DNA from: Escherichia coli
GTDB lineage: Bacteria; Pseudomonadota; Gammaproteobacteria; Enterobacterales; Enterobacteriaceae
DNA length: 64,000 nt
Strand: one strand, 5' to 3'
Assembly: GCF_003018255.1 (NCBI RefSeq)
Contig: NZ_CP027440.1
Shown here: piece by piece, positions 1 to 64,000 of the stretch
How the letters are laid out: each line of letters begins with the position of its first letter
How positions within the stretch are numbered: the first letter of the stretch is position 1
The notes under the pieces: generated by a model
Database searches by the model: none
Told to the model about the DNA's origin: nothing
The model's input: only the letters and a program-made list of their open reading frames with translations
Program-made: the position numbers and the translations under genes

Positions 1-1
1 G

Positions 2-460
2 TCACGCTCCTGGTATTCCCAGGCAGTAGAACTGCTTATGTGCCCTACGGCGACGTTATTGTCTGATGTTGAACCCATTGAGAATCTGGTCAAGACCGTA
101 CGTTCCGGCAATACGCACGCAGAGCGTATCAGCGCCATGCTGACCTCTCCGGCAATGACTGAAACTCATGATTTTAGCTATCGCTCCGTCATTCTCACTC
201 TTTCAGAGCGCAAGGTACTGCGGCTATTAGGTAAAGGATGGGGCATCAACCAGATAGCTTCATTGCTTAAGAAAAGTAATAAAACTATCAGCGCCCAAAA
301 AAACAGTGCGATGCGTCGACTGGCAATTCACAGCAACGCTGAAATGTATGCATGGATAAATAGCGCGCAGGGTGCAAGAGAACTTAACTTGCCTTCTGTT
401 TATGGAGATGCCGCAGAATGGAACACAGCCGAATTAAGAAGAGAAATGTCGCACTCATAG
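2..460 (+). CDS. yjjQ: LuxR-family HTH transcriptional regulator YjjQ, 3' portion (5' end lies upstream of the window)
   Basis: Open frame from position 2 to stop at 458-460; translation has a C-terminal LuxR-type HTH; lies immediately upstream of and overlaps bglJ as in E. coli. Confidence 0.7.
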
Positions 461-1095
461 AAAAATGCGTCATGAGCAGTATCGGTATTGAGAGTTTATT
501 CAGAAAGTTTGCGGGTAACCCTTATAAGCTCCATACCTATACCAGTCAGGAGTCATTTCAGGATGCCATGTCGCGGATCTCGTTTGCGGCGGTCATTTTT
601 TCTTTTTCTGCCATGAGAAGTGAGCGCAGAGAGGGATTATCTTGCCTGACTGAACTGGCGATTAAGTTTCCGCGTACCCGGCGTTTAGTTATTGCGGATG
701 ATGATATTGAAGCTCGGCTGATTGGTTCATTGTCGCCATCACCGTTGGACGGTGTATTAAGTAAAGCGTCAACGCTGGAGATTTTTCATCAGGAACTCTT
801 TTTGTCATTAAATGGTGTACGTCAGGCGACCGACCGACTGAACAATCAGTGGTACATTAATCAAAGCCGAACGCTAAGCCCGACGGAGAGAGAAATATTG
901 CGCTTTATGTCGCGTGGCTACTCAATGACACAAATTGCCGAGCAGCTTAAACGCAATATCAAAACGATCCGTGCACATAAATTTAATGTGATGTCGAAAC
1001 TGGGCGTCAGTTCTGATGCAGGGTTGTTGGAGGCCGCAGATATTCTGTTATGTATGCGGCATTGCGAAGCAAGTAATGTGTTGCATCCCTATTAA
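418..1095 (+). CDS. bglJ: LuxR-family transcriptional activator BglJ
   Basis: 225-aa ORF with C-terminal LuxR HTH; overlaps yjjQ 3' end; expected length and position. Confidence 0.85.
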
Positions 1096-1131
1096 TCCAC
1101 ATGATGCCGGGTTTACTTCCCCGGCAGTGCT

Positions 1132-1920
1132 TCATTTCAGCGTACAATCGCCACATTGCTGCACATCCGGTAAGCGATAACGCTGGCAGCAAGTGCGGCG
1201 CACCAGCAGGCCGTCGCGCAGTACCACGGTACGCCAGAGTGGATTATCTTCACCGTTCGTGAGCATTTTCTCAAAAAAGAGGGCATGGCGCAGCGATTCA
1301 ACCGTCGCCTCGCCAAGCAGCTGTTTCATCTCAGTCAGATACCAGTTGATCAAATAACCGGTATTGCTCCAGATAAGTTTGCCGTTGATCTCTCCCGTCG
1401 CTTCTAATGCCTGCACTACCGGAACAAGCGCCTGGCTGATTAACGTTTCCATTCGCTGCTGCGGCGAATGTAGTGTTGCGTTTTTATCTTCACACACATC
1501 GACCCAGAAACAGGCGGCGCGTCCGGTTTCGTGAAACTCAACGTGGAAATGTTCCGGCGACACATCTAATGCTTTTTCCTGCGTCAGCAGCGCCAACATT
1601 AATGGTGGCACCATCAGGCCGATATACCATTGTGCCCATAGTGAGATCAGCGGTTTGTTCTCGCGGATCATCAAGGGTTGGTTGCGGTAGATATGATCGG
1701 AATAGACCGCCAGTTGAGAACTTAGCGTATTCGGTGATGACCATTGCGCCAGCGTCATGGCACGGAGCGGTGCGGGTTCATCCAGACGGATAAACTCCAG
1801 CAAATGTTCACGATGTTCGGCGATCGTCGCCCGTACGGCTTGTGCAAGCCCAGCATCCTGCGGCTGGAGATGCGTTCGCCAGATAACATCTTCATAGAGC
1901 GGTGCGGAACGATAGGCCAT
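1132..1920 (-). CDS. fhuF: Ferric-siderophore reductase FhuF (2Fe-2S)
   Basis: 262-aa ORF, C-terminal Cys cluster (C-C-x-Y...C-x-x-C); expected length and synteny. Confidence 0.9.
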   Translation of the reverse strand: MAYRSAPLYEDVIWRTHLQPQDAGLAQAVRATIAEHREHLLEFIRLDEPAPLRAMTLAQWSSPNTLSSQLAVYSDHIYRNQPLMIRENKPLISLWAQWYIGLMVPPLMLALLTQEKALDVSPEHFHVEFHETGRAACFWVDVCEDKNATLHSPQQRMETLISQALVPVVQALEATGEINGKLIWSNTGYLINWYLTEMKQLLGEATVESLRHALFFEKMLTNGEDNPLWRTVVLRDGLLVRRTCCQRYRLPDVQQCGDCTLK

Positions 1921-1932
1921 AATCGTGATAGT

Positions 1933-1956
1933 AATCTAAATGATAATGATTGCTAA
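1933..1956. promoter_or_regulatory. Candidate Fur box upstream of fhuF
   Basis: aaatgataatgattgc matches the GATAATGATAATCATTATC Fur consensus core, directly upstream of the fhuF start. Confidence 0.45.
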
Positions 1957-2060
1957 TCCTAGCGATAGGTTTACCCGATAGCAAGGGATTTCTCTGGCTT
2001 GCAAATGATAAAGATTATCATATGATATTGGTTATCATTATCAATGAAAGAGATGAAACC

Positions 2061-2297
2061 ATGTTGCAACGTACGCTGGGCAGTGGCTGGGGAGTGTTGC
2101 TGCCGGGATTGCTGATTGCAGGGCTGATGTATGCGGATTTATCGCCGGATCAATGGCGGATTATCATTCTGATGGGATTAGTATTGACGCCGGCGATGCT
2201 GTATCACAAACAGTTGCGGCATTACGTTTTGCTGCCATCGTGCCTGGCGCTTATTGCTGGCATCATGCTGATGATAATGAATTTGAAGCAGGGATGA
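2061..2297 (+). CDS. yjjZ: Small hydrophobic membrane protein YjjZ
   Basis: 78-aa ORF from internal ATG of the 115-aa track ORF; expected position between fhuF and the tRNA-Leu cluster. Confidence 0.55.
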   Translation: MLQRTLGSGWGVLLPGLLIAGLMYADLSPDQWRIIILMGLVLTPAMLYHKQLRHYVLLPSCLALIAGIMLMIMNLKQG

Positions 2298-2336
2298 TAA
2301 AACAGGGAAGAAACAAGAAAGGAAGTAAAGATAATT

Positions 2337-2423
2337 GGTGCGAGGGGGGGGACTTGAACCCCCACGTCCGTAAGGACACTAACACCTGAAGCTAGCGCGT
2401 CTACCAATTCCGCCACCTTCGCA
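2337..2423 (-). tRNA. leuQ: tRNA-Leu (CAG), copy 1 of 3
   Basis: 87-nt reverse complement of the E. coli tRNA-Leu1 sequence including encoded CCA; anticodon CAG. Confidence 0.93.
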
Positions 2424-2457
2424 CAGTCATCTTACTTTTTTTGATATTGCCTCGTTT

Positions 2458-2544
2458 GGTGCGAGGGGGGGGACTTGAACCCCCACGTCCGTAAGAACAC
2501 TAACACCTGAAGCTAGCGCGTCTACCAATTCCGCCACCTTCGCC
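2458..2544 (-). tRNA. leuP: tRNA-Leu (CAG), copy 2 of 3, one substitution in the variable arm relative to copies 1 and 3
   Basis: Same 87-nt tRNA sequence; differs at position 2497 (a instead of g on the + strand). Confidence 0.9.
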
Positions 2545-2572
2545 CAGTGCGAGCAATATCAACGTGGTTTTT

Positions 2573-2659
2573 GGTGCGAGGGGGGGGACTTGAACCCCCA
2601 CGTCCGTAAGGACACTAACACCTGAAGCTAGCGCGTCTACCAATTCCGCCACCTTCGCA
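2573..2659 (-). tRNA. leuV: tRNA-Leu (CAG), copy 3 of 3
   Basis: Identical to copy 1; tandem array with short spacers. Confidence 0.93.
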
Positions 2660-2857
2660 TACCGTCAATTCTTAAAAAGAATTGCTACCACGGAGGCGCA
2701 TTCTAGTGGTTTTCAGCTTTTCGTCAATAGTTAATTATCGACAGAGGTGTAATTGCTGGAAAAATGTCCATCAGCGGATTGTGGATAATTCGTTTGTCGG
2801 TCAGATAAGGCGTGTACGCCGCATCCGACACGGTATGCGGCGATATATATCAGATAC

Positions 2858-3889
2858 TCAACCTTTCTTCGCCTGGCGGGTCATAATGGCGCGATACACC
2901 TTGAAGCGCCCGGTTTGCGCGATCACTTCGTGGAAGCCAAATGTCTCATCCAGCACGTCCGGATAAGGCAGGAAGGCGTTCGCTACAATTCGCAGCTCGC
3001 CGCCGCTATTAAGATGACGCACCGCGCCGCGAATCAGCGTTTGCGCGGCATCCAGGCTGGTTTGCATCCCATCGTGGAACGGCGGGTTGGAGATGATCAT
3101 ATCAAAACGACCTTTCACCTCGGAAAAGACGTTACTGGCAAAGACTTCACCTTCAACACCGTTGGCCGCAAGTGTTGCGCGGCTGGCTTCTACCGCTGGT
3201 GCAGAGACATCGCACAGAGTGAGACGAATTTTCGGCGAATGGCGCGCAAAGGCAACCGAAAGTACGCCCGCGCCACAGCCGACATCCAGCACTTTACCTT
3301 TCGTGTGCGGGGTTAACGTCGAGAGCAGCAACTGGCTACCGACATCCAGACCGTCGCGGCTAAACACGCCAGGCAGCGTTTTGACCGTCAGGCCATCGAC
3401 GCTGTATTCGCCCCAGAATTTATCGGCATCAAATACTGGCTGTTTTTCCAGACGACCAAAATAGAGGCCACAGCGACGAGCGCTGTCCATTTTATTCAAC
3501 GGCGCATAATCTGACAGCATCTGCTCGGCGCTGCGCACGCCGCTGCGGTTCTCGCCAACGACAAAAATATCCGTGCCCACTGGCAGCAGAGAAAGTAAAT
3601 TCATCAACTGGAACTGGGCTTCCGGTTTGTTCTTCGGCCAGTAGTAAATCAGCGTATCGCAATCTGCGACATCATCCGCCGTGGCGACCAGACTAAAACG
3701 GGCGTTATCCCCCATCTGGCGGCTTAACACCTGCCAGTGGTGGAATTGCTGGGTATGAGCACGGCTGGCCGCGGTATCTAAACGCGCGGGCAGGTCATCC
3801 TGTAAGTCTCCGGCAAAAAGAATACGGCTTTGTTCGAAATCATCACTGTGACGCAGCAAGACTTCACTTGCCGGGGTAAATGCAGACAT
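2858..3889 (-). CDS. rsmC: 16S rRNA (guanine1207-N2)-methyltransferase RsmC
   Basis: 343-aa ORF with SAM-binding motif ([11 protein letters not shown]) and NPPFH catalytic motif; synteny. Confidence 0.9.
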
Positions 3890-3991
3890 GGAATGCTCCT
3901 CAATTAATACTGGCGGCGATTATAGCCATATGTTGGCGCGGTATCGACGAATTTGCTATATTTGCGCCCCTGACAACAGGAGCGATTCGCT

Positions 3992-4405
3992 ATGACATCC
4001 CGACGAGACTGGCAGTTACAGCAACTGGGCATTACCCAGTGGTCGCTGCGTCGCCCTGGCGCGTTGCAGGGGGAGATTGCCATTGCGATCCCGGCACACG
4101 TCCGTCTGGTGATGGTGGCAAACGATCTTCCCGCCCTGACCGATCCTATAGTGAGCGATGTTCTGCGCGCGTTAACCGTCAGCCCCGATCAAGTGCTGCA
4201 ACTGACGCCAGAAAAAATCGCGATGCTGCCGCAAGGCAGTCGCTGCAACAGCTGGCGGTTGGGTACTGACGAACCGCTATCACTGGAAGGCGCTCAGGTG
4301 GCATCACCGGCGCTCACCGAATTACGGGCAAACCCAACGGCACGCGCCGCGTTATGGCAACAAATTTGCACATATGAACACGATTTCTTCCCTCGAAACG
4401 ACTGA
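3992..4405 (+). CDS. holD: DNA polymerase III subunit psi
   Basis: 137-aa ORF, expected length; 3' end overlaps rimI as in E. coli. Confidence 0.88.
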   Translation: MTSRRDWQLQQLGITQWSLRRPGALQGEIAIAIPAHVRLVMVANDLPALTDPIVSDVLRALTVSPDQVLQLTPEKIAMLPQGSRCNSWRLGTDEPLSLEGAQVASPALTELRANPTARAALWQQICTYEHDFFPRND

Positions 4406-4820
4406 TTTACCAGCGGCTTACCACATTGAACAACGCGCCCACGCCTTTCCGTGGAGTGAAAAAACCTTTGCCAGCAACCAGGGCGAGCGTTATCTCAACT
4501 TTCAGTTAACGCAAAACGGCAAAATGGCGGCGTTTGCGATTACGCAAGTGGTGCTGGATGAAGCTACATTGTTCAATATTGCGGTCGATCCTGACTATCA
4601 GCGTCAGGGATTGGGAAGGGCGCTGCTGGAACATCTGATCGACGAACTGGAAAAACGCGGCGTGGCGACGCTATGGCTGGAAGTCCGTGCTTCAAACGCT
4701 GCCGCCATTGCCCTGTACGAAAGTTTAGGCTTTAACGAGGCGACAATTCGCCGCAATTACTACCCCACCACGGACGGTCGCGAAGACGCCATCATCATGG
4801 CGTTGCCAATCAGTATGTAA
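4374..4820 (+). CDS. rimI: Ribosomal protein S18 alanine N-acetyltransferase (GNAT)
   Basis: 148-aa ORF with GNAT acetyl-CoA motif ([10 protein letters not shown]); overlaps holD. Confidence 0.9.
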
Positions 4821-4834
4821 GACAAGGTGGAATA

Positions 4835-5512
4835 ATGAAGTGGGACTGGATTTTCTTTGATGCCGATGAAACGCTGTTTACCTTTGACTCATTCACCGGC
4901 TTGCAGCGGATGTTTCTTGATTACAGCGTCACCTTTACCGCTGAAGATTTTCAGGACTATCAGGCCGTTAACAAGCCACTGTGGGTGGATTATCAAAACG
5001 GCGCGATCACTTCATTACAGCTTCAGCACGGGCGGTTTGAGAGCTGGGCCGAACGGCTGAACGTCGAGCCGGGTAAACTCAACGAAGCCTTTATTAATGC
5101 GATGGCGGAAATCTGTACGCCACTGCCGGGCGCGGTTTCTCTGCTTAACGCCATTCGTGGCAACGCTAAAATTGGCATCATCACCAACGGCTTTAGCGCC
5201 TTGCAGCAAGTGCGTCTGGAACGCACGGGCCTGCGTGATTATTTCGATTTGCTGGTGATTTCCGAAGAAGTTGGCGTTGCCAAACCGAATAAGAAAATTT
5301 TCGATTATGCGCTGGAACAGGCAGGCAATCCTGACCGTTCACGTGTGCTGATGGTTGGCGACACAGCTGAGTCCGATATTCTCGGTGGCATCAACGCCGG
5401 GCTTGCGACCTGCTGGCTGAATGCGCACAATCGCGAGCAACCAGAAGGCATCGCGCCCACCTGGACCGTTTCTTCGTTGCACGAACTGGAGCAGCTCCTG
5501 TGTAAACACTGA
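4835..5512 (+). CDS. yjjG: HAD-family pyrimidine 5'-nucleotidase YjjG
   Basis: 225-aa ORF starting with the HAD motif I (FFDADETL). Confidence 0.88.
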
Positions 5513-5602
5513 TTGCCTCCCCCCCGTTGATGGGTAAAATAGCCGCAATTTTTCGTTTTCAACAAGCGCGGCGCGATGCCGCTTACTCAAGAAGAAAGAA
5601 TT

Positions 5603-7192
5603 ATGACGTTGTCTCCTTATTTGCAAGAGGTGGCGAAGCGCCGCACTTTTGCCATTATTTCTCACCCGGACGCCGGTAAGACTACCATCACCGAGAAGGT
5701 GCTGCTGTTCGGACAGGCCATTCAGACCGCCGGTACAGTAAAAGGCCGTGGTTCCAACCAGCACGCTAAGTCGGACTGGATGGAGATGGAAAAGCAGCGT
5801 GGGATCTCCATTACTACGTCTGTGATGCAGTTTCCGTATCACGATTGCCTGGTTAACCTGCTCGACACCCCGGGGCACGAAGACTTCTCGGAAGATACCT
5901 ATCGTACCCTGACGGCGGTGGACTGCTGCCTGATGGTTATCGACGCCGCAAAAGGTGTTGAAGATCGTACCCGTAAGCTGATGGAAGTTACCCGTCTGCG
6001 CGACACGCCGATCCTCACCTTTATGAACAAACTTGACCGTGATATCCGCGACCCGATGGAGCTGCTCGATGAAGTTGAGAACGAGCTGAAAATCGGCTGC
6101 GCACCGATCACCTGGCCGATTGGCTGCGGCAAGCTGTTTAAAGGCGTTTACCACCTTTATAAAGATGAAACCTATCTCTATCAGAGCGGTAAAGGCCACA
6201 CGATTCAGGAAGTCCGCATTGTTAAAGGGCTGAATAACCCGGATCTCGACGCTGCGGTTGGTGAAGATCTGGCACAGCAGCTACGTGACGAACTGGAGCT
6301 GGTGAAAGGCGCGTCTAACGAGTTCGACAAAGAGCTGTTCCTTGCGGGCGAAATCACTCCGGTATTCTTCGGTACTGCGCTGGGTAACTTCGGCGTTGAT
6401 CATATGCTGGATGGCCTGGTGGAGTGGGCTCCTGCGCCGATGCCGCGTCAGACTGATACCCGTACCGTAGAGGCGAGCGAAGACAAATTTACCGGCTTCG
6501 TATTTAAAATTCAGGCCAACATGGACCCGAAACACCGCGACCGCGTGGCGTTTATGCGTGTGGTGTCCGGTAAATATGAAAAAGGCATGAAGCTGCGCCA
6601 GGTGCGTACTGCGAAAGATGTGGTGATCTCCGACGCGCTGACCTTTATGGCGGGTGACCGTTCGCACGTTGAAGAAGCGTATCCTGGCGATATCCTTGGT
6701 CTGCACAACCACGGCACCATTCAGATCGGCGACACCTTTACCCAGGGTGAGATGATGAAGTTCACCGGTATTCCGAACTTCGCGCCAGAACTGTTCCGTC
6801 GTATCCGCCTGAAAGATCCGCTGAAGCAAAAACAGCTGCTTAAAGGGCTGGTACAGCTTTCCGAAGAGGGCGCGGTGCAGGTGTTCCGTCCGATCTCCAA
6901 CAACGATCTGATCGTTGGTGCGGTTGGTGTGCTGCAGTTTGATGTGGTGGTAGCGCGTCTGAAGAGCGAATACAACGTTGAAGCAGTGTATGAGTCAGTC
7001 AACGTTGCCACTGCCCGCTGGGTAGAATGTGCGGACGCGAAGAAATTCGAAGAGTTCAAGCGTAAGAACGAAAGCCAACTGGCGCTTGATGGCGGCGATA
7101 ACCTCGCTTACATCGCTACCAGCATGGTCAACCTGCGCCTGGCGCAGGAACGTTATCCAGACGTTCAGTTCCACCAGACCCGCGAGCATTAA
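5603..7192 (+). CDS. prfC: Peptide chain release factor 3 (GTPase)
   Basis: 529-aa product from ATG 5603 with RBS; G1 P-loop [12 protein letters not shown] and DTPGHEDF motifs. Confidence 0.93.
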
Positions 7193-7202
7193 TTCTTGCC
7201 TC

Positions 7203-7235
7203 CAGGGCGCGGTAGCCGCTGCGCCCTGTCAATTT
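7203..7235 (+). terminator. Putative terminator after prfC
   Basis: GC-rich inverted repeat cagggcgcggtagccgctgcgccctg directly after the prfC stop. Confidence 0.5.
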
Positions 7236-7584
7236 CCCTTCCTTATTAGCCGCTTACGGAATGTTCTTAAAACATTCACTTTTGCTTATGTTTTCGCTGA
7301 TATCCCGAGCGGTTTCAAAATTGTGATCTATATTTAACAAAGTAATGACATTTCTGACGGCGTTAAATACCGTTCAATGCGTAGATATCAGTATCTAAAG
7401 CCGTCGATTGTCATTCTACCGATATTAATAACTGATTCAGAGGCTGTAATGGTCGTTATTCATCACCCATCGCTTTTGTGATGGCGGCCATTGACTTCTG
7501 TAGAGGGTGAAGTCTCTCCCTATTCAGCAATGCAACCTCGTGTTGCCAGGCTCAAATTACGAGCAAACATACAGGAATAAATCG

Positions 7585-8191
7585 ATGACTATGACAAGAC
7601 TGAAGATTTCGAAAACTCTGCTGGCTGTAATGTTGACCTCTGCCGTCGCGACCGGCTCTGCCTACGCGGAAAACAACGCACAGACTACCAATGAAAGCGC
7701 AGGGCAAAAAGTCGATAGCTCTATGAATAAAGTCGGTAATTTCATGGATGACAGCGCCATCACCGCGAAAGTGAAGGCGGCGCTGGTGGATCATGACAAC
7801 ATCAAGAGCACCGATATCTCTGTCAAAACCGATCAAAAAGTCGTGACCCTGAGCGGTTTCGTTGAAAGCCAGGCTCAGGCCGAAGAGGCAGTGAAAGTGG
7901 CGAAAGGCGTTGAAGGGGTGACCTCTGTCAGCGACAAACTGCACGTTCGCGACGCTAAAGAAGGCTCGGTGAAGGGCTACGCGGGTGACACCGCCACCAC
8001 CAGTGAAATCAAAGCCAAACATGCTGGCGGACGATATCGTCCCTTCCCGTCATGTGAAAGTTGAAACCACCGACGGCGTGGTTCAGCTCTCCGGTACCGT
8101 CGATTCCCAGGCACAGAGCGACCGTGCTGAAAGTATCGCCAAAGCGGTAGATGGTGTGAAAAGCGTTAAAAATGATCTGAAAACTAAGTAA
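7585..8191 (+). pseudogene. osmY: osmY (periplasmic BON-domain osmotic stress protein) interrupted by a +1 frameshift near 8019-8021
   Basis: N-terminal 145 residues are in frame 1 (ORF ending 8064), the second BON domain is in frame 2 (ORF 7985..8191); span is 607 nt, one more than the 606 nt needed for 201 aa plus stop. Confidence 0.8.
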
Positions 8192-8317
8192 TTCGTCGTA
8201 ATTCGTCCTCCCGAACTTTGTCGGGAGGCGCGATGTGCACCACACTAAAAATATCGCATTGAGTGATTTTCACGCTCATATCAAGCGGTGACATTAACTA
8301 TGGTAAAGGAGACGCTT

Positions 8318-8479
8318 ATGTTTCGTTGGGGCATCATATTTCTGGTTATCGCGTTAATCGCCGCCGCACTTGGGTTTGGTGGTCTGGCCGGTACCGCTGC
8401 AGGCGCAGCTAAAATTGTCTTTGTCGTCGGGATTATTCTGTTCCTGGTGAGTTTGTTCATGGGCCGAAAACGACCCTAG
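8318..8479 (+). CDS. ytjA: Small membrane protein YtjA (DUF1328 family)
   Basis: 53-aa hydrophobic ORF from internal ATG; followed by a hairpin terminator. Confidence 0.6.
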
Positions 8480-8510
8480 ATTTCAGACCATTAAGAAAAT
8501 TTTATCCAAA

Positions 8511-8534
8511 GCCAGTCCAGCGGACTGGCTTTTG
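8511..8534 (+). terminator. Rho-independent terminator after ytjA
   Basis: gccagtccagcggactggc hairpin followed by tttt. Confidence 0.6.
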
Positions 8535-8600
8535 CGGTTTTAGCGAATAATAAATTGCGTTACTTTGTCATTCTTTCACAACAAAAACAGGAAGGCAGAG

Positions 8601-9674
8601 GTGGGGCAGCGAATACCTGTAACGCTTGGTAATATTGCGCCGTTGTCGCTAAGGCCGTTCCAGCCTGGACGAATAGCTCTGGTGTGCGAAGGCGGCGGAC
8701 AGCGTGGAATTTTCACGGCTGGCGTGCTGGATGAGTTTATGCGCGCGCAGTTTAATCCTTTCGATCTTTATCTCGGCACATCTGCCGGGGCGCAGAACCT
8801 CTCGGCGTATATCTGCAATCAGCCCGGTTACGCGCGCAAAGTCATCATGCGCTATACCACAAAACGCGAATTTTTCGATCCATTGCGCTTTGTCCGTGGA
8901 GGAAATCTTATCGATCTCGACTGGCTGGTGGAGGCCACTGCAAGCCAGATGCCGTTGCAAATGGATACCGCCGCGCGGTTGTTTGACAGCGGCAAATCGT
9001 TTTATATGTGCGCCTGTCGTCAGGATGACTATGCGCCGAATTACTTTTTACCAACCAAACAAAACTGGCTGGATGTGATTCGCGCCTCCAGTGCGATACC
9101 TGGCTTTTATCGTAGCGGAGTGTCGCTGGAAGGCATTAACTACCTGGATGGCGGGATCAGTGATGCGATTCCGGTTAAAGAGGCGGCAAGGCAGGGAGCA
9201 AAAACCTTGGTCGTCATCCGCACCGTGCCGTCGCAAATGTACTACACGCCGCAGTGGTTCAAACGCATGGAACGCTGGCTGGGTGACAGTAGCCTGCAGC
9301 CGCTGGTCAATCTGGTGCAGCATCATGAAACCAGCTATCGTGACATTCAGCAATTTATTGAGAAACCACCGGGCCAGCTGCGGATATTCGAAATTTATCC
9401 GCCGAAGCCGTTGCATAGTATCGCGCTTGGCAGTCGGATTCCGGCGCTGCGTGAAGACTATAAACTTGGGCGTTTATGCGGTCGTTATTTTCTGGCAACG
9501 GTCGGTAAGTTATTGACTGAAAAAGCGCCGCTTACCCGCCATCTGGTGCCGGTGGTGACGCCGGAATCGATTGTCATTCCGCCTGCGCCAGTCGCCAACG
9601 ATACGCTGGTTGCCGAAGTGATCGACGCTCCGCAGGCGAACGACCCGACATTTAACAATGAGGATCTGGCTTGA
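8601..9674 (+). CDS. yjjU: Patatin-like phospholipase family protein YjjU
   Basis: 357-aa product from GTG 8601; patatin motifs GGGQRG and GTSAG. Confidence 0.8.
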   Translation: MGQRIPVTLGNIAPLSLRPFQPGRIALVCEGGGQRGIFTAGVLDEFMRAQFNPFDLYLGTSAGAQNLSAYICNQPGYARKVIMRYTTKREFFDPLRFVRGGNLIDLDWLVEATASQMPLQMDTAARLFDSGKSFYMCACRQDDYAPNYFLPTKQNWLDVIRASSAIPGFYRSGVSLEGINYLDGGISDAIPVKEAARQGAKTLVVIRTVPSQMYYTPQWFKRMERWLGDSSLQPLVNLVQHHETSYRDIQQFIEKPPGQLRIFEIYPPKPLHSIALGSRIPALREDYKLGRLCGRYFLATVGKLLTEKAPLTRHLVPVVTPESIVIPPAPVANDTLVAEVIDAPQANDPTFNNEDLA

Positions 9675-10450
9675 TTTGCCGTTTTATCGACACCCACTGC
9701 CATTTTGATTTCCCGCCTTTTAGTGGTGATGAAGAGGCCAGCCTGCAACGCGCGGCACAAGCGGGCGTAGGCAAGATCATTGTTCCGGCGACAGAGGCGG
9801 AAAATTTTGCCCGCGTGCAGGCGTTAGCGGAAAAATATCAACCGCTGTATGCCGCATTGGGCTTGCATCCTGGTATGTTGAAAAAACATAGCGATGTGTC
9901 TCTTGATCAGCTACAGCAGGCGCTGGAAAGGCGTCCGGCGAAGGTGGTGGCGGTGGGGGAGATCGGTCTGGATCTCTTCGGCGACGATCCGCAATTTGAG
10001 AGGCAGCAGTGGTTACTCGACGAACAACTGAAACTGGCGAAACGCTACGATCTGCCGGTGATCCTGCATTCACGGCGCACACACGACAAACTGGCGATGC
10101 ATCTTAAACGCCACGATTTGCCACGCACTGGCGTGGTTCACGGTTTTTCCGGCAGCCTGCAACAGGCCGAAAGGTTTGTACTGCTGGGCTACAAAATCGG
10201 CGTAGGCGGTACTATCACCTATCCACGCGCCAGTAAAACCCGCGATGTCATCGCAAAATTACCGCTGGCATCGTTGTTGCTGGAAACCGACGCGCCGGAT
10301 ATGCCGCTCAACGGCTTTCAGGGGCAGCCTAACCGCCCGGAACAGGCTGCGCGGGTGTTTGACGTACTTTGCGAGTTACGCCCGGAACCAGAAGATGAGA
10401 TTGCCGAAGTGTTGCTAAATAATACGTATACGTTGTTTAACGTGCCGTAG
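9671..10450 (+). CDS. yjjV: TatD-family metal-dependent hydrolase/DNase YjjV
   Basis: 259-aa ORF; N-terminal DTHCH metal-binding motif typical of the TatD family; start overlaps yjjU stop. Confidence 0.85.
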   Translation: MICRFIDTHCHFDFPPFSGDEEASLQRAAQAGVGKIIVPATEAENFARVQALAEKYQPLYAALGLHPGMLKKHSDVSLDQLQQALERRPAKVVAVGEIGLDLFGDDPQFERQQWLLDEQLKLAKRYDLPVILHSRRTHDKLAMHLKRHDLPRTGVVHGFSGSLQQAERFVLLGYKIGVGGTITYPRASKTRDVIAKLPLASLLLETDAPDMPLNGFQGQPNRPEQAARVFDVLCELRPEPEDEIAEVLLNNTYTLFNVP

Positions 10451-10670
10451 GCCGGATAAGGCGTTCACGCCGCATCCGGCAGTTGGCGCACAATGCCTGA
10501 TGCGACGCTTGACGCGTCTTATCATGCCTACAAGTCTGTGCCGAACCGTAGGCCGGATAAGGCGTTCACGCCGCATCCGGCAGCTGGCGCACAATGCCTG
10601 ATGCGACGCTTGACGCATCTTATCATGCCTACAGGTCTGTGCCGATCCGTAGGCCGTATCCGGCATGTCA
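10448..10670. repeat. BIME/REP-type intergenic repeat: about 101-bp unit in two tandem copies plus a partial third
   Basis: Unit taggccggataaggcgttcacgccgcatccggcag...gtctgtgccgaaccg recurs at about 10448 and 10549, with a partial copy at about 10649; contains the REP palindrome gccggataaggcgttcacgccgcatccggc. Confidence 0.75.
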
Positions 10671-11531
10671 CAAATATAGCGCCGGAAATATTAACCGGCT
10701 CACCCCGCGCTCCCATAACGCATCAGCCAGTTGTTCCACATCCTCCGGCGTGGCGCTCGGCCAGCTTTGCGCCTCGCCATACACGCCGTGGGCATGAAAC
10801 GCGTTCAGGCGTACCGGAACATCGCCAAGTCCCTTGATTAACGCCGCCAGTTCTTCGATGTGTTGCAAATAATCCACCTGGCCAGGGATTACCAGCAAAC
10901 GCAGTTCCGCCAGCTTACCGCGCTCTGCCAGCAAACAGATGCTGCGCTTGATCTGCTGATTATCGCGTCCGGTTAATTGCTGATGACATTCGCTCCCCCA
11001 CGCTTTGAGATCGAGCATTGCGCCGTCGCACACCGGAAGCAATTTTTCCCAGCCGGTTTCGCTCAACATGCCATTACTGTCCACCAGACAGGTGAGGTGG
11101 CGCAGTTGCGGATCGTTTTTGATAGCAGTAAACAGCGCCACCACAAACGGTAGCTGGGTCGTGGCTTCGCCGCCGCTTACCGTTATCCCTTCGATAAACA
11201 GCACTGCTTTGCGGATATGGCTAAGCACCTCATCCACGCTCATGGACTGCGCCATTGGCGTGGCATGTTGCGGACACATCTTCAGGCAGGTATCACATTG
11301 CTCGCAGACCACAGCGTTCCACACCACTTTGCCGTCGACAATCTGCAACGCCTGATGCGGACACTGCGGCACGCACTCTCCGCAATCATTACAGCGCCCC
11401 ATCGTCCACGGATTGTGACAGTTTTTGCAGCGCAGATTGCAGCCCTGCAAAAACAGAGCCAGACGACTGCCTGGCCCGTCAACGCAGGAGAAGGGGATAA
11501 TCTTACTGACTAAAGCGCATCTGCTGTTCAT
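10668..11531 (-). CDS. yjjW: Glycyl-radical enzyme activating protein (radical SAM, with ferredoxin-like Cys clusters) YjjW
   Basis: 287-aa ORF; several CxxCxxC-type cysteine clusters; co-directional with and overlapping yjjI. Confidence 0.85.
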
Positions 11532-13053
11532 GGCTTATCACGCGCGGCTGGCGTTCCAGAATACGAGTGTTGCGTGCGGCTTCTTCTCCCAGCCAGGTGG
11601 TGTTGGTGCGTGAACCTTCGGCGCGATATTTTTCTAAATCCGACAAACGCACCATATAACCGGTAACGCGAACCAGATCGTTACCGCTGACATTGGCGGT
11701 AAATTCACGCATTCCGGCTTTAAAGGCACCGAGGCAAAGCTGTACCAGCGCCTGCGGATTACGTTTGATGGTTTCGTCGAGCGTCAGAATGTCGCTGATG
11801 CCGGAATAATAATAAGCATGATGCGGGGCGACAGTTTGCAGATGGGTAATCGGATCTGGCTCATCACCATACGGCAAGCGTGCGCCAGGCGTGGTGCCGA
11901 TATCGGAACTGATCCCCGACTGTGCGTGTAGCATGGCGCGTTTTTGCCAGCCATATTTCACGGGGGTATTGGCGACAAACTCCGCCAGTTGTGCGCTGAT
12001 GCGATAACCCACTTCATTTGCGGCGGCTTCTTTACCGTAGCGCGCGGCAATCCCTTCTTTCTCACACAGCAAGTTAACTGCTTCCGCCAATCCGTACATG
12101 CCAAACATTGGCACAAAACGTTCAGGGTTAATCAGCCCTTCTTTCACCAGGAAGCTATTCTCAAAGAAGTGTGATTGTTGATAGAGGAATTCACACCGCG
12201 CATCGATGATGGCGATCTGCTGCTGGCAGTAGTGCGGTAGAGTGCGTGTAAAGAAGTCATCCAGCGATTCACTGCGCTCGGCAATGGCTTTCAGGTTAAG
12301 GCGTACCAGCGTGCTGCCACCACCCGCCAGCGGCAGTGAGTTGTAACAGCTCACAATCCCGTAGCCCCCTTTTGTGAAAATTTTATCATGCACCGGACCG
12401 TTGGCGATGTGCGGTTTGCTACATTCACAGAGGTTCTTCGCCACTTCCAGCAGTAGGTCATCAGGGGTGATTTCAGGATCGTAGATAAAGGTCAGGTTCG
12501 GTGAAACCTGCTTCAACTCTGCGTCTGCACGTAAGATCGCGCGGGTAATGGGCGAATCAGACGGGCCGATATTGGCGTGCATAAAGGCGTCTGGCAGGGT
12601 TCTGTCGAGGTAACGCCAGAAACGTTTTATTCGAATATCGATCTCGTCTTGTGTTAGAATTCTAACATACGGTTGCAACAACGCATCCAGTTGCCCCAGG
12701 TAGACCGGCATCGATGTGACCGATGGTACGTGGTGGTAAAGAATGGTCAGCAGAGAGAGTGCATCATCAAGATCTTTCGCGCCTTCCAGCTCCAGCCATT
12801 CGGAACCGTTCGCCAGAAAACGGGCGTAATCGGGTAAGACATAGCGCGGTTTGTACGGCGCATGACCTTCAAACATATCGCAGATTACACCTTCATCCAG
12901 CGCGCGGCGGGCTTCGGCAGGAAGCTGTGGGTAAGGCAGATTGTTTTCTGCTTCCAGTGCCAGAAAATGGCGCTTCTGCTCCGGGCTAAGTACCGGGCTG
13001 GTGACAATTTGCTGGCAACGTTGTTGCAGTGCATTTTCATGAGAAGTGGGCAT
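11503..13053 (-). CDS. yjjI: Uncharacterised glycyl-radical-enzyme-like protein YjjI
   Basis: 516-aa ORF at the expected position upstream of deoC; family assignment from memory of the E. coli yjjI-yjjW pair. Confidence 0.8.
12373..12388. promoter_or_regulatory. Candidate DeoR operator OE (imperfect palindrome)
   Basis: tgtgaaaattttatca lies 279 bp upstream of the O1 palindrome, matching the known deo operator spacing. Confidence 0.4.
12652..12667. promoter_or_regulatory. DeoR operator O1 (deo P1), embedded in the yjjI coding sequence
   Basis: Perfect 16-bp palindrome tgttagaattctaaca; 599 bp upstream of the second palindrome. Confidence 0.7.
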
Positions 13054-13250
13054 CTTCTTTTCCTTTTATGCCGAAGGTGATGCGCCATTGTAAGAAGTTT
13101 CGTGATGTTCACTTTGATCCTGATGCGTTTGCCACCACTGACGCATTCATTTGAAAGTGAATTATTTGAACCAGATCGCATTACAGTGATGCAAACTTGT
13201 AAGTAGATTTCCTTAATTGTGATGTATATCGAAGTGTGTTGCGGAGTAGA

Positions 13251-13266
13251 TGTTAGAATACTAACA
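13251..13266. promoter_or_regulatory. DeoR operator O2 (deo P2)
   Basis: tgttagaatactaaca 45 bp upstream of the deoC start; preceded by CRP/CytR-like tgtga motifs. Confidence 0.7.
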
Positions 13267-13310
13267 AACTCGCAAGGTGAATTTTATTGGCGACAAGCCA
13301 GGAGAATGAA

Positions 13311-14090
13311 ATGACTGATCTGAAAGCAAGCAGCCTGCGTGCACTGAAATTGATGGACCTGACCACCCTGAATGACGACGACACCGACGAGAAAGTAATT
13401 GCTCTGTGTCATCAGGCCAAAACTCCGGTCGGCAATACCGCCGCTATCTGTATCTATCCTCGCTTTATCCCAATTGCTCGCAAAACGCTGAAAGAGCAGG
13501 GTACCCCGGAAATCCGTATCGCTACGGTAACCAACTTCCCACACGGTAACGACGACATCGAAATCGCGCTGGCAGAAACCCGTGCGGCAATCGCCTACGG
13601 TGCTGATGAAGTTGACGTTGTGTTCCCGTACCGCGCGCTGATGGCGGGTAACGAGCAGGTTGGTTTTGACCTGGTGAAAGCCTGTAAAGAGGCTTGCGCG
13701 GCAGCGAATGTACTGCTGAAAGTGATCATCGAAACCGGCGAACTAAAAGACGAAGCGCTGATCCGTAAAGCGTCTGAAATCTCCATCAAAGCGGGTGCGG
13801 ACTTCATCAAAACCTCTACCGGTAAAGTGGCTGTGAACGCGACGCCGGAAAGCGCGCGCATCATGATGGAAGTGATCCGTGATATGGGCGTAGAAAAAAC
13901 CGTTGGTTTCAAACCGGCGGGCGGCGTGCGTACTGCGGAAGATGCGCAGAAATATCTCGCCATCGCCGATGAACTGTTCGGTGCTGACTGGGCTGATGCG
14001 CGTCACTACCGCTTTGGTGCTTCCAGCCTGCTGGCAAGCCTGCTGAAAGCTCTGGGCCACGGCGACGGTAAGAGCGCCAGCAGCTACTAA
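13311..14090 (+). CDS. deoC: Deoxyribose-phosphate aldolase
   Basis: 259-aa product ([24 protein letters not shown]...) from internal ATG of the 267-aa track ORF. Confidence 0.93.
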
Positions 14091-14167
14091 GGCTTGATTT
14101 GCCGGATGATGCAGCGATGCTCATCCGGTTCCCCGATTACCTCGTCTCTTTTCCACGGGAGGTTACC

Positions 14168-15490
14168 TTGTTTCTCGCACAAGAAATTATTCGTAAAAAA
14201 CGTGATGGTCATGCGCTGAGCGATGAAGAAATTCGTTTCTTTATCAACGGTATTCGCGACAACACTATCTCCGAAGGGCAGATTGCCGCCCTCGCGATGA
14301 CCATTTTCTTCCACGATATGACAATGCCTGAGCGTGTCTCGCTGACCATGGCTATGCGAGATTCAGGAACCGTTCTCGACTGGAAAAGCCTGCATCTGAA
14401 TGGCCCGATTGTTGATAAACACTCGACCGGCGGCGTCGGCGATGTCACTTCGCTGATGTTGGGGCCGATGGTCGCAGCCTGCGGCGGCTATATTCCGATG
14501 ATCTCCGGTCGCGGCCTCGGTCATACTGGCGGTACGCTCGACAAACTGGAATCCATCCCTGGCTTCGACATTTTCCCGGATGACAACCGTTTCCGCGAAA
14601 TTATTAAAGACGTCGGCGTGGCGATTATCGGCCAGACCAGCTCACTGGCTCCGGCGGATAAACGTTTCTACGCGACCCGTGATATTACCGCAACCGTGGA
14701 CTCCATCCCGCTGATCACTGCCTCTATTCTGGCGAAGAAACTGGCGGAAGGTCTGGACGCGCTGGTGATGGACGTGAAAGTAGGTAGCGGCGCGTTTATG
14801 CCGACCTACGAACTCTCTGAAGCCCTTGCCGAAGCGATTGTTGGCGTGGCTAACGGCGCTGGCGTGCGCACCACCGCGCTGCTCACCGATATGAATCAGG
14901 TACTGGCCTCCAGTGCAGGTAACGCGGTTGAAGTTCGTGAAGCGGTGCAGTTCCTGACGGGTGAATATCGTAACCCGCGTCTGTTTGATGTCACGATGGC
15001 ACTGTGCGTGGAGATGCTGATCTCCGGCAAACTGGCGAAAAATGACGCCGAAGCGCGCGCGAAATTGCAGGCGGTGCTGGACAACGGTAAAGCGGCAGAA
15101 GTCTTTGGTCGTATGGTCGCGGCACAAAAAGGCCCGACCGACTTCGTTGAGAACTACGCGAAGTATCTGCCGACAGCGATGCTGACGAAAGCAGTCTATG
15201 CTGATACCGAAGGGTTTGTCAGTGAAATGGATACCCGCGCACTGGGGATGGCAGTGGTTGCAATGGGCGGCGGACGCCGTCAGGCATCTGACACCATCGA
15301 TTACAGCGTCGGCTTTACTGATATGGCGCGTCTGGGCGACCAGGTAGACGGTCAGCGTCCGCTGGCAGTTATCCACGCGAAAGACGAAAACAGCTGGCAG
15401 GAAGCGGCGAAAGCGGTGAAAGCGGCAATTAAACTTGCCGATAAAGCACCGGAAAGCACACCAACTGTCTATCGCCGTATCAGCGAATAA
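14168..15490 (+). CDS. deoA: Thymidine phosphorylase
   Basis: 440-aa product if initiated at TTG 14168 ([15 protein letters not shown]...), which is the start I recall for E. coli deoA; the track ORF extends upstream. Confidence 0.88.
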
Positions 15491-15520
15491 CGGTATACTG
15501 ATCTGATCATTTAAATTTGA

Positions 15521-16765
<1,245 letters not shown>

Positions 16766-16821
16766 TGGATTTGGGCGGAGCAGTGACTCCGCCTTTAATA
16801 TGTCACAAAAAGGATAAAACG

Positions 16822-17541
16822 ATGGCTACTCCACACATTAATGCAGAAATGGGCGATTTTGCTGACGTAGTTTTGATGCCAGGCGACCCGCTGCGTGCGA
16901 AGTATATTGCTGAAACTTTCCTTGAAGATGCCCGTGAAGTGAACAACGTTCGCGGTATGCTGGGCTTCACCGGTACTTATAAAGGCCGCAAAATTTCCGT
17001 AATGGGTCACGGTATGGGTATCCCGTCCTGCTCCATCTACACCAAAGAACTGATCACCGATTTCGGCGTGAAGAAAATTATCCGCGTAGGTTCCTGTGGT
17101 GCTGTTCTGCCGCACGTAAAACTGCGTGACGTCGTTATCGGTATGGGTGCCTGCACCGATTCCAAAGTTAACCGCATCCGTTTTAAAGACCATGACTTTG
17201 CCGCTATCGCTGACTTCGACATGGTGCGTAACGCGGTAGACGCGGCAAAAGCACTGGGCGTTGATGCTCGCGTTGGTAACCTGTTCTCCGCTGACCTGTT
17301 CTACTCTCCGGACGGCGAAATGTTCGACGTGATGGAAAAATACGGCATCCTCGGCGTGGAAATGGAAGCGGCTGGTATCTACGGCGTCGCTGCAGAATTT
17401 GGCGCGAAAGCCCTGACCATCTGCACCGTGTCTGACCACATCCGCACTCACGAGCAGACCACTGCCGCTGAGCGTCAGACCACCTTCAACGACATGATCA
17501 AAATCGCGCTGGAATCCGTTCTGCTGGGCGATAAAGAGTAA
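16822..17541 (+). CDS. deoD: Purine nucleoside phosphorylase DeoD-type
   Basis: 239-aa product ([28 protein letters not shown]...) from internal ATG. Confidence 0.93.
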
Positions 17542-17572
17542 TTGTGTTTTGCTGAAAGGCGATTGTCGTGTG

Positions 17573-17603
17573 AAGCCGGAGTGGGAGACTGCTCCGGCTT
17601 TTT
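17573..17603 (+). terminator. Rho-independent terminator of the deo operon
   Basis: agccggagtgggagactgctccggct hairpin followed by ttttt. Confidence 0.8.
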
Positions 17604-17701
17604 AGTATTTATTCATCAATAGCAACTGATTTATAGATTTACTATTATTTTTCATATGGATAGAAAATAAAATCCATTCAAGTATCTATTCACGAATCTA
17701 T

Positions 17702-17965
17702 TCATTTATGTTCAGCCGTCATCCAGGAAGGGCATATCAGCAACTCTGGTGGACAACCATAAATTCCTGCCATTTTGCTTTTGATGTTTGAACTAAGCCG
17801 TTCCGTCTTTTCGATCTGTTTTAGAGAATTAATGGAGATACCTAACATTTTACTTACTTCAGCAAGTGATAGTTTATGCCTGATACGCACGGCGGTTAGC
17901 CAGGATATACCCTGGCTGAACATTAAATTGATAATCTCCCGTTCCTGGTTTTCCAGATCGATCAT
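17702..17965 (-). CDS. Hypothetical 87-aa XRE/Cro-type HTH protein, strain-specific (occupies the position of yjjJ in K-12)
   Basis: ORF with RBS-like agggaagga upstream of its ATG; HTH-like segment LSLAEVSKMLGISINSLKQIE; sits in an AT-rich segment between the deoD terminator and lplA. Confidence 0.45.
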   Translation of the reverse strand: MIDLENQEREIINLMFSQGISWLTAVRIRHKLSLAEVSKMLGISINSLKQIEKTERLSSNIKSKMAGIYGCPPELLICPSWMTAEHK

Positions 17966-17996
17966 ATTTCCTTCCCTGGATATTTTAATCAGCGAG

Positions 17997-19013
17997 TTAC
18001 CTTACCGCCCCTGCCATCCACGCTGACAACTCCCGTAGCTCTTTTTCCTGTTCCGGGAAGTCAACCAGCAGCGCTTCGCACTCCTGTTGCAGCATATCCG
18101 CGCGGTACAGACAGCCTTGCAGTCGCCCGGCGAGGGCTTCCAGCGGCGCGGGGTTGAGACTGTCGGTAAACACCTGGGCGCGGGTGATATGGCCTTTTTC
18201 AACGTCGAAATGCAGTTCCACGCCGCCCCAGGTAAAGCGTTCATCCAGCAGATGCGAGAATGCCGGAGCCTGACCGAAGTTCCATTCCCAGCTACTCTGG
18301 CGGGCAAAGGTTTCGGCGAAGTTTGGCAAGTCTGGCGTTTTGTCCGGGGAGATGATTTCCGCTTCCACGCGCTCGCCATAATGGGCGAAAAAGGCCTCGG
18401 TTATGGCCTCGCAAACCTGCTCATGGGTGATCCCCGGTAGCAATTCGGTCAGATTGGTCACGCGGGAACGCACTGAGGTAATGCCTTTCGCCGCCAGTTT
18501 CTTTTTATCCGGATTGAGATAGTTTGCCAGGCGGCTAAGGTCGGAATTGAGCAGCAAAGTGCCGTGGTGGAAGCCACGATCTTTGGTTTCGCGATAGGCC
18601 GAGCCTGAGACTTTGCGATCGCCTTCGGCGGTTTTCACCACCAGATCGTTACGCCCGGAAGCTTCGGCGCTGACGCCGAGCGCGTTCAGCGCATTGAGCA
18701 CAATCGACGTGGAGATGGTTTTATCGTACTCCGGCTTGCCAGCCATAAAGGTAAAACAGGTATTGCCGAGATCGTGGAACACTGCGCCGCCACCGCTACT
18801 GCGCCGCGCCAGGCGGACGTTATCTTCTTCCATCCGCCGGGTATTACACTCTTTCCACGGGTTCTGCGCGCGACCAATCACTACCGTGTCGGCATTGCGC
18901 CAGAGAAACAGAACGCGCTGCGTAGCCGGCATCTGGCGAAAAATACACTCCTCTACCGCCAGGTTAAACCACGGGTCGTAAGAGTCAGAGATGAGCAGGC
19001 GTAATGTGGACAT
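17997..19013 (-). CDS. lplA: Lipoate-protein ligase A
   Basis: 338-aa ORF ([25 protein letters not shown]...), expected length. Confidence 0.93.
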
Positions 19014-19040
19014 AACGATTTCCTTTCTTGTAGTAATGGG

Positions 19041-19685
19041 TCACTCTTTTTTCTCGCTTTCTTCCTCTTCCGGCACCGGTTTACTGGCGGTTAACAGGAA
19101 GGGCGATTGCTGCCAGCGGGTGCGTTTACCCTGTAGCAGCGTGCGGGTCAGCACTACGCCGATTGCCAGTGAGAGCAGCAACATCAGGCGTAAAATGTTA
19201 GTGGTGTTATCCACCTGTTGGGCTTCGGTGGCGAGCGTATGGGTGTCGAGCGTAAGGCGCAGATAGCCGAGCGGTCCGTTTTTCCCGGCAATAGGTTCGA
19301 CAATCTGCTGGTTAAAATAGCCGCCCGCTTTTTTGCCGTCGAGCGCCAACCGGTCGCGCACTTCGACGCTTTCGCCAGAACGGGCGATAAGATCGCCTTG
19401 TTCGTCATACACGCCCGCGTCGAGGATACGGCCTTCATCCGTTAACTGATCAAGGATCGCCTGAATGCGTTTTTCATCCGGTGAGTCGGTACGCATCAGC
19501 GGTGCAACGTTCAGCGTCACCTGACGCGCCAGGGTGCGGGCCAGTTCTTCCAGCTGTGGATTACGCTGTCGCTGGTGGTTTTGACTAAACCATGACGCTC
19601 CCTGCATCAGCGCCACTAACAAGGCAAGACAGAACAGGACAATCACTGCCCGATGCAGCCGGAATTTCAGTTTTGTGCGAGCCAT
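19041..19685 (-). CDS. ytjB: Inner membrane protein YtjB (Smp)
   Basis: 214-aa ORF with N-terminal TM segment; divergent from serB. Confidence 0.8.
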   Translation of the reverse strand: MARTKLKFRLHRAVIVLFCLALLVALMQGASWFSQNHQRQRNPQLEELARTLARQVTLNVAPLMRTDSPDEKRIQAILDQLTDEGRILDAGVYDEQGDLIARSGESVEVRDRLALDGKKAGGYFNQQIVEPIAGKNGPLGYLRLTLDTHTLATEAQQVDNTTNILRLMLLLSLAIGVVLTRTLLQGKRTRWQQSPFLLTASKPVPEEEESEKKE

Positions 19686-19790
19686 CTTCCACCCTTTGAA
19701 AATTTGAGACTTAATGTTGCCAGAAGCAATGGATACAAGGTAGCCTCATGCGTTATTTTCCCTGCTTCGAACGATTTTACAGGAGCCTTA

Positions 19791-20759
19791 ATGCCTAACA
19801 TTACCTGGTGCGACCTGCCTGAAGATGTCTCTTTATGGCCGGGTCTGCCTCTTTCATTAAGTGGTGATGAAGTGATGCCACTGGATTACCACGCAGGTCG
19901 TAGCGGCTGGCTGCTGTATGGTCGTGGACTGGATAAACAACGTCTGACCCAATACCAGAGCAAACTGGGCGCGGCGATGGTGATTGTTGCCGCCTGGTGC
20001 GTGGAAGATTATCAGGTGATTCGTCTGGCAGGTTCACTCACCGCGCGGGCTACGCGCCTGGCCCACGAAGCGCAGCTGGATGTCGCGCCGCTGGGGAAAA
20101 TCCCGCACCTGCGCACGCCGGGTTTGCTGGTGATGGACATGGATTCCACCGCCATCCAGATTGAATGTATTGATGAAATTGCCAAACTGGCCGGAACGGG
20201 CGAGAGGGTGGCGGAGGTAACCGAACGGGCGATGCGCGGCGAACTCGATTTTACCGCCAGCCTGCGCAGCCGCGTGGCGACGCTGAAAGGCGCTGACGCC
20301 AATATTCTGCAACAGGTGCGTGAAAATCTGCCGCTGATGCCAGGCTTAACGCAGCTGGTACTCAAGCTGGAAACGCTGGGCTGGAAAGTGGCGATTGCCT
20401 CCGGCGGCTTTACTTTCTTTGCTGAATACCTGCGCGACAAGCTGCGCCTGACAGCAGTGGTAGCCAATGAACTGGAGATCATGGACGGTAAATTTACCGG
20501 CAATGTGATCGGCGACATCGTTGACGCGCAATATAAAGCGAAAACCCTGACCCGCCTCGCGCAGGAGTATGAAATCCCGCTGGCGCAGACCGTGGCGATT
20601 GGCGATGGAGCCAATGACCTGCCGATGATCAAAGCGGCAGGGCTGGGGATTGCCTACCATGCCAAGCCAAAAGTGAATGAAAAGACGGAAGTCACCATCC
20701 GTCACGCTGACCTGATGGGGGTATTCTGCATCCTCTCTGGCAGCCTGAATCAGAAGTAA
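19791..20759 (+). CDS. serB: Phosphoserine phosphatase (HAD family)
   Basis: 322-aa product from ATG 19791; HAD motif I LLVMDMDSTAI and motif GDGANDL. Confidence 0.9.
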   Translation: MPNITWCDLPEDVSLWPGLPLSLSGDEVMPLDYHAGRSGWLLYGRGLDKQRLTQYQSKLGAAMVIVAAWCVEDYQVIRLAGSLTARATRLAHEAQLDVAPLGKIPHLRTPGLLVMDMDSTAIQIECIDEIAKLAGTGERVAEVTERAMRGELDFTASLRSRVATLKGADANILQQVRENLPLMPGLTQLVLKLETLGWKVAIASGGFTFFAEYLRDKLRLTAVVANELEIMDGKFTGNVIGDIVDAQYKAKTLTRLAQEYEIPLAQTVAIGDGANDLPMIKAAGLGIAYHAKPKVNEKTEVTIRHADLMGVFCILSGSLNQK

Positions 20760-20807
20760 TTGCCTGCCCGTCATCCTGCGGGCGGCACAGCATTAACGAG
20801 GTACACC

Positions 20808-22190
20808 GTGGCAAAAGCTCCAAAACGCGCCTTTGTTTGTAATGAATGCGGGGCCGATTATCCGCGCTGGCAGGGGCAGTGCAGCGCCTGTCATGCCTGG
20901 AACACCATCACCGAGGTGCGTCTTGCTGCGTCGCCAACGGTGGCGCGTAACGAGCGTCTCAGTGGCTATGCCGGTAGCGCCGGAGTGGCAAAAGTCCAGA
21001 AACTTTCCGACATCAGCCTTGAGGAGCTGCCGCGTTTTTCCACCGGATTTAAAGAGTTCGACCGCGTATTAGGCGGCGGGGTGGTGCCGGGAAGCGCCAT
21101 TCTGATTGGCGGTAACCCAGGTGCGGGGAAATCCACGCTGTTGCTGCAAACGCTGTGCAAACTGGCGCAGCAGATGAAAACGCTGTATGTCACTGGCGAA
21201 GAGTCGCTGCAACAGGTGGCAATGCGCGCTCATCGCCTTGGCCTGCCGACTGACAATCTTAATATGCTGTCGGAAACCAGCATCGAGCAGATCTGCCTGA
21301 TTGCCGAAGAAGAGCAACCGAAGCTGATGGTAATTGACTCCATCCAGGTGATGCATATGGCGGATGTTCAGTCATCGCCTGGCAGCGTGGCGCAGGTGCG
21401 TGAAACGGCGGCTTATCTGACGCGCTTCGCCAAAACGCGCGGCGTGGCGATTGTCATGGTTGGGCACGTAACCAAAGATGGCTCGCTGGCTGGCCCTAAA
21501 GTGCTGGAACACTGTATCGACTGTTCGGTGCTTCTGGATGGCGATGCCGACTCTCGTTTTCGCACCTTACGCAGCCATAAAAACCGCTTCGGCGCGGTGA
21601 ATGAGCTGGGCGTCTTCGCGATGACCGAACAGGGGCTGCGTGAAGTTAGCAACCCTTCCGCCATCTTTTTAAGCCGCGGTGATGAAGTGACCTCCGGTAG
21701 CTCAGTGATGGTAGTGTGGGAAGGAACGCGTCCACTGTTGGTGGAGATCCAGGCGCTGGTCGATCACTCGATGATGGCGAACCCACGCCGCGTCGCAGTA
21801 GGGCTGGAGCAAAACCGTCTGGCAATCCTGCTGGCGGTGCTGCACCGTCACGGTGGGTTGCAAATGGCCGATCAGGATGTATTTGTTAACGTGGTCGGCG
21901 GCGTGAAGGTAACGGAAACCAGCGCCGACTTAGCGTTACTGCTGGCGATGGTTTCCAGCCTGCGCGACAGACCGCTGCCGCAGGATCTGGTGGTGTTTGG
22001 TGAAGTCGGGCTGGCAGGGGAGATCCGCCCGGTGCCCAGCGGCCAGGAACGAATTTCTGAAGCGGCGAAACACGGTTTTCGCCGGGCGATTGTTCCGGCG
22101 GCTAACGTGCCGAAAAAAGCGCCGGAAGGGATGCAGATTTTTGGCGTTAAAAAACTCTCCGACGCGCTTAGCGTGTTCGACGACTTATAA
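20808..22190 (+). CDS. radA: DNA repair protein RadA (Sms)
   Basis: 460-aa product from GTG 20808; N-terminal C4 zinc finger (CNECG...CSAC), Walker A GNPGAGKST, Lon-like C-terminal domain. Confidence 0.92.
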   Translation: MAKAPKRAFVCNECGADYPRWQGQCSACHAWNTITEVRLAASPTVARNERLSGYAGSAGVAKVQKLSDISLEELPRFSTGFKEFDRVLGGGVVPGSAILIGGNPGAGKSTLLLQTLCKLAQQMKTLYVTGEESLQQVAMRAHRLGLPTDNLNMLSETSIEQICLIAEEEQPKLMVIDSIQVMHMADVQSSPGSVAQVRETAAYLTRFAKTRGVAIVMVGHVTKDGSLAGPKVLEHCIDCSVLLDGDADSRFRTLRSHKNRFGAVNELGVFAMTEQGLREVSNPSAIFLSRGDEVTSGSSVMVVWEGTRPLLVEIQALVDHSMMANPRRVAVGLEQNRLAILLAVLHRHGGLQMADQDVFVNVVGGVKVTETSADLALLLAMVSSLRDRPLPQDLVVFGEVGLAGEIRPVPSGQERISEAAKHGFRRAIVPAANVPKKAPEGMQIFGVKKLSDALSVFDDL

Positions 22191-22210
22191 TGAGAGATAC
22201 GGAGGGAGAT

Positions 22211-23443
22211 ATGTCGTCATTTGATTACCTGAAAACTGCCATCAAGCAACAGGGCTGCACGCTACAGCAGGTCGCTGATGCCAGCGGTATGACCAAAGGG
22301 TATTTAAGCCAGTTACTGAATGCCAAAATTAAAAGCCCCAGCGCGCAAAAGCTGGAGGCGTTGCACCGTTTTTTGGGGCTTGAATTTCCCCGACAGAAGA
22401 AAACCATTGGTGTCGTATTCGGTAAGTTCTACCCGCTGCATACCGGACATATCTACCTTATCCAGCGCGCCTGTAGCCAGGTTGACGAGCTGCATATCAT
22501 TATGGGCTTTGACGATACCCGCGACCGCGCGTTGTTCGAAGACAGCGCCATGTCGCAGCAGCCCACGGTGCCGGATCGTCTGCGCTGGTTATTGCAAACC
22601 TTTAAATATCAGAAAAATATCCGTATTCATGCTTTCAATGAAGAGGGCATGGAGCCATATCCGCACGGCTGGGATGTATGGAGCAACGGCATCAAAAAGT
22701 TTATGGCTGAAAAGGGGATCCAGCCGGACCTGATCTACACCTCGGAAGAAGCCGATGCGCCACAGTATATGGAACATCTGGGGATCGAAACGGTGCTGGT
22801 CGATCCGAAACGCACCTTTATGAGTATCAGCGGTGCGCAGATCCGCGAAAACCCGTTCCGCTACTGGGAATATATCCCCACTGAAGTGAAGCCGTTTTTT
22901 GTGCGTACCGTGGCGATCCTTGGCGGCGAGTCGAGCGGTAAATCCACCCTGGTAAACAAACTTGCCAATATCTTCAATACCACCAGTGCGTGGGAATATG
23001 GTCGCGATTATGTCTTTTCACACCTCGGCGGTGATGAGATCGCATTGCAGTATTCCGACTACGATAAAATCGCGCTGGGACACGCACAATACATTGATTT
23101 TGCAGTGAAATATGCCAATAAAGTGGCGTTTATCGACACTGATTTTGTCACTACCCAGGCGTTCTGCAAAAAGTACGAAGGGCGGGAGCATCCGTTCGTG
23201 CAGGCGCTGATCGATGAATACCGTTTTGATCTGGTTATCTTGCTGGAGAACAACACCCCTTGGGTGGCGGATGGTTTACGCAGCCTCGGCAGTTCGGTGG
23301 ATCGCAAAGAGTTCCAGAACTTGCTGGTGGAGATGCTGGAAGAGAACAATATCGAATTTGTGCGGGTTGAAGAAGACGATTATGACAGCCGTTTCCTGCG
23401 CTGCGTGGAGCTGGTGCGGGAGATGATGGGGGAGCAAAGATAA
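22211..23443 (+). CDS. nadR: Trifunctional NadR (HTH repressor / NMN adenylyltransferase / ribosylnicotinamide kinase)
   Basis: 410-aa product; N-terminal HTH, HxGH-type nucleotidyltransferase motif (HTGHIYLI), Walker A GGESSGKST. Confidence 0.92.
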   Translation: MSSFDYLKTAIKQQGCTLQQVADASGMTKGYLSQLLNAKIKSPSAQKLEALHRFLGLEFPRQKKTIGVVFGKFYPLHTGHIYLIQRACSQVDELHIIMGFDDTRDRALFEDSAMSQQPTVPDRLRWLLQTFKYQKNIRIHAFNEEGMEPYPHGWDVWSNGIKKFMAEKGIQPDLIYTSEEADAPQYMEHLGIETVLVDPKRTFMSISGAQIRENPFRYWEYIPTEVKPFFVRTVAILGGESSGKSTLVNKLANIFNTTSAWEYGRDYVFSHLGGDEIALQYSDYDKIALGHAQYIDFAVKYANKVAFIDTDFVTTQAFCKKYEGREHPFVQALIDEYRFDLVILLENNTPWVADGLRSLGSSVDRKEFQNLLVEMLEENNIEFVRVEEDDYDSRFLRCVELVREMMGEQR

Positions 23444-23534
23444 TCATCTTTATAAGATGTTGAGTGGGATTACTGATTCAAAAGTGTACTTAGTACTCCA
23501 TTTTGGTGTACAATGTACCTTCCAGGGAGGGGTA

Positions 23535-23867
23535 ATGGGTAAGGCGATAATATTTATAGAGACGCCAATGTTTACGCGTCAGATCAAGCAGATTGCAACC
23601 GATGATGAATTAAAGGAATTACAAAAAGAACTCATCGGAACTCCCGATAAAGGTGATCTCATTCAGCAGACTGGTGGATTGCGTAAAGTCCGAATGGCTG
23701 CGGGTTCACAGGGAAAAAGTGGCAGTGTCAGAATAATTTACTTTCTGGCGACGGAAGAGATTATTTATTTGATTATGGCCTATCCGAAAAATGCCAAAGA
23801 TAGTCTGACAGATACGGAAAAAGCTCAACTAAAGAAGTTGACGAAACTGCTCAAAGGCGAGATATAA
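23535..23867 (+). CDS. Type II toxin, RelE/ParE superfamily, HigB-2-like (strain-specific insertion)
   Basis: 110-aa ORF with strong RBS gggagggg; core GDLIQQTGGLRKVRMA...GSVRIIYFL...YLIMAYPKNAKDSL resembles HigB-2-type toxins as I recall them; toxin-first order with an adjacent HTH antitoxin. Confidence 0.7.
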   Translation: MGKAIIFIETPMFTRQIKQIATDDELKELQKELIGTPDKGDLIQQTGGLRKVRMAAGSQGKSGSVRIIYFLATEEIIYLIMAYPKNAKDSLTDTEKAQLKKLTKLLKGEI

Positions 23868-23868
23868 A

Positions 23869-24153
23869 ATGAGTTTTTTTGATGAGTTGAAAACCTCTCT
23901 GGAAGAGGCTGTCGAGATTAAACAAGGTTTAAAAGAACCTGCACGGGTGACCCGCTACGAAATTGCGGATGTTAAAGCTATTCGTGAGCAACTCAACGTT
24001 TCGCAAAGTGAGATGGCAAAAGCTCTGGGAACCAGTGTGGATACCATTAAAAGCTGGGAATCGAAGCGAAGAAATCCTACGGGATTGGCTGCAAAAGTAC
24101 TTGCCACAATTAAAGAAAATCCTGACTTTTTCCGGGAACTTGCCTCCCATTAA
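23869..24153 (+). CDS. Type II antitoxin, XRE-type HTH, HigA-2-like
   Basis: 94-aa ORF starting 1 nt after the toxin stop; HTH segment SQSEMAKALGTSVDTIKSWE. Confidence 0.7.
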   Translation: MSFFDELKTSLEEAVEIKQGLKEPARVTRYEIADVKAIREQLNVSQSEMAKALGTSVDTIKSWESKRRNPTGLAAKVLATIKENPDFFRELASH

Positions 24154-24167
24154 TCATTTAACTAATA

Positions 24168-24197
24168 CCGGATGCGATGCTGGCGCGCCGCATCCGG
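24168..24197. repeat. REP-like palindrome between the TA pair and ettA
   Basis: ccggatgcgatgctggcgcgccgcatccgg inverted repeat. Confidence 0.5.
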
Positions 24198-24208
24198 CAT
24201 TTTACGCA

Positions 24209-25876
24209 TTACTTCGCAATACGCTTGTACTTGATACGCTTCGGCTCCAGCGCGTCTGCGCCCAGCGTGCGTTTCTTGTACTCTTCGTACTCGGTAAAGT
24301 TACCTTCGAAGAACTCAACTTTACCCTCATCCTGGTAATCCAGGATGTGCGTGGCGATACGGTCGAGGAACCAACGGTCGTGCGAGATAACCATCGCGCA
24401 GCCCGGGAACTCCAGCAGGGCGTTTTCCAGCGCGCGCAGGGTTTCGATATCCAGGTCGTTGGTTGGTTCGTCGAGCAGCAGCATGTTGCCGCCAACTTGC
24501 AGCAACTTCGCCAGATGCAGACGACCGCGCTCACCGCCGGAGAGTTCGCCAACGCGTTTACCCTGATCAACCCCTTTAAAGTTAAAGCGGCCAACGTAGG
24601 CGCGGCTTGGCATCTCGGTGTTGCCGATTTTCATGATATCCAGCCCGCCGGAAACTTCTTCCCAAACGGTTTTGCTGTTATCCATTGAGTCACGGAACTG
24701 ATCAACCGATGCCAGTTTCACCGTTTCACCCAAAGTGATGGTGCCGCTGTCCGGCTGTTCCTGACCAGAGATCATACGGAACAGCGTCGATTTACCCGCA
24801 CCGTTCGGACCGATGATCCCGACGATCGCCCCTTTCGGGATCGAGAAACTCAGGGAGTCAATCAGCAGACGATCGCCATAGGATTTACGCAGATTGCTGA
24901 CTTCCAGCACTTTGTCGCCCAGACGCGGTCCAGGTGGAATAAACAGTTCGTTGGTTTCGTTACGTTTCTGATATTCGGTGCTGTTCAGTTCTTCAAAGCG
25001 CGCCAGACGTGCTTTACCTTTCGACTGACGGCCTTTAGTACCTTGACGTACCCACTCCAGCTCTTTCTCAATCGACTTACGACGCGCAGCTTCTTGTGAA
25101 GCTTCCTGCGCCAGACGCTGATCTTTCTGCTCCAGCCAGGAGGAGTAGTTACCTTCCCACGGAATACCTTCACCGCGGTCCAGTTCGAGGATCCAGCCCG
25201 CAACGTTATCGAGGAAGTAACGGTCGTGGGTAATCGCCACAACGGTGCCTTCGAAGTCGTGCAGGAAGCGTTCCAGCCAGGCCACGGATTCGGCATCCAG
25301 GTGGTTGGTCGGTTCGTCGAGCAGCAGCATGTCTGGTTTTTCCAGCAGCAGGCGGCACAACGCCACGCGACGACGCTCACCACCGGAGAGGTTAGCGATT
25401 TTCGCGTCCCAATCCGGCAGACGCAGCGCATCCGCCGCACGCTCCAGCTGAACGTTCAGGTTGTGACCGTCGTGAGCCTGAATGATCTCTTCCAGACGGC
25501 CCTGTTCAGCGGCCAGTTTGTCAAAATCGGCATCCGGATCGGCGTACAGTGCATACACTTCATCCAGGCGTTTCAGGGCGTTAACCACTTCAGAAACCGC
25601 TTCTTCAATGGACTCACGCACGGTGTGTTCCGGGTTCAACTGCGGTTCCTGCGGCAGATAACCAATCTTGATATCCGGTTGCGGACGCGCTTCGCCTTCG
25701 ATGTCTTTATCAATGCCCGCCATAATGCGCAGCAGGGTGGACTTACCCGCGCCGTTCAGACCCAGGACACCAATTTTTGCCCCAGGGAAGAAACTCAGAG
25801 AGATGTTTTTCAAAATATGACGTTTCGGCGGAACAACTTTGCCGACACGATGCATGGTATAAACGAATTGAGCCAC
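24209..25876 (-). CDS. ettA: Energy-dependent translational throttle protein EttA (ABC-F ATPase, YjjK)
   Basis: 555-aa ORF with two ABC cassettes (Walker A GLNGAGKST and GPNGAGKST, signature LSGGE twice). Confidence 0.93.
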   Translation of the reverse strand: MAQFVYTMHRVGKVVPPKRHILKNISLSFFPGAKIGVLGLNGAGKSTLLRIMAGIDKDIEGEARPQPDIKIGYLPQEPQLNPEHTVRESIEEAVSEVVNALKRLDEVYALYADPDADFDKLAAEQGRLEEIIQAHDGHNLNVQLERAADALRLPDWDAKIANLSGGERRRVALCRLLLEKPDMLLLDEPTNHLDAESVAWLERFLHDFEGTVVAITHDRYFLDNVAGWILELDRGEGIPWEGNYSSWLEQKDQRLAQEASQEAARRKSIEKELEWVRQGTKGRQSKGKARLARFEELNSTEYQKRNETNELFIPPGPRLGDKVLEVSNLRKSYGDRLLIDSLSFSIPKGAIVGIIGPNGAGKSTLFRMISGQEQPDSGTITLGETVKLASVDQFRDSMDNSKTVWEEVSGGLDIMKIGNTEMPSRAYVGRFNFKGVDQGKRVGELSGGERGRLHLAKLLQVGGNMLLLDEPTNDLDIETLRALENALLEFPGCAMVISHDRWFLDRIATHILDYQDEGKVEFFEGNFTEYEEYKKRTLGADALEPKRIKYKRIAK

Positions 25877-26211
25877 GTTGGACTTCGCCTCTATGTTTAT
25901 CGTGATGATGAGTTTTCAAAGGCGAAGTGTAGCCTGTTTCCTTATCTAATCCCAGCCGGTCGATCACCCTCGCAGTATACTCGTCATACTTCAAGTTGCA
26001 TGTGCTGCGCTTACGCTCGCTCACCCCAGTCACTTACTTCTGTAAGCTCCTGGGGACTCACTCACTTATCGCCTTCCTGCAACTCGAATTATTTAGAGTA
26101 TAAAAGTAAAAAAGTGTCCGTAACGTGGCGTAAACGGCAATGACTGGTTAGCATAAATCTATTACGCGGCATGACGCTGCATTGATGTATTTACACTTAG
26201 AGGATGCGCTT

Positions 26212-28149
26212 GTGGAAAAAGCCAAACAAGTTACCTGGCGGCTGTTGGCTGCCGGTGTCTGTCTGCTGACGGTCAGCAGCGTGGCGCGAGCCGACTCACT
26301 GGATGAGCAGCGTAGCCGCTACGCCCAAATCAAGCAGGCCTGGGATAATCGACAAATGGATGTGGTCGAACAAATGATGCCTGGACTGAAAGATTATCCG
26401 CTTTATCCCTACCTGGAATACCGTCAGATCACCGATGACCTGATGAATCAACCGGCGGTGACGGTCACTAACTTTGTTCGCGCTAACCCCACGCTTCCTC
26501 CCGCTCGCACGCTGCAATCTCGTTTCGTCAATGAACTGGCGCGGCGTGAAGACTGGCGTGGCTTGTTAGCCTTTAGCCCGGAAAAGCCCGGAACTACCGA
26601 AGCGCAATGTAATTACTACTATGCGAAATGGAACACCGGGCAGAGTGAAGAAGCCTGGCAAGGGGCGAAAGAGCTGTGGCTAACCGGCAAGAGCCAGCCT
26701 AACGCCTGTGACAAGTTATTTAGCGTCTGGCGTGCGTCAGGTAAACAAGATCCGCTGGCGTATTTAGAGCGTATCCGTCTGGCGATGAAAGCGGGTAACA
26801 CTGGACTCGTAACAGTGCTGGCAGGGCAGATGCCTGCCGATTACCAGACTATCGCCTCGGCAATCATTTCACTGGCGAACAACCCTAATACGGTACTGAC
26901 CTTCGCGCGTACAACCGGAGCGACCGATTTTACCCGTCAAATGGCGGCGGTGGCGTTTGCCAGTGTGGCGCGGCAGGATGCTGAAAATGCACGGCTGATG
27001 ATCCCGTCGCTTGCCCAGGCGCAGCAGCTTAATGAAGATCAGATTCAGGAGCTGCGCGATATCGTCGCCTGGCGTTTGATGGGCAATGATGTCACCGATG
27101 AGCAGGCGAAATGGCGCGATGACGCCATTATGCGTTCGCAATCTACTTCGCTTATTGAACGGCGCGTGCGAATGGCGCTTGGCACCGGCGATCGTCGCGG
27201 CCTGAATACCTGGCTGGCGCGTTTGCCGATGGAGGCGAAAGAGAAAGATGAATGGCGTTACTGGCAGGCGGATTTACTGCTGGAACGCGGACGTGAAGCT
27301 GAAGCAAAAGAGATTTTGCATCAACTCATGCAACAGCGTGGTTTCTACCCGATGGTTGCAGCACAACGCATCGGTGAAGAGTATGAGCTGAAGATTGATA
27401 AAGCGCCGCAGAATGTTGACAGCGCCCTGACTCAGGGGCCGGAGATGGCGCGCGTGCGCGAGTTGATGTACTGGAATCTCGATAATACCGCGCGTAGCGA
27501 GTGGGCCAATCTGGTGAAGAGCAAGTCAAAAACAGAGCAGGCGCAACTGGCTCGGTATGCTTTCAATAACCAATGGTGGGAACTTAGCGTTCAGGCAACG
27601 ATCGCCGGGAAGCTTTGGGATCATCTGGAAGAGAGATTCCCGCTGGCCTACAACGATCTTTTCAAACGTTACACCAGTGGGAAGGAGATCCCGCAAAGCT
27701 ATGCGATGGCGATTGCCCGTCAGGAGAGCGCCTGGAATCCGAAAGTGAAATCACCGGTAGGGGCCAGCGGCCTGATGCAGATTATGCCGGGCACGGCGAC
27801 CCATACGGTGAAGATGTTCTCTATTCCTGGTTATAGCAGCCCTGGGCAATTGCTGGATCCGGAAACGAACATCAACATTGGCACCAGTTACCTGCAATAT
27901 GTTTATCAGCAGTTTGGCAATAACCGTATTTTCTCCTCAGCAGCTTATAACGCCGGACCTGGACGGGTGCGAACCTGGCTTGGCAACAGCGCCGGGCGTA
28001 TCGACGCTGTGGCATTTGTCGAGAGTATTCCGTTCTCCGAGACGCGCGGTTATGTGAAGAACGTGCTGGCTTATGACGCTTACTACCGCTATTTCATGGG
28101 GGATAAACCGACGTTGATGAGCGCCACGGAATGGGGACGTCGTTACTGA
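26212..28149 (+). CDS. slt: Soluble lytic murein transglycosylase Slt70
   Basis: 645-aa product if initiated at GTG 26212 (RBS agagga upstream); signal peptide then superhelical domain and C-terminal lysozyme-like domain (ESAWNP...GLMQIMP); alternative ATG at 26182. Confidence 0.88.
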   Translation: MEKAKQVTWRLLAAGVCLLTVSSVARADSLDEQRSRYAQIKQAWDNRQMDVVEQMMPGLKDYPLYPYLEYRQITDDLMNQPAVTVTNFVRANPTLPPARTLQSRFVNELARREDWRGLLAFSPEKPGTTEAQCNYYYAKWNTGQSEEAWQGAKELWLTGKSQPNACDKLFSVWRASGKQDPLAYLERIRLAMKAGNTGLVTVLAGQMPADYQTIASAIISLANNPNTVLTFARTTGATDFTRQMAAVAFASVARQDAENARLMIPSLAQAQQLNEDQIQELRDIVAWRLMGNDVTDEQAKWRDDAIMRSQSTSLIERRVRMALGTGDRRGLNTWLARLPMEAKEKDEWRYWQADLLLERGREAEAKEILHQLMQQRGFYPMVAAQRIGEEYELKIDKAPQNVDSALTQGPEMARVRELMYWNLDNTARSEWANLVKSKSKTEQAQLARYAFNNQWWELSVQATIAGKLWDHLEERFPLAYNDLFKRYTSGKEIPQSYAMAIARQESAWNPKVKSPVGASGLMQIMPGTATHTVKMFSIPGYSSPGQLLDPETNINIGTSYLQYVYQQFGNNRIFSSAAYNAGPGRVRTWLGNSAGRIDAVAFVESIPFSETRGYVKNVLAYDAYYRYFMGDKPTLMSATEWGRRY

Positions 28150-28223
28150 TCCGCACGTTTATGATATGCTATCGTACTCTTTAGCGAGTACAACCGGGGG
28201 AGGCATTTTGCTTCCCCCGCTAA

Positions 28224-28565
<342 letters not shown>

Positions 28566-28570
28566 TTTTG

Positions 28571-29177
<607 letters not shown>

Positions 29178-29216
29178 TCAGAAAATTAACGTTACAGCAG
29201 TATACGGAAAAAAAGC

Positions 29217-29864
29217 ATGTTACAGGTATACCTAGTCCGCCACGGTGAAACGCAGTGGAACGCCGAGCGACGTATTCAGGGCCAGTCTGACAGCCCGCTG
29301 ACAGCCAAAGGTGAGCAACAGGCGATGCAGGTGGCAACCCGTGCCAAAGAGCTTGGCATTACGCATATCATCAGTAGCGATTTAGGACGGACCCGGCGCA
29401 CGGCGGAAATCATCGCCCAGGCCTGCGGCTGTGACATCATCTTTGATTCTCGCCTGCGTGAATTAAATATGGGTGTACTGGAAACAAGAAATATCGATTC
29501 ACTCACCGAAGAAGAAGAGAACTGGCGTCGGCAACTGGTCAATGGCACCGTTGACGGGCGTATTCCTGAAGGCGAGTCAATGCAGGAGCTCAGCGATCGC
29601 GTTAATGCGGCACTGGAATCTTGCCGGGACTTACCGCAGGGAAGCCGACCGCTACTGGTGAGCCATGGTATTGCACTGGGATGCCTGGTGAGTACGATTC
29701 TCGGATTACCAGCATGGGCAGAGCGCCGCTTACGTCTGCGTAACTGTTCTATTTCGCGCGTGGATTATCAGGAAAGCTTGTGGCTGGCGTCTGGCTGGGT
29801 GGTTGAAACCGCAGGGGACATCTCGCATCTGGACGCCCCTGCATTAGATGAGCTGCAGCGTTAA
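29217..29864 (+). CDS. gpmB: Histidine-phosphatase family protein GpmB (probable phosphoglycerate mutase)
   Basis: 215-aa ORF with N-terminal RHGETQWN catalytic-His motif. Confidence 0.88.
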   Translation: MLQVYLVRHGETQWNAERRIQGQSDSPLTAKGEQQAMQVATRAKELGITHIISSDLGRTRRTAEIIAQACGCDIIFDSRLRELNMGVLETRNIDSLTEEEENWRRQLVNGTVDGRIPEGESMQELSDRVNAALESCRDLPQGSRPLLVSHGIALGCLVSTILGLPAWAERRLRLRNCSISRVDYQESLWLASGWVVETAGDISHLDAPALDELQR

Positions 29865-30730
29865 CGACGGATCGGAATCAGCAGTTCACAGCGCAGATTA
29901 ATTGGGCGATCTCCCGCTTTGGCATCTTCTGCCGGGTAGTATCGCTCAATATCCTGACCTTTACGGCGCGTCAAGTTAAGCATTGGCATGCACGTTCCGT
30001 ATACCGTCAGGATAAACTCCTGCACGCCGGTTCCCAGACCTTCATAGGTAAACATCACATATTCGCCGCCCTGCAACATCACCGGATGCCCAGTCAGTAC
30101 ATAGCCATCTGCCTGATCCTGAGCTAACGCGGTGGTGTAGAACACCTCTTGTTCGTCGTCTTTATCCTGGCTCGGACGTGTTTCGTTCAAACCGTAAAGC
30201 ACTGGTGGAATGGTTGGCGAGTTGCCGAGAAAATCGTGCCAGAACTGGTAGCGCATTTCATGGCGGAAATCAGAGATTTGCTCCAGCGAACAGGAGTAGC
30301 TCTGGGTAACACCAATCAGCGGCGTATCTTCCAGGGTGACAAATTTGTGCTCTGGCATAGTGAATTCACCCAGACGCAGCGGCGGGCGAATACCAAAGGC
30401 GCTCCATTCAGGAGAACGGCGGTAAAGTGCAGGAGTCTGGGCAAACTGCTTCTTGAAAGCGCGGGTAAATGTCTGTTGAGAGTCGAAGCGGTATTGCAGC
30501 GCGATGTCCAGAATCGGACGCGCAGTCAGGCGTAGTGCGACCGCCGATTTCGACAAACGACGAGCACGAATATACGCGCCAATAGCATGGCCAGTGACAT
30601 CTTTAAACATTCTCTGTAAGTGCCACTTGGAATAACCTGCTTTCGCCGCTACATTGTCGAGCGACAGGGGCTGATCCAGATGACCTTCCAGCCAGATTAA
30701 AAGGTCGCGAATAATGCCGGCCTGATCCAT
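29861..30730 (-). CDS. rob: AraC/XylS-family transcriptional regulator Rob (right origin-binding protein)
   Basis: 289-aa ORF; N-terminal dual-HTH AraC domain, GyrI-like C-terminal domain; overlaps gpmB stop. Confidence 0.9.
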   Translation of the reverse strand: MDQAGIIRDLLIWLEGHLDQPLSLDNVAAKAGYSKWHLQRMFKDVTGHAIGAYIRARRLSKSAVALRLTARPILDIALQYRFDSQQTFTRAFKKQFAQTPALYRRSPEWSAFGIRPPLRLGEFTMPEHKFVTLEDTPLIGVTQSYSCSLEQISDFRHEMRYQFWHDFLGNSPTIPPVLYGLNETRPSQDKDDEQEVFYTTALAQDQADGYVLTGHPVMLQGGEYVMFTYEGLGTGVQEFILTVYGTCMPMLNLTRRKGQDIERYYPAEDAKAGDRPINLRCELLIPIRR

Positions 30731-30940
30731 AAAATATCCTCATCCTTTCAACAACGAGCACCTGACATCAGGTAATTGGATAATAGCATTTTTTGCTGTT
30801 TTAGCATTCAGTGTTTTTTTCTTAGTAGAGTATGTTTTAGGGCTTGACGGAAATAAAAGTATTGAGATTTTGTTCTTAATCAATATGTTATTTACCGTGA
30901 CGAACTAATTGCTCGTGTAATAGATAAAAATGGTAACAAT

Positions 30941-31414
30941 ATGAAATACAAGCATTTGATCCTGTCTTTAAGCCTGATAATGCTGGGGCCATTGGCTCAT
31001 GCAGAAGAGATTGGTTCGGTCGACACCGTATTTAAAATGATCGGCCCGGATCACAAAATTGTTGTGGAAGCCTTTGACGATCCCGATGTGAAAAATGTCA
31101 CCTGTTATGTGAGTCGGGCGAAAACCGGTGGTATTAAAGGGGGATTGGGCCTGGCAGAAGATACCTCCGATGCGGCCATTTCTTGTCAACAAGTCGGGCC
31201 GATTGAACTGTCGGATCGTATTAAAAACGGCAAAGCTCAGGGCGAGGTAGTATTCAAAAAACGCACGTCCCTGGTCTTTAAGTCGTTACAGGTCGTGCGC
31301 TTTTATGACGCTAAACGCAACGCGCTCGCTTATCTGGCTTACTCCGACAAAGTTGTAGAAGGTTCGCCGAAAAACGCGATTAGCGCGGTTCCTGTCATGC
31401 CGTGGCGGCAATAA
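30941..31414 (+). CDS. creA: Periplasmic protein CreA
   Basis: 157-aa ORF with signal peptide; directly upstream of creBC. Confidence 0.85.
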
Positions 31415-31426
31415 CAGAGGCGATTT

Positions 31427-32116
31427 ATGCAACGGGAAACGGTCTGGTTAGTCGAAGACGAGCAAGGGATAGCCGATACGCTGGTCTACATGTTGCAACA
31501 GGAAGGTTTTGACGTCGAGGTCTTTGAGCGAGGCTTGCCAGTGCTGGATAAAGCTCGCCAGCAGGTTCCCGATGTCATGATTCTCGATGTTGGTTTGCCT
31601 GATATCAGCGGCTTTGAATTGTGCCGCCAGTTACTGGCGCTCCATCCGGCGTTACCTGTACTGTTCCTGACGGCCCGAAGTGAAGAGGTCGATCGCCTGC
31701 TTGGGCTGGAAATTGGCGCTGACGACTACGTGGCTAAACCGTTTTCACCTCGCGAAGTGTGCGCCAGAGTGCGCACCTTACTGCGTCGGGTGAAGAAGTT
31801 CTCGACGCCGTCTCCCGTTATCCGTATTGGTCATTTTGAATTGAATGAACCTGCGGCGCAGATCAGCTGGTTTGACACGCCATTAACGCTGACGCGGTAT
31901 GAGTTTTTATTGCTGAAGACGTTACTCAAGTCGCCGGGCCGCGTCTGGTCCCGCCAGCAACTGATGGATAGCGTGTGGGAAGATGCGCAGGACACCTACG
32001 ATCGCACCGTCGATACCCACATTAAAACGCTGCGTGCCAAGCTGCGCGCCATCAACCCCGATCTTTCACCGATTAATACTCATCGCGGCATGGGATATAG
32101 CCTGAGGGGCCTGTAA
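31427..32116 (+). CDS. creB: Two-component response regulator CreB (OmpR family)
   Basis: 229-aa ORF with receiver domain and winged-helix output domain. Confidence 0.9.
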   Translation: MQRETVWLVEDEQGIADTLVYMLQQEGFDVEVFERGLPVLDKARQQVPDVMILDVGLPDISGFELCRQLLALHPALPVLFLTARSEEVDRLLGLEIGADDYVAKPFSPREVCARVRTLLRRVKKFSTPSPVIRIGHFELNEPAAQISWFDTPLTLTRYEFLLLKTLLKSPGRVWSRQQLMDSVWEDAQDTYDRTVDTHIKTLRAKLRAINPDLSPINTHRGMGYSLRGL

Positions 32117-33540
32117 TGCGTATCGGCATGCGGTTGTTGCTGGGCTATTTTTTACTGGTGGCGGTGGCGGCCTGGTTCGTACTGGCTATTTTTGTCAAAG
32201 AAGTTAAACCGGGCGTGCGAAGAGCAACCGAGGGGACGTTAATCGACACCGCAACGTTGCTGGCGGAGCTGGCGCGTCCCGATTTGCTCTCTGGGGACCC
32301 AACGCATGGGCAACTGGCGCAGGCGTTTAATCAGCTACAACATCGCCCGTTTCGCGCCAATATCGGTGGCATTAACAAAGTGCGCAACGAATATCATGTC
32401 TATATGACCGATGCGCAGGGCAAAGTATTGTTCGATTCGGCAAATAAAGCCGTTGGACAGGATTATTCGCGCTGGAATGACGTCTGGCTAACGTTGCGTG
32501 GTCAGTATGGTGCGCGCAGCACGTTGCAAAATCCTGCCGATCCCGAAAGTTCTGTGATGTATGTTGCCGCGCCGATTATGGACGGCTCGCGGCTTATTGG
32601 CGTTTTGAGCGTAGGCAAACCGAACGCGGCGATGGCTCCGGTCATTAAGCGTAGCGAGCGGCGAATTTTATGGGCCAGCGCCATTTTGTTGGGGATTGCA
32701 CTGGTGATTGGCGCAGGCATGGTTTGGTGGATCAACCGCTCTATTGCCCGGCTCACTCGCTATGCTGATTCCGTCACTGACAATAAGCCCGTTCCTCTCC
32801 CCGATCTCGGTAGTAGCGAGTTGCGTAAACTCGCGCAGGCGCTGGAAAGTATGCGCGTGAAGCTGGAAGGGAAAAACTATATTGAGCAGTATGTTTATGC
32901 GTTAACTCATGAGCTAAAAAGCCCACTGGCGGCGATTCGTGGCGCGGCGGAAATTTTACGCGAAGGTCCGCCGCCGGAAGTGGTGGCTCGTTTTACCGAC
33001 AACATTCTGACGCAAAATGCGCGAATGCAGGCACTGGTGGAAACGTTACTACGCCAGGCAAGACTGGAGAATCGTCAGGAAGTCGTTCTGACTGCTGTTG
33101 ATGTGGCGGCATTATTTCGCCGCGTCAGCGAAGCGCGCACCGTGCAGTTGGCAGAAAAAAACATCACTTTGCATGTTATGCCTACTGAGATTAACGTTGC
33201 TGCTGAACCGGCGTTACTGGAGCAGGCGCTGGGGAATTTACTGGATAACGCCATCGATTTTACTCCCGAGAGCGGTCGCATAACGCTAAGCGCCGAAGTG
33301 GATCAGGAATACGTCACCCTTAAGGTGCTGGATACCGGTAGTGGGATTCCTGACTACGCGCTGTCACGTATTTTTGAACGCTTTTACTCTTTGCCGCGTG
33401 CAAATGGGCAAAAAAGCAGCGGTCTGGGGTTGGCGTTTGTCAGTGAGGTCGCCCGTTTGTTTAACGGCGAAGTCACGCTGCGCAACGTGCAGGAAGGTGG
33501 CGTGCTGGCCTCGCTTCGACTTCACCGTCACTTCACATAG
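32116..33540 (+). CDS. creC: Sensor histidine kinase CreC
   Basis: 474-aa ORF with two TM segments, H-box (LTHELKSPLAAIRG) and ATPase G-box motifs. Confidence 0.9.
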   Translation: MRIGMRLLLGYFLLVAVAAWFVLAIFVKEVKPGVRRATEGTLIDTATLLAELARPDLLSGDPTHGQLAQAFNQLQHRPFRANIGGINKVRNEYHVYMTDAQGKVLFDSANKAVGQDYSRWNDVWLTLRGQYGARSTLQNPADPESSVMYVAAPIMDGSRLIGVLSVGKPNAAMAPVIKRSERRILWASAILLGIALVIGAGMVWWINRSIARLTRYADSVTDNKPVPLPDLGSSELRKLAQALESMRVKLEGKNYIEQYVYALTHELKSPLAAIRGAAEILREGPPPEVVARFTDNILTQNARMQALVETLLRQARLENRQEVVLTAVDVAALFRRVSEARTVQLAEKNITLHVMPTEINVAAEPALLEQALGNLLDNAIDFTPESGRITLSAEVDQEYVTLKVLDTGSGIPDYALSRIFERFYSLPRANGQKSSGLGLAFVSEVARLFNGEVTLRNVQEGGVLASLRLHRHFT

Positions 33541-33597
33541 CTTCAAATTCTTCCCACATAGCCTTCGTATCCTGCTGCCATTGCAAAGGAGAAGACT

Positions 33598-34950
33598 ATG
33601 TTGAAATCCCCCCTGTTCTGGAAAATGACCACCTTGTTTGGTGCAGTATTGCTGTTGTTGATTCCGATAATGCTGATTCGGCAGGTGATTGTCGAACGTG
33701 CCGATTACCGTAGCGATGTGGAAGATGTGATTCGCCAAAGTACCAGCGGGCCGCAAAAACTCGTTGGGCCGCTCATCGCTATTCCTGTGACCGAGCTTTA
33801 TACGGTGCAGGAAGACGATAAAACCGTGGAGCGGAAACGAAGTTTTATTCATTTTTGGTTACCTGAGTCATTGATGGTTGATGGCAATCAGAACGTGGAA
33901 GAACGCAAGATAGGCATCTATACCGGTCAGGTCTGGCACAGTGATTTAACGCTAAAAGCCGATTTCGATGTTTCGCGTCTTAGCGAACTCGACGCGCCAA
34001 ATATCACCTTAGGCAAGCCATTTATTGTGATTAGCGTCGGGGATGCGCGTGGTATTGGTGTGGTGAAAGCGCCTGAAGTTAACGGTACGGCGCTGACCAT
34101 TGAACCCGGCACCGGGTTAGAGCAAGGCGGGCAGGGCGTGCATATCCCTTTACCCGAAGGGGACTGGCGCAAGCAGAACCTGAAGCTGAATGTGGCGCTG
34201 AATTTAAGCGGTACCGGCGATCTTTCTGTGGTGCCTGGCGGGCGTAATAGCGAAATGACCTTAACCAGCAACTGGCCGCATCCCAGTTTTTTAGGTGATT
34301 TTCTACCAGCCAAACGGGAAGTTAGCGAGTCAGGTTTTCAGGCGCAATGGCAAAGTAGTTGGTTTGCTAATAATCTCGGTGAGCGTTTTGCTTCAGGCAA
34401 TGATACCGGCTGGGAAAACTTCCCCGCGTTTAGCGTCGCAGTGACGACGCCAGCCGATCAATACCAATTAACGGACCGGGCGACTAAGTACGCCATTCTG
34501 CTGATTGCGCTGACTTTTATGGCATTCTTTGTTTTTGAAACGCTCACCGCGCAACGTTTACACCCAATGCAATATTTGCTGGTGGGGCTGTCATTGGTGA
34601 TGTTTTATTTGCTCTTGCTGGCGCTTTCTGAACATACCGGTTTTACTGTGGCATGGATAATCGCCAGTCTGATTGGGGCGTTAATGAACGGTATTTATTT
34701 GCAGGCGGTATTGAAAGGCTGGCGTAATAGCATGTTGTTTACCCTCGCGCTGTTGTTGCTGGATGGTGTGATGTGGGGACTGCTCAACTCTGCCGATAGC
34801 GCGCTGTTGTTGGGAACCAGTGTGCTGGTGGTGGCGCTGGCCGGCATGATGTTTGTGACCCGTAATATCGACTGGTATGCGTTTTCACTGCCGAAAATGA
34901 AAGCCAGTAAAGAAGTTACAACGGACGATGAATTACGTATCTGGAAATAA
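33598..34950 (+). CDS. creD: Inner membrane protein CreD
   Basis: 450-aa ORF, multi-pass membrane protein; synteny. Confidence 0.88.
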   Translation: MLKSPLFWKMTTLFGAVLLLLIPIMLIRQVIVERADYRSDVEDVIRQSTSGPQKLVGPLIAIPVTELYTVQEDDKTVERKRSFIHFWLPESLMVDGNQNVEERKIGIYTGQVWHSDLTLKADFDVSRLSELDAPNITLGKPFIVISVGDARGIGVVKAPEVNGTALTIEPGTGLEQGGQGVHIPLPEGDWRKQNLKLNVALNLSGTGDLSVVPGGRNSEMTLTSNWPHPSFLGDFLPAKREVSESGFQAQWQSSWFANNLGERFASGNDTGWENFPAFSVAVTTPADQYQLTDRATKYAILLIALTFMAFFVFETLTAQRLHPMQYLLVGLSLVMFYLLLLALSEHTGFTVAWIIASLIGALMNGIYLQAVLKGWRNSMLFTLALLLLDGVMWGLLNSADSALLLGTSVLVVALAGMMFVTRNIDWYAFSLPKMKASKEVTTDDELRIWK

Positions 34951-34963
34951 GGTTGAAAAATAA

Positions 34964-34991
34964 AAACGGCGCTAAAAAGCGCCGTTTTTTT
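34964..34991. terminator. Bidirectional rho-independent terminator between creD and arcA
   Basis: aaaaacggcgctaaaaagcgccgttttttt: hairpin flanked by A-run and T-run. Confidence 0.8.
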
Positions 34992-35008
34992 GACGGTGGT
35001 AAAGCCGA

Positions 35009-35725
35009 TTAATCTTCCAGATCACCGCAGAAGCGATAACCTTCACCGTGAATGGTGGCGATGATTTCCGGCGTATCCGGCGTAGATTCGAAATGTTTAC
35101 GAATACGGCGGATCGTCACGTCTACAGTACGGTCGTGCGGTTTCAGCTCACGGCCGGTCATTTTCTTCAGCAGTTCAGCACGGGACTGAATTTTGCCTGG
35201 GTTTTCACAGAAGTGAAGCATGGCGCGGAACTCACTGCGCGGCAGCTTGTACTGCTCGCCATCAGGGCCGATCAAAGAACGGCTGTTGATGTCCAGTTCC
35301 CAACCATTGAACTTGTAGCTTTCAACGCTACGACGTTCTTCGCTGACAGTACCCAGATTCATGGTACGGGACAGCAGGTTGCGTGCACGAATAGTCAGTT
35401 CACGCGGGTTGAACGGTTTGGTGATGTAGTCATCTGCACCGATTTCGAGGCCGAGAATTTTATCGACTTCGTTGTCACGGCCAGTCAGGAACATCAACGC
35501 AACATTCGCCTGCTCGCGCAGTTCACGCGCTAACAGAAGACCGTTTTTACCCGGCAGATTGATATCCATGATCACCAGGTTGATGTCATATTCAGAGAGG
35601 ATCTGATGCATTTCCGCGCCATCTGTCGCTTCGAAAACATCATAGCCTTCCGCTTCGAAAATACTTTTCAACGTGTTGCGTGTTACCAACTCGTCTTCAA
35701 CGATAAGAATGTGCGGGGTCTGCAT
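35009..35725 (-). CDS. arcA: Aerobic respiration control response regulator ArcA
   Basis: 238-aa ORF ([28 protein letters not shown]...), OmpR-family. Confidence 0.95.
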
Positions 35726-35820
35726 GTTTGCTACCTAAATTGCCAACTAAATCGAAACAGGAAGTACAAAAGTCCCTGACCTGCCTGATGCATGCTGCAA
35801 ATTAACATGATCGGCGTAAC

Positions 35821-35961
35821 ATGACTAAAGTACGTAATTGCGTTCTTGATGCACTTTCCATCAACGTCAACAACATCATTAGCTTGGTCGTGGGTACTTT
35901 CCCTCAGGACCCGACAGTGTCAAAAACGGCTGTCATCCTAACCATTTTAACAGCAACATAA
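35821..35961 (+). CDS. yjjY: Small protein YjjY
   Basis: 46-aa ORF (MTKVRNCVLDALSINVNNIISLVVGTFPQDPTVSKTAVILTILTAT) at the expected position upstream of arcA. Confidence 0.45.
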   Translation: MTKVRNCVLDALSINVNNIISLVVGTFPQDPTVSKTAVILTILTAT

Positions 35962-36360
35962 CAGGCTAAGAGGGGCCGGACACCCAATAAAACTACGCTT
36001 CGTTGACATATATCAAGTTCAATTGTAGCACGTTAACAGTTTGATGAAATCATCGTATCTAAATGCTAGCTTCCGTCACATTATTTTAATAATCCAACTA
36101 GTTGCATCATACAACTAATAAACGTGGTGAATCCAATTGTCGAGATTTATTTTTTATAAAATTATCCTAAGTAAACAGAAGGATATATAGCATTTTTTAA
36201 CAATTCAACCGTTAGTACAGTCAGGAAATAGTTTAGCCTTTTTTAAGCTAAGTAAAGGGCTTTTTCTGCGACTTACGTTAAGAGTTTGTAAATTTGCACC
36301 GCGTAATAAGTTGACAGTGATCACCCGGTTCGCGGTTATTTGATCAAGAAGAGTGGCAAT

Positions 36361-37047
36361 ATGCGTATAACGATTATTCTGGTCGCACCCGCCAGAGCAG
36401 AAAATATTGGGGCAGCGGCGCGGGCAATGAAAACGATGGGGTTTAGCGAGCTGCGGATTGTCGATAGTCAGGCACACCTGGAGCCAGCCACCCGCTGGGT
36501 CGCACATGGATCTGGTGATATTATTGATAATATTAAAGTTTTCCCGACACTGGCTGAATCGTTACACGATGTCGATTTCACTGTCGCCACCACTGCGCGC
36601 AGTCGGGCGAAATATCATTACTACGCCACGCCAGTAGAACTGGTGCCGCTGTTAGAGGAAAAATCTTCATGGATGAGCCATGCCGCGCTGGTGTTTGGTC
36701 GCGAAGATTCCGGGCTGACTAACGAAGAGTTAGCGTTGGCTGACGTTCTTACTGGTGTGCCGATGGTGGCGGATTATCCTTCGCTCAATCTGGGGCAGGC
36801 GGTGATGGTCTATTGCTATCAATTAGCAACATTAATACAACAACCGGCGAAAAGTGACACAACGGCAGACCAACATCAACTGCAAGCTTTACGCGAACGA
36901 GCCATGGCACTGCTGACGACTCTGGCAGTGGCAGATGACATAAAACTGGTCGACTGGTTACAACAACGCCTGGGGCTTTTAGAGCAACGAGACACGGCAA
37001 TGTTGCACCGTTTGCTGCATGATATTGAAAAAAATATCACCAAATAA
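36361..37047 (+). CDS. yjtD: SpoU/TrmH-family RNA methyltransferase YjtD (LasT)
   Basis: 228-aa product from MRITIILVAPARAENIGAAARAMKTMGF; SPOUT fold motifs. Confidence 0.85.
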   Translation: MRITIILVAPARAENIGAAARAMKTMGFSELRIVDSQAHLEPATRWVAHGSGDIIDNIKVFPTLAESLHDVDFTVATTARSRAKYHYYATPVELVPLLEEKSSWMSHAALVFGREDSGLTNEELALADVLTGVPMVADYPSLNLGQAVMVYCYQLATLIQQPAKSDTTADQHQLQALRERAMALLTTLAVADDIKLVDWLQQRLGLLEQRDTAMLHRLLHDIEKNITK

Positions 37048-37257
37048 AAAACGCCTTAGTAAGTATTTTTCAGCTTTTCATTCTGACTGCAACGGGCAAT
37101 ATGTCTCTGTGTGGATTAAAAAAAGAGTGTCTGATAGCAGCTTCTGAAATGGTTACCTGCCGTGAGTAAATTAAAATTTTATTGACTTAGGTCACTAAAT
37201 ACTTTAACCAATATAGGCATAGCGCACAGACAGATAAAAATTACAGAGTACACAACA

Positions 37258-37326
<69 letters not shown>

Positions 37327-37337
37327 CGCGTACAGGA

Positions 37338-37380
37338 AACACAGAAAAAAGCCCGCACCTGACAGTGCGGGCTTTTTTTT
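37338..37380 (+). terminator. thr attenuator (leader terminator)
   Basis: aaaagcccgcacctgacagtgcgggc hairpin followed by tttttttt, between thrL and thrA. Confidence 0.85.
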
Positions 37381-37406
37381 CGACCAAAGGTAACGAGGTA
37401 ACAACC

Positions 37407-39869
37407 ATGCGAGTGTTGAAGTTCGGCGGTACATCAGTGGCAAATGCAGAACGTTTTCTGCGGGTTGCCGATATTCTGGAAAGCAATGCCAGGCAGGGGC
37501 AGGTGGCCACCGTCCTCTCTGCCCCCGCCAAAATCACCAACCACCTGGTGGCGATGATTGAAAAAACCATTAGCTGCCAGGATGCTTTACCCAATATCAG
37601 CGATGCCGAACGTATTTTTGCCGAACTTTTGACGGGACTCGCCGCCGCCCAGCCGGGGTTCCCGCTGGCGCAATTGAAAACTTTCGTCGATCAGGAATTT
37701 GCCCAAATAAAACATGTCCTGCATGGCATTAGTTTGTTGGGGCAGTGCCCGGATAGCATCAACGCTGCGCTGATTTGCCGTGGCGAGAAAATGTCGATCG
37801 CCATTATGGCCGGCGTATTAGAAGCGCGCGGTCACAACGTTACCGTTATCGATCCGGTCGAAAAACTGCTGGCAGTGGGGCATTACCTCGAATCTACCGT
37901 CGATATTGCTGAGTCCACCCGCCGTATTGCGGCAAGTCGTATTCCGGCTGATCACATGGTGTTGATGGCAGGTTTCACCGCCGGTAATGAAAAAGGCGAA
38001 CTGGTGGTGCTTGGACGTAACGGTTCCGACTACTCCGCGGCGGTGCTGGCTGCCTGTTTACGCGCCGATTGTTGCGAGATTTGGACGGACGTTGACGGGG
38101 TCTATACCTGCGACCCGCGTCAGGTGCCCGATGCGAGGTTGTTGAAGTCGATGTCCTACCAGGAAGCGATGGAGCTTTCCTACTTCGGCGCTAAAGTTCT
38201 TCACCCCCGCACAATTACCCCCATCGCCCAGTTCCAGATCCCTTGCCTGATTAAAAATACCGGAAATCCTCAAGCACCAGGTACGCTCATTGGTGCCAGC
38301 CGTGATGAAGACGAATTACCGGTCAAGGGCATTTCCAATCTGAATAACATGGCAATGTTCAGCGTTTCTGGTCCGGGGATGAAAGGGATGGTCGGCATGG
38401 CGGCGCGCGTCTTTGCAGCGATGTCACGCGCCCGTATTTCCGTGGTGCTGATTACGCAATCATCTTCCGAATACAGTATCAGTTTCTGCGTTCCACAAAG
38501 CGACTGTGTGCGAGCTGAACGGGCAATGCAGGAAGAGTTCTACCTGGAACTGAAAGAAGGCTTACTGGAGCCGCTGGCGGTGACGGAACGGCTGGCCATT
38601 ATCTCGGTGGTAGGTGATGGTATGCGCACCTTGCGTGGGATCTCGGCGAAATTCTTTGCCGCGCTGGCCCGCGCCAATATCAACATTGTCGCCATTGCTC
38701 AGGGATCTTCTGAACGCTCAATCTCTGTCGTGGTAAATAACGATGATGCGACCACTGGCGTGCGCGTTACTCATCAGATGCTGTTCAATACCGATCAGGT
38801 TATCGAAGTGTTTGTGATTGGCGTCGGTGGCGTTGGCGGTGCGCTGCTGGAGCAACTGAAGCGTCAGCAAAGCTGGTTGAAGAATAAACATATCGACTTA
38901 CGTGTCTGCGGCGTTGCCAACTCGAAGGCTCTGCTCACCAATGTACATGGCCTTAATCTGGAAAACTGGCAGGAAGAACTGGCGCAAGCCAAAGAGCCGT
39001 TTAATCTCGGGCGCTTAATTCGCCTCGTGAAAGAATATCATCTGCTGAACCCGGTCATTGTTGACTGCACCTCCAGCCAGGCAGTGGCGGATCAATATGC
39101 CGACTTCCTGCGCGAAGGTTTCCACGTCGTCACGCCGAACAAAAAGGCTAACACCTCGTCGATGGATTACTACCATCTGTTGCGTCATGCGGCGGAAAAA
39201 TCGCGGCGTAAATTCCTCTATGACACCAACGTTGGGGCTGGATTACCGGTTATTGAGAACCTGCAAAATCTGCTCAATGCAGGTGATGAATTGATGAAGT
39301 TCTCCGGCATTCTTTCTGGTTCGCTTTCTTATATCTTCGGCAAGTTAGACGAAGGCATGAGTTTCTCCGAGGCGACCACGTTGGCGCGGGAAATGGGTTA
39401 TACCGAACCGGATCCGCGAGATGATCTTTCTGGTATGGATGTGGCGCGTAAACTATTGATTCTCGCTCGTGAAACGGGACGTGAACTGGAGCTGGCGGAT
39501 ATTGAAATTGAACCTGTGCTACCCGCTGAGTTTAACGCCGAGGGTGATGTTGCCGCTTTTATGGCGAATCTGTCACAGCTCGATGATCTCTTTGCCGCTC
39601 GTGTGGCGAAGGCCCGTGATGAAGGAAAAGTTTTGCGCTATGTTGGCAATATTGATGAAGATGGCGTCTGCCGCGTGAAGATTGCTGAAGTGGATGGCAA
39701 CGATCCGCTGTTCAAAGTGAAAAACGGCGAAAACGCCCTGGCCTTCTATAGCCACTATTATCAGCCGCTGCCGTTGGTGCTGCGCGGATATGGTGCGGGC
39801 AATGACGTTACAGCTGCCGGTGTCTTTGCCGATCTGCTACGTACCCTCTCATGGAAGTTAGGAGTCTGA
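37407..39869 (+). CDS. thrA: Bifunctional aspartokinase I / homoserine dehydrogenase I
   Basis: 820-aa product from [17 protein letters not shown]; track ORF extends 14 codons upstream. Confidence 0.95.
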
Positions 39870-39870
39870 C

Positions 39871-40803
39871 ATGGTTAAAGTTTATGCCCCGGCTTCCAGT
39901 GCCAATATGAGCGTCGGGTTCGATGTGCTCGGGGCGGCGGTGACACCCGTTGATGGTGCATTGCTCGGAGATGTAGTCACGGTTGAGGCGGCAGAGACAT
40001 TCAGTCTCAATAACCTCGGACGCTTTGCCGATAAGCTGCCGTCAGAACCTCGGGAAAATATCGTTTATCAGTGTTGGGAGCGTTTTTGCCAGGAGCTGGG
40101 TAAGCAAATTCCAGTGGCGATGACCCTGGAAAAGAATATGCCGATCGGCTCGGGCTTAGGCTCCAGCGCCTGCTCAGTGGTCGCGGCGCTGATGGCGATG
40201 AATGAACACTGCGGCAAGCCGCTTAATGACACCCGTTTGCTGGCTTTGATGGGCGAGCTGGAAGGGCGTATCTCCGGCAGCATTCATTACGACAACGTGG
40301 CACCGTGTTTTCTCGGTGGTATGCAGTTGATGATCGAAGAAAACGACATCATCAGCCAGCAAGTGCCAGGGTTTGATGAGTGGCTGTGGGTGCTGGCGTA
40401 TCCGGGGATTAAAGTCTCGACGGCAGAAGCCAGGGCTATTTTACCGGCGCAGTATCGCCGCCAGGATTGCATTGCGCACGGGCGACATCTGGCAGGCTTT
40501 ATTCACGCCTGCTATTCCCGTCAGCCTGAGCTTGCCGCGAAGCTGATGAAAGATGTTATCGCTGAACCCTACCGTGAACGGTTACTGCCAGGCTTCCGGC
40601 AGGCGCGGCAGGCGGTCGCGGAAATCGGCGCGGTAGCGAGCGGTATCTCCGGCTCCGGCCCGACTTTGTTCGCTCTGTGTGACAAGCCGGATACCGCCCA
40701 GCGCGTTGCCGACTGGTTGGGTAAGAACTACCTGCAAAATCAGGAAGGTTTTGTTCATATTTGCCGGCTGGATACGGCGGGCGCACGAGTACTGGAAAAC
40801 TAA
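39871..40803 (+). CDS. thrB: Homoserine kinase
   Basis: 310-aa ORF, GHMP kinase motif [10 protein letters not shown]. Confidence 0.95.
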
Positions 40804-42090
40804 ATGAAACTCTACAATCTGAAAGATCACAATGAGCAGGTCAGCTTTGCGCAAGCCGTAACCCAGGGGTTGGGCAAAAATCAGGGGCTGTTTTTCCCGC
40901 ACGACCTGCCGGAATTCAGCCTGACTGAAATTGATGAGATGCTGAAGCTGGATTTTGTCACCCGCAGTGCGAAGATCCTCTCGGCGTTTATTGGTGATGA
41001 AATCCCGCAGGAAATCCTGGAAGAGCGCGTACGCGCGGCGTTTGTCTTCCCGGCTCCGGTCGCCAATGTTGAAAGCGATGTCGGTTGTCTGGAATTGTTC
41101 CACGGGCCAACGCTGGCATTTAAAGATTTCGGCGGTCGCTTTATGGCACAAATGCTGACCCATATTGCGGGCGATAAGCCAGTGACCATTCTGACCGCGA
41201 CCTCCGGTGATACCGGAGCGGCAGTGGCTCATGCTTTCTACGGTTTGCCGAATGTGAAAGTGGTTATCCTCTATCCACGAGGCAAAATCAGTCCACTGCA
41301 AGAAAAACTGTTCTGTACATTGGGCGGCAATATTGAAACTGTTGCCATCGACGGCGATTTCGATGCCTGTCAGGCGCTGGTGAAGCAGGCGTTTGATGAT
41401 GAAGAACTGAAAGTGGCGCTGGGGCTAAACTCAGCTAACTCGATTAACATCAGCCGTTTGCTGGCGCAGATTTGCTACTACTTTGAAGCTGTTGCGCAGC
41501 TGCCGCAGGAGGCGCGCAACCAGCTGGTTGTCTCGGTGCCAAGCGGAAACTTCGGCGATTTGACGGCGGGTCTGCTGGCGAAGTCACTCGGTCTGCCGGT
41601 GAAACGTTTTATTGCTGCGACCAACGTGAACGATACCGTGCCACGTTTCCTGCACGACGGTCAGTGGTCACCCAAAGCGACTCAGGCGACGTTATCCAAC
41701 GCGATGGACGTGAGTCAGCCGAACAACTGGCCGCGTGTGGAAGAGTTGTTCCGCCGCAAAATCTGGCAACTGAAAGAGCTGGGTTATGCAGCCGTGGATG
41801 ATGAAACCACGCAACAGACAATGCGTGAGTTAAAAGAACTGGGCTACACTTCGGAGCCGCACGCTGCCGTAGCGTATCGTGCACTGCGTGACCAGTTGCA
41901 TCCAGGCGAATATGGCTTGTTCCTCGGCACCGCGCATCCGGCGAAATTTAAAGAGAGCGTGGAAGCGATTCTCGGTGAAACGTTGGATCTGCCAAAAGAG
42001 CTGGCAGAACGTGCCGATTTACCCTTGCTTTCACATAATCTGCCCGCCGATTTTGCTGCGTTGCGTAAATTGATGATGAATCATCAGTAA
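40804..42090 (+). CDS. thrC: Threonine synthase
   Basis: 428-aa ORF, PLP-lysine motif region TLAFKDFG. Confidence 0.95.
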   Translation: MKLYNLKDHNEQVSFAQAVTQGLGKNQGLFFPHDLPEFSLTEIDEMLKLDFVTRSAKILSAFIGDEIPQEILEERVRAAFVFPAPVANVESDVGCLELFHGPTLAFKDFGGRFMAQMLTHIAGDKPVTILTATSGDTGAAVAHAFYGLPNVKVVILYPRGKISPLQEKLFCTLGGNIETVAIDGDFDACQALVKQAFDDEELKVALGLNSANSINISRLLAQICYYFEAVAQLPQEARNQLVVSVPSGNFGDLTAGLLAKSLGLPVKRFIAATNVNDTVPRFLHDGQWSPKATQATLSNAMDVSQPNNWPRVEELFRRKIWQLKELGYAAVDDETTQQTMRELKELGYTSEPHAAVAYRALRDQLHPGEYGLFLGTAHPAKFKESVEAILGETLDLPKELAERADLPLLSHNLPADFAALRKLMMNHQ

Positions 42091-42111
42091 TATCTATTCA
42101 TTATCTCAATC

Positions 42112-42146
42112 AGGCCGGGTTTGCTTTTATGCAGCCCGGCTTTTTT
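42112..42146 (+). terminator. thr operon terminator
   Basis: aggccgggtttgcttttatgcagcccggc hairpin followed by tttttt. Confidence 0.75.
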
Positions 42147-42303
42147 ATGAAGAAATTATGGAGAAAAACGACAGGGAAAAAGGAGAAATGCTCAATAAAT
42201 GCGGTAACTTAGAGATTAGGATTGCGGAGAATAACAACTGCCGTTCTCATCGCGTAATCTCCGGATATCGACCCATAACGGGCAATGATAAAAGGAGTAA
42301 CCT

Positions 42304-42600
42304 GTGAAAAAGATGCAATCTATCGTACTCGCACTTTCCCTGGTTCTGGTCGCTCCCATGGCTGCGCAGGCTGCGGAAATGACGTTAGTCCCGTCAGTAA
42401 AATTACAGATAGGCGATCGTGATAATCGTGGCTATTACTGGGATGGCGGTCACTGGCGCGACCACGGCTGGTGGAAACAACATTATGAATGGCGAGGCAA
42501 TCGCTGGCACCCATATGGACCGCCGCCATCGCCGCGCCATAACAAGCACAATGATCATCGTGGCGATCATCGTCCGGGGCCTGACAAACATCATCGCTAA
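42304..42600 (+). CDS. yaaX: DUF2502 periplasmic protein YaaX (His/Arg/Trp-rich)
   Basis: 98-aa ORF with signal peptide and RBS aaaggag; low-complexity [14 protein letters not shown] tail. Confidence 0.7.
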
Positions 42601-42639
42601 ATATCAATGCCGGATTGCCATCCGGCATTGACTGCAAAC

Positions 42640-43416
42640 TTAACGCTGCTCGTAGCGTTTAAACACCAGTTCGCCGTTGCTGGAGGAAGCTTCATCAAAG
42701 AAGTAACCTTCGCTATTAAAACCAGTCAGTTGCTCTGGTTTGGTCAGCCGATTTTCAATAATGAAACGACTCATCAGACCGCGTGCTTTCTTAGCGTAGA
42801 AGCTGATGATCTTAAATTTGCCGTTCTTCTCATCGAGGAACACCGGCTTGATAATCTCGGCATTCAATTTCTTCGGCTTCACCGATTTAAAATACTCATC
42901 TGACGCCAGATTAATCACCACATTATCGCCTTGTGCTGCGAGCGCCTCGTTCAGCTTGTTGGTGATGATATCTCCCCAGAATTGATACAGATCTTTCCCT
43001 CGGGCATTCTCAAGACGGATCCCCATTTCCAGACGATAAGGCTGCATTAAATCGAGCGGGCGCAGTACGCCATACAAGCCGGAAAGCATTCGCAAATGCT
43101 GTTGGGCAAAATCGAAATCGTCTTCGCTGAAGGTTTCGGCCTGCAAGCCGGTGTAGACATCACCTTTGAATGCCAGAATCGCCTGGCGGGCATTCTCCGG
43201 CGTGAAATCTGGCTGCCAGTCATGAAAGCGAGCGGCGTTGATACCCGCCAGTTTGTCGCTGATGCGCATCAGCGTGCTAATCTGCGGAGGCGTCAGTTTC
43301 CGCGCTTCATGGATCAACTGCTGGGAATTGTCTAACAGCTCCGGCAGCGTATAGCGCGTGGTGGGCAACGGGCTTTGGTAATCGAGCGTTTTCGCAGGTG
43401 AAATAAGAATCAGCAT
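42640..43416 (-). CDS. yaaA: Peroxide stress protein YaaA (DUF328)
   Basis: 258-aa ORF ([17 protein letters not shown]...), expected length. Confidence 0.88.
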
Positions 43417-43485
43417 ATCCAGTCCTTGCAGGAAATTTATGCCGACTTTAGCAAAAAAAGAGAATGAGTTGATCGATAGTTGTGA

Positions 43486-44916
43486 TTACTCCTGCGAAAC
43501 ATCATCCCACGCGTCCGGAGAAAGCTGGCGACCGATATCCGGATAACGCAACGGATCAAACACCGGGCGCACGCCGAGTTTACGCTGGCGTAGATAATCA
43601 CTGGCAATGGTATGAACCACAGGCGAGAGCAGTAATATGGCGGTCAAATTGGTAATAGCCATGCAGGCCATTATGATATCTGCCAGTTGCCACATCAGCG
43701 GAAGACTTAGCAAGGTGCCGCCGATGACCGTTGCGAAGGTGCAGATCCGCAGACACCAGATCGCTTTAGGGTTGTTCAGGCGTAAGAAGAAGAGATTGTT
43801 TTCGGCATAAATGTAGTTGGCAACGATGGAGCTGAAGGCAAACAGAATAACCACGAGGGTAACAAACTCAGCACCCCAGGAACCCATGAGTACCCGCATC
43901 GCCTTCTGGATAAGCTGAATACCTTCCAGCGGCATGTAGGTTGTGCCGTTACCCGCCAGTAATATCAGCATGGCGCTTGCCGTACAGATGACCAGGGTGT
44001 CGATAAAAATGCCAATCATCTGGACAATTCCTTGCGCTGCGGGATGCGGAGGCCAGGACGCAGCCGCCGCTGCCGCGTTTGGCGTCGACCCCATTCCCGC
44101 CTCATTGGAAAACATACTGCGCTGAAAACCGTTAGTAATCGCCTGGCTTAAGGTATATCCCGCCGCGCCGCCTGCCGCTTCCTGCCAGCCAAAAGCACTC
44201 TCAAAAATAGACCAAATGACGTGGGGAAGTTGCCCGATATTCATTACGCATATTACCAGGCTGGTCAGTACCCAGATTATCGCCATCAACGGGACAAACC
44301 CCTGCATGAGCCGGGCGACGCCATGAAGACCGCGAGTGATTGCCAGCAGAGCAAAGACAGCAAGAATAATGCCTGTCACCAGCGGGGGAAAATCAAAAGA
44401 AAAACTCAGGGCTCGGGCAACGGCGTTCGCCTGAACTCCGCTGAAAATTATGCCGTAGGCGATGAGCAAAAAGAGGGCGAACAGAACGCCCATCCAGCGC
44501 ATCCCCAGCCCGCGCGCCATATACCATGCCGGTCCGCCACGAAACTGCCCATTAACGTCACGTTCTTTATAAAGTTGTGCAAGGGAACATTCGGCAAACG
44601 AGGTCGCCATGCCGATAAACGCGGCAACCCACATCCAGAAGACGGCACCTGGTCCACCGGTGGTAATAGCCAGCGCAACGCCAGCCAGGTTGCCGCTACC
44701 CACGCGCGCCGCAAGACTGGTACACAATGACTGAAATGAGGTTAAACCGCCTGGCTGTGGATGAATGCTATTTTTAAGACTTTTGCCAAACTGGCGGATG
44801 TAGCGAAACTGCACAAATCCGGTGCGAAAAGTGAACCAACAACCTGCGCCGAAGAGCAGGTAAATCATTACCGATCCCCAAAGGACGCTGTTAATAAAGG
44901 AGAAAAAATCTGGCAT
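43486..44916 (-). CDS. yaaJ: Alanine/glycine:cation symporter family transporter YaaJ
   Basis: 476-aa polytopic membrane ORF; synteny. Confidence 0.88.
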   Translation of the reverse strand: MPDFFSFINSVLWGSVMIYLLFGAGCWFTFRTGFVQFRYIRQFGKSLKNSIHPQPGGLTSFQSLCTSLAARVGSGNLAGVALAITTGGPGAVFWMWVAAFIGMATSFAECSLAQLYKERDVNGQFRGGPAWYMARGLGMRWMGVLFALFLLIAYGIIFSGVQANAVARALSFSFDFPPLVTGIILAVFALLAITRGLHGVARLMQGFVPLMAIIWVLTSLVICVMNIGQLPHVIWSIFESAFGWQEAAGGAAGYTLSQAITNGFQRSMFSNEAGMGSTPNAAAAAASWPPHPAAQGIVQMIGIFIDTLVICTASAMLILLAGNGTTYMPLEGIQLIQKAMRVLMGSWGAEFVTLVVILFAFSSIVANYIYAENNLFFLRLNNPKAIWCLRICTFATVIGGTLLSLPLMWQLADIIMACMAITNLTAILLLSPVVHTIASDYLRQRKLGVRPVFDPLRYPDIGRQLSPDAWDDVSQE

Positions 44917-45194
44917 GCATATCCCTCTTATTGCCGGTCGCGATGACTTTCCTGTGTAAACGTTACCAATTGTTTAAGAAGTATATACGCTACGAGGTAC
45001 TTGATAACTTCTGCGTAGCATACATGAGGTTTTGTATAAAAATGGCGGGCGATATCAACGCAGTGTCAGAAATCCGAAACAGTCTCGCCTGGCGATAACC
45101 GTCTTGTCGGCGGTTGCGCTGACGTTGCGTCGTGATATCATCAGGGCAGACCGGTTACATCCCCCTAACAAGCTGTTTAAAGAGAAATACTATC

Positions 45195-46148
45195 ATGACG
45201 GACAAATTGACCTCCCTTCGTCAGTACACCACCGTAGTGGCCGACACTGGGGACATCGCGGCAATGAAGCTGTATCAACCGCAGGATGCCACAACCAACC
45301 CTTCTCTCATTCTTAACGCAGCGCAGATTCCGGAATACCGTAAGTTGATTGATGATGCTGTCGCCTGGGCGAAACAGCAGAGCAACGATCGCGCGCAGCA
45401 GATCGTGGACGCGACCGACAAACTGGCAGTAAATATTGGTCTGGAAATCCTGAAACTGGTTCCGGGCCGTATCTCAACTGAAGTTGATGCGCGTCTTTCC
45501 TATGACACCGAAGCGTCAATTGCGAAAGCAAAACGCCTGATCAAACTCTACAACGATGCAGGGATTAGCAACGATCGTATTCTGATCAAACTGGCTTCTA
45601 CCTGGCAGGGTATCCGTGCTGCAGAACAGCTGGAAAAAGAAGGTATTAACTGTAACCTGACCCTGCTGTTCTCCTTCGCTCAGGCTCGTGCTTGTGCGGA
45701 AGCGGGCGTGTTCCTGATCTCGCCGTTTGTTGGCCGTATTCTTGACTGGTACAAAGCGAATACCGACAAGAAAGAGTACGCTCCGGCAGAAGATCCGGGC
45801 GTGGTTTCTGTATCTGAAATCTACCAGTACTACAAAGAGCACGGTTATGAAACCGTGGTGATGGGCGCAAGCTTCCGTAACATCGGCGAAATTCTGGAAC
45901 TGGCAGGCTGCGACCGTCTGACCATCGCACCGGCGCTGCTGAAAGAGCTGGCTGAGAGCGAAGGGGCTATCGAACGTAAACTGTCTTACACCGGCGAAGT
46001 GAAAGCGCGTCCGGCGCGTATCACTGAGTCCGAGTTCCTGTGGCAGCATAACCAGGATCCAATGGCAGTAGATAAACTGGCGGAAGGTATCCGTAAGTTT
46101 GCTGTTGACCAGGAAAAACTGGAAAAAATGATCGGCGATCTGCTGTAA
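45195..46148 (+). CDS. talB: Transaldolase B
   Basis: 317-aa product from [21 protein letters not shown]. Confidence 0.95.
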
Positions 46149-46155
46149 TCATTCT

Positions 46156-46190
46156 TAGCGTGACCGGGAAGTCGGTCACGCTACCTTTTC
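46156..46190 (+). terminator. Putative terminator after talB
   Basis: agcgtgaccgggaagtcggtcacgct hairpin followed by a T-rich tract. Confidence 0.6.
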
Positions 46191-46262
46191 TGAAGCCTGT
46201 CTGTCACTCCCTTCGCAGTGTATCATTCTGTTTAACGAGACTGTTTAAACGGAAAAATCTTG

Positions 46263-46850
46263 ATGAATACTTTACGTATTGGCTTAGTTTCCATCTCTGA
46301 TCGCGCATCCAGCGGCGTTTATCAGGATAAAGGCATCCCTGCGCTGGAAGAATGGCTGACATCGGCGCTAACCACGCCGTTTGAACTGGAAACCCGCTTA
46401 ATCCCCGATGAGCAGGCGATCATCGAGCAAACGTTGTGTGAGCTGGTGGATGAAATGAGTTGCCATCTGGTGCTCACCACGGGCGGAACTGGCCCGGCGC
46501 GTCGTGACGTAACGCCCGATGCGACGCTGGCAGTAGCGGACCGCGAGATGCCTGGCTTTGGTGAACAGATGCGCCAGATCAGCCTGCATTTTGTACCAAC
46601 TGCGATCCTTTCGCGTCAGGTGGGCGTGATTCGCAAACAGGCGCTGATCCTTAACTTACCCGGTCAGCCGAAGTCGATTAAAGAGACGCTGGAAGGCGTG
46701 AAGGACGCTGCGGGTAACGTTGTGGTGCATGGTATTTTTGCCAGCGTACCGTACTGCATTCAGTTGCTGGAAGGGCCATACATTGAAACGGCACCGGAAG
46801 TGGTTGCAGCATTCAGACCGAAGAGTGCAAGACGCGACGTTAGCGAATAA
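46263..46850 (+). CDS. mog: Molybdopterin adenylyltransferase Mog
   Basis: 195-aa product from MNTLRIGLVSISDRA...; GGTG motif. Confidence 0.9.
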   Translation: MNTLRIGLVSISDRASSGVYQDKGIPALEEWLTSALTTPFELETRLIPDEQAIIEQTLCELVDEMSCHLVLTTGGTGPARRDVTPDATLAVADREMPGFGEQMRQISLHFVPTAILSRQVGVIRKQALILNLPGQPKSIKETLEGVKDAAGNVVVHGIFASVPYCIQLLEGPYIETAPEVVAAFRPKSARRDVSE

Positions 46851-46877
46851 AAAAATCCCCCCGAGCGGGGGGATCTC
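46849..46877. terminator. Bidirectional terminator between mog and satP
   Basis: aaaaaaatccccccgagcgggggga hairpin flanked by A-run. Confidence 0.7.
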
Positions 46878-46884
46878 AAAACAA

Positions 46885-47451
46885 TTAATGGGATTCACCA
46901 ATCGGCAGAACGGTGCGACCAAACTGCTCGTTCAGTACTTCACCCATCGCCAGATAGATTGCGCTGGCACCGCAGATCAGACCAATCCAGCCGGCAAAGT
47001 GGATGATTGCGGCGTTACCGGCAATGTTACCGATCGCCAGCAGGGCAAACAGCACGGTCAGGCTAAAGAAAACGAATTGCAGAACGCGTGCGCCTTTCAG
47101 CGTGCCGAAGAACATAAACAGCGTAAATACGCCCCACAGACCCAGGTAGACACCAAGGAACTGTGCATTTGGCGCATCGGTCAGACCCAGTTTCGGCATC
47201 AGCAGAATCGCAACCAGCGTCAGCCAGAAAGAACCGTAAGAGGTGAATGCGGTTAAACCGAAAGTGTTGCCTTTTTTGTACTCCAGCAGACCAGCAAAAA
47301 TTTGCGCGATGCCGCCGTAGAAAATGCCCATGGCAAGAATAATACCGTCCAGAGCAAAATAACCCACGTTGTGCAGGTTAAGCAGAATGGTGGTCATGCC
47401 GAAGCCCATCAGGCCCAGCGGTGCCGGATTAGCCAACTTAGTGTTGCCCAT
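46885..47451 (-). CDS. satP: Succinate-acetate/proton symporter SatP (YaaH)
   Basis: 188-aa membrane ORF with NPAPLGL motif. Confidence 0.88.
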   Translation of the reverse strand: MGNTKLANPAPLGLMGFGMTTILLNLHNVGYFALDGIILAMGIFYGGIAQIFAGLLEYKKGNTFGLTAFTSYGSFWLTLVAILLMPKLGLTDAPNAQFLGVYLGLWGVFTLFMFFGTLKGARVLQFVFFSLTVLFALLAIGNIAGNAAIIHFAGWIGLICGASAIYLAMGEVLNEQFGRTVLPIGESH

Positions 47452-47599
47452 AATTCCTCAAAAATCATCATCGAATGAATGGTGAAATAATTTCCCTGAA
47501 TAACTGTAGTGTTTTCAGGGCGCGGCATAATAATCAGCCAGTGGGGCAGTGTCTACGATCTTTTGAGGGGAAAATGAAAATTTTCCCCGGTTTCCGGTA

Positions 47600-48313
47600 T
47601 CAGACCTGAGTGGCACTAACCATCCGGCGCAGGCAGGCGATTTGCAGTACGGCTGGAATTGTCACGCGATAGGCACTGCCGCTGACCGCTTTAACCCCAT
47701 TTAGTGCCGCGCCTACAGGGCCTCCCAGCCCCGCGCCGCGAAGCAAACCATGCCCAAGTACGCTCATTGCTGCGTGGGTGCGTAAAATGCGGGTCAATTG
47801 GCTGGAAAGCAAATGCGACACGCCTTTTGCCAATAATTTGTCTTTCATCAGCAGCGGCAGCAGCTCTTCCAGCTCATTCACCCTGGCATCGACCGCGTGC
47901 AGAAACTCCTGCTTATGTTCCTCGTCCATTTTCTTCCAGGTATTACGCAGAAATTGTTCCAGTAACTGTTGCTCAATTTCAAACGTAGACATCTCTTTGT
48001 CGGCTTTCAGCTTCAATCGTTTTGAAACATCGAGCAAAATGGCCCGATACAATTTACCGTGTCCGCGCAGTTTGTTGGCGATACTATCGCCACCAAAATG
48101 TTGTAATTCTCCGGCAATCAGCTGCCAGTTGCGGCGGTGTTGCTCGGGATGTCCTTCCATCGATTTAAACAGTTCGTTGCGCATCAGTACGCTGGAGAGG
48201 CGAGTTTTGCCTTTTTCATTATGGGTGAGCAGCCGGGCGAAATTTGCCAGTTGTTCCTCACTACAATGCTGGAGAAAATCCAGATCTGAATCATTCAGGT
48301 AATTAACATTCAT
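47600..48313 (-). CDS. yaaW: UPF0174 family protein YaaW
   Basis: 237-aa ORF; synteny. Confidence 0.8.
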   Translation of the reverse strand: MNVNYLNDSDLDFLQHCSEEQLANFARLLTHNEKGKTRLSSVLMRNELFKSMEGHPEQHRRNWQLIAGELQHFGGDSIANKLRGHGKLYRAILLDVSKRLKLKADKEMSTFEIEQQLLEQFLRNTWKKMDEEHKQEFLHAVDARVNELEELLPLLMKDKLLAKGVSHLLSSQLTRILRTHAAMSVLGHGLLRGAGLGGPVGAALNGVKAVSGSAYRVTIPAVLQIACLRRMVSATQV

Positions 48314-48338
48314 TTTTTGTGGCTTCTATATTCTGGCG

Positions 48339-48743
48339 TTAGTCGTCGCCGATAATTTTCAGCGTGGCCATATCCGATGAGTTCACCGTATGACCAGAAA
48401 AGGTGATTTTTGAGACGCAGCGTTTATTGTCGTTATCGCTGTTAATGTTGATCCAGTCAGTGGTTTGCCCTTCTTTTATTTCTGAAGGAATATTCAGGGT
48501 CTGACTGGCGCTACGGGCGGCTTTGAAATAAACCGATGCACCGCTTAACTGTAAATCGCCATGGTCGGCTGAGAGTTGTATGCGTTTAACAATTCGGCAA
48601 ACAGGAAGTTTCAGCGCCAGATCGTTGGTTTCGTTACGTGGCATTGCAATGACGCCGAGGATTTTATGGTCGTTTGCCTGCGCCGTGCAGCACAGCAGCA
48701 GGCTAATCGCCAGGCTGGCGGAAAGCGTAAAAACGGATTTCAT
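48339..48743 (-). CDS. yaaI: DUF2541 periplasmic protein YaaI
   Basis: 134-aa product from [23 protein letters not shown] (signal peptide). Confidence 0.7.
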
Positions 48744-48964
48744 AAGGATTCTCTTAGTGGGGAGAGGTAGGGGATGAATACCCACTAGTTTACTGCTGAT
48801 AAAGAGAAGATTCAGGTACGTAATATTTTCTTTTTATTACAATTTTTCTATGAATGTCTTGTCTGCTATTCATTCTCTATATGAATAAAATTGCTGTCAG
48901 TTTCATGTCTTGTTCTGGCATATCGCGAAATTTCTGCGCAAAAGCACAAAAAATTTTTGCATCT

Positions 48965-48996
48965 CCCCCTTGATGACGTGGGTTACGACCCCATTT
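48965..48996 (+). promoter_or_regulatory. dnaK P1 heat-shock (sigma-32) promoter
   Basis: -35 cccttgatg and -10 ccccatttag match the sigma-32 consensus CTTGAAA / CCCCATnT with appropriate spacing. Confidence 0.65.
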
Positions 48997-49044
48997 AGTA
49001 GTCAACCGCAGTGAGTGAGTCTGCAAAAAAATGAAATTGGGCAG

Positions 49045-49071
49045 TTGAAACCAGACGTTTCGCCCCTATTA
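49045..49071 (+). promoter_or_regulatory. dnaK P2 heat-shock (sigma-32) promoter
   Basis: -35 ttgaaa and -10 cccctatta. Confidence 0.6.
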
Positions 49072-49118
49072 CAGACTCACAACCACATGATGACCGAATA
49101 TATAGTGGAGACGTTTAG

Positions 49119-51035
49119 ATGGGTAAAATAATTGGTATCGACCTGGGTACTACCAACTCTTGTGTAGCGATTATGGATGGCACCACTCCTCGTGTACTGG
49201 AGAACGCCGAAGGCGATCGCACCACGCCTTCTATCATTGCCTATACCCAGGATGGTGAAACTCTGGTTGGTCAGCCGGCTAAACGTCAGGCAGTGACGAA
49301 CCCGCAAAACACCCTGTTTGCGATTAAACGCCTGATTGGCCGCCGCTTCCAGGACGAAGAAGTACAGCGTGATGTTTCCATCATGCCGTTCAAAATTATT
49401 GCTGCTGATAACGGCGACGCATGGGTCGAAGTTAAAGGCCAGAAAATGGCACCGCCGCAGATCTCTGCTGAAGTGCTGAAAAAAATGAAGAAAACCGCTG
49501 AAGATTACCTGGGTGAACCGGTAACTGAAGCTGTTATCACCGTACCGGCATACTTTAACGATGCTCAGCGTCAGGCAACCAAAGACGCAGGCCGTATCGC
49601 TGGTCTGGAAGTAAAACGTATCATCAACGAACCGACCGCAGCTGCGCTGGCTTACGGTCTGGACAAAGGTACTGGCAACCGTACTATCGCGGTTTATGAC
49701 CTGGGTGGTGGTACTTTCGATATTTCTATTATCGAAATCGACGAAGTTGACGGCGAAAAAACCTTCGAAGTTCTGGCAACCAACGGTGATACCCACCTGG
49801 GTGGTGAAGACTTCGACAGCCGTCTGATCAACTACCTGGTTGAAGAATTCAAGAAAGATCAGGGCATTGACCTGCGCAACGATCCGCTGGCAATGCAGCG
49901 CCTGAAAGAAGCGGCAGAAAAAGCGAAAATCGAACTGTCTTCCGCTCAGCAGACCGACGTTAACCTGCCGTACATCACTGCAGACGCGACCGGTCCGAAA
50001 CACATGAACATCAAAGTGACTCGTGCGAAACTGGAAAGCCTGGTTGAAGATCTGGTAAACCGTTCCATTGAGCCGCTGAAAGTTGCACTGCAGGACGCTG
50101 GCCTGTCCGTATCTGATATCGACGACGTTATCCTCGTTGGTGGTCAGACTCGTATGCCAATGGTTCAGAAGAAAGTTGCTGAGTTCTTTGGTAAAGAGCC
50201 GCGTAAAGACGTTAACCCGGACGAAGCTGTAGCAATCGGTGCTGCTGTTCAGGGTGGTGTTCTGACTGGTGACGTAAAAGACGTACTGCTGCTGGACGTT
50301 ACCCCGCTGTCTCTGGGTATCGAAACCATGGGCGGTGTGATGACGACGCTGATCGCGAAAAACACCACTATCCCGACCAAGCACAGCCAGGTGTTCTCTA
50401 CCGCTGAAGACAACCAGTCTGCGGTAACCATCCATGTGCTGCAGGGTGAACGTAAACGTGCAGCTGATAACAAATCTCTGGGTCAGTTCAACCTGGATGG
50501 TATCAACCCGGCACCGCGCGGCATGCCGCAGATCGAAGTTACCTTCGATATCGATGCTGACGGTATCCTGCACGTTTCCGCGAAAGATAAAAACAGCGGT
50601 AAAGAGCAGAAGATCACCATCAAGGCTTCTTCTGGTCTGAACGAAGATGAAATCCAGAAAATGGTACGCGACGCAGAAGCTAACGCCGAAGCTGACCGTA
50701 AGTTTGAAGAGCTGGTACAGACTCGCAACCAGGGCGACCATCTGCTGCACAGCACCCGTAAGCAGGTTGAAGAAGTGGGCGACAAACTGCCGGCTGACGA
50801 CAAAACTGCTATCGAGTCTGCACTGACTGCACTGGAAACTGCTCTGAAAGGTGAAGACAAAGCCGCTATCGAAGCGAAAATGCAGGAACTGGCACAGGTT
50901 TCCCAGAAACTGATGGAAATCGCCCAGCAGCAACATGCCCAGCAGCAGACTGCCGGTGCTGATGCTTCTGCAAACAACGCGAAAGATGACGATGTTGTCG
51001 ACGCTGAATTTGAAGAAGTCAAAGACAAAAAATAA
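49119..51035 (+). CDS. dnaK: Molecular chaperone DnaK (Hsp70)
   Basis: 638-aa ORF, Hsp70 signatures IDLGTTNS and DLGGGTFD. Confidence 0.97.
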
Positions 51036-51123
51036 TCGCCCTATAAACGGGTAATTATACTGACACGGGCGAAGGGGAATTTCCTCTCCGCCCGTGCATT
51101 CATCTAGGGGCAATTTAAAAAAG
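51036..51123 (+). ncRNA. tpke11: Possible tpke11 small RNA (dnaK-dnaJ intergenic region)
   Basis: Positional analogy only: K-12 annotates a small RNA filling the dnaK-dnaJ spacer; region contains a hairpin cgggcgaaggggaatttcctctccgcccg. Confidence 0.3.
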
Positions 51124-52254
51124 ATGGCTAAGCAAGATTATTACGAGATTTTAGGCGTTTCCAAAACAGCGGAAGAGCGTGAAATCAAAAAGGCCTACAA
51201 ACGCCTGGCCATGAAATACCACCCGGACCGTAACCAGGGTGACAAAGAGGCCGAGGCGAAATTTAAAGAGATCAAGGAAGCTTATGAAGTTCTGACCGAC
51301 TCGCAAAAACGTGCGGCATACGATCAGTATGGTCATGCTGCGTTTGAGCAAGGTGGCATGGGAGGCGGCGGTTTCGGCGGCGGCGCAGACTTCAGCGATA
51401 TTTTTGGTGACGTTTTCGGCGATATTTTTGGCGGCGGACGTGGTCGTCAACGTGCGGCGCGCGGTGCTGATTTACGCTATAACATGGAGCTCACCCTCGA
51501 AGAAGCTGTACGTGGCGTGACCAAAGAGATCCGCATTCCGACTCTGGAAGAGTGTGACGTTTGCCACGGTAGCGGTGCAAAACCAGGTACACAGCCGCAG
51601 ACCTGTCCGACCTGTCATGGTTCTGGTCAGGTGCAGATGCGCCAGGGTTTCTTTGCCGTGCAGCAGACCTGTCCACACTGTCAGGGCCGCGGTACGCTGA
51701 TCAAAGATCCGTGCAACAAATGTCATGGTCATGGTCGTGTTGAGCGCAGCAAAACGCTGTCCGTTAAAATCCCGGCAGGGGTGGACACTGGAGACCGCAT
51801 CCGTCTTGCGGGCGAAGGTGAAGCGGGCGAGCATGGCGCACCGGCAGGCGATCTGTACGTTCAGGTTCAGGTTAAACAGCACCCGATTTTCGAGCGTGAA
51901 GGCAACAACCTCTATTGCGAAGTCCCGATCAACTTCGCTATGGCGGCGCTGGGTGGCGAAATCGAAGTACCGACCCTTGATGGTCGCGTCAAACTGAAAG
52001 TGCCTGGCGAAACCCAGACCGGTAAGCTGTTCCGTATGCGCGGTAAAGGCGTCAAGTCTGTCCGCGGTGGCGCACAGGGTGATTTGCTGTGCCGCGTTGT
52101 CGTCGAAACACCGGTAGGCCTGAACGAGAAGCAGAAACAGCTGCTGCAAGAGCTGCAAGAAAGCTTCGGTGGCCCAACCGGCGAGCACAACAGCCCGCGC
52201 TCAAAGAGCTTCTTTGATGGTGTGAAGAAGTTTTTTGACGACCTGACCCGCTAA
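51124..52254 (+). CDS. dnaJ: Co-chaperone DnaJ (Hsp40)
   Basis: 376-aa product; J-domain HPD motif, Gly/Phe-rich region, four CxxCxGxG zinc-finger repeats. Confidence 0.95.
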
Positions 52255-52265
52255 TCTCCCCAAAA

Positions 52266-52289
52266 GCCTGCCCGTGGGCAGGCCTGGGT
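52266..52289 (+). terminator. Putative terminator after dnaJ
   Basis: gcctgcccgtgggcaggc hairpin just after the stop. Confidence 0.55.
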
Positions 52290-52357
52290 AAAAATAGGGT
52301 GCGTTGAAGATATGCGAGCACCTGAAAAGTGGCGGGGATCACTCCCCGCCGTTGCTC

Positions 52358-52510
52358 TTACTCGGATTCGTAAGCCGTGAAAACAGCAACCTCCGTCTGG
52401 CCAGTTCGGATGTGAACCTCACAGAGGTCTTTTCTCGTTACCAGCGCCGCCACTACGGCGGTGATACAGATGACGATCAGGGCGACAATCATCGCCTTAG
52501 GCTGCTTCAT
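52358..52510 (-). CDS. hokC: Type I toxin HokC (Gef), Hok/Gef family membrane toxin
   Basis: 50-aa ORF MKQPKAMIVALIVICITAVVAALVTRKDLCEVHIRTGQTEVAVFTAYESE. Confidence 0.85.
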   Translation of the reverse strand: MKQPKAMIVALIVICITAVVAALVTRKDLCEVHIRTGQTEVAVFTAYESE

Positions 52511-52567
52511 TGCTCTCTTCTCCTTGACCTTACGGTCAGTAAGAGGCACTCTACATGTGTTCTGCAT
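52358..52567 (-). CDS. mokC: Overlapping regulatory ORF MokC (same frame as hokC, N-terminally extended)
   Basis: 69-codon in-frame extension upstream of hokC, as in hok/mok/sok loci. Confidence 0.6.
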   Translation of the reverse strand: MQNTCRVPLTDRKVKEKRAMKQPKAMIVALIVICITAVVAALVTRKDLCEVHIRTGQTEVAVFTAYESE

Positions 52568-52613
52568 ATAGGGGGCCTCGGGTTGATAGTAAAATATCAC
52601 TCGGGGCTTTTCT
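52559..52613 (+). ncRNA. sokC: Possible SokC antisense RNA (antitoxin of hokC)
   Basis: Positional inference from the K-12 arrangement, where sokC overlaps the mokC start in antisense; no independent sequence signal checked. Confidence 0.3.
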
Positions 52614-53095
52614 CTATCTGCCGTTCAGCTAATGCCTGAGACAGACAGCCTCAAGCACCCGCCGCTATTATATCGCTCTCTTTAACCCATTCTGTTTTAT
52701 CGATTCTAATCCTGAAGACGCCTCGCATTTTTATGGCGTAATTTTTTAATGATTTAATTATTTAACTTTAATTTATCTCTTCATCGCAATTATTGACGAC
52801 AAACTGGATTATTTTTGAAGTATTGGCCTAACAAACATCGCCGACTGACAACAAATTAATTATTACTTTTCCTAATTAATCCCTCAGAAATCCTGACCTT
52901 AAGCTATGATTATCAGGGCTTAGGGTCACACGTCAGCGCTTACAGCCGTCAAAAACTCATCTCATCACTGATGACGCAAATCCTTCAATGCCTCGTAAAA
53001 AGCGAATTATTCCTACACTATAATCTGATTTTAACGATGATTCGTGCGGGGTAAGATAGTAAAAACGATCTATTCACCTGAAAGAGAAATAAAAA

Positions 53096-54262
53096 GTGAA
53101 ACATCTGCATCGATTCTTTAGCAGTGATGCCTCGGGAGGCATTATTCTTATCATTGCCGCTATCCTGGCGATGATTATGGCCAACAGCGGCGCAACCAGT
53201 GGATGGTATCACGACTTTCTGGAGACGCCGGTTCAGCTCCGGGTTGGTTCACTCGAAATCAACAAAAACATGCTGTTATGGATAAATGACGCGCTGATGG
53301 CGGTATTTTTCCTGTTAGTCGGTCTGGAAGTTAAACGTGAACTGATGCAAGGATCGCTAGCCAGCTTACGCCAGGCTGCATTTCCAGTTATCGCCGCTAT
53401 TGGTGGGATGATTGTGCCGGCATTACTCTATCTGGCCTTTAACCATGCCGATCCGATTACCCGCGAAGGGTGGGCGATCCCGGCGGCTACTGACATTGCT
53501 TTTGCACTTGGTGTGCTGGCGCTGTTGGGAAGTCGTGTTCCGTTAGCCCTGAAGATCTTTTTGATGGCTCTGGCTATTATCGACGATCTTGGGGCCATCA
53601 TTATCATCGCATTGTTCTACACTAATGACTTATCGATGGCCTCTCTTGGCGTCGCGGCTGTAGCAATTGCGGTACTCGCGGTATTGAATCTGTGTGGTGT
53701 ACGCCGCACGGGCGTCTATATTCTGGTTGGCGTGGTGTTGTGGACTGCGGTGTTGAAATCGGGGGTTCACGCAACCCTGGCGGGGGTAATTGTCGGCTTC
53801 TTTATTCCTTTGAAAGAGAAGCATGGGCGTTCTCCAGCGAAGCGACTGGAGCATGTGTTGCACCCGTGGGTGGCGTATCTGATTTTACCGCTGTTTGCAT
53901 TTGCTAATGCTGGCGTTTCACTGCAAGGCGTCACGCTGGATGGCTTGACCTCCATTCTGCCATTGGGGATCATCGCTGGCTTGCTGATTGGCAAACCGCT
54001 GGGGATTAGTCTGTTCTGCTGGTTGGCGCTGCGTTTGAAACTGGCGCATCTGCCTGAGGGAACGACTTATCAGCAAATTATGGCGGTGGGGATCCTGTGC
54101 GGTATCGGTTTTACTATGTCTATCTTTATTGCCAGCCTGGCCTTTGGTAGCGTAGATCCAGAACTGATTAACTGGGCGAAACTCGGTATCCTGGTCGGTT
54201 CTATCTCTTCGGCGGTAATTGGATACAGCTGGTTACGCGTTCGTTTGCGTCCATCAGTTTGA
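53096..54262 (+). CDS. nhaA: Na+/H+ antiporter NhaA
   Basis: 388-aa polytopic membrane ORF ([19 protein letters not shown]...). Confidence 0.93.
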
Positions 54263-54321
54263 CAGGACGGTTTACCGGGGAGCCATAAACGGCTCCCTTT
54301 TCATTGTTATCAGGGAGAGAA

Positions 54322-55227
54322 ATGAGCATGTCTCATATCAATTACAACCACTTGTATTACTTCTGGCATGTCTATAAAGAAGGTTCCGTGGTTGGCGCAG
54401 CGGAGGCGCTTTATTTAACACCACAAACCATTACCGGACAGATTCGGGCGCTGGAAGAGCGCCTGCAAGGCAAATTATTTAAGCGCAAGGGACGTGGCCT
54501 CGAGCCCAGCGAGCTGGGAGAGCTGGTCTATCGCTATGCCGATAAAATGTTCACCTTAAGCCAGGAAATGCTGGATATCGTCAACTATCGCAAAGAGTCC
54601 AACTTATTGTTTGATGTTGGTGTGGCAGATGCACTTTCCAAACGTCTGGTCAGCAGTGTTCTGGATGCCGCAGTTGTGGAAGACGAGCAGATCCATCTAC
54701 GCTGTTTCGAATCGACGCACGAGATGCTTTTAGAGCAGTTGAGTCAGCATAAACTGGATATGATCATCTCTGACTGTCCGATCGATTCCACTCAGCAGGA
54801 AGGGCTGTTTTCCATGAAAATTGGCGAATGTGGTGTCAGTTTCTGGTGCACTAACCCACTACCAGAAAAGCCGTTTCCTGCCTGTCTTGAAGAGCGTCGT
54901 TTACTTATTCCGGGGCGTCGCTCAATGTTGGGGCGTAAGCTATTAAACTGGTTTAACTCCCAGGGCTTGAACGTCGAAATTTTGGGTGAGTTTGATGATG
55001 CTGCGTTGATGAAAGCCTTTGGGGCGACGCATAACGCTATTTTCGTTGCACCTTCGCTTTACGCTAATGATTTCTATAACGATGACTCGGTTGTGGAGAT
55101 AGGCCGTGTTGAGAACGTGATGGAAGAGTACCACGCGATTTTTGCCGAAAGGATGATTCAGCACCCTGCAGTACAGCGTATCTGCAATACAGACTATTCT
55201 GCGCTGTTTACTCCAGCTTCAAAATAA
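54322..55227 (+). CDS. nhaR: LysR-family transcriptional activator NhaR
   Basis: 301-aa product from [41 protein letters not shown] (LysR HTH). Confidence 0.9.
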
Positions 55228-55271
55228 ACATTTGTACTTTGCAGGCCGAATTTTGGCCTGCAGATGGATAT

Positions 55272-55299
55272 AAAAAAACCCGCCAGAGCGGGTTTTTTT
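55272..55299. terminator. Bidirectional terminator between nhaR and rpsT
   Basis: aaaaaaacccgccagagcgggttttttt: hairpin flanked by A- and T-runs. Confidence 0.8.
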
Positions 55300-55322
55300 A
55301 CAAAGCTGACAACAACAGGCAA

Positions 55323-55607
<285 letters not shown>

Positions 55608-55688
55608 CTATATGGACAATTCAAAGGCCGAGGAATATGCCCTTTTAGCCTTCTTTTGTCAATGGATTTGTGCAAATAAGCGCCGTTA

Positions 55689-55907
55689 ATGTGCCGGCAC
55701 TCGTTACGTAGTGATGGCGCAGGATTCTACCAGCTTGCGGGGTGTGAATACAGCTTTTCCGCGAGAAAAATTGCAGCAGGCGGTCAGTTTCTTCCCATGA
55801 TTTGCGCCATAGCAATGAAAAGCCACTTCTTTCTGATTTCGGTACTCAATCGCCGGTTAACCTTGACCGCTGTACAAGGTATACTCGGACGATTTTCACT
55901 GTTTTGA
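55689..55907 (+). CDS. yaaY: Uncharacterised small protein YaaY
   Basis: 72-aa ORF at the position K-12 annotates as yaaY between rpsT and ribF; no recognisable motif. Confidence 0.35.
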   Translation: MCRHSLRSDGAGFYQLAGCEYSFSARKIAAGGQFLPMICAIAMKSHFFLISVLNRRLTLTAVQGILGRFSLF

Positions 55908-55914
55908 GCCAGAC

Positions 55915-56856
55915 ATGAAGCTGATACGCGGCATACATAATCTCAGCCAGGCCCCGCAAGAAGGGTGTGTGCTGACTATTGGTAATTTCGACGGCGTGCA
56001 TCGCGGTCATCGCGCGCTGTTACAGGGCTTGCAGGAAGAAGGGCGCAAGCGCAACTTACCGGTGATGGTGATGCTTTTTGAACCTCAACCACTGGAACTG
56101 TTTGCTACTGATAAAGCCCCGGCACGGCTCACCCGGCTGCGGGAAAAACTGCGTTATCTTGCAGAGTGTGGTGTTGATTACGTGCTGTGCGTGCGTTTTG
56201 ACAGGCGTTTTGCGGCGTTAACCGCGCAAAACTTCATCAGTGATCTTCTGGTGAAGCACTTGCGGGTAAAATTTCTTGCCGTAGGTGACGATTTCCGCTT
56301 TGGCGCTGGTCGTGAAGGCGATTTCTTGTTATTACAGAAAGCGGGCATGGAATACGGCTTCGATATCACCAGCACGCAAACTTTTTGCGAAGGTGGCGTG
56401 CGTATCAGCAGCACCGCCGTGCGTCAGGCGCTTGCGGATGACAATCTGGCTCTGGCAGAAAGTTTACTGGGGCACCCGTTTGCTATCTCCGGGCGTGTAG
56501 TCCACGGTGATGAATTAGGGCGCACTATAGGTTTCCCGACGGCGAATGTACCGCTACGCCGTCAGGTTTCCCCGGTGAAAGGGGTTTATGCGGTAGAAGT
56601 GTTGGGCCTTGGCGAAAAGCCGTTACCCGGCGTTGCAAACATCGGAACACGCCCAACGGTTGCCGGTATTCGCCAGCAACTGGAAGTGCATTTGTTAGAT
56701 GTTGCAATGGACCTTTATGGTCGCCATATACAAGTAGTGCTGCGTAAAAAAATACGCAATGAGCAGCGATTTGCATCGCTGGACGAACTGAAAGCGCAGA
56801 TTGCGCGTGATGAATTAACCGCCCGCGAATTTTTTGGGCTAACAAAACCGGCTTAA
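55915..56856 (+). CDS. ribF: Bifunctional riboflavin kinase / FMN adenylyltransferase
   Basis: 313-aa ORF (MKLIRGIHNLSQAPQEGCVLTIGNFDGVHRGH...). Confidence 0.93.
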   Translation: MKLIRGIHNLSQAPQEGCVLTIGNFDGVHRGHRALLQGLQEEGRKRNLPVMVMLFEPQPLELFATDKAPARLTRLREKLRYLAECGVDYVLCVRFDRRFAALTAQNFISDLLVKHLRVKFLAVGDDFRFGAGREGDFLLLQKAGMEYGFDITSTQTFCEGGVRISSTAVRQALADDNLALAESLLGHPFAISGRVVHGDELGRTIGFPTANVPLRRQVSPVKGVYAVEVLGLGEKPLPGVANIGTRPTVAGIRQQLEVHLLDVAMDLYGRHIQVVLRKKIRNEQRFASLDELKAQIARDELTAREFFGLTKPA

Positions 56857-56898
56857 GCCTGTTATGTAATCAAACCGAAATACGGAACCGAGAATCTG

Positions 56899-59715
56899 AT
56901 GAGTGACTATAAATCAACCCTGAATTTGCCGGAAACAGGGTTCCCGATGCGTGGCGATCTCGCCAAGCGCGAACCGGGAATGCTGGCGCGTTGGACTGAT
57001 GATGATCTGTACGGCATCATTCGTGCAGCTAAAAAAGGCAAAAAAACCTTCATTCTGCATGATGGCCCTCCTTATGCGAATGGCAGTATTCATATTGGTC
57101 ACTCGGTTAACAAGATTCTGAAAGACATTATCATTAAGTCCAAAGGGCTTTCTGGATATGACTCGCCGTATGTGCCTGGCTGGGACTGTCATGGTCTGCC
57201 AATCGAGCTGAAAGTAGAGCAAGAATACGGTAAGCCGGGGGAGAAATTCACCGCCGCTGAGTTCCGCGCCAAGTGCCGCGAATACGCTGCGACCCAGGTT
57301 GACGGTCAGCGCAAAGACTTTATCCGTCTGGGCGTGCTGGGCGACTGGTCGCACCCGTACCTGACCATGGACTTCAAAACTGAAGCCAACATCATCCGCG
57401 CGCTGGGCAAAATCATCGGCAACGGTCACCTGCACAAAGGCGCGAAGCCGGTGCACTGGTGCGTTGACTGCCGTTCTGCACTGGCAGAAGCGGAAGTTGA
57501 GTATTACGACAAAACTTCTCCGTCCATCGACGTCGCTTTCCAGGCGGTCGATCAGGATGCGCTTAAAACGAAATTTGGCGTAAGCAATGTTAACGGCCCA
57601 ATTTCGCTGGTTATATGGACCACCACGCCGTGGACGCTGCCTGCTAACCGCGCAATCTCCATCGCACCTGATTTTGATTATGCGCTGGTGCAAATCGACG
57701 GTCAGGCCGTGATCCTCGCGAAAGATCTGGTTGAAAGCGTAATGCAGCGTATCGGCGTTAGCGATTACACCATTCTTGGCACGGTGAAAGGTGCCGAGCT
57801 GGAACTGTTGCGCTTTACCCATCCGTTTATGGACTTCGATGTTCCGGCAATTCTCGGCGACCACGTTACGCTGGATGCCGGTACCGGTGCCGTTCATACC
57901 GCGCCAGGCCACGGTCCGGACGACTATGTGATCGGTCAAAAATATGGTCTGGAAACCGCTAACCCGGTTGGCCCGGACGGCACTTATCTGCCGGGTACTT
58001 ACCCGACTCTGGATGGCGTTAACGTCTTCAAAGCGAACGATATTGTCATTGCGTTGTTGCAGGAAAAAGGCGCACTGTTGCACGTTGAGAAAATGCAACA
58101 CAGCTATCCGTGCTGCTGGCGTCATAAAACGCCGATCATCTTCCGCGCGACGCCGCAGTGGTTCGTCAGCATGGATCAGAAAGGTCTGCGTGCGCAGTCA
58201 CTGAAAGAGATCAAAGGCGTGCAGTGGATCCCTGACTGGGGCCAGGCGCGTATCGAGTCGATGGTTGCTAACCGTCCTGACTGGTGTATCTCTCGTCAGC
58301 GTACCTGGGGCGTGCCGATGTCACTGTTCGTGCACAAAGACACAGAAGAACTGCATCCGCGTACTCTCGAACTGATGGAAGAAGTGGCAAAACGCGTTGA
58401 AGTTGACGGCATTCAGGCGTGGTGGGATCTCGATGCGAAAGAGATCCTCGGCGACGAAGCTGACCAGTATGTGAAAGTACCGGATACGCTGGATGTATGG
58501 TTTGACTCCGGATCTACCCACTCTTCCGTTGTTGATGTGCGTCCGGAATTTGCCGGTCACGCAGCGGACATGTATCTGGAAGGTTCTGACCAACACCGTG
58601 GCTGGTTCATGTCTTCCCTGATGATCTCTACCGCGATGAAGGGCAAAGCGCCATATCGTCAGGTACTGACTCACGGCTTTACCGTGGATGGTCAGGGGCG
58701 CAAGATGTCTAAATCCATCGGTAACACCGTTTCGCCGCAGGATGTGATGAACAAACTGGGTGCGGATATTCTGCGTCTGTGGGTGGCATCAACCGACTAC
58801 ACTGGCGAAATGGCCGTTTCTGACGAGATCCTGAAACGTGCTGCCGACAGCTATCGTCGTATCCGTAACACCGCGCGCTTCCTGCTGGCAAACCTGAACG
58901 GTTTTGATCCGGCAAAAGATATGGTGAAACCGGAAGAGATGGTGGTACTGGATCGCTGGGCCGTAGGTTGTGCGAAAGCGGCACAGGAAGACATCCTCAA
59001 AGCGTACGAAGCATACGATTTCCACGAAGTGGTACAGCGTCTGATGCGCTTCTGCTCCGTTGAGATGGGGTCCTTCTACCTCGACATCATCAAAGACCGT
59101 CAGTATACCGCCAAAGCGGACAGCGTGGCGCGTCGTAGCTGCCAGACTGCGCTGTATCACATCGCAGAAGCGCTGGTTCGCTGGATGGCACCAATCCTCT
59201 CCTTCACCGCTGATGAAGTGTGGGGTTACCTGCCGGGCGAACGTGAAAAATACGTCTTCACCGGTGAGTGGTACGAAGGCCTGTTTGGTCTGGCAGACAG
59301 TGAAGCAATGAACGATGCGTTCTGGGACGAGCTGTTGAAAGTGCGTGGCGAAGTGAACAAAGTCATTGAGCAAGCGCGTGCCGATAAGAAAGTGGGCGGC
59401 TCGCTGGAAGCGGCAGTAACCTTGTATGCAGAACCGGAACTGGCGGCGAAACTGACCGCGCTGGGCGATGAATTACGATTTGTCCTGTTGACCTCCGGCG
59501 CTACCGTTGCAGACTATAACGACGCACCTGCTGACGCCCAGCAGAGCGAAGTCCTCAAAGGGCTGAAAGTCGCGTTGAGTAAAGCCGAAGGTGAGAAGTG
59601 CCCACGCTGCTGGCACTACACCCAGGATGTCGGCAAGGTGGCGGAACACGCAGAAATCTGCGGCCGCTGTGTCAGCAACGTCGCCGGTGACGGTGAAAAA
59701 CGTAAGTTTGCCTGA
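56899..59715 (+). CDS. ileS: Isoleucine--tRNA ligase
   Basis: 938-aa ORF; class I HIGH ([11 protein letters not shown]) and KMSKS motifs; C-terminal zinc-binding Cys cluster. Confidence 0.97.
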
Positions 59716-60209
59716 TGAGTCAATCGATCTGTTCAACAGGGCTACGCTGGCTGTGGCTGGTGGTAGTCGTGCTGATTATCGATCTGGGCAGCAAATACCT
59801 GATCCTCCAGAACTTTGCTCTGGGGGATACGGTCCCGCTGTTCCCGTCGCTTAATCTGCATTATGCGCGTAACTATGGCGCGGCGTTTAGTTTCCTTGCC
59901 GATAGTGGCGGCTGGCAGCGTTGGTTTTTTGCCGGTATTGCGATTGGTATTAGCGTGATCCTGGCAGTGATGATGTATCGCTCGAAGGCCACGCAGAAGC
60001 TAAACAATATCGCTTACGCGCTGATTATTGGCGGCGCGCTGGGCAACCTGTTCGACCGCCTGTGGCACGGCTTCGTTGTCGATATGATCGACTTCTATGT
60101 CGGCGACTGGCACTTCGCCACCTTCAACCTTGCCGATACTGCCATTTGTGTCGGTGCGGCACTGATTGTGCTGGAAGGTTTTTTACCTTCTAAAGCGAAA
60201 AAACAATAA
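59715..60209 (+). CDS. lspA: Lipoprotein signal peptidase (signal peptidase II)
   Basis: 164-aa membrane ORF; its ATG overlaps the ileS TGA by one nucleotide. Confidence 0.93.
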
Positions 60210-60215
60210 TAAACC

Positions 60216-60286
60216 CTGCCGGATGCGATGCTGACGCATCTTATCCGGCCTACAGATTGCTGCGAAATCGTAGGCCGCATCCGGCA
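60216..60286. repeat. REP elements between lspA and fkpB
   Basis: gccggatgcgatgctgacgcatcttatccggcctaca followed by taggccgcatccggca. Confidence 0.55.
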
Positions 60287-60316
60287 AAAATCCTCAAAAT
60301 ATAAGAGCAAACCTGC

Positions 60317-60766
60317 ATGTCTGAATCTGTACAGAGCAATAGCGCCGTCCTGGTGCACTTCACGCTGAAACTCGATGATGGCACCACCGCTGAGTCTACC
60401 CGCAACAACGGTAAACCGGCGCTGTTCCGCCTGGGTGATGCTTCTCTTTCTGAAGGGCTGGAGCAACACCTGCTGGGGCTGAAAGTGGGCGATAAAACCA
60501 CCTTCTCGCTGGAGCCTGATGCGGCGTTTGGCGTGCCGTCACCGGACCTGATTCAGTACTTCTCCCGCCGTGAATTTATGGATGCAGGCGAGCCAGAAAT
60601 TGGCGCAATCATGCTTTTTACCGCAATGGATGGCAGTGAGATGCCTGGCGTGATCCGCGAAATTAACGGCGACTCCATTACCGTTGATTTCAACCATCCG
60701 CTGGCCGGGCAGACCGTTCATTTTGATATTGAAGTGCTGGAAATCGATCCGGCACTGGAGGCGTAA
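60317..60766 (+). CDS. fkpB: FKBP-type peptidyl-prolyl cis-trans isomerase FkpB (SlpA)
   Basis: 149-aa ORF, FKBP domain. Confidence 0.9.
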
Positions 60767-60767
60767 C

Positions 60768-61718
60768 ATGCAGATCCTGTTGGCCAACCCGCGTGGTTTT
60801 TGTGCCGGGGTAGACCGCGCTATCAGCATTGTTGAAAACGCGCTGGCCATTTACGGCGCACCGATATATGTCCGTCACGAAGTGGTGCATAACCGCTACG
60901 TGGTCGATAGCTTGCGCGAGCGTGGGGCTATCTTTATTGAGCAGATTAGCGAAGTACCGGACGGCGCGATCCTGATTTTCTCCGCACACGGTGTTTCTCA
61001 GGCAGTACGTAACGAAGCGAAAAGCCGCGATTTGACGGTGTTTGATGCCACCTGTCCGCTGGTGACCAAAGTGCATATGGAAGTCGCCCGCGCCAGCCGT
61101 CGTGGTGAAGAATCTATTCTCATCGGTCACGCCGGGCACCCGGAAGTGGAAGGGACGATGGGCCAGTACAGCAACCCGGAAGGGGGAATGTATCTGGTCG
61201 AATCGCCAGACGATGTGTGGAAACTGACGGTCAAAAACGAAGAGAAGCTCTCCTTTATGACCCAAACCACGCTGTCGGTGGATGACACGTCTGATGTGAT
61301 CGACGCGCTGCGTAAACGCTTCCCGAAAATTGTCGGTCCGCGCAAAGATGACATCTGCTACGCCACGACTAACCGTCAGGAGGCGGTACGCGCCCTGGCA
61401 GAGCAGGCGGAAGTAGTACTGGTGGTTGGTTCGAAAAACTCCTCCAACTCCAACCGTCTGGCGGAACTGGCCCAGCGTATGGGCAAACGCGCATTTTTGA
61501 TTGACGATGCGAAAGATATCCAGGAAGAGTGGGTAAAAGGCGTGAACTGCGTTGGCGTGACTGCGGGCGCATCGGCTCCGGATATTCTGGTGCAGAATGT
61601 GGTGGCACGTTTGCAACAGCTGGGCGGTGGTGAAGCCATTCCGCTGGAAGGTCGTGAAGAAAACATTGTTTTCGAAGTGCCGAAAGAGCTGCGTGTCGAT
61701 ATTCGTGAAGTCGATTAA
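60768..61718 (+). CDS. ispH: 4-hydroxy-3-methylbut-2-enyl diphosphate reductase
   Basis: 316-aa product from [19 protein letters not shown]; track ORF extends upstream across fkpB. Confidence 0.93.
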
Positions 61719-61745
61719 GTCATTAGCAGCCTAAGTTATGCGAAA

Positions 61746-61774
61746 ATGCCGGTCTTGTTACCGGCATTTTTTAT
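61746..61774 (+). terminator. Rho-independent terminator after ispH
   Basis: atgccggtcttgttaccggcat hairpin followed by tttttt. Confidence 0.75.
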
Positions 61775-61783
61775 GGAGAAAAC

Positions 61784-62698
61784 ATGCGTTTACCTATCTT
61801 CCTCGATACAGACCCCGGCATTGACGATGCCGTTGCCATTGCCGCCGCGATTTTTACCCCCGAACTCGATCTGCAACTGATGACCACTGTCGCGGGTAAT
61901 GTTTCGGTAGAGAAAACGACCCGCAACGCCCTGCAACTGCTGCATTTCTGGAATGCGGAGATTCCGCTTGCCCAGGGCGCTGCCGTACCACTGGTTCGTG
62001 CGCCGCGCGATGCGGCATCTGTACACGGTGAATCGGGAATGGCTGGCTATGACTTTGTTGAACACAACCGTCAGCCACTGGGTATACCGGCGTTTCTGGC
62101 AATTCGTGATGCCCTGATGCGTGCGCCAGAGCCCGTTACCCTGGTGGCCATCGGCCCGTTAACCAATATTGCGCTGTTACTTTCACAATGCCCGGAATGT
62201 AAGCCGTATATTCGCCGTCTGGTGATCATGGGCGGTTCTGCTGGTCGCGGCAACTGCACACCAAACGCCGAGTTTAATATCGCTGCCGATCCAGAAGCGG
62301 CAGCCTGTGTCTTCCGTAGCGGCATCGAAATCGTCATGTGCGGTCTGGATGTCACCAATCAGGCAATATTAACCCCTGACTATCTCGCTACCTTGCCGGA
62401 GTTGAATCGCACCGGAAAAATGCTCCACGCCCTGTTTAGTCACTACCGTAGCGGCAGTATGCAAAGTGGACTGCGAATGCACGATCTCTGCGCCATCGCC
62501 TGGCTGGTGCGCCCGGACCTGTTCACTCTCAAGCCGTGTTTTGTGGCAGTGGAAACGCAGGGCGAATTTACCTCTGGCACGACGGTGGTTGATATCGACG
62601 GTTGCCTGGGCAAACCAGCCAATGTACAGGTGGCATTGGATCTGAATGTAAAAGGCTTCCAGCAGTGGGTAGCTGAGGTGCTGGCTCTGGTGCCGTAA
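61784..62698 (+). CDS. rihC: Non-specific ribonucleoside hydrolase RihC
   Basis: 304-aa ORF with N-terminal DTDPGIDDA nucleoside-hydrolase motif. Confidence 0.9.
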
Positions 62699-62849
62699 CC
62701 TGTCACATGTTATCGGCATGCAGTCATTCATCGACTCATGCCTTTCACTGATATCCCTCCCTGTTTATCATTAATTTCTAATTATCAGCGTTTTTGGCTG
62801 GCGGCGTAGCGATGCGCTGGTTACTCTGAAAACGGTCTATGCAAATTAA

Positions 62850-63686
<837 letters not shown>

Positions 63687-63740
63687 CCACAAAATATTTA
63701 TAGTGATGCAAAAATAACACATTTAATGCATTGAATATAA

Positions 63741-63772
63741 AGGGCTTTAATTTTTAGCCCTTTTATTTTTGG
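63741..63772 (+). terminator. Putative terminator after dapB
   Basis: aaagggctttaatttttagccctttt hairpin followed by a T-tract. Confidence 0.6.
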
Positions 63773-63779
63773 TGTTATG

Positions 63780-64000
63780 CTTTTAAATTTAATGCAAGTG
63801 CTGAAAATTACATGTTTTGTATTCTGTTTTTGTTGTTTTAATGTAAATTTTGACCATTTGGTCCACTTTTTTCTGCTCATTTTGATTTCATGCAATCTTC
63901 TTGCTGCGCAAGCGTTTTCCAGAACATGTTATATGATCTTTTTGTCGCTTAATGCCTGTAAAACATGCATGAGCCACAAAATAATATAAAAAATCCCGCC
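63780..64000 (+). promoter_or_regulatory. carAB upstream control region (5' part; carA lies beyond the window end)
   Basis: AT-rich tract matching the known carAB P1 region (ttgaccatttggtccacttttttctgctcattttgatttcatgcaatcttcttgctgcgcaagcg...) as I recall it. Confidence 0.5.

Follow-up and report, generated by a model that had tools for sequence, protein, structure and literature searches.

In the laboratory strain Escherichia coli K-12, the chromosomal toxin gene hokC has an insertion sequence as its neighbour (IS186A, annotated between dnaJ and hokC at 15387–16731 of MG1655), which raises the question of how the same interval is organised in a strain devoid of this element and whether its absence bears on the control of the Hok toxin. 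An earlier note on the 64,000-nucleotide stretch of E. coli DNA studied here (the window) had described the K-12 arrangement correctly, and had proposed that the hokC/mokC/sokC locus is uninterrupted in the window, with about 100 bp from dnaJ to hokC and without transposase ORF or terminal inverted repeat, a configuration that may affect Hok regulation. As detailed below, the sequence bears out each of these points. The gene order in the window is dnaK, dnaJ, an 841-bp spacer, nhaA and nhaR, with the following coordinates:

49119–51035: dnaK, upstream of dnaJ in the window
51124–52254, plus strand: dnaJ coding sequence, the left neighbour of the locus (ORF list and K-12/RefSeq annotation)
53096–54262, plus strand: nhaA coding sequence, its right neighbour (ORF list and K-12/RefSeq annotation)

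The spacer (52255–53095) holds a complete hokC/mokC/sokC locus, in which hokC lies on the minus strand and its stop codon is 103 bp from that of dnaJ. It is 100% identical to the corresponding sequence of E. coli JNE23-011, for which RefSeq gives the same gene order and the label mokC toxin. We are highly confident that this interval is an intact chromosomal type I toxin–antitoxin module, the IS186 target of which was never occupied. Along the minus strand, a promoter whose −10 box is good comes first, followed by the tac box and the target of SokC, then by the frames of mokC and hokC, and finally by a G+C hairpin, the fbi (fold-back inhibition) box and a terminator. All the cis elements are thus present and arranged as is usual for hok-family loci; the predicted sokC and its putative promoter lie on the opposite, plus strand. 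The individual elements are:

52667–52672, minus strand: −10 box of the hokC promoter, TATAAT, read from the sequence, 6 nt upstream of the probable transcription start
52649–52660, minus strand: tac box, GGGUGCUUGAGG, at the 5′ end of the hokC mRNA
52508–52660, minus strand: hokC mRNA leader, which spans the tac box, the target of SokC and the start codons of mokC and hokC (Rfam RF01794)
52559–52617, plus strand: predicted SokC antisense RNA (K-12 ncRNA annotation transferred by alignment)
52524–52552, plus strand: putative sokC promoter, TTGACC and CACTCT separated by 17 bp (placed from the annotated K-12 sokC start)
52358–52567, minus strand: mokC, 69 aa, in frame with hokC and sharing its stop codon, with Gln at position 2 where K-12 has Leu (Leu2Gln) (K-12 annotation via gapless alignment)
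52358–52510, minus strand: hokC, encoding the 50-aa toxin, with the change His4Pro compared with K-12 (Pfam PF01848, K-12 alignment and translation)
52331–52350, minus strand: G+C hairpin 3′ of hokC, GGCGGGG AGUGAU CCCCGCC, which is the empty IS186 target (K-12 junction analysis and fold)
52297–52309, minus strand: fbi box, CUUCAACGCACCC, pairing with mRNA nt 1–12 in the minimum-energy fold
52265–52284, minus strand: terminator hairpin of the full-length hokC mRNA, GGCCUGCCCACGGGCAGGCU followed by UUUU (fold)

Regarding the coding part, the 50-aa HokC peptide (minus strand 52358–52510, MKQPKAMIVALIVICITAVVAALVTRKDLCEVHIRTGQTEVAVFTAYESE) is a small hydrophobic toxin of the Hok/Gef type, matching the whole of the Pfam model PF01848 (HOK_GEF) over residues 6–47 with 85.5 bits (cut-off of 22). 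The overlapping mokC frame, collinear with that of K-12, has its start codon under SokC (52559–52617). Within hokC, the window retains a UACG motif at the codon of Tyr47 (TAC, 52369–52372, minus strand), which we take to be the Tyr-to-Cys A-to-I editing site known for the K-12 hokC mRNA, described in a passage of PMC12214031 as 9% edited. An ORF of 111 codons also runs antisense to hokC (52304–52639, plus strand); it has no family support, and the G+C richness of the hokC frame is its best explanation.

Upstream, the leader (153 nt including the hokC start codon) is recognised by the Rfam model RF01794 (“sok”) over all of its positions (1–157 of 157) with 118.8 bits (gathering score of 59, E = 5e-28), as expected for a structured hok/sok leader, while no other RNA family was reported by a scan of 51800–53600 at E ≤ 1. 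Transcription of hokC probably starts at 52660, where both the Rfam model and the homology to plasmid hok loci begin. Searching for the sokC promoter, as the earlier note had proposed, located it at 52524–52552 (plus strand), within a segment (52501–52562) showing no substitution with respect to K-12, so that the promoter itself is identical, whereas the predicted SokC RNA differs from its K-12 counterpart by three bases. SokC is predicted to fold into a 9-nt unpaired 5′ tail, a long hairpin and a U-run (−23.6 kcal/mol, z = −4.7). A consensus promoter/terminator scan reported neither the hokC and sokC promoters nor the hokC terminator, because the −35 box of hokC is poor, the −10 box of sokC is weak and the U-run of the terminator counts only four bases. 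The three promoter-like matches that the scan did return were discarded as being near chance (3 found vs. 1.4 expected).

Downstream of the coding frames, the G+C hairpin (−18.5 kcal/mol, z = −4.8) is followed by the fbi box at 52297–52309 (minus strand), another element that the earlier note had suggested looking for, and then by the terminator hairpin (−21.4 kcal/mol, z = −3.6), which stands back to back with the end of dnaJ and is the last hairpin when the entire mRNA is folded. Based on the layout of the hok family, the latter hairpin (52265–52284) is the probable 3′ end of the message. According to a passage of PMC3562002, the hokC transcript of strain ECOR24 is about 330 nt long; such a length implies an end at the G+C hairpin and not at the predicted terminator, and the full-length 3′ end is therefore uncertain. 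The fold of the 402-nt hokC transcript (−168.7 kcal/mol, z = −6.95) includes the long-range pairing between tac and fbi that characterises hok/sok loci: mRNA nt 1–12 engage with 52297–52309 in 12 predicted pairs, with per-base probabilities of 0.95–1.0. When the tail past the G+C hairpin is removed, the 5′ end is predicted to fold locally instead, leaving a separate and exposed hairpin over the SokC target.

Comparison with plasmid loci points in the same direction. The hok/sok (parB) locus of plasmid R1 and the hok homologues of IncY and P1-like plasmids (annotated “hokD”) share the element order and the Rfam and Pfam families of the window locus. The alignment of the hokC mRNA with plasmid homologues, which are about 74% identical to it, covers nt 1–365 and so runs exactly through fbi. 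Their tac box (GGGUGCUUGAGG) is identical and their fbi box occupies the same place after a GGCGGGG...CCCCGCC hairpin, so that the tac–fbi helix keeps 12 of 12 pairs, all standard, in three of these homologues, the one difference being a G-U pair replaced by G-C. In contrast, only 6 of 12 pairs are left in one plasmid copy, whose fbi has been replaced by IS186. The sequence support for the helix is thus conservation plus one one-sided change and not compensatory covariation, no compensatory pair having been found among the plasmid homologues compared. Within E. coli, seven IS-free hokC mRNAs are 99% identical and their tac and fbi boxes barely vary, which makes a covariation test uninformative at this level. 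Moreover, the window locus differs from the plasmid ones in being chromosomal, in having mokC in the hokC frame with a common stop codon, and in lacking an 18-nt insert found in the leader hairpin of the plasmid copies.

To what extent does the locus differ from that of K-12? In the K-12 spacer, the core of IS186 (1339 bp, CATAAGCGC...GCGCTTATG) lies within a direct 10-bp duplication (GGATCACTCC). Once IS186A and one copy of the duplication are subtracted, 841 bp remain, which align with 52255–53095 without any gap and with 26 substitutions (96.9% identity), the result of the dnaJ–nhaA alignment that the earlier note had advised. At the gef/sof (hokC/sokC) locus of MG1655 (b4412/b0018/b4413), neither the sokC promoter, tac and fbi nor the two hairpins differ from the window, whereas the 1339-bp element and the 10-bp duplication in the 3′ hairpin are found in K-12 only. 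The target GGATCACTCC is present in a single copy in the window (52336–52345), in the middle of GGCGGGG-ATCACT-CCCCGCC (52331–52350), and no scar or second copy was found there. None of the hallmarks of an IS186 insertion (23-bp terminal repeats, InsL transposase gene, duplicated GGATCACTCC) was observed: a search of all 64 kb for the 23-bp terminal repeat, allowing up to three mismatches, gave no match, searches of the 64-kb window with the full IS186 (blastn) and with its transposase (tblastn) returned chance-level matches only (E > 1), none of them in the interval, and 52255–53095 contains no transposase-like ORF. A hidden remnant of IS186 or another mobile element in the interval can be ruled out with near certainty, given the absence of repeats and matches, the length of the spacer and the gapless alignment.

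The insertion point in K-12 is inside the G+C hairpin, 22 bp past the hokC stop codon, and thus appears to be within the hokC transcription unit rather than in neutral spacer. There, IS186 displaces fbi and the terminator by 1.3 kb from hokC, while both are intact in the window. For a K-12 transcript of the same length reading into the element, only the open 5′ conformation is predicted, and hence the K-12 hokC mRNA is predicted to be unable to form the tac–fbi lock. It is because the element cuts the gene off from fbi and the terminator that its absence bears on Hok regulation, as the earlier note had surmised.

Taken together with the hok/sok paradigm of plasmid R1, from which the following steps are borrowed (the sequence elements and the predicted pairings being from this analysis), these features suggest how the locus might operate. 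Briefly, a full-length hokC mRNA of about 400 nt would be made constitutively and at a low level, and the tac–fbi pairing would lock it in a form allowing neither translation nor SokC binding. Slow trimming of the 3′ end down to the G+C hairpin would take off fbi, after which the 5′ end would refold so that the ribosome-binding site of mokC and the target of SokC become accessible. SokC, an unstable RNA, would pair with the trimmed mRNA and RNase III would cut the duplex; once SokC is exhausted, mokC would be translated, along with hokC, which is coupled to it, and the 50-aa Hok peptide would depolarise the inner membrane. In K-12 and in about 30% of the sequenced strains, IS186 in the G+C hairpin would strip fbi and the terminator from the transcript, and the K-12 mRNA would therefore be incapable of taking the locked form. 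The window would then represent the ancestral, regulated state.

The distribution of the element was examined in 5426 complete E. coli genomes using three junction-spanning queries. Laboratory and clinical clones are over-represented in this collection, and the percentages below describe the database rather than nature:

Empty site: 3814 genomes (70%) of 5426
IS186 in the K-12 orientation: 677 genomes (12.5%)
IS186 in the opposite orientation: 927 genomes (17%)

Together, these three states account for 5418 genomes, out of 5425 that gave any match. The IS-free configuration is thus the majority state and K-12 is the unusual one. At face value, a site struck as often as this one (677 + 927 occupied genomes, in both orientations) might also have been occupied in the window as it is in K-12, as lineages may gain and lose the element, in which case a precise excision would have restored the hairpin. 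Yet, the window has one clean copy of GGATCACTCC and no scar, and the empty site, besides being the majority state, occurs in genomes with widely varying degrees of flank divergence; in addition, precise excision of IS4-family elements is rare. We therefore hold such a loss to be very improbable. A site emptied in this way and one never occupied are inseparable by sequence alone, and the functional outcome is the same for both.

Returning to the site as never occupied, the preference of IS186 for it deserves some comments. The IS186 target consensus is a G-run, a short spacer and a C-run, and such a target is also provided by the G+C hairpin, which protects the hok mRNA once processed and has the form GGGG-N6-CCCC. 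IS186 is found at the same base of hokC, in both orientations, in about 30% of the complete E. coli genomes. One example of each orientation was compared, and both have the 10-bp duplication GGATCACTCC; in the reverse one (strain 720632), the element is identical to the IS186A of K-12 over 1339 of 1339 positions. The two orientations may stem from independent insertions or from inversion in place. In a hok homologue on an IncY plasmid (CP057289.1), too, an IS186 end falls on the corresponding base of the hairpin. One might go further and argue that repeated insertion reflects selection for uncoupling hokC from the fbi lock, and not target preference alone, with IS-free strains such as the present one keeping a HokC that is functional, inducible and endowed with a physiological role (e.g., persistence, as reported for hokB), an idea that we regard as doubtful.

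An intact hokC sequence need not mean an active killer, and the locus, though complete, could be a silent relic, with poor translation or the private His4Pro and Leu2Gln changes preventing killing or any role. According to a passage of PMC7337300 citing Pedersen and Gerdes, chromosomal hok loci fail to stabilise plasmids, and their translation in vitro is poor. Natural alleles with lesions exist as well (a nonsense mutation at codon 3 in Z135-3, IS150 in the leader in MSB1_9D and IS1 in that of SL124), which suggests weak purifying selection on activity, and coding changes private to the window allele would fit this picture. On the other hand, no lesion affects the frames, the two promoters, tac, fbi or the two hairpins, which show 99% conservation across phylogroups. 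Moreover, His4Pro is unlikely to be damaging, because the Hok of plasmid R1 has Pro at position 4 too. A passage of PMC9841398 further describes a lone chromosomal copy of R1 hok as lethal without Sok. Altogether, we consider it rather unlikely that the locus is such a relic, and retain the reading of an intact module.

As for the allele itself, the substitutions private to the window with respect to six other IS-free E. coli are at 52325, 52500 (HokC His4Pro) and 52588, while MokC Leu2Gln (52563, also within SokC), which differs from K-12, is common to four of these six. The A at 52588 adds an A-U pair to the leader hairpin and turns a G-U pair of the SokC stem into A-U, whereas the A at 52325 creates a UUUU run after the G+C hairpin. 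At least 99% identity over a 1041-bp region was observed in only 95 of 5425 genomes. Regarding the lesions mentioned above, the change in Z135-3 is from CAG to TAG, the IS150 of MSB1_9D lies between hokC and nhaA, with the homology breaking at window position 52581 (in the hokC leader/sokC), and the IS1 of SL124 comes with a sulfatase fragment at the hokC locus. In some strains (e.g., FDAARGOS_1254), ompK-like and sulfatase genes directly follow hokC in the place of nhaA, whereas at 52780–53095 the window has the short spacer of K-12 type, without ompK-like or sulfatase genes.

The IS-free hokC is an already known, common and published state of a well-known locus. Pedersen and Gerdes 1999 (Mol Microbiol) are credited, in passages of PMC3562002, PMC7337300, PMC7232551 and PMC12214031, with an IS-free hokC in ECOR24, with a disruption of fbi by IS186 in K-12 and with the observation that hokA, hokC and hokE of K-12 have IS elements near their reading frames. 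Passages of PMC7337300, PMC7232551 and PMC12214031 present the hok loci of K-12 as inactivated by IS elements that are absent from wild strains, whereas PMC3562002, in the passage concerned, words the case more specifically, IS186 being thought to disrupt fbi in K-12, and PMC7232551 mentions strain NRG857c as likewise IS-free at hokC. The window agrees with the hokC/sokC of natural isolates such as ECOR24 in its dnaJ–nhaA position, gene set, fbi box and lack of IS186, and differs from it in allele only. The finding matters little beyond correct annotation, apart from being a reminder that the K-12 locus is atypical: studies of how hokC is regulated, of its toxicity or of mRNA editing, when done in K-12, deal with a transcript without fbi and terminator, whereas most natural E. 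coli, including the present strain, have the complete regulatory unit. As for our census, it puts figures on the known preference of IS186 and could guide the choice of strains for studies of chromosomal hok loci.

Finally, a second insertion sequence of K-12 is absent from the same neighbourhood. The IS1A located between nhaR and rpsT in K-12 is missing from the window (55000–55322), where the gap measures 95 bp, compared with 1194 bp in K-12. Some 420 bp that flank IS1A in K-12 have no counterpart in the window. Over roughly its last 220 bp, nhaR shares only 80% identity with K-12, which suggests the boundary of an old recombination or deletion.

Follow-up and report, generated by a model that had tools for sequence, protein, structure and literature searches.

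The spacer between nhaR and rpsT raises the question of why an interval that holds an IS1 copy in Escherichia coli K-12 is short and IS1 free in another E. coli strain, and whether the two states differ by the insertion element alone. In the window, i.e., the whole 64-kb stretch of E. coli DNA analyzed here, the open reading frame of nhaR and its translation extend over positions 54322 to 55227 of the plus strand, with a TAA stop codon at 55225 to 55227, and encode a LysR-type activator of nhaA of 301 aa. An identical gene is annotated in ATCC 11775 by RefSeq. The convergent rpsT gene, identified by its open reading frame and the RefSeq annotation, encodes the ribosomal protein S20 (87 aa) at 55323 to 55586 on the minus strand, with its stop codon at 55323 to 55325. 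The spacer enclosed by the two stop codons (55228 to 55322) comprises 95 bp, which agrees with the gap of about 95 bp given in an earlier note on this DNA. A spacer of this length leaves no room for the 768-bp IS1, and neither the terminal inverted repeats nor the 768-bp insA/insB body of the element is found there. The earlier note had named the IS1 inverted repeat as the feature that would speak against its claim of a missing IS1; a search that tolerated as many as 3 mismatches yields zero matches over all 64 kb, so that the claim holds for the spacer and no IS1 end lies anywhere in the window. Two small open reading frames in the spacer, at 55194 to 55322 (minus strand, 42 aa) and at 55239 to 55571 (plus strand, antisense to rpsT), were rejected as genes, as they overlap the terminator hairpins or the antisense strand of rpsT and have no support.

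K-12 does carry IS1 at this site. In MG1655, nhaR ends at 19620 and rpsT starts at 20815, and the spacer of 1,194 bp holds IS1A (insA1/insB1, b0022/b0021) at record positions 19796 to 20563, which is the same intergenic interval as the spacer of the window. A 2025 study of IS1 transposition likewise places IS1A in the nhaR-rpsT interval of K-12, with a strong rpsT terminator upstream of the element (PMC12428005). The assignment of the window to a non-K-12 background is confirmed by its top matches, JNE23-011 and JNE112863, with 100% identity over 10 kb, and APEC O78:H4 and APEC O2-211, with 99.7%. The absence of IS1 is simply explained by IS1A being an event of the K-12 lineage in a different allele of the locus, and the finding as first stated is an ordinary strain polymorphism.

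Two further differences from K-12 had been named together with the missing IS1, and both are present. IS186A, which lies beside hokC in K-12, is not found in the window: at 52335 to 52346 (K-12 L001, 1388 to 2732), the flank on the dnaJ side passes directly into mokC, the two alignments overlap by 12 bp, and the IS186A beside hokC/mokC is absent. The sok/hokC RNA family is recognized nearby at 52508 to 52660 on the minus strand (Rfam, 118.8 bits) and is unrelated to the spacer. The missing yjjJ corresponds to window positions 17710 to 17998, where ∼287 bp of unrelated sequence lies between deoD and lplA in place of hipH (yjjJ) of K-12 (4621769 to 4623100), the replaced K-12 interval being 4621771 to 4623102. 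In addition, the nadR-ettA spacer at 23443 to 24184 is ∼460 bp longer than that of K-12 (4628547 to 4628830), and only a 141-bp piece of it aligns.

The comparison drawn at first implied that K-12 carries the spacer of the window plus an IS1, which does not hold. The non-IS1 spacer DNA of K-12 amounts to 175 + 251 bp and consists of the ends of an O157-type island. On the nhaR side of IS1A, all 175 bp match the corresponding end of the O157 island at 100% identity; on the rpsT side, 249 of 251 bp align with the other end of that island at 98.8%. IS1A (L001, 5797 to 6564) replaces ∼6.5 kb of the fimbrial/espX1 island (O157 L004, 2297 to 8802) and has no target-site duplication, its flanks being gtaattgct and tacctcaat; it looks like an IS1-associated deletion and not like a simple insertion. 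As IS1A is embedded in island ends, its deletion from K-12 would not regenerate the spacer of the window, and the two loci therefore differ by far more than one insertion.

The nhaR-rpsT site is hypervariable in E. coli. An island is normally present there in E. coli and its closest relatives, containing either a GH31 hydrolase and an MFS transporter or a chaperone-usher fimbrial operon with espX1, or else decayed remains. O157:H7 has an island of 6,932 bp with the chaperone-usher fimbrial operon and espX1, and UMNK88 has a decayed fimbrial/espX1 island. ST131 strain EC958 and TUM14697 carry 3,886 bp with the GH31 glycoside hydrolase and the MFS transporter, a gene pair that E. whittamii (86% identity) and four Citrobacter species (76 to 77%) likewise have at this position. 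Fimbrial-type remains occupy the site in E. albertii and in a divergent genome labeled as E. coli.

The informative difference between the window and K-12 is not IS1 but a divergent block of 616 bp on the plus strand (54654 to 55269), which contains nhaR codons 111 to 301 (the last 574 bp of the gene) and the first 42 bp of the spacer. Pairwise alignment with K-12, O157, UMNK88, and TUM14697 shows 75 to 85% identity over the 3' part of nhaR and remains possible up to ∼55217; the following stretch, 55218 to 55269, has no counterpart in any of these four genomes. Outside the block, the window is 97 to 100% identical to at least one of the four on either side, and the stretch from 55270 to 56000 matches TUM14697 at 100%. 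Compared site by site, the alleles put the left edge of the block between 54646 and 54653; its right edge, at 55269/55270, is where the terminator motif ATAAAAAAACCCGC (55270 to 55283) begins. The block is ∼20% divergent from other E. coli alleles, and its G+C content is unremarkable.

The step-like nature of this divergence is evident from the comparison of ATCC 11775, which carries the block, with EC958, both of which have the B2-type nhaA. The two strains show 0 differences in nhaR codons 1 to 110 and only scattered ones across nhaA, followed from 54654 by 8 to 16 differences in each 60 bp until nhaR ends at 55227. For codons 111 to 301, the proportion of synonymous differences (pS) is 0.73 and thus saturated, with a dS of ∼3, a dN of 0.05, and a dN/dS ratio of 0.018. 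The NhaR protein of the block has 15 amino acid changes relative to that of K-12, and the divergence is mostly synonymous, as for an orthologue under purifying selection and not for one in accelerated evolution. In a neighbor-joining tree of 565 bp, which was calculated without bootstrapping and places the block only approximately, the block forms a long branch outside the clade of the native alleles of E. coli, E. albertii, E. whittamii, and E1V33, with p-distances of 0.18 to 0.20 to all sampled loci. The nhaA gene of the window, unlike the block, groups with those of K-12 and O157, a phylogenetic incongruence. Together, the step and the tree bear the signature of an orthologue acquired from a distant lineage by recombination, as opposed to divergence in place. 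Just upstream, the 5' part of nhaR at 54420 to 54522 is a patchwork of K-12-type and B2-type variants with three private ones (54498, 54504, and 54522) and becomes B2-like from 54579 on, which indicates recombination among E. coli alleles at that position.

The same flanks bear on the possibility that foreign DNA played no part and that a K-12-like or O157-like locus simply lost IS1, the island, or both, through precise excision or an IS1-mediated deletion. Deletions next to IS1 are a known effect of the element, and the replacement of ∼6.5 kb of island by the K-12 IS1A with no target duplication is in line with such an event. Against a deletion of this kind, 55218 to 55269 has no match in K-12, O157, UMNK88, or TUM14697, and the 574 bp of nhaR upstream of it are ∼20% divergent from the alleles of all four strains. 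Moreover, the three genomes with a native allele and a shortened spacer described below retain an extra ∼450 to 500 bp. Judged from these sequences, the flank comparison already refutes an origin by simple deletion, which we consider extremely unlikely.

The spacer itself contains two hairpins with fold z-scores of −5.5 to −7.3, and 0 of 200 shuffled sequences fold equally well in RNA folding. It had been described as a single bidirectional terminator; this description stands for the rpsT-proximal hairpin HP2, which has the architecture of such an element, but not for the spacer as a whole, since a second hairpin, HP1, is also present. HP1 lies proximal to nhaR on the plus strand at 55238 to 55264, inside the divergent block, with a 12-bp stem and the perfect palindrome arms 55240 to 55247 and 55255 to 55262 (ΔG of −18.7 kcal/mol, z-score of −5.5). 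No U-tract follows HP1 on either strand, and it is therefore not a canonical intrinsic terminator. It is missing from K-12, O157, and TUM14697, which carry other hairpins past the nhaR stop codon. HP1 was also considered as a repeated palindrome of the REP/BIME type and rejected as such: with 3 or fewer mismatches allowed, its core occurs just once in the 64 kb apart from the match to its own reverse strand, and it is missing from the other alleles of the locus.

HP2 is a predicted bidirectional intrinsic terminator at 55272 to 55299, readable on both strands, and is built from an A7 tract (55272 to 55278), a cccgc/gcggg stem (55279 to 55283 and 55288 to 55292) with the loop caga, and a T7 tract (55293 to 55299). 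Its fold has a ΔG of −16.8 kcal/mol on the plus strand and −19.4 kcal/mol on the minus strand, with z-scores of −6.7 and −7.3. The U-tracts abut the stem in both directions, T7 serving the plus strand and A7 becoming U7 on the minus strand. The view that nhaR and rpsT converge on one shared hairpin is thereby borne out at the level of architecture, the A7-stem-T7 arrangement being predicted to be able to terminate transcription of both genes; from sequence and folding, use of HP2 in both directions is plausible. A general class of bidirectional intrinsic terminators between convergent genes has reportedly been described by Ju, Li, and Liu in 2019. A scan with a terminator consensus did not pick up HP2, probably because A7 and T7 pair with each other and consume the T tail. 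Rfam 15 matches in the region from 55213 to 55379 all have scores of 20 to 32 bits, compared to gathering thresholds of 41 to 60, and are terminator look-alikes.

The rpsT terminator of K-12 is the same element as HP2, with the same stem and A7 tract, a 5-bp GC-rich stem, and a 4-nucleotide loop. In K-12, however, this hairpin serves rpsT only, as nhaR lies 1.1 kb away behind IS1A and the island remains, and the T-tract of the plus strand is interrupted (gcgggCtttttC). In the window, nhaR ends 44 bp upstream of HP2 and the plus-strand T-tract is perfect. Two types of the adjoining sequence can be distinguished: that of the window at 55270 to 55322, with the loop caga and ending in ctgacaacaacaggcaa, is the EC958/TUM14697 type, whereas the K-12/O157 type (K-12 L001, 6763 to 6815) has the loop ttgc and ends in cttcagcaaattggcga. 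The loop and the 24 bp up to the rpsT stop codon differ strongly between the two types, and the type follows that of the adjacent island.

Beyond E. coli, the junction was compared across 80 species-level loci listed from a scan of species-representative genomes with the C-terminal 210 aa of NhaR; E. fergusonii and several other Escherichia species are not among them. In ∼57 of the 74 listed loci with both genes, the spacer measures 47 to 199 bp, and its constant part is HP2; the compact nhaR-rpsT layout is thus usual in the Enterobacteriaceae. All five stem pairs of HP2 are kept in 99 to 100% of 72 distinct enterobacterial sequences. Pair 3 is C-G in 63 sequences and a compensatory G-C in 8, a variation that probably represents a single event in the Buttiauxella group. 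The A7 tract, which provides the U-tract for rpsT, is almost invariant; the T-tract of the plus strand is more variable, as in K-12.

With the compact layout as the family-wide norm, the empty site looks ancestral at first sight, and the short spacer could be taken for the original state of E. coli, the islands and IS1 having been inserted later in other lineages and the nhaR divergence being an old polymorphism that originated in place. The Escherichia relatives among the listed loci with a readable downstream region do not agree with this explanation, as all of them are occupied (E. whittamii with 3,916 bp, E. albertii with 1,230 bp, and L013 with 763 bp). Two other loci, L016 and L043, have no rpsT within ∼4 kb. 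The native nhaR 3' alleles of E. coli, E. albertii, and E. whittamii also form one clade that excludes the block, and a step from 0 differences in codons 1 to 110 to saturated synonymous divergence, as between ATCC 11775 and EC958, cannot arise in place. An ancestral compact spacer is very unlikely on these grounds, if slightly less so than a simple deletion.

Recombinational import is further consistent with the linkage of block and junction in the population. In a megablast search of 5,425 complete E. coli genomes, the block is present at ≥99% identity in 556, with one additional partial copy. The junction from 55150 to 55400 is intact in 556 of the 5,425 genomes, and a 1.2-kb query spanning it is contiguous in 556, so that the compact junction occurs in ∼10% of complete E. 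coli genomes. The counts for block (556 and 1 partial) and junction (556) are one genome apart, and one block-carrying genome may have a disrupted or split junction. The reverse combination was searched for with a synthetic query in which the nhaR 3' end of K-12 is joined to the terminator and rpsT, and the two parts lie within 900 bp of each other in only 4 genomes. In three of the four, an extra ∼450 to 500 bp separates the genes, and a fimbrial gene fragment is annotated in the two that were inspected. The fourth, Z1323CEC0015, has a 95-bp spacer and an nhaR gene alternating between native and block sequence, i.e., a secondary mosaic. Its nhaR (L087, 3511 to 4410) is, in window-equivalent positions, K-12-like up to 54895, block-like from 54896 to 54955, K-12-like from 54956 to 55015, and block-like again from ∼55040 into the spacer. 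By this survey, the clean short spacer never occurs with a fully native nhaR allele.

Carriers of the block include ATCC 11775, Nissle 1917, APEC IMT5155, and APEC O1:K1:H7. The ST131-type B2 strain EC958 does not carry it and has the native nhaR 3' end together with the GH31/MFS island. The block of the window is combined with a K-12-like nhaA, and that of ATCC 11775 is combined with a B2-type nhaA that is 93% identical to the nhaA of the window, so that exchange between backgrounds has affected the block or its flanks.

The search for a donor yielded no candidate for the block among the 80 listed species loci, where the best non-self DNA identity is 81 to 82%, shared by native E. coli and two Citrobacter species. 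A comparison of the 191-aa block product with 5.8 billion proteins gave matches of 100% and 99% from E. coli clusters and then of 92%, with no match of intermediate identity. Metagenomes were scanned with a peptide pattern specific to the block (for YANDFYNDD), and the matches were two E. coli-like contigs and a single chance hit.

A close relative, such as an Escherichia cryptic clade or E. fergusonii, might be suspected as the source, as Lescat et al. proposed for the B2-type nhaAR as a whole (PMC4182557). E. fergusonii and some of the clades are outside the 80 listed loci, and the unusual nhaR 3' end of Escherichia sp. MOD1-EC7003 (L043) indicates that such alleles circulate within the genus. 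The block is nevertheless 18 to 21% divergent from each listed Escherichia allele (E. coli, E. albertii, E. whittamii, E1V33, and MOD1-EC7003), far above the 5 to 10% seen in nhaA, and its synonymous sites are saturated. A donor from within the genus is hence unlikely, though somewhat easier to envisage than an ancestral compact spacer. The nhaR gene of MOD1-EC7003 (∼5050 to 5953) groups with that of Kluyvera georgiana (85.6% identity over 902 bp), and its nhaA is 94% identical to that of the window, which suggests that its nhaR results from a second, independent replacement at the same locus.

We propose, with a probability of roughly 80%, that the compact junction and the block result from recombinational import from a distant enterobacterium that also removed the island, leaving HP2 as a bidirectional terminator, and that they spread afterward. 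The donor would be a distant enterobacterium with the compact layout, contributing its DNA in a single recombination event. Within nhaR, the left crossover would fall between 54646 and 54653. On the right, the universally conserved first 14 nucleotides of the terminator (ATAAAAAAACCCGC) would hold the junction, since both the terminator loop and the sequence beyond it on the right belong to the EC958/TUM14697 type. Such an event would have replaced the part of nhaR encoding the effector domain and removed the island, most simply one of the GH31/MFS type, given the identity of the right flank. The block would later have spread among E. coli lineages by ordinary recombination, which would explain its occurrence with a K-12-like nhaA in the window and a B2-type nhaA in ATCC 11775. 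At the resulting junction, transcription of both rpsT and nhaR would run into HP2, where the U residues on either strand could permit intrinsic termination in both directions. We infer a single event, the direction of transfer, and removal of the island by the import itself; the island could also have been lost before or after the import. A more specific version remains tentative and is considerably less probable than the general proposal: one homology-facilitated illegitimate recombination with an unsampled enterobacterial genus, anchored by homology in nhaR and ending in the 14 nucleotides of the terminator, may in one step have exchanged the effector-binding domain of NhaR (15 amino acid changes) and deleted the GH31/MFS island of ∼3.9 kb, followed by spread between phylogroups.

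Much of the divergence at this locus has been described before. According to Lescat et al. [quoted passage not shown] Those authors link the divergent nhaR allele to B2 strains and extraintestinal virulence and describe volatile modules flanking nhaAR (hokC, a sulfatase, fimbrial genes, and a type III secretion system effector) that have been gained and lost repeatedly. The B2-type nhaAR of that study is the same locus as the junction of the window, and its divergence is largely reported there. Relative to the consulted parts of that paper, the present analysis resolves the nhaR divergence to a discrete block of 616 bp with ∼20% divergence and defined edges, the right one being the rpsT terminator. 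It further ties the block to the island-free junction, finds it missing from ST131-type B2 strains and present with a non-B2 nhaA in the window, and, by the extent of the divergence, points past the Escherichia clades for the donor. A literature search returned no paper that pairs nhaR with rpsT and fimbrial genes or espX1 with nhaR. The underlying structure is of a known kind, a bidirectional terminator beside a recombinant allele at a known hypervariable locus, and the phenomenon as such is already published.

The IS1-free spacer by itself serves as a strain marker, identifying the window as not K-12, and is of little consequence. Comparison of this locus with K-12 "minus the IS" can mislead, which calls for caution. 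For the population genomics of E. coli, the analysis gives the precise boundaries of the divergent nhaR allele and the number of genomes that carry it. The allele is not shared by all of B2, ST131-type strains being without it, and it is present together with a K-12-like nhaA in the window; its occurrence is linked to loss of the island downstream of nhaR.
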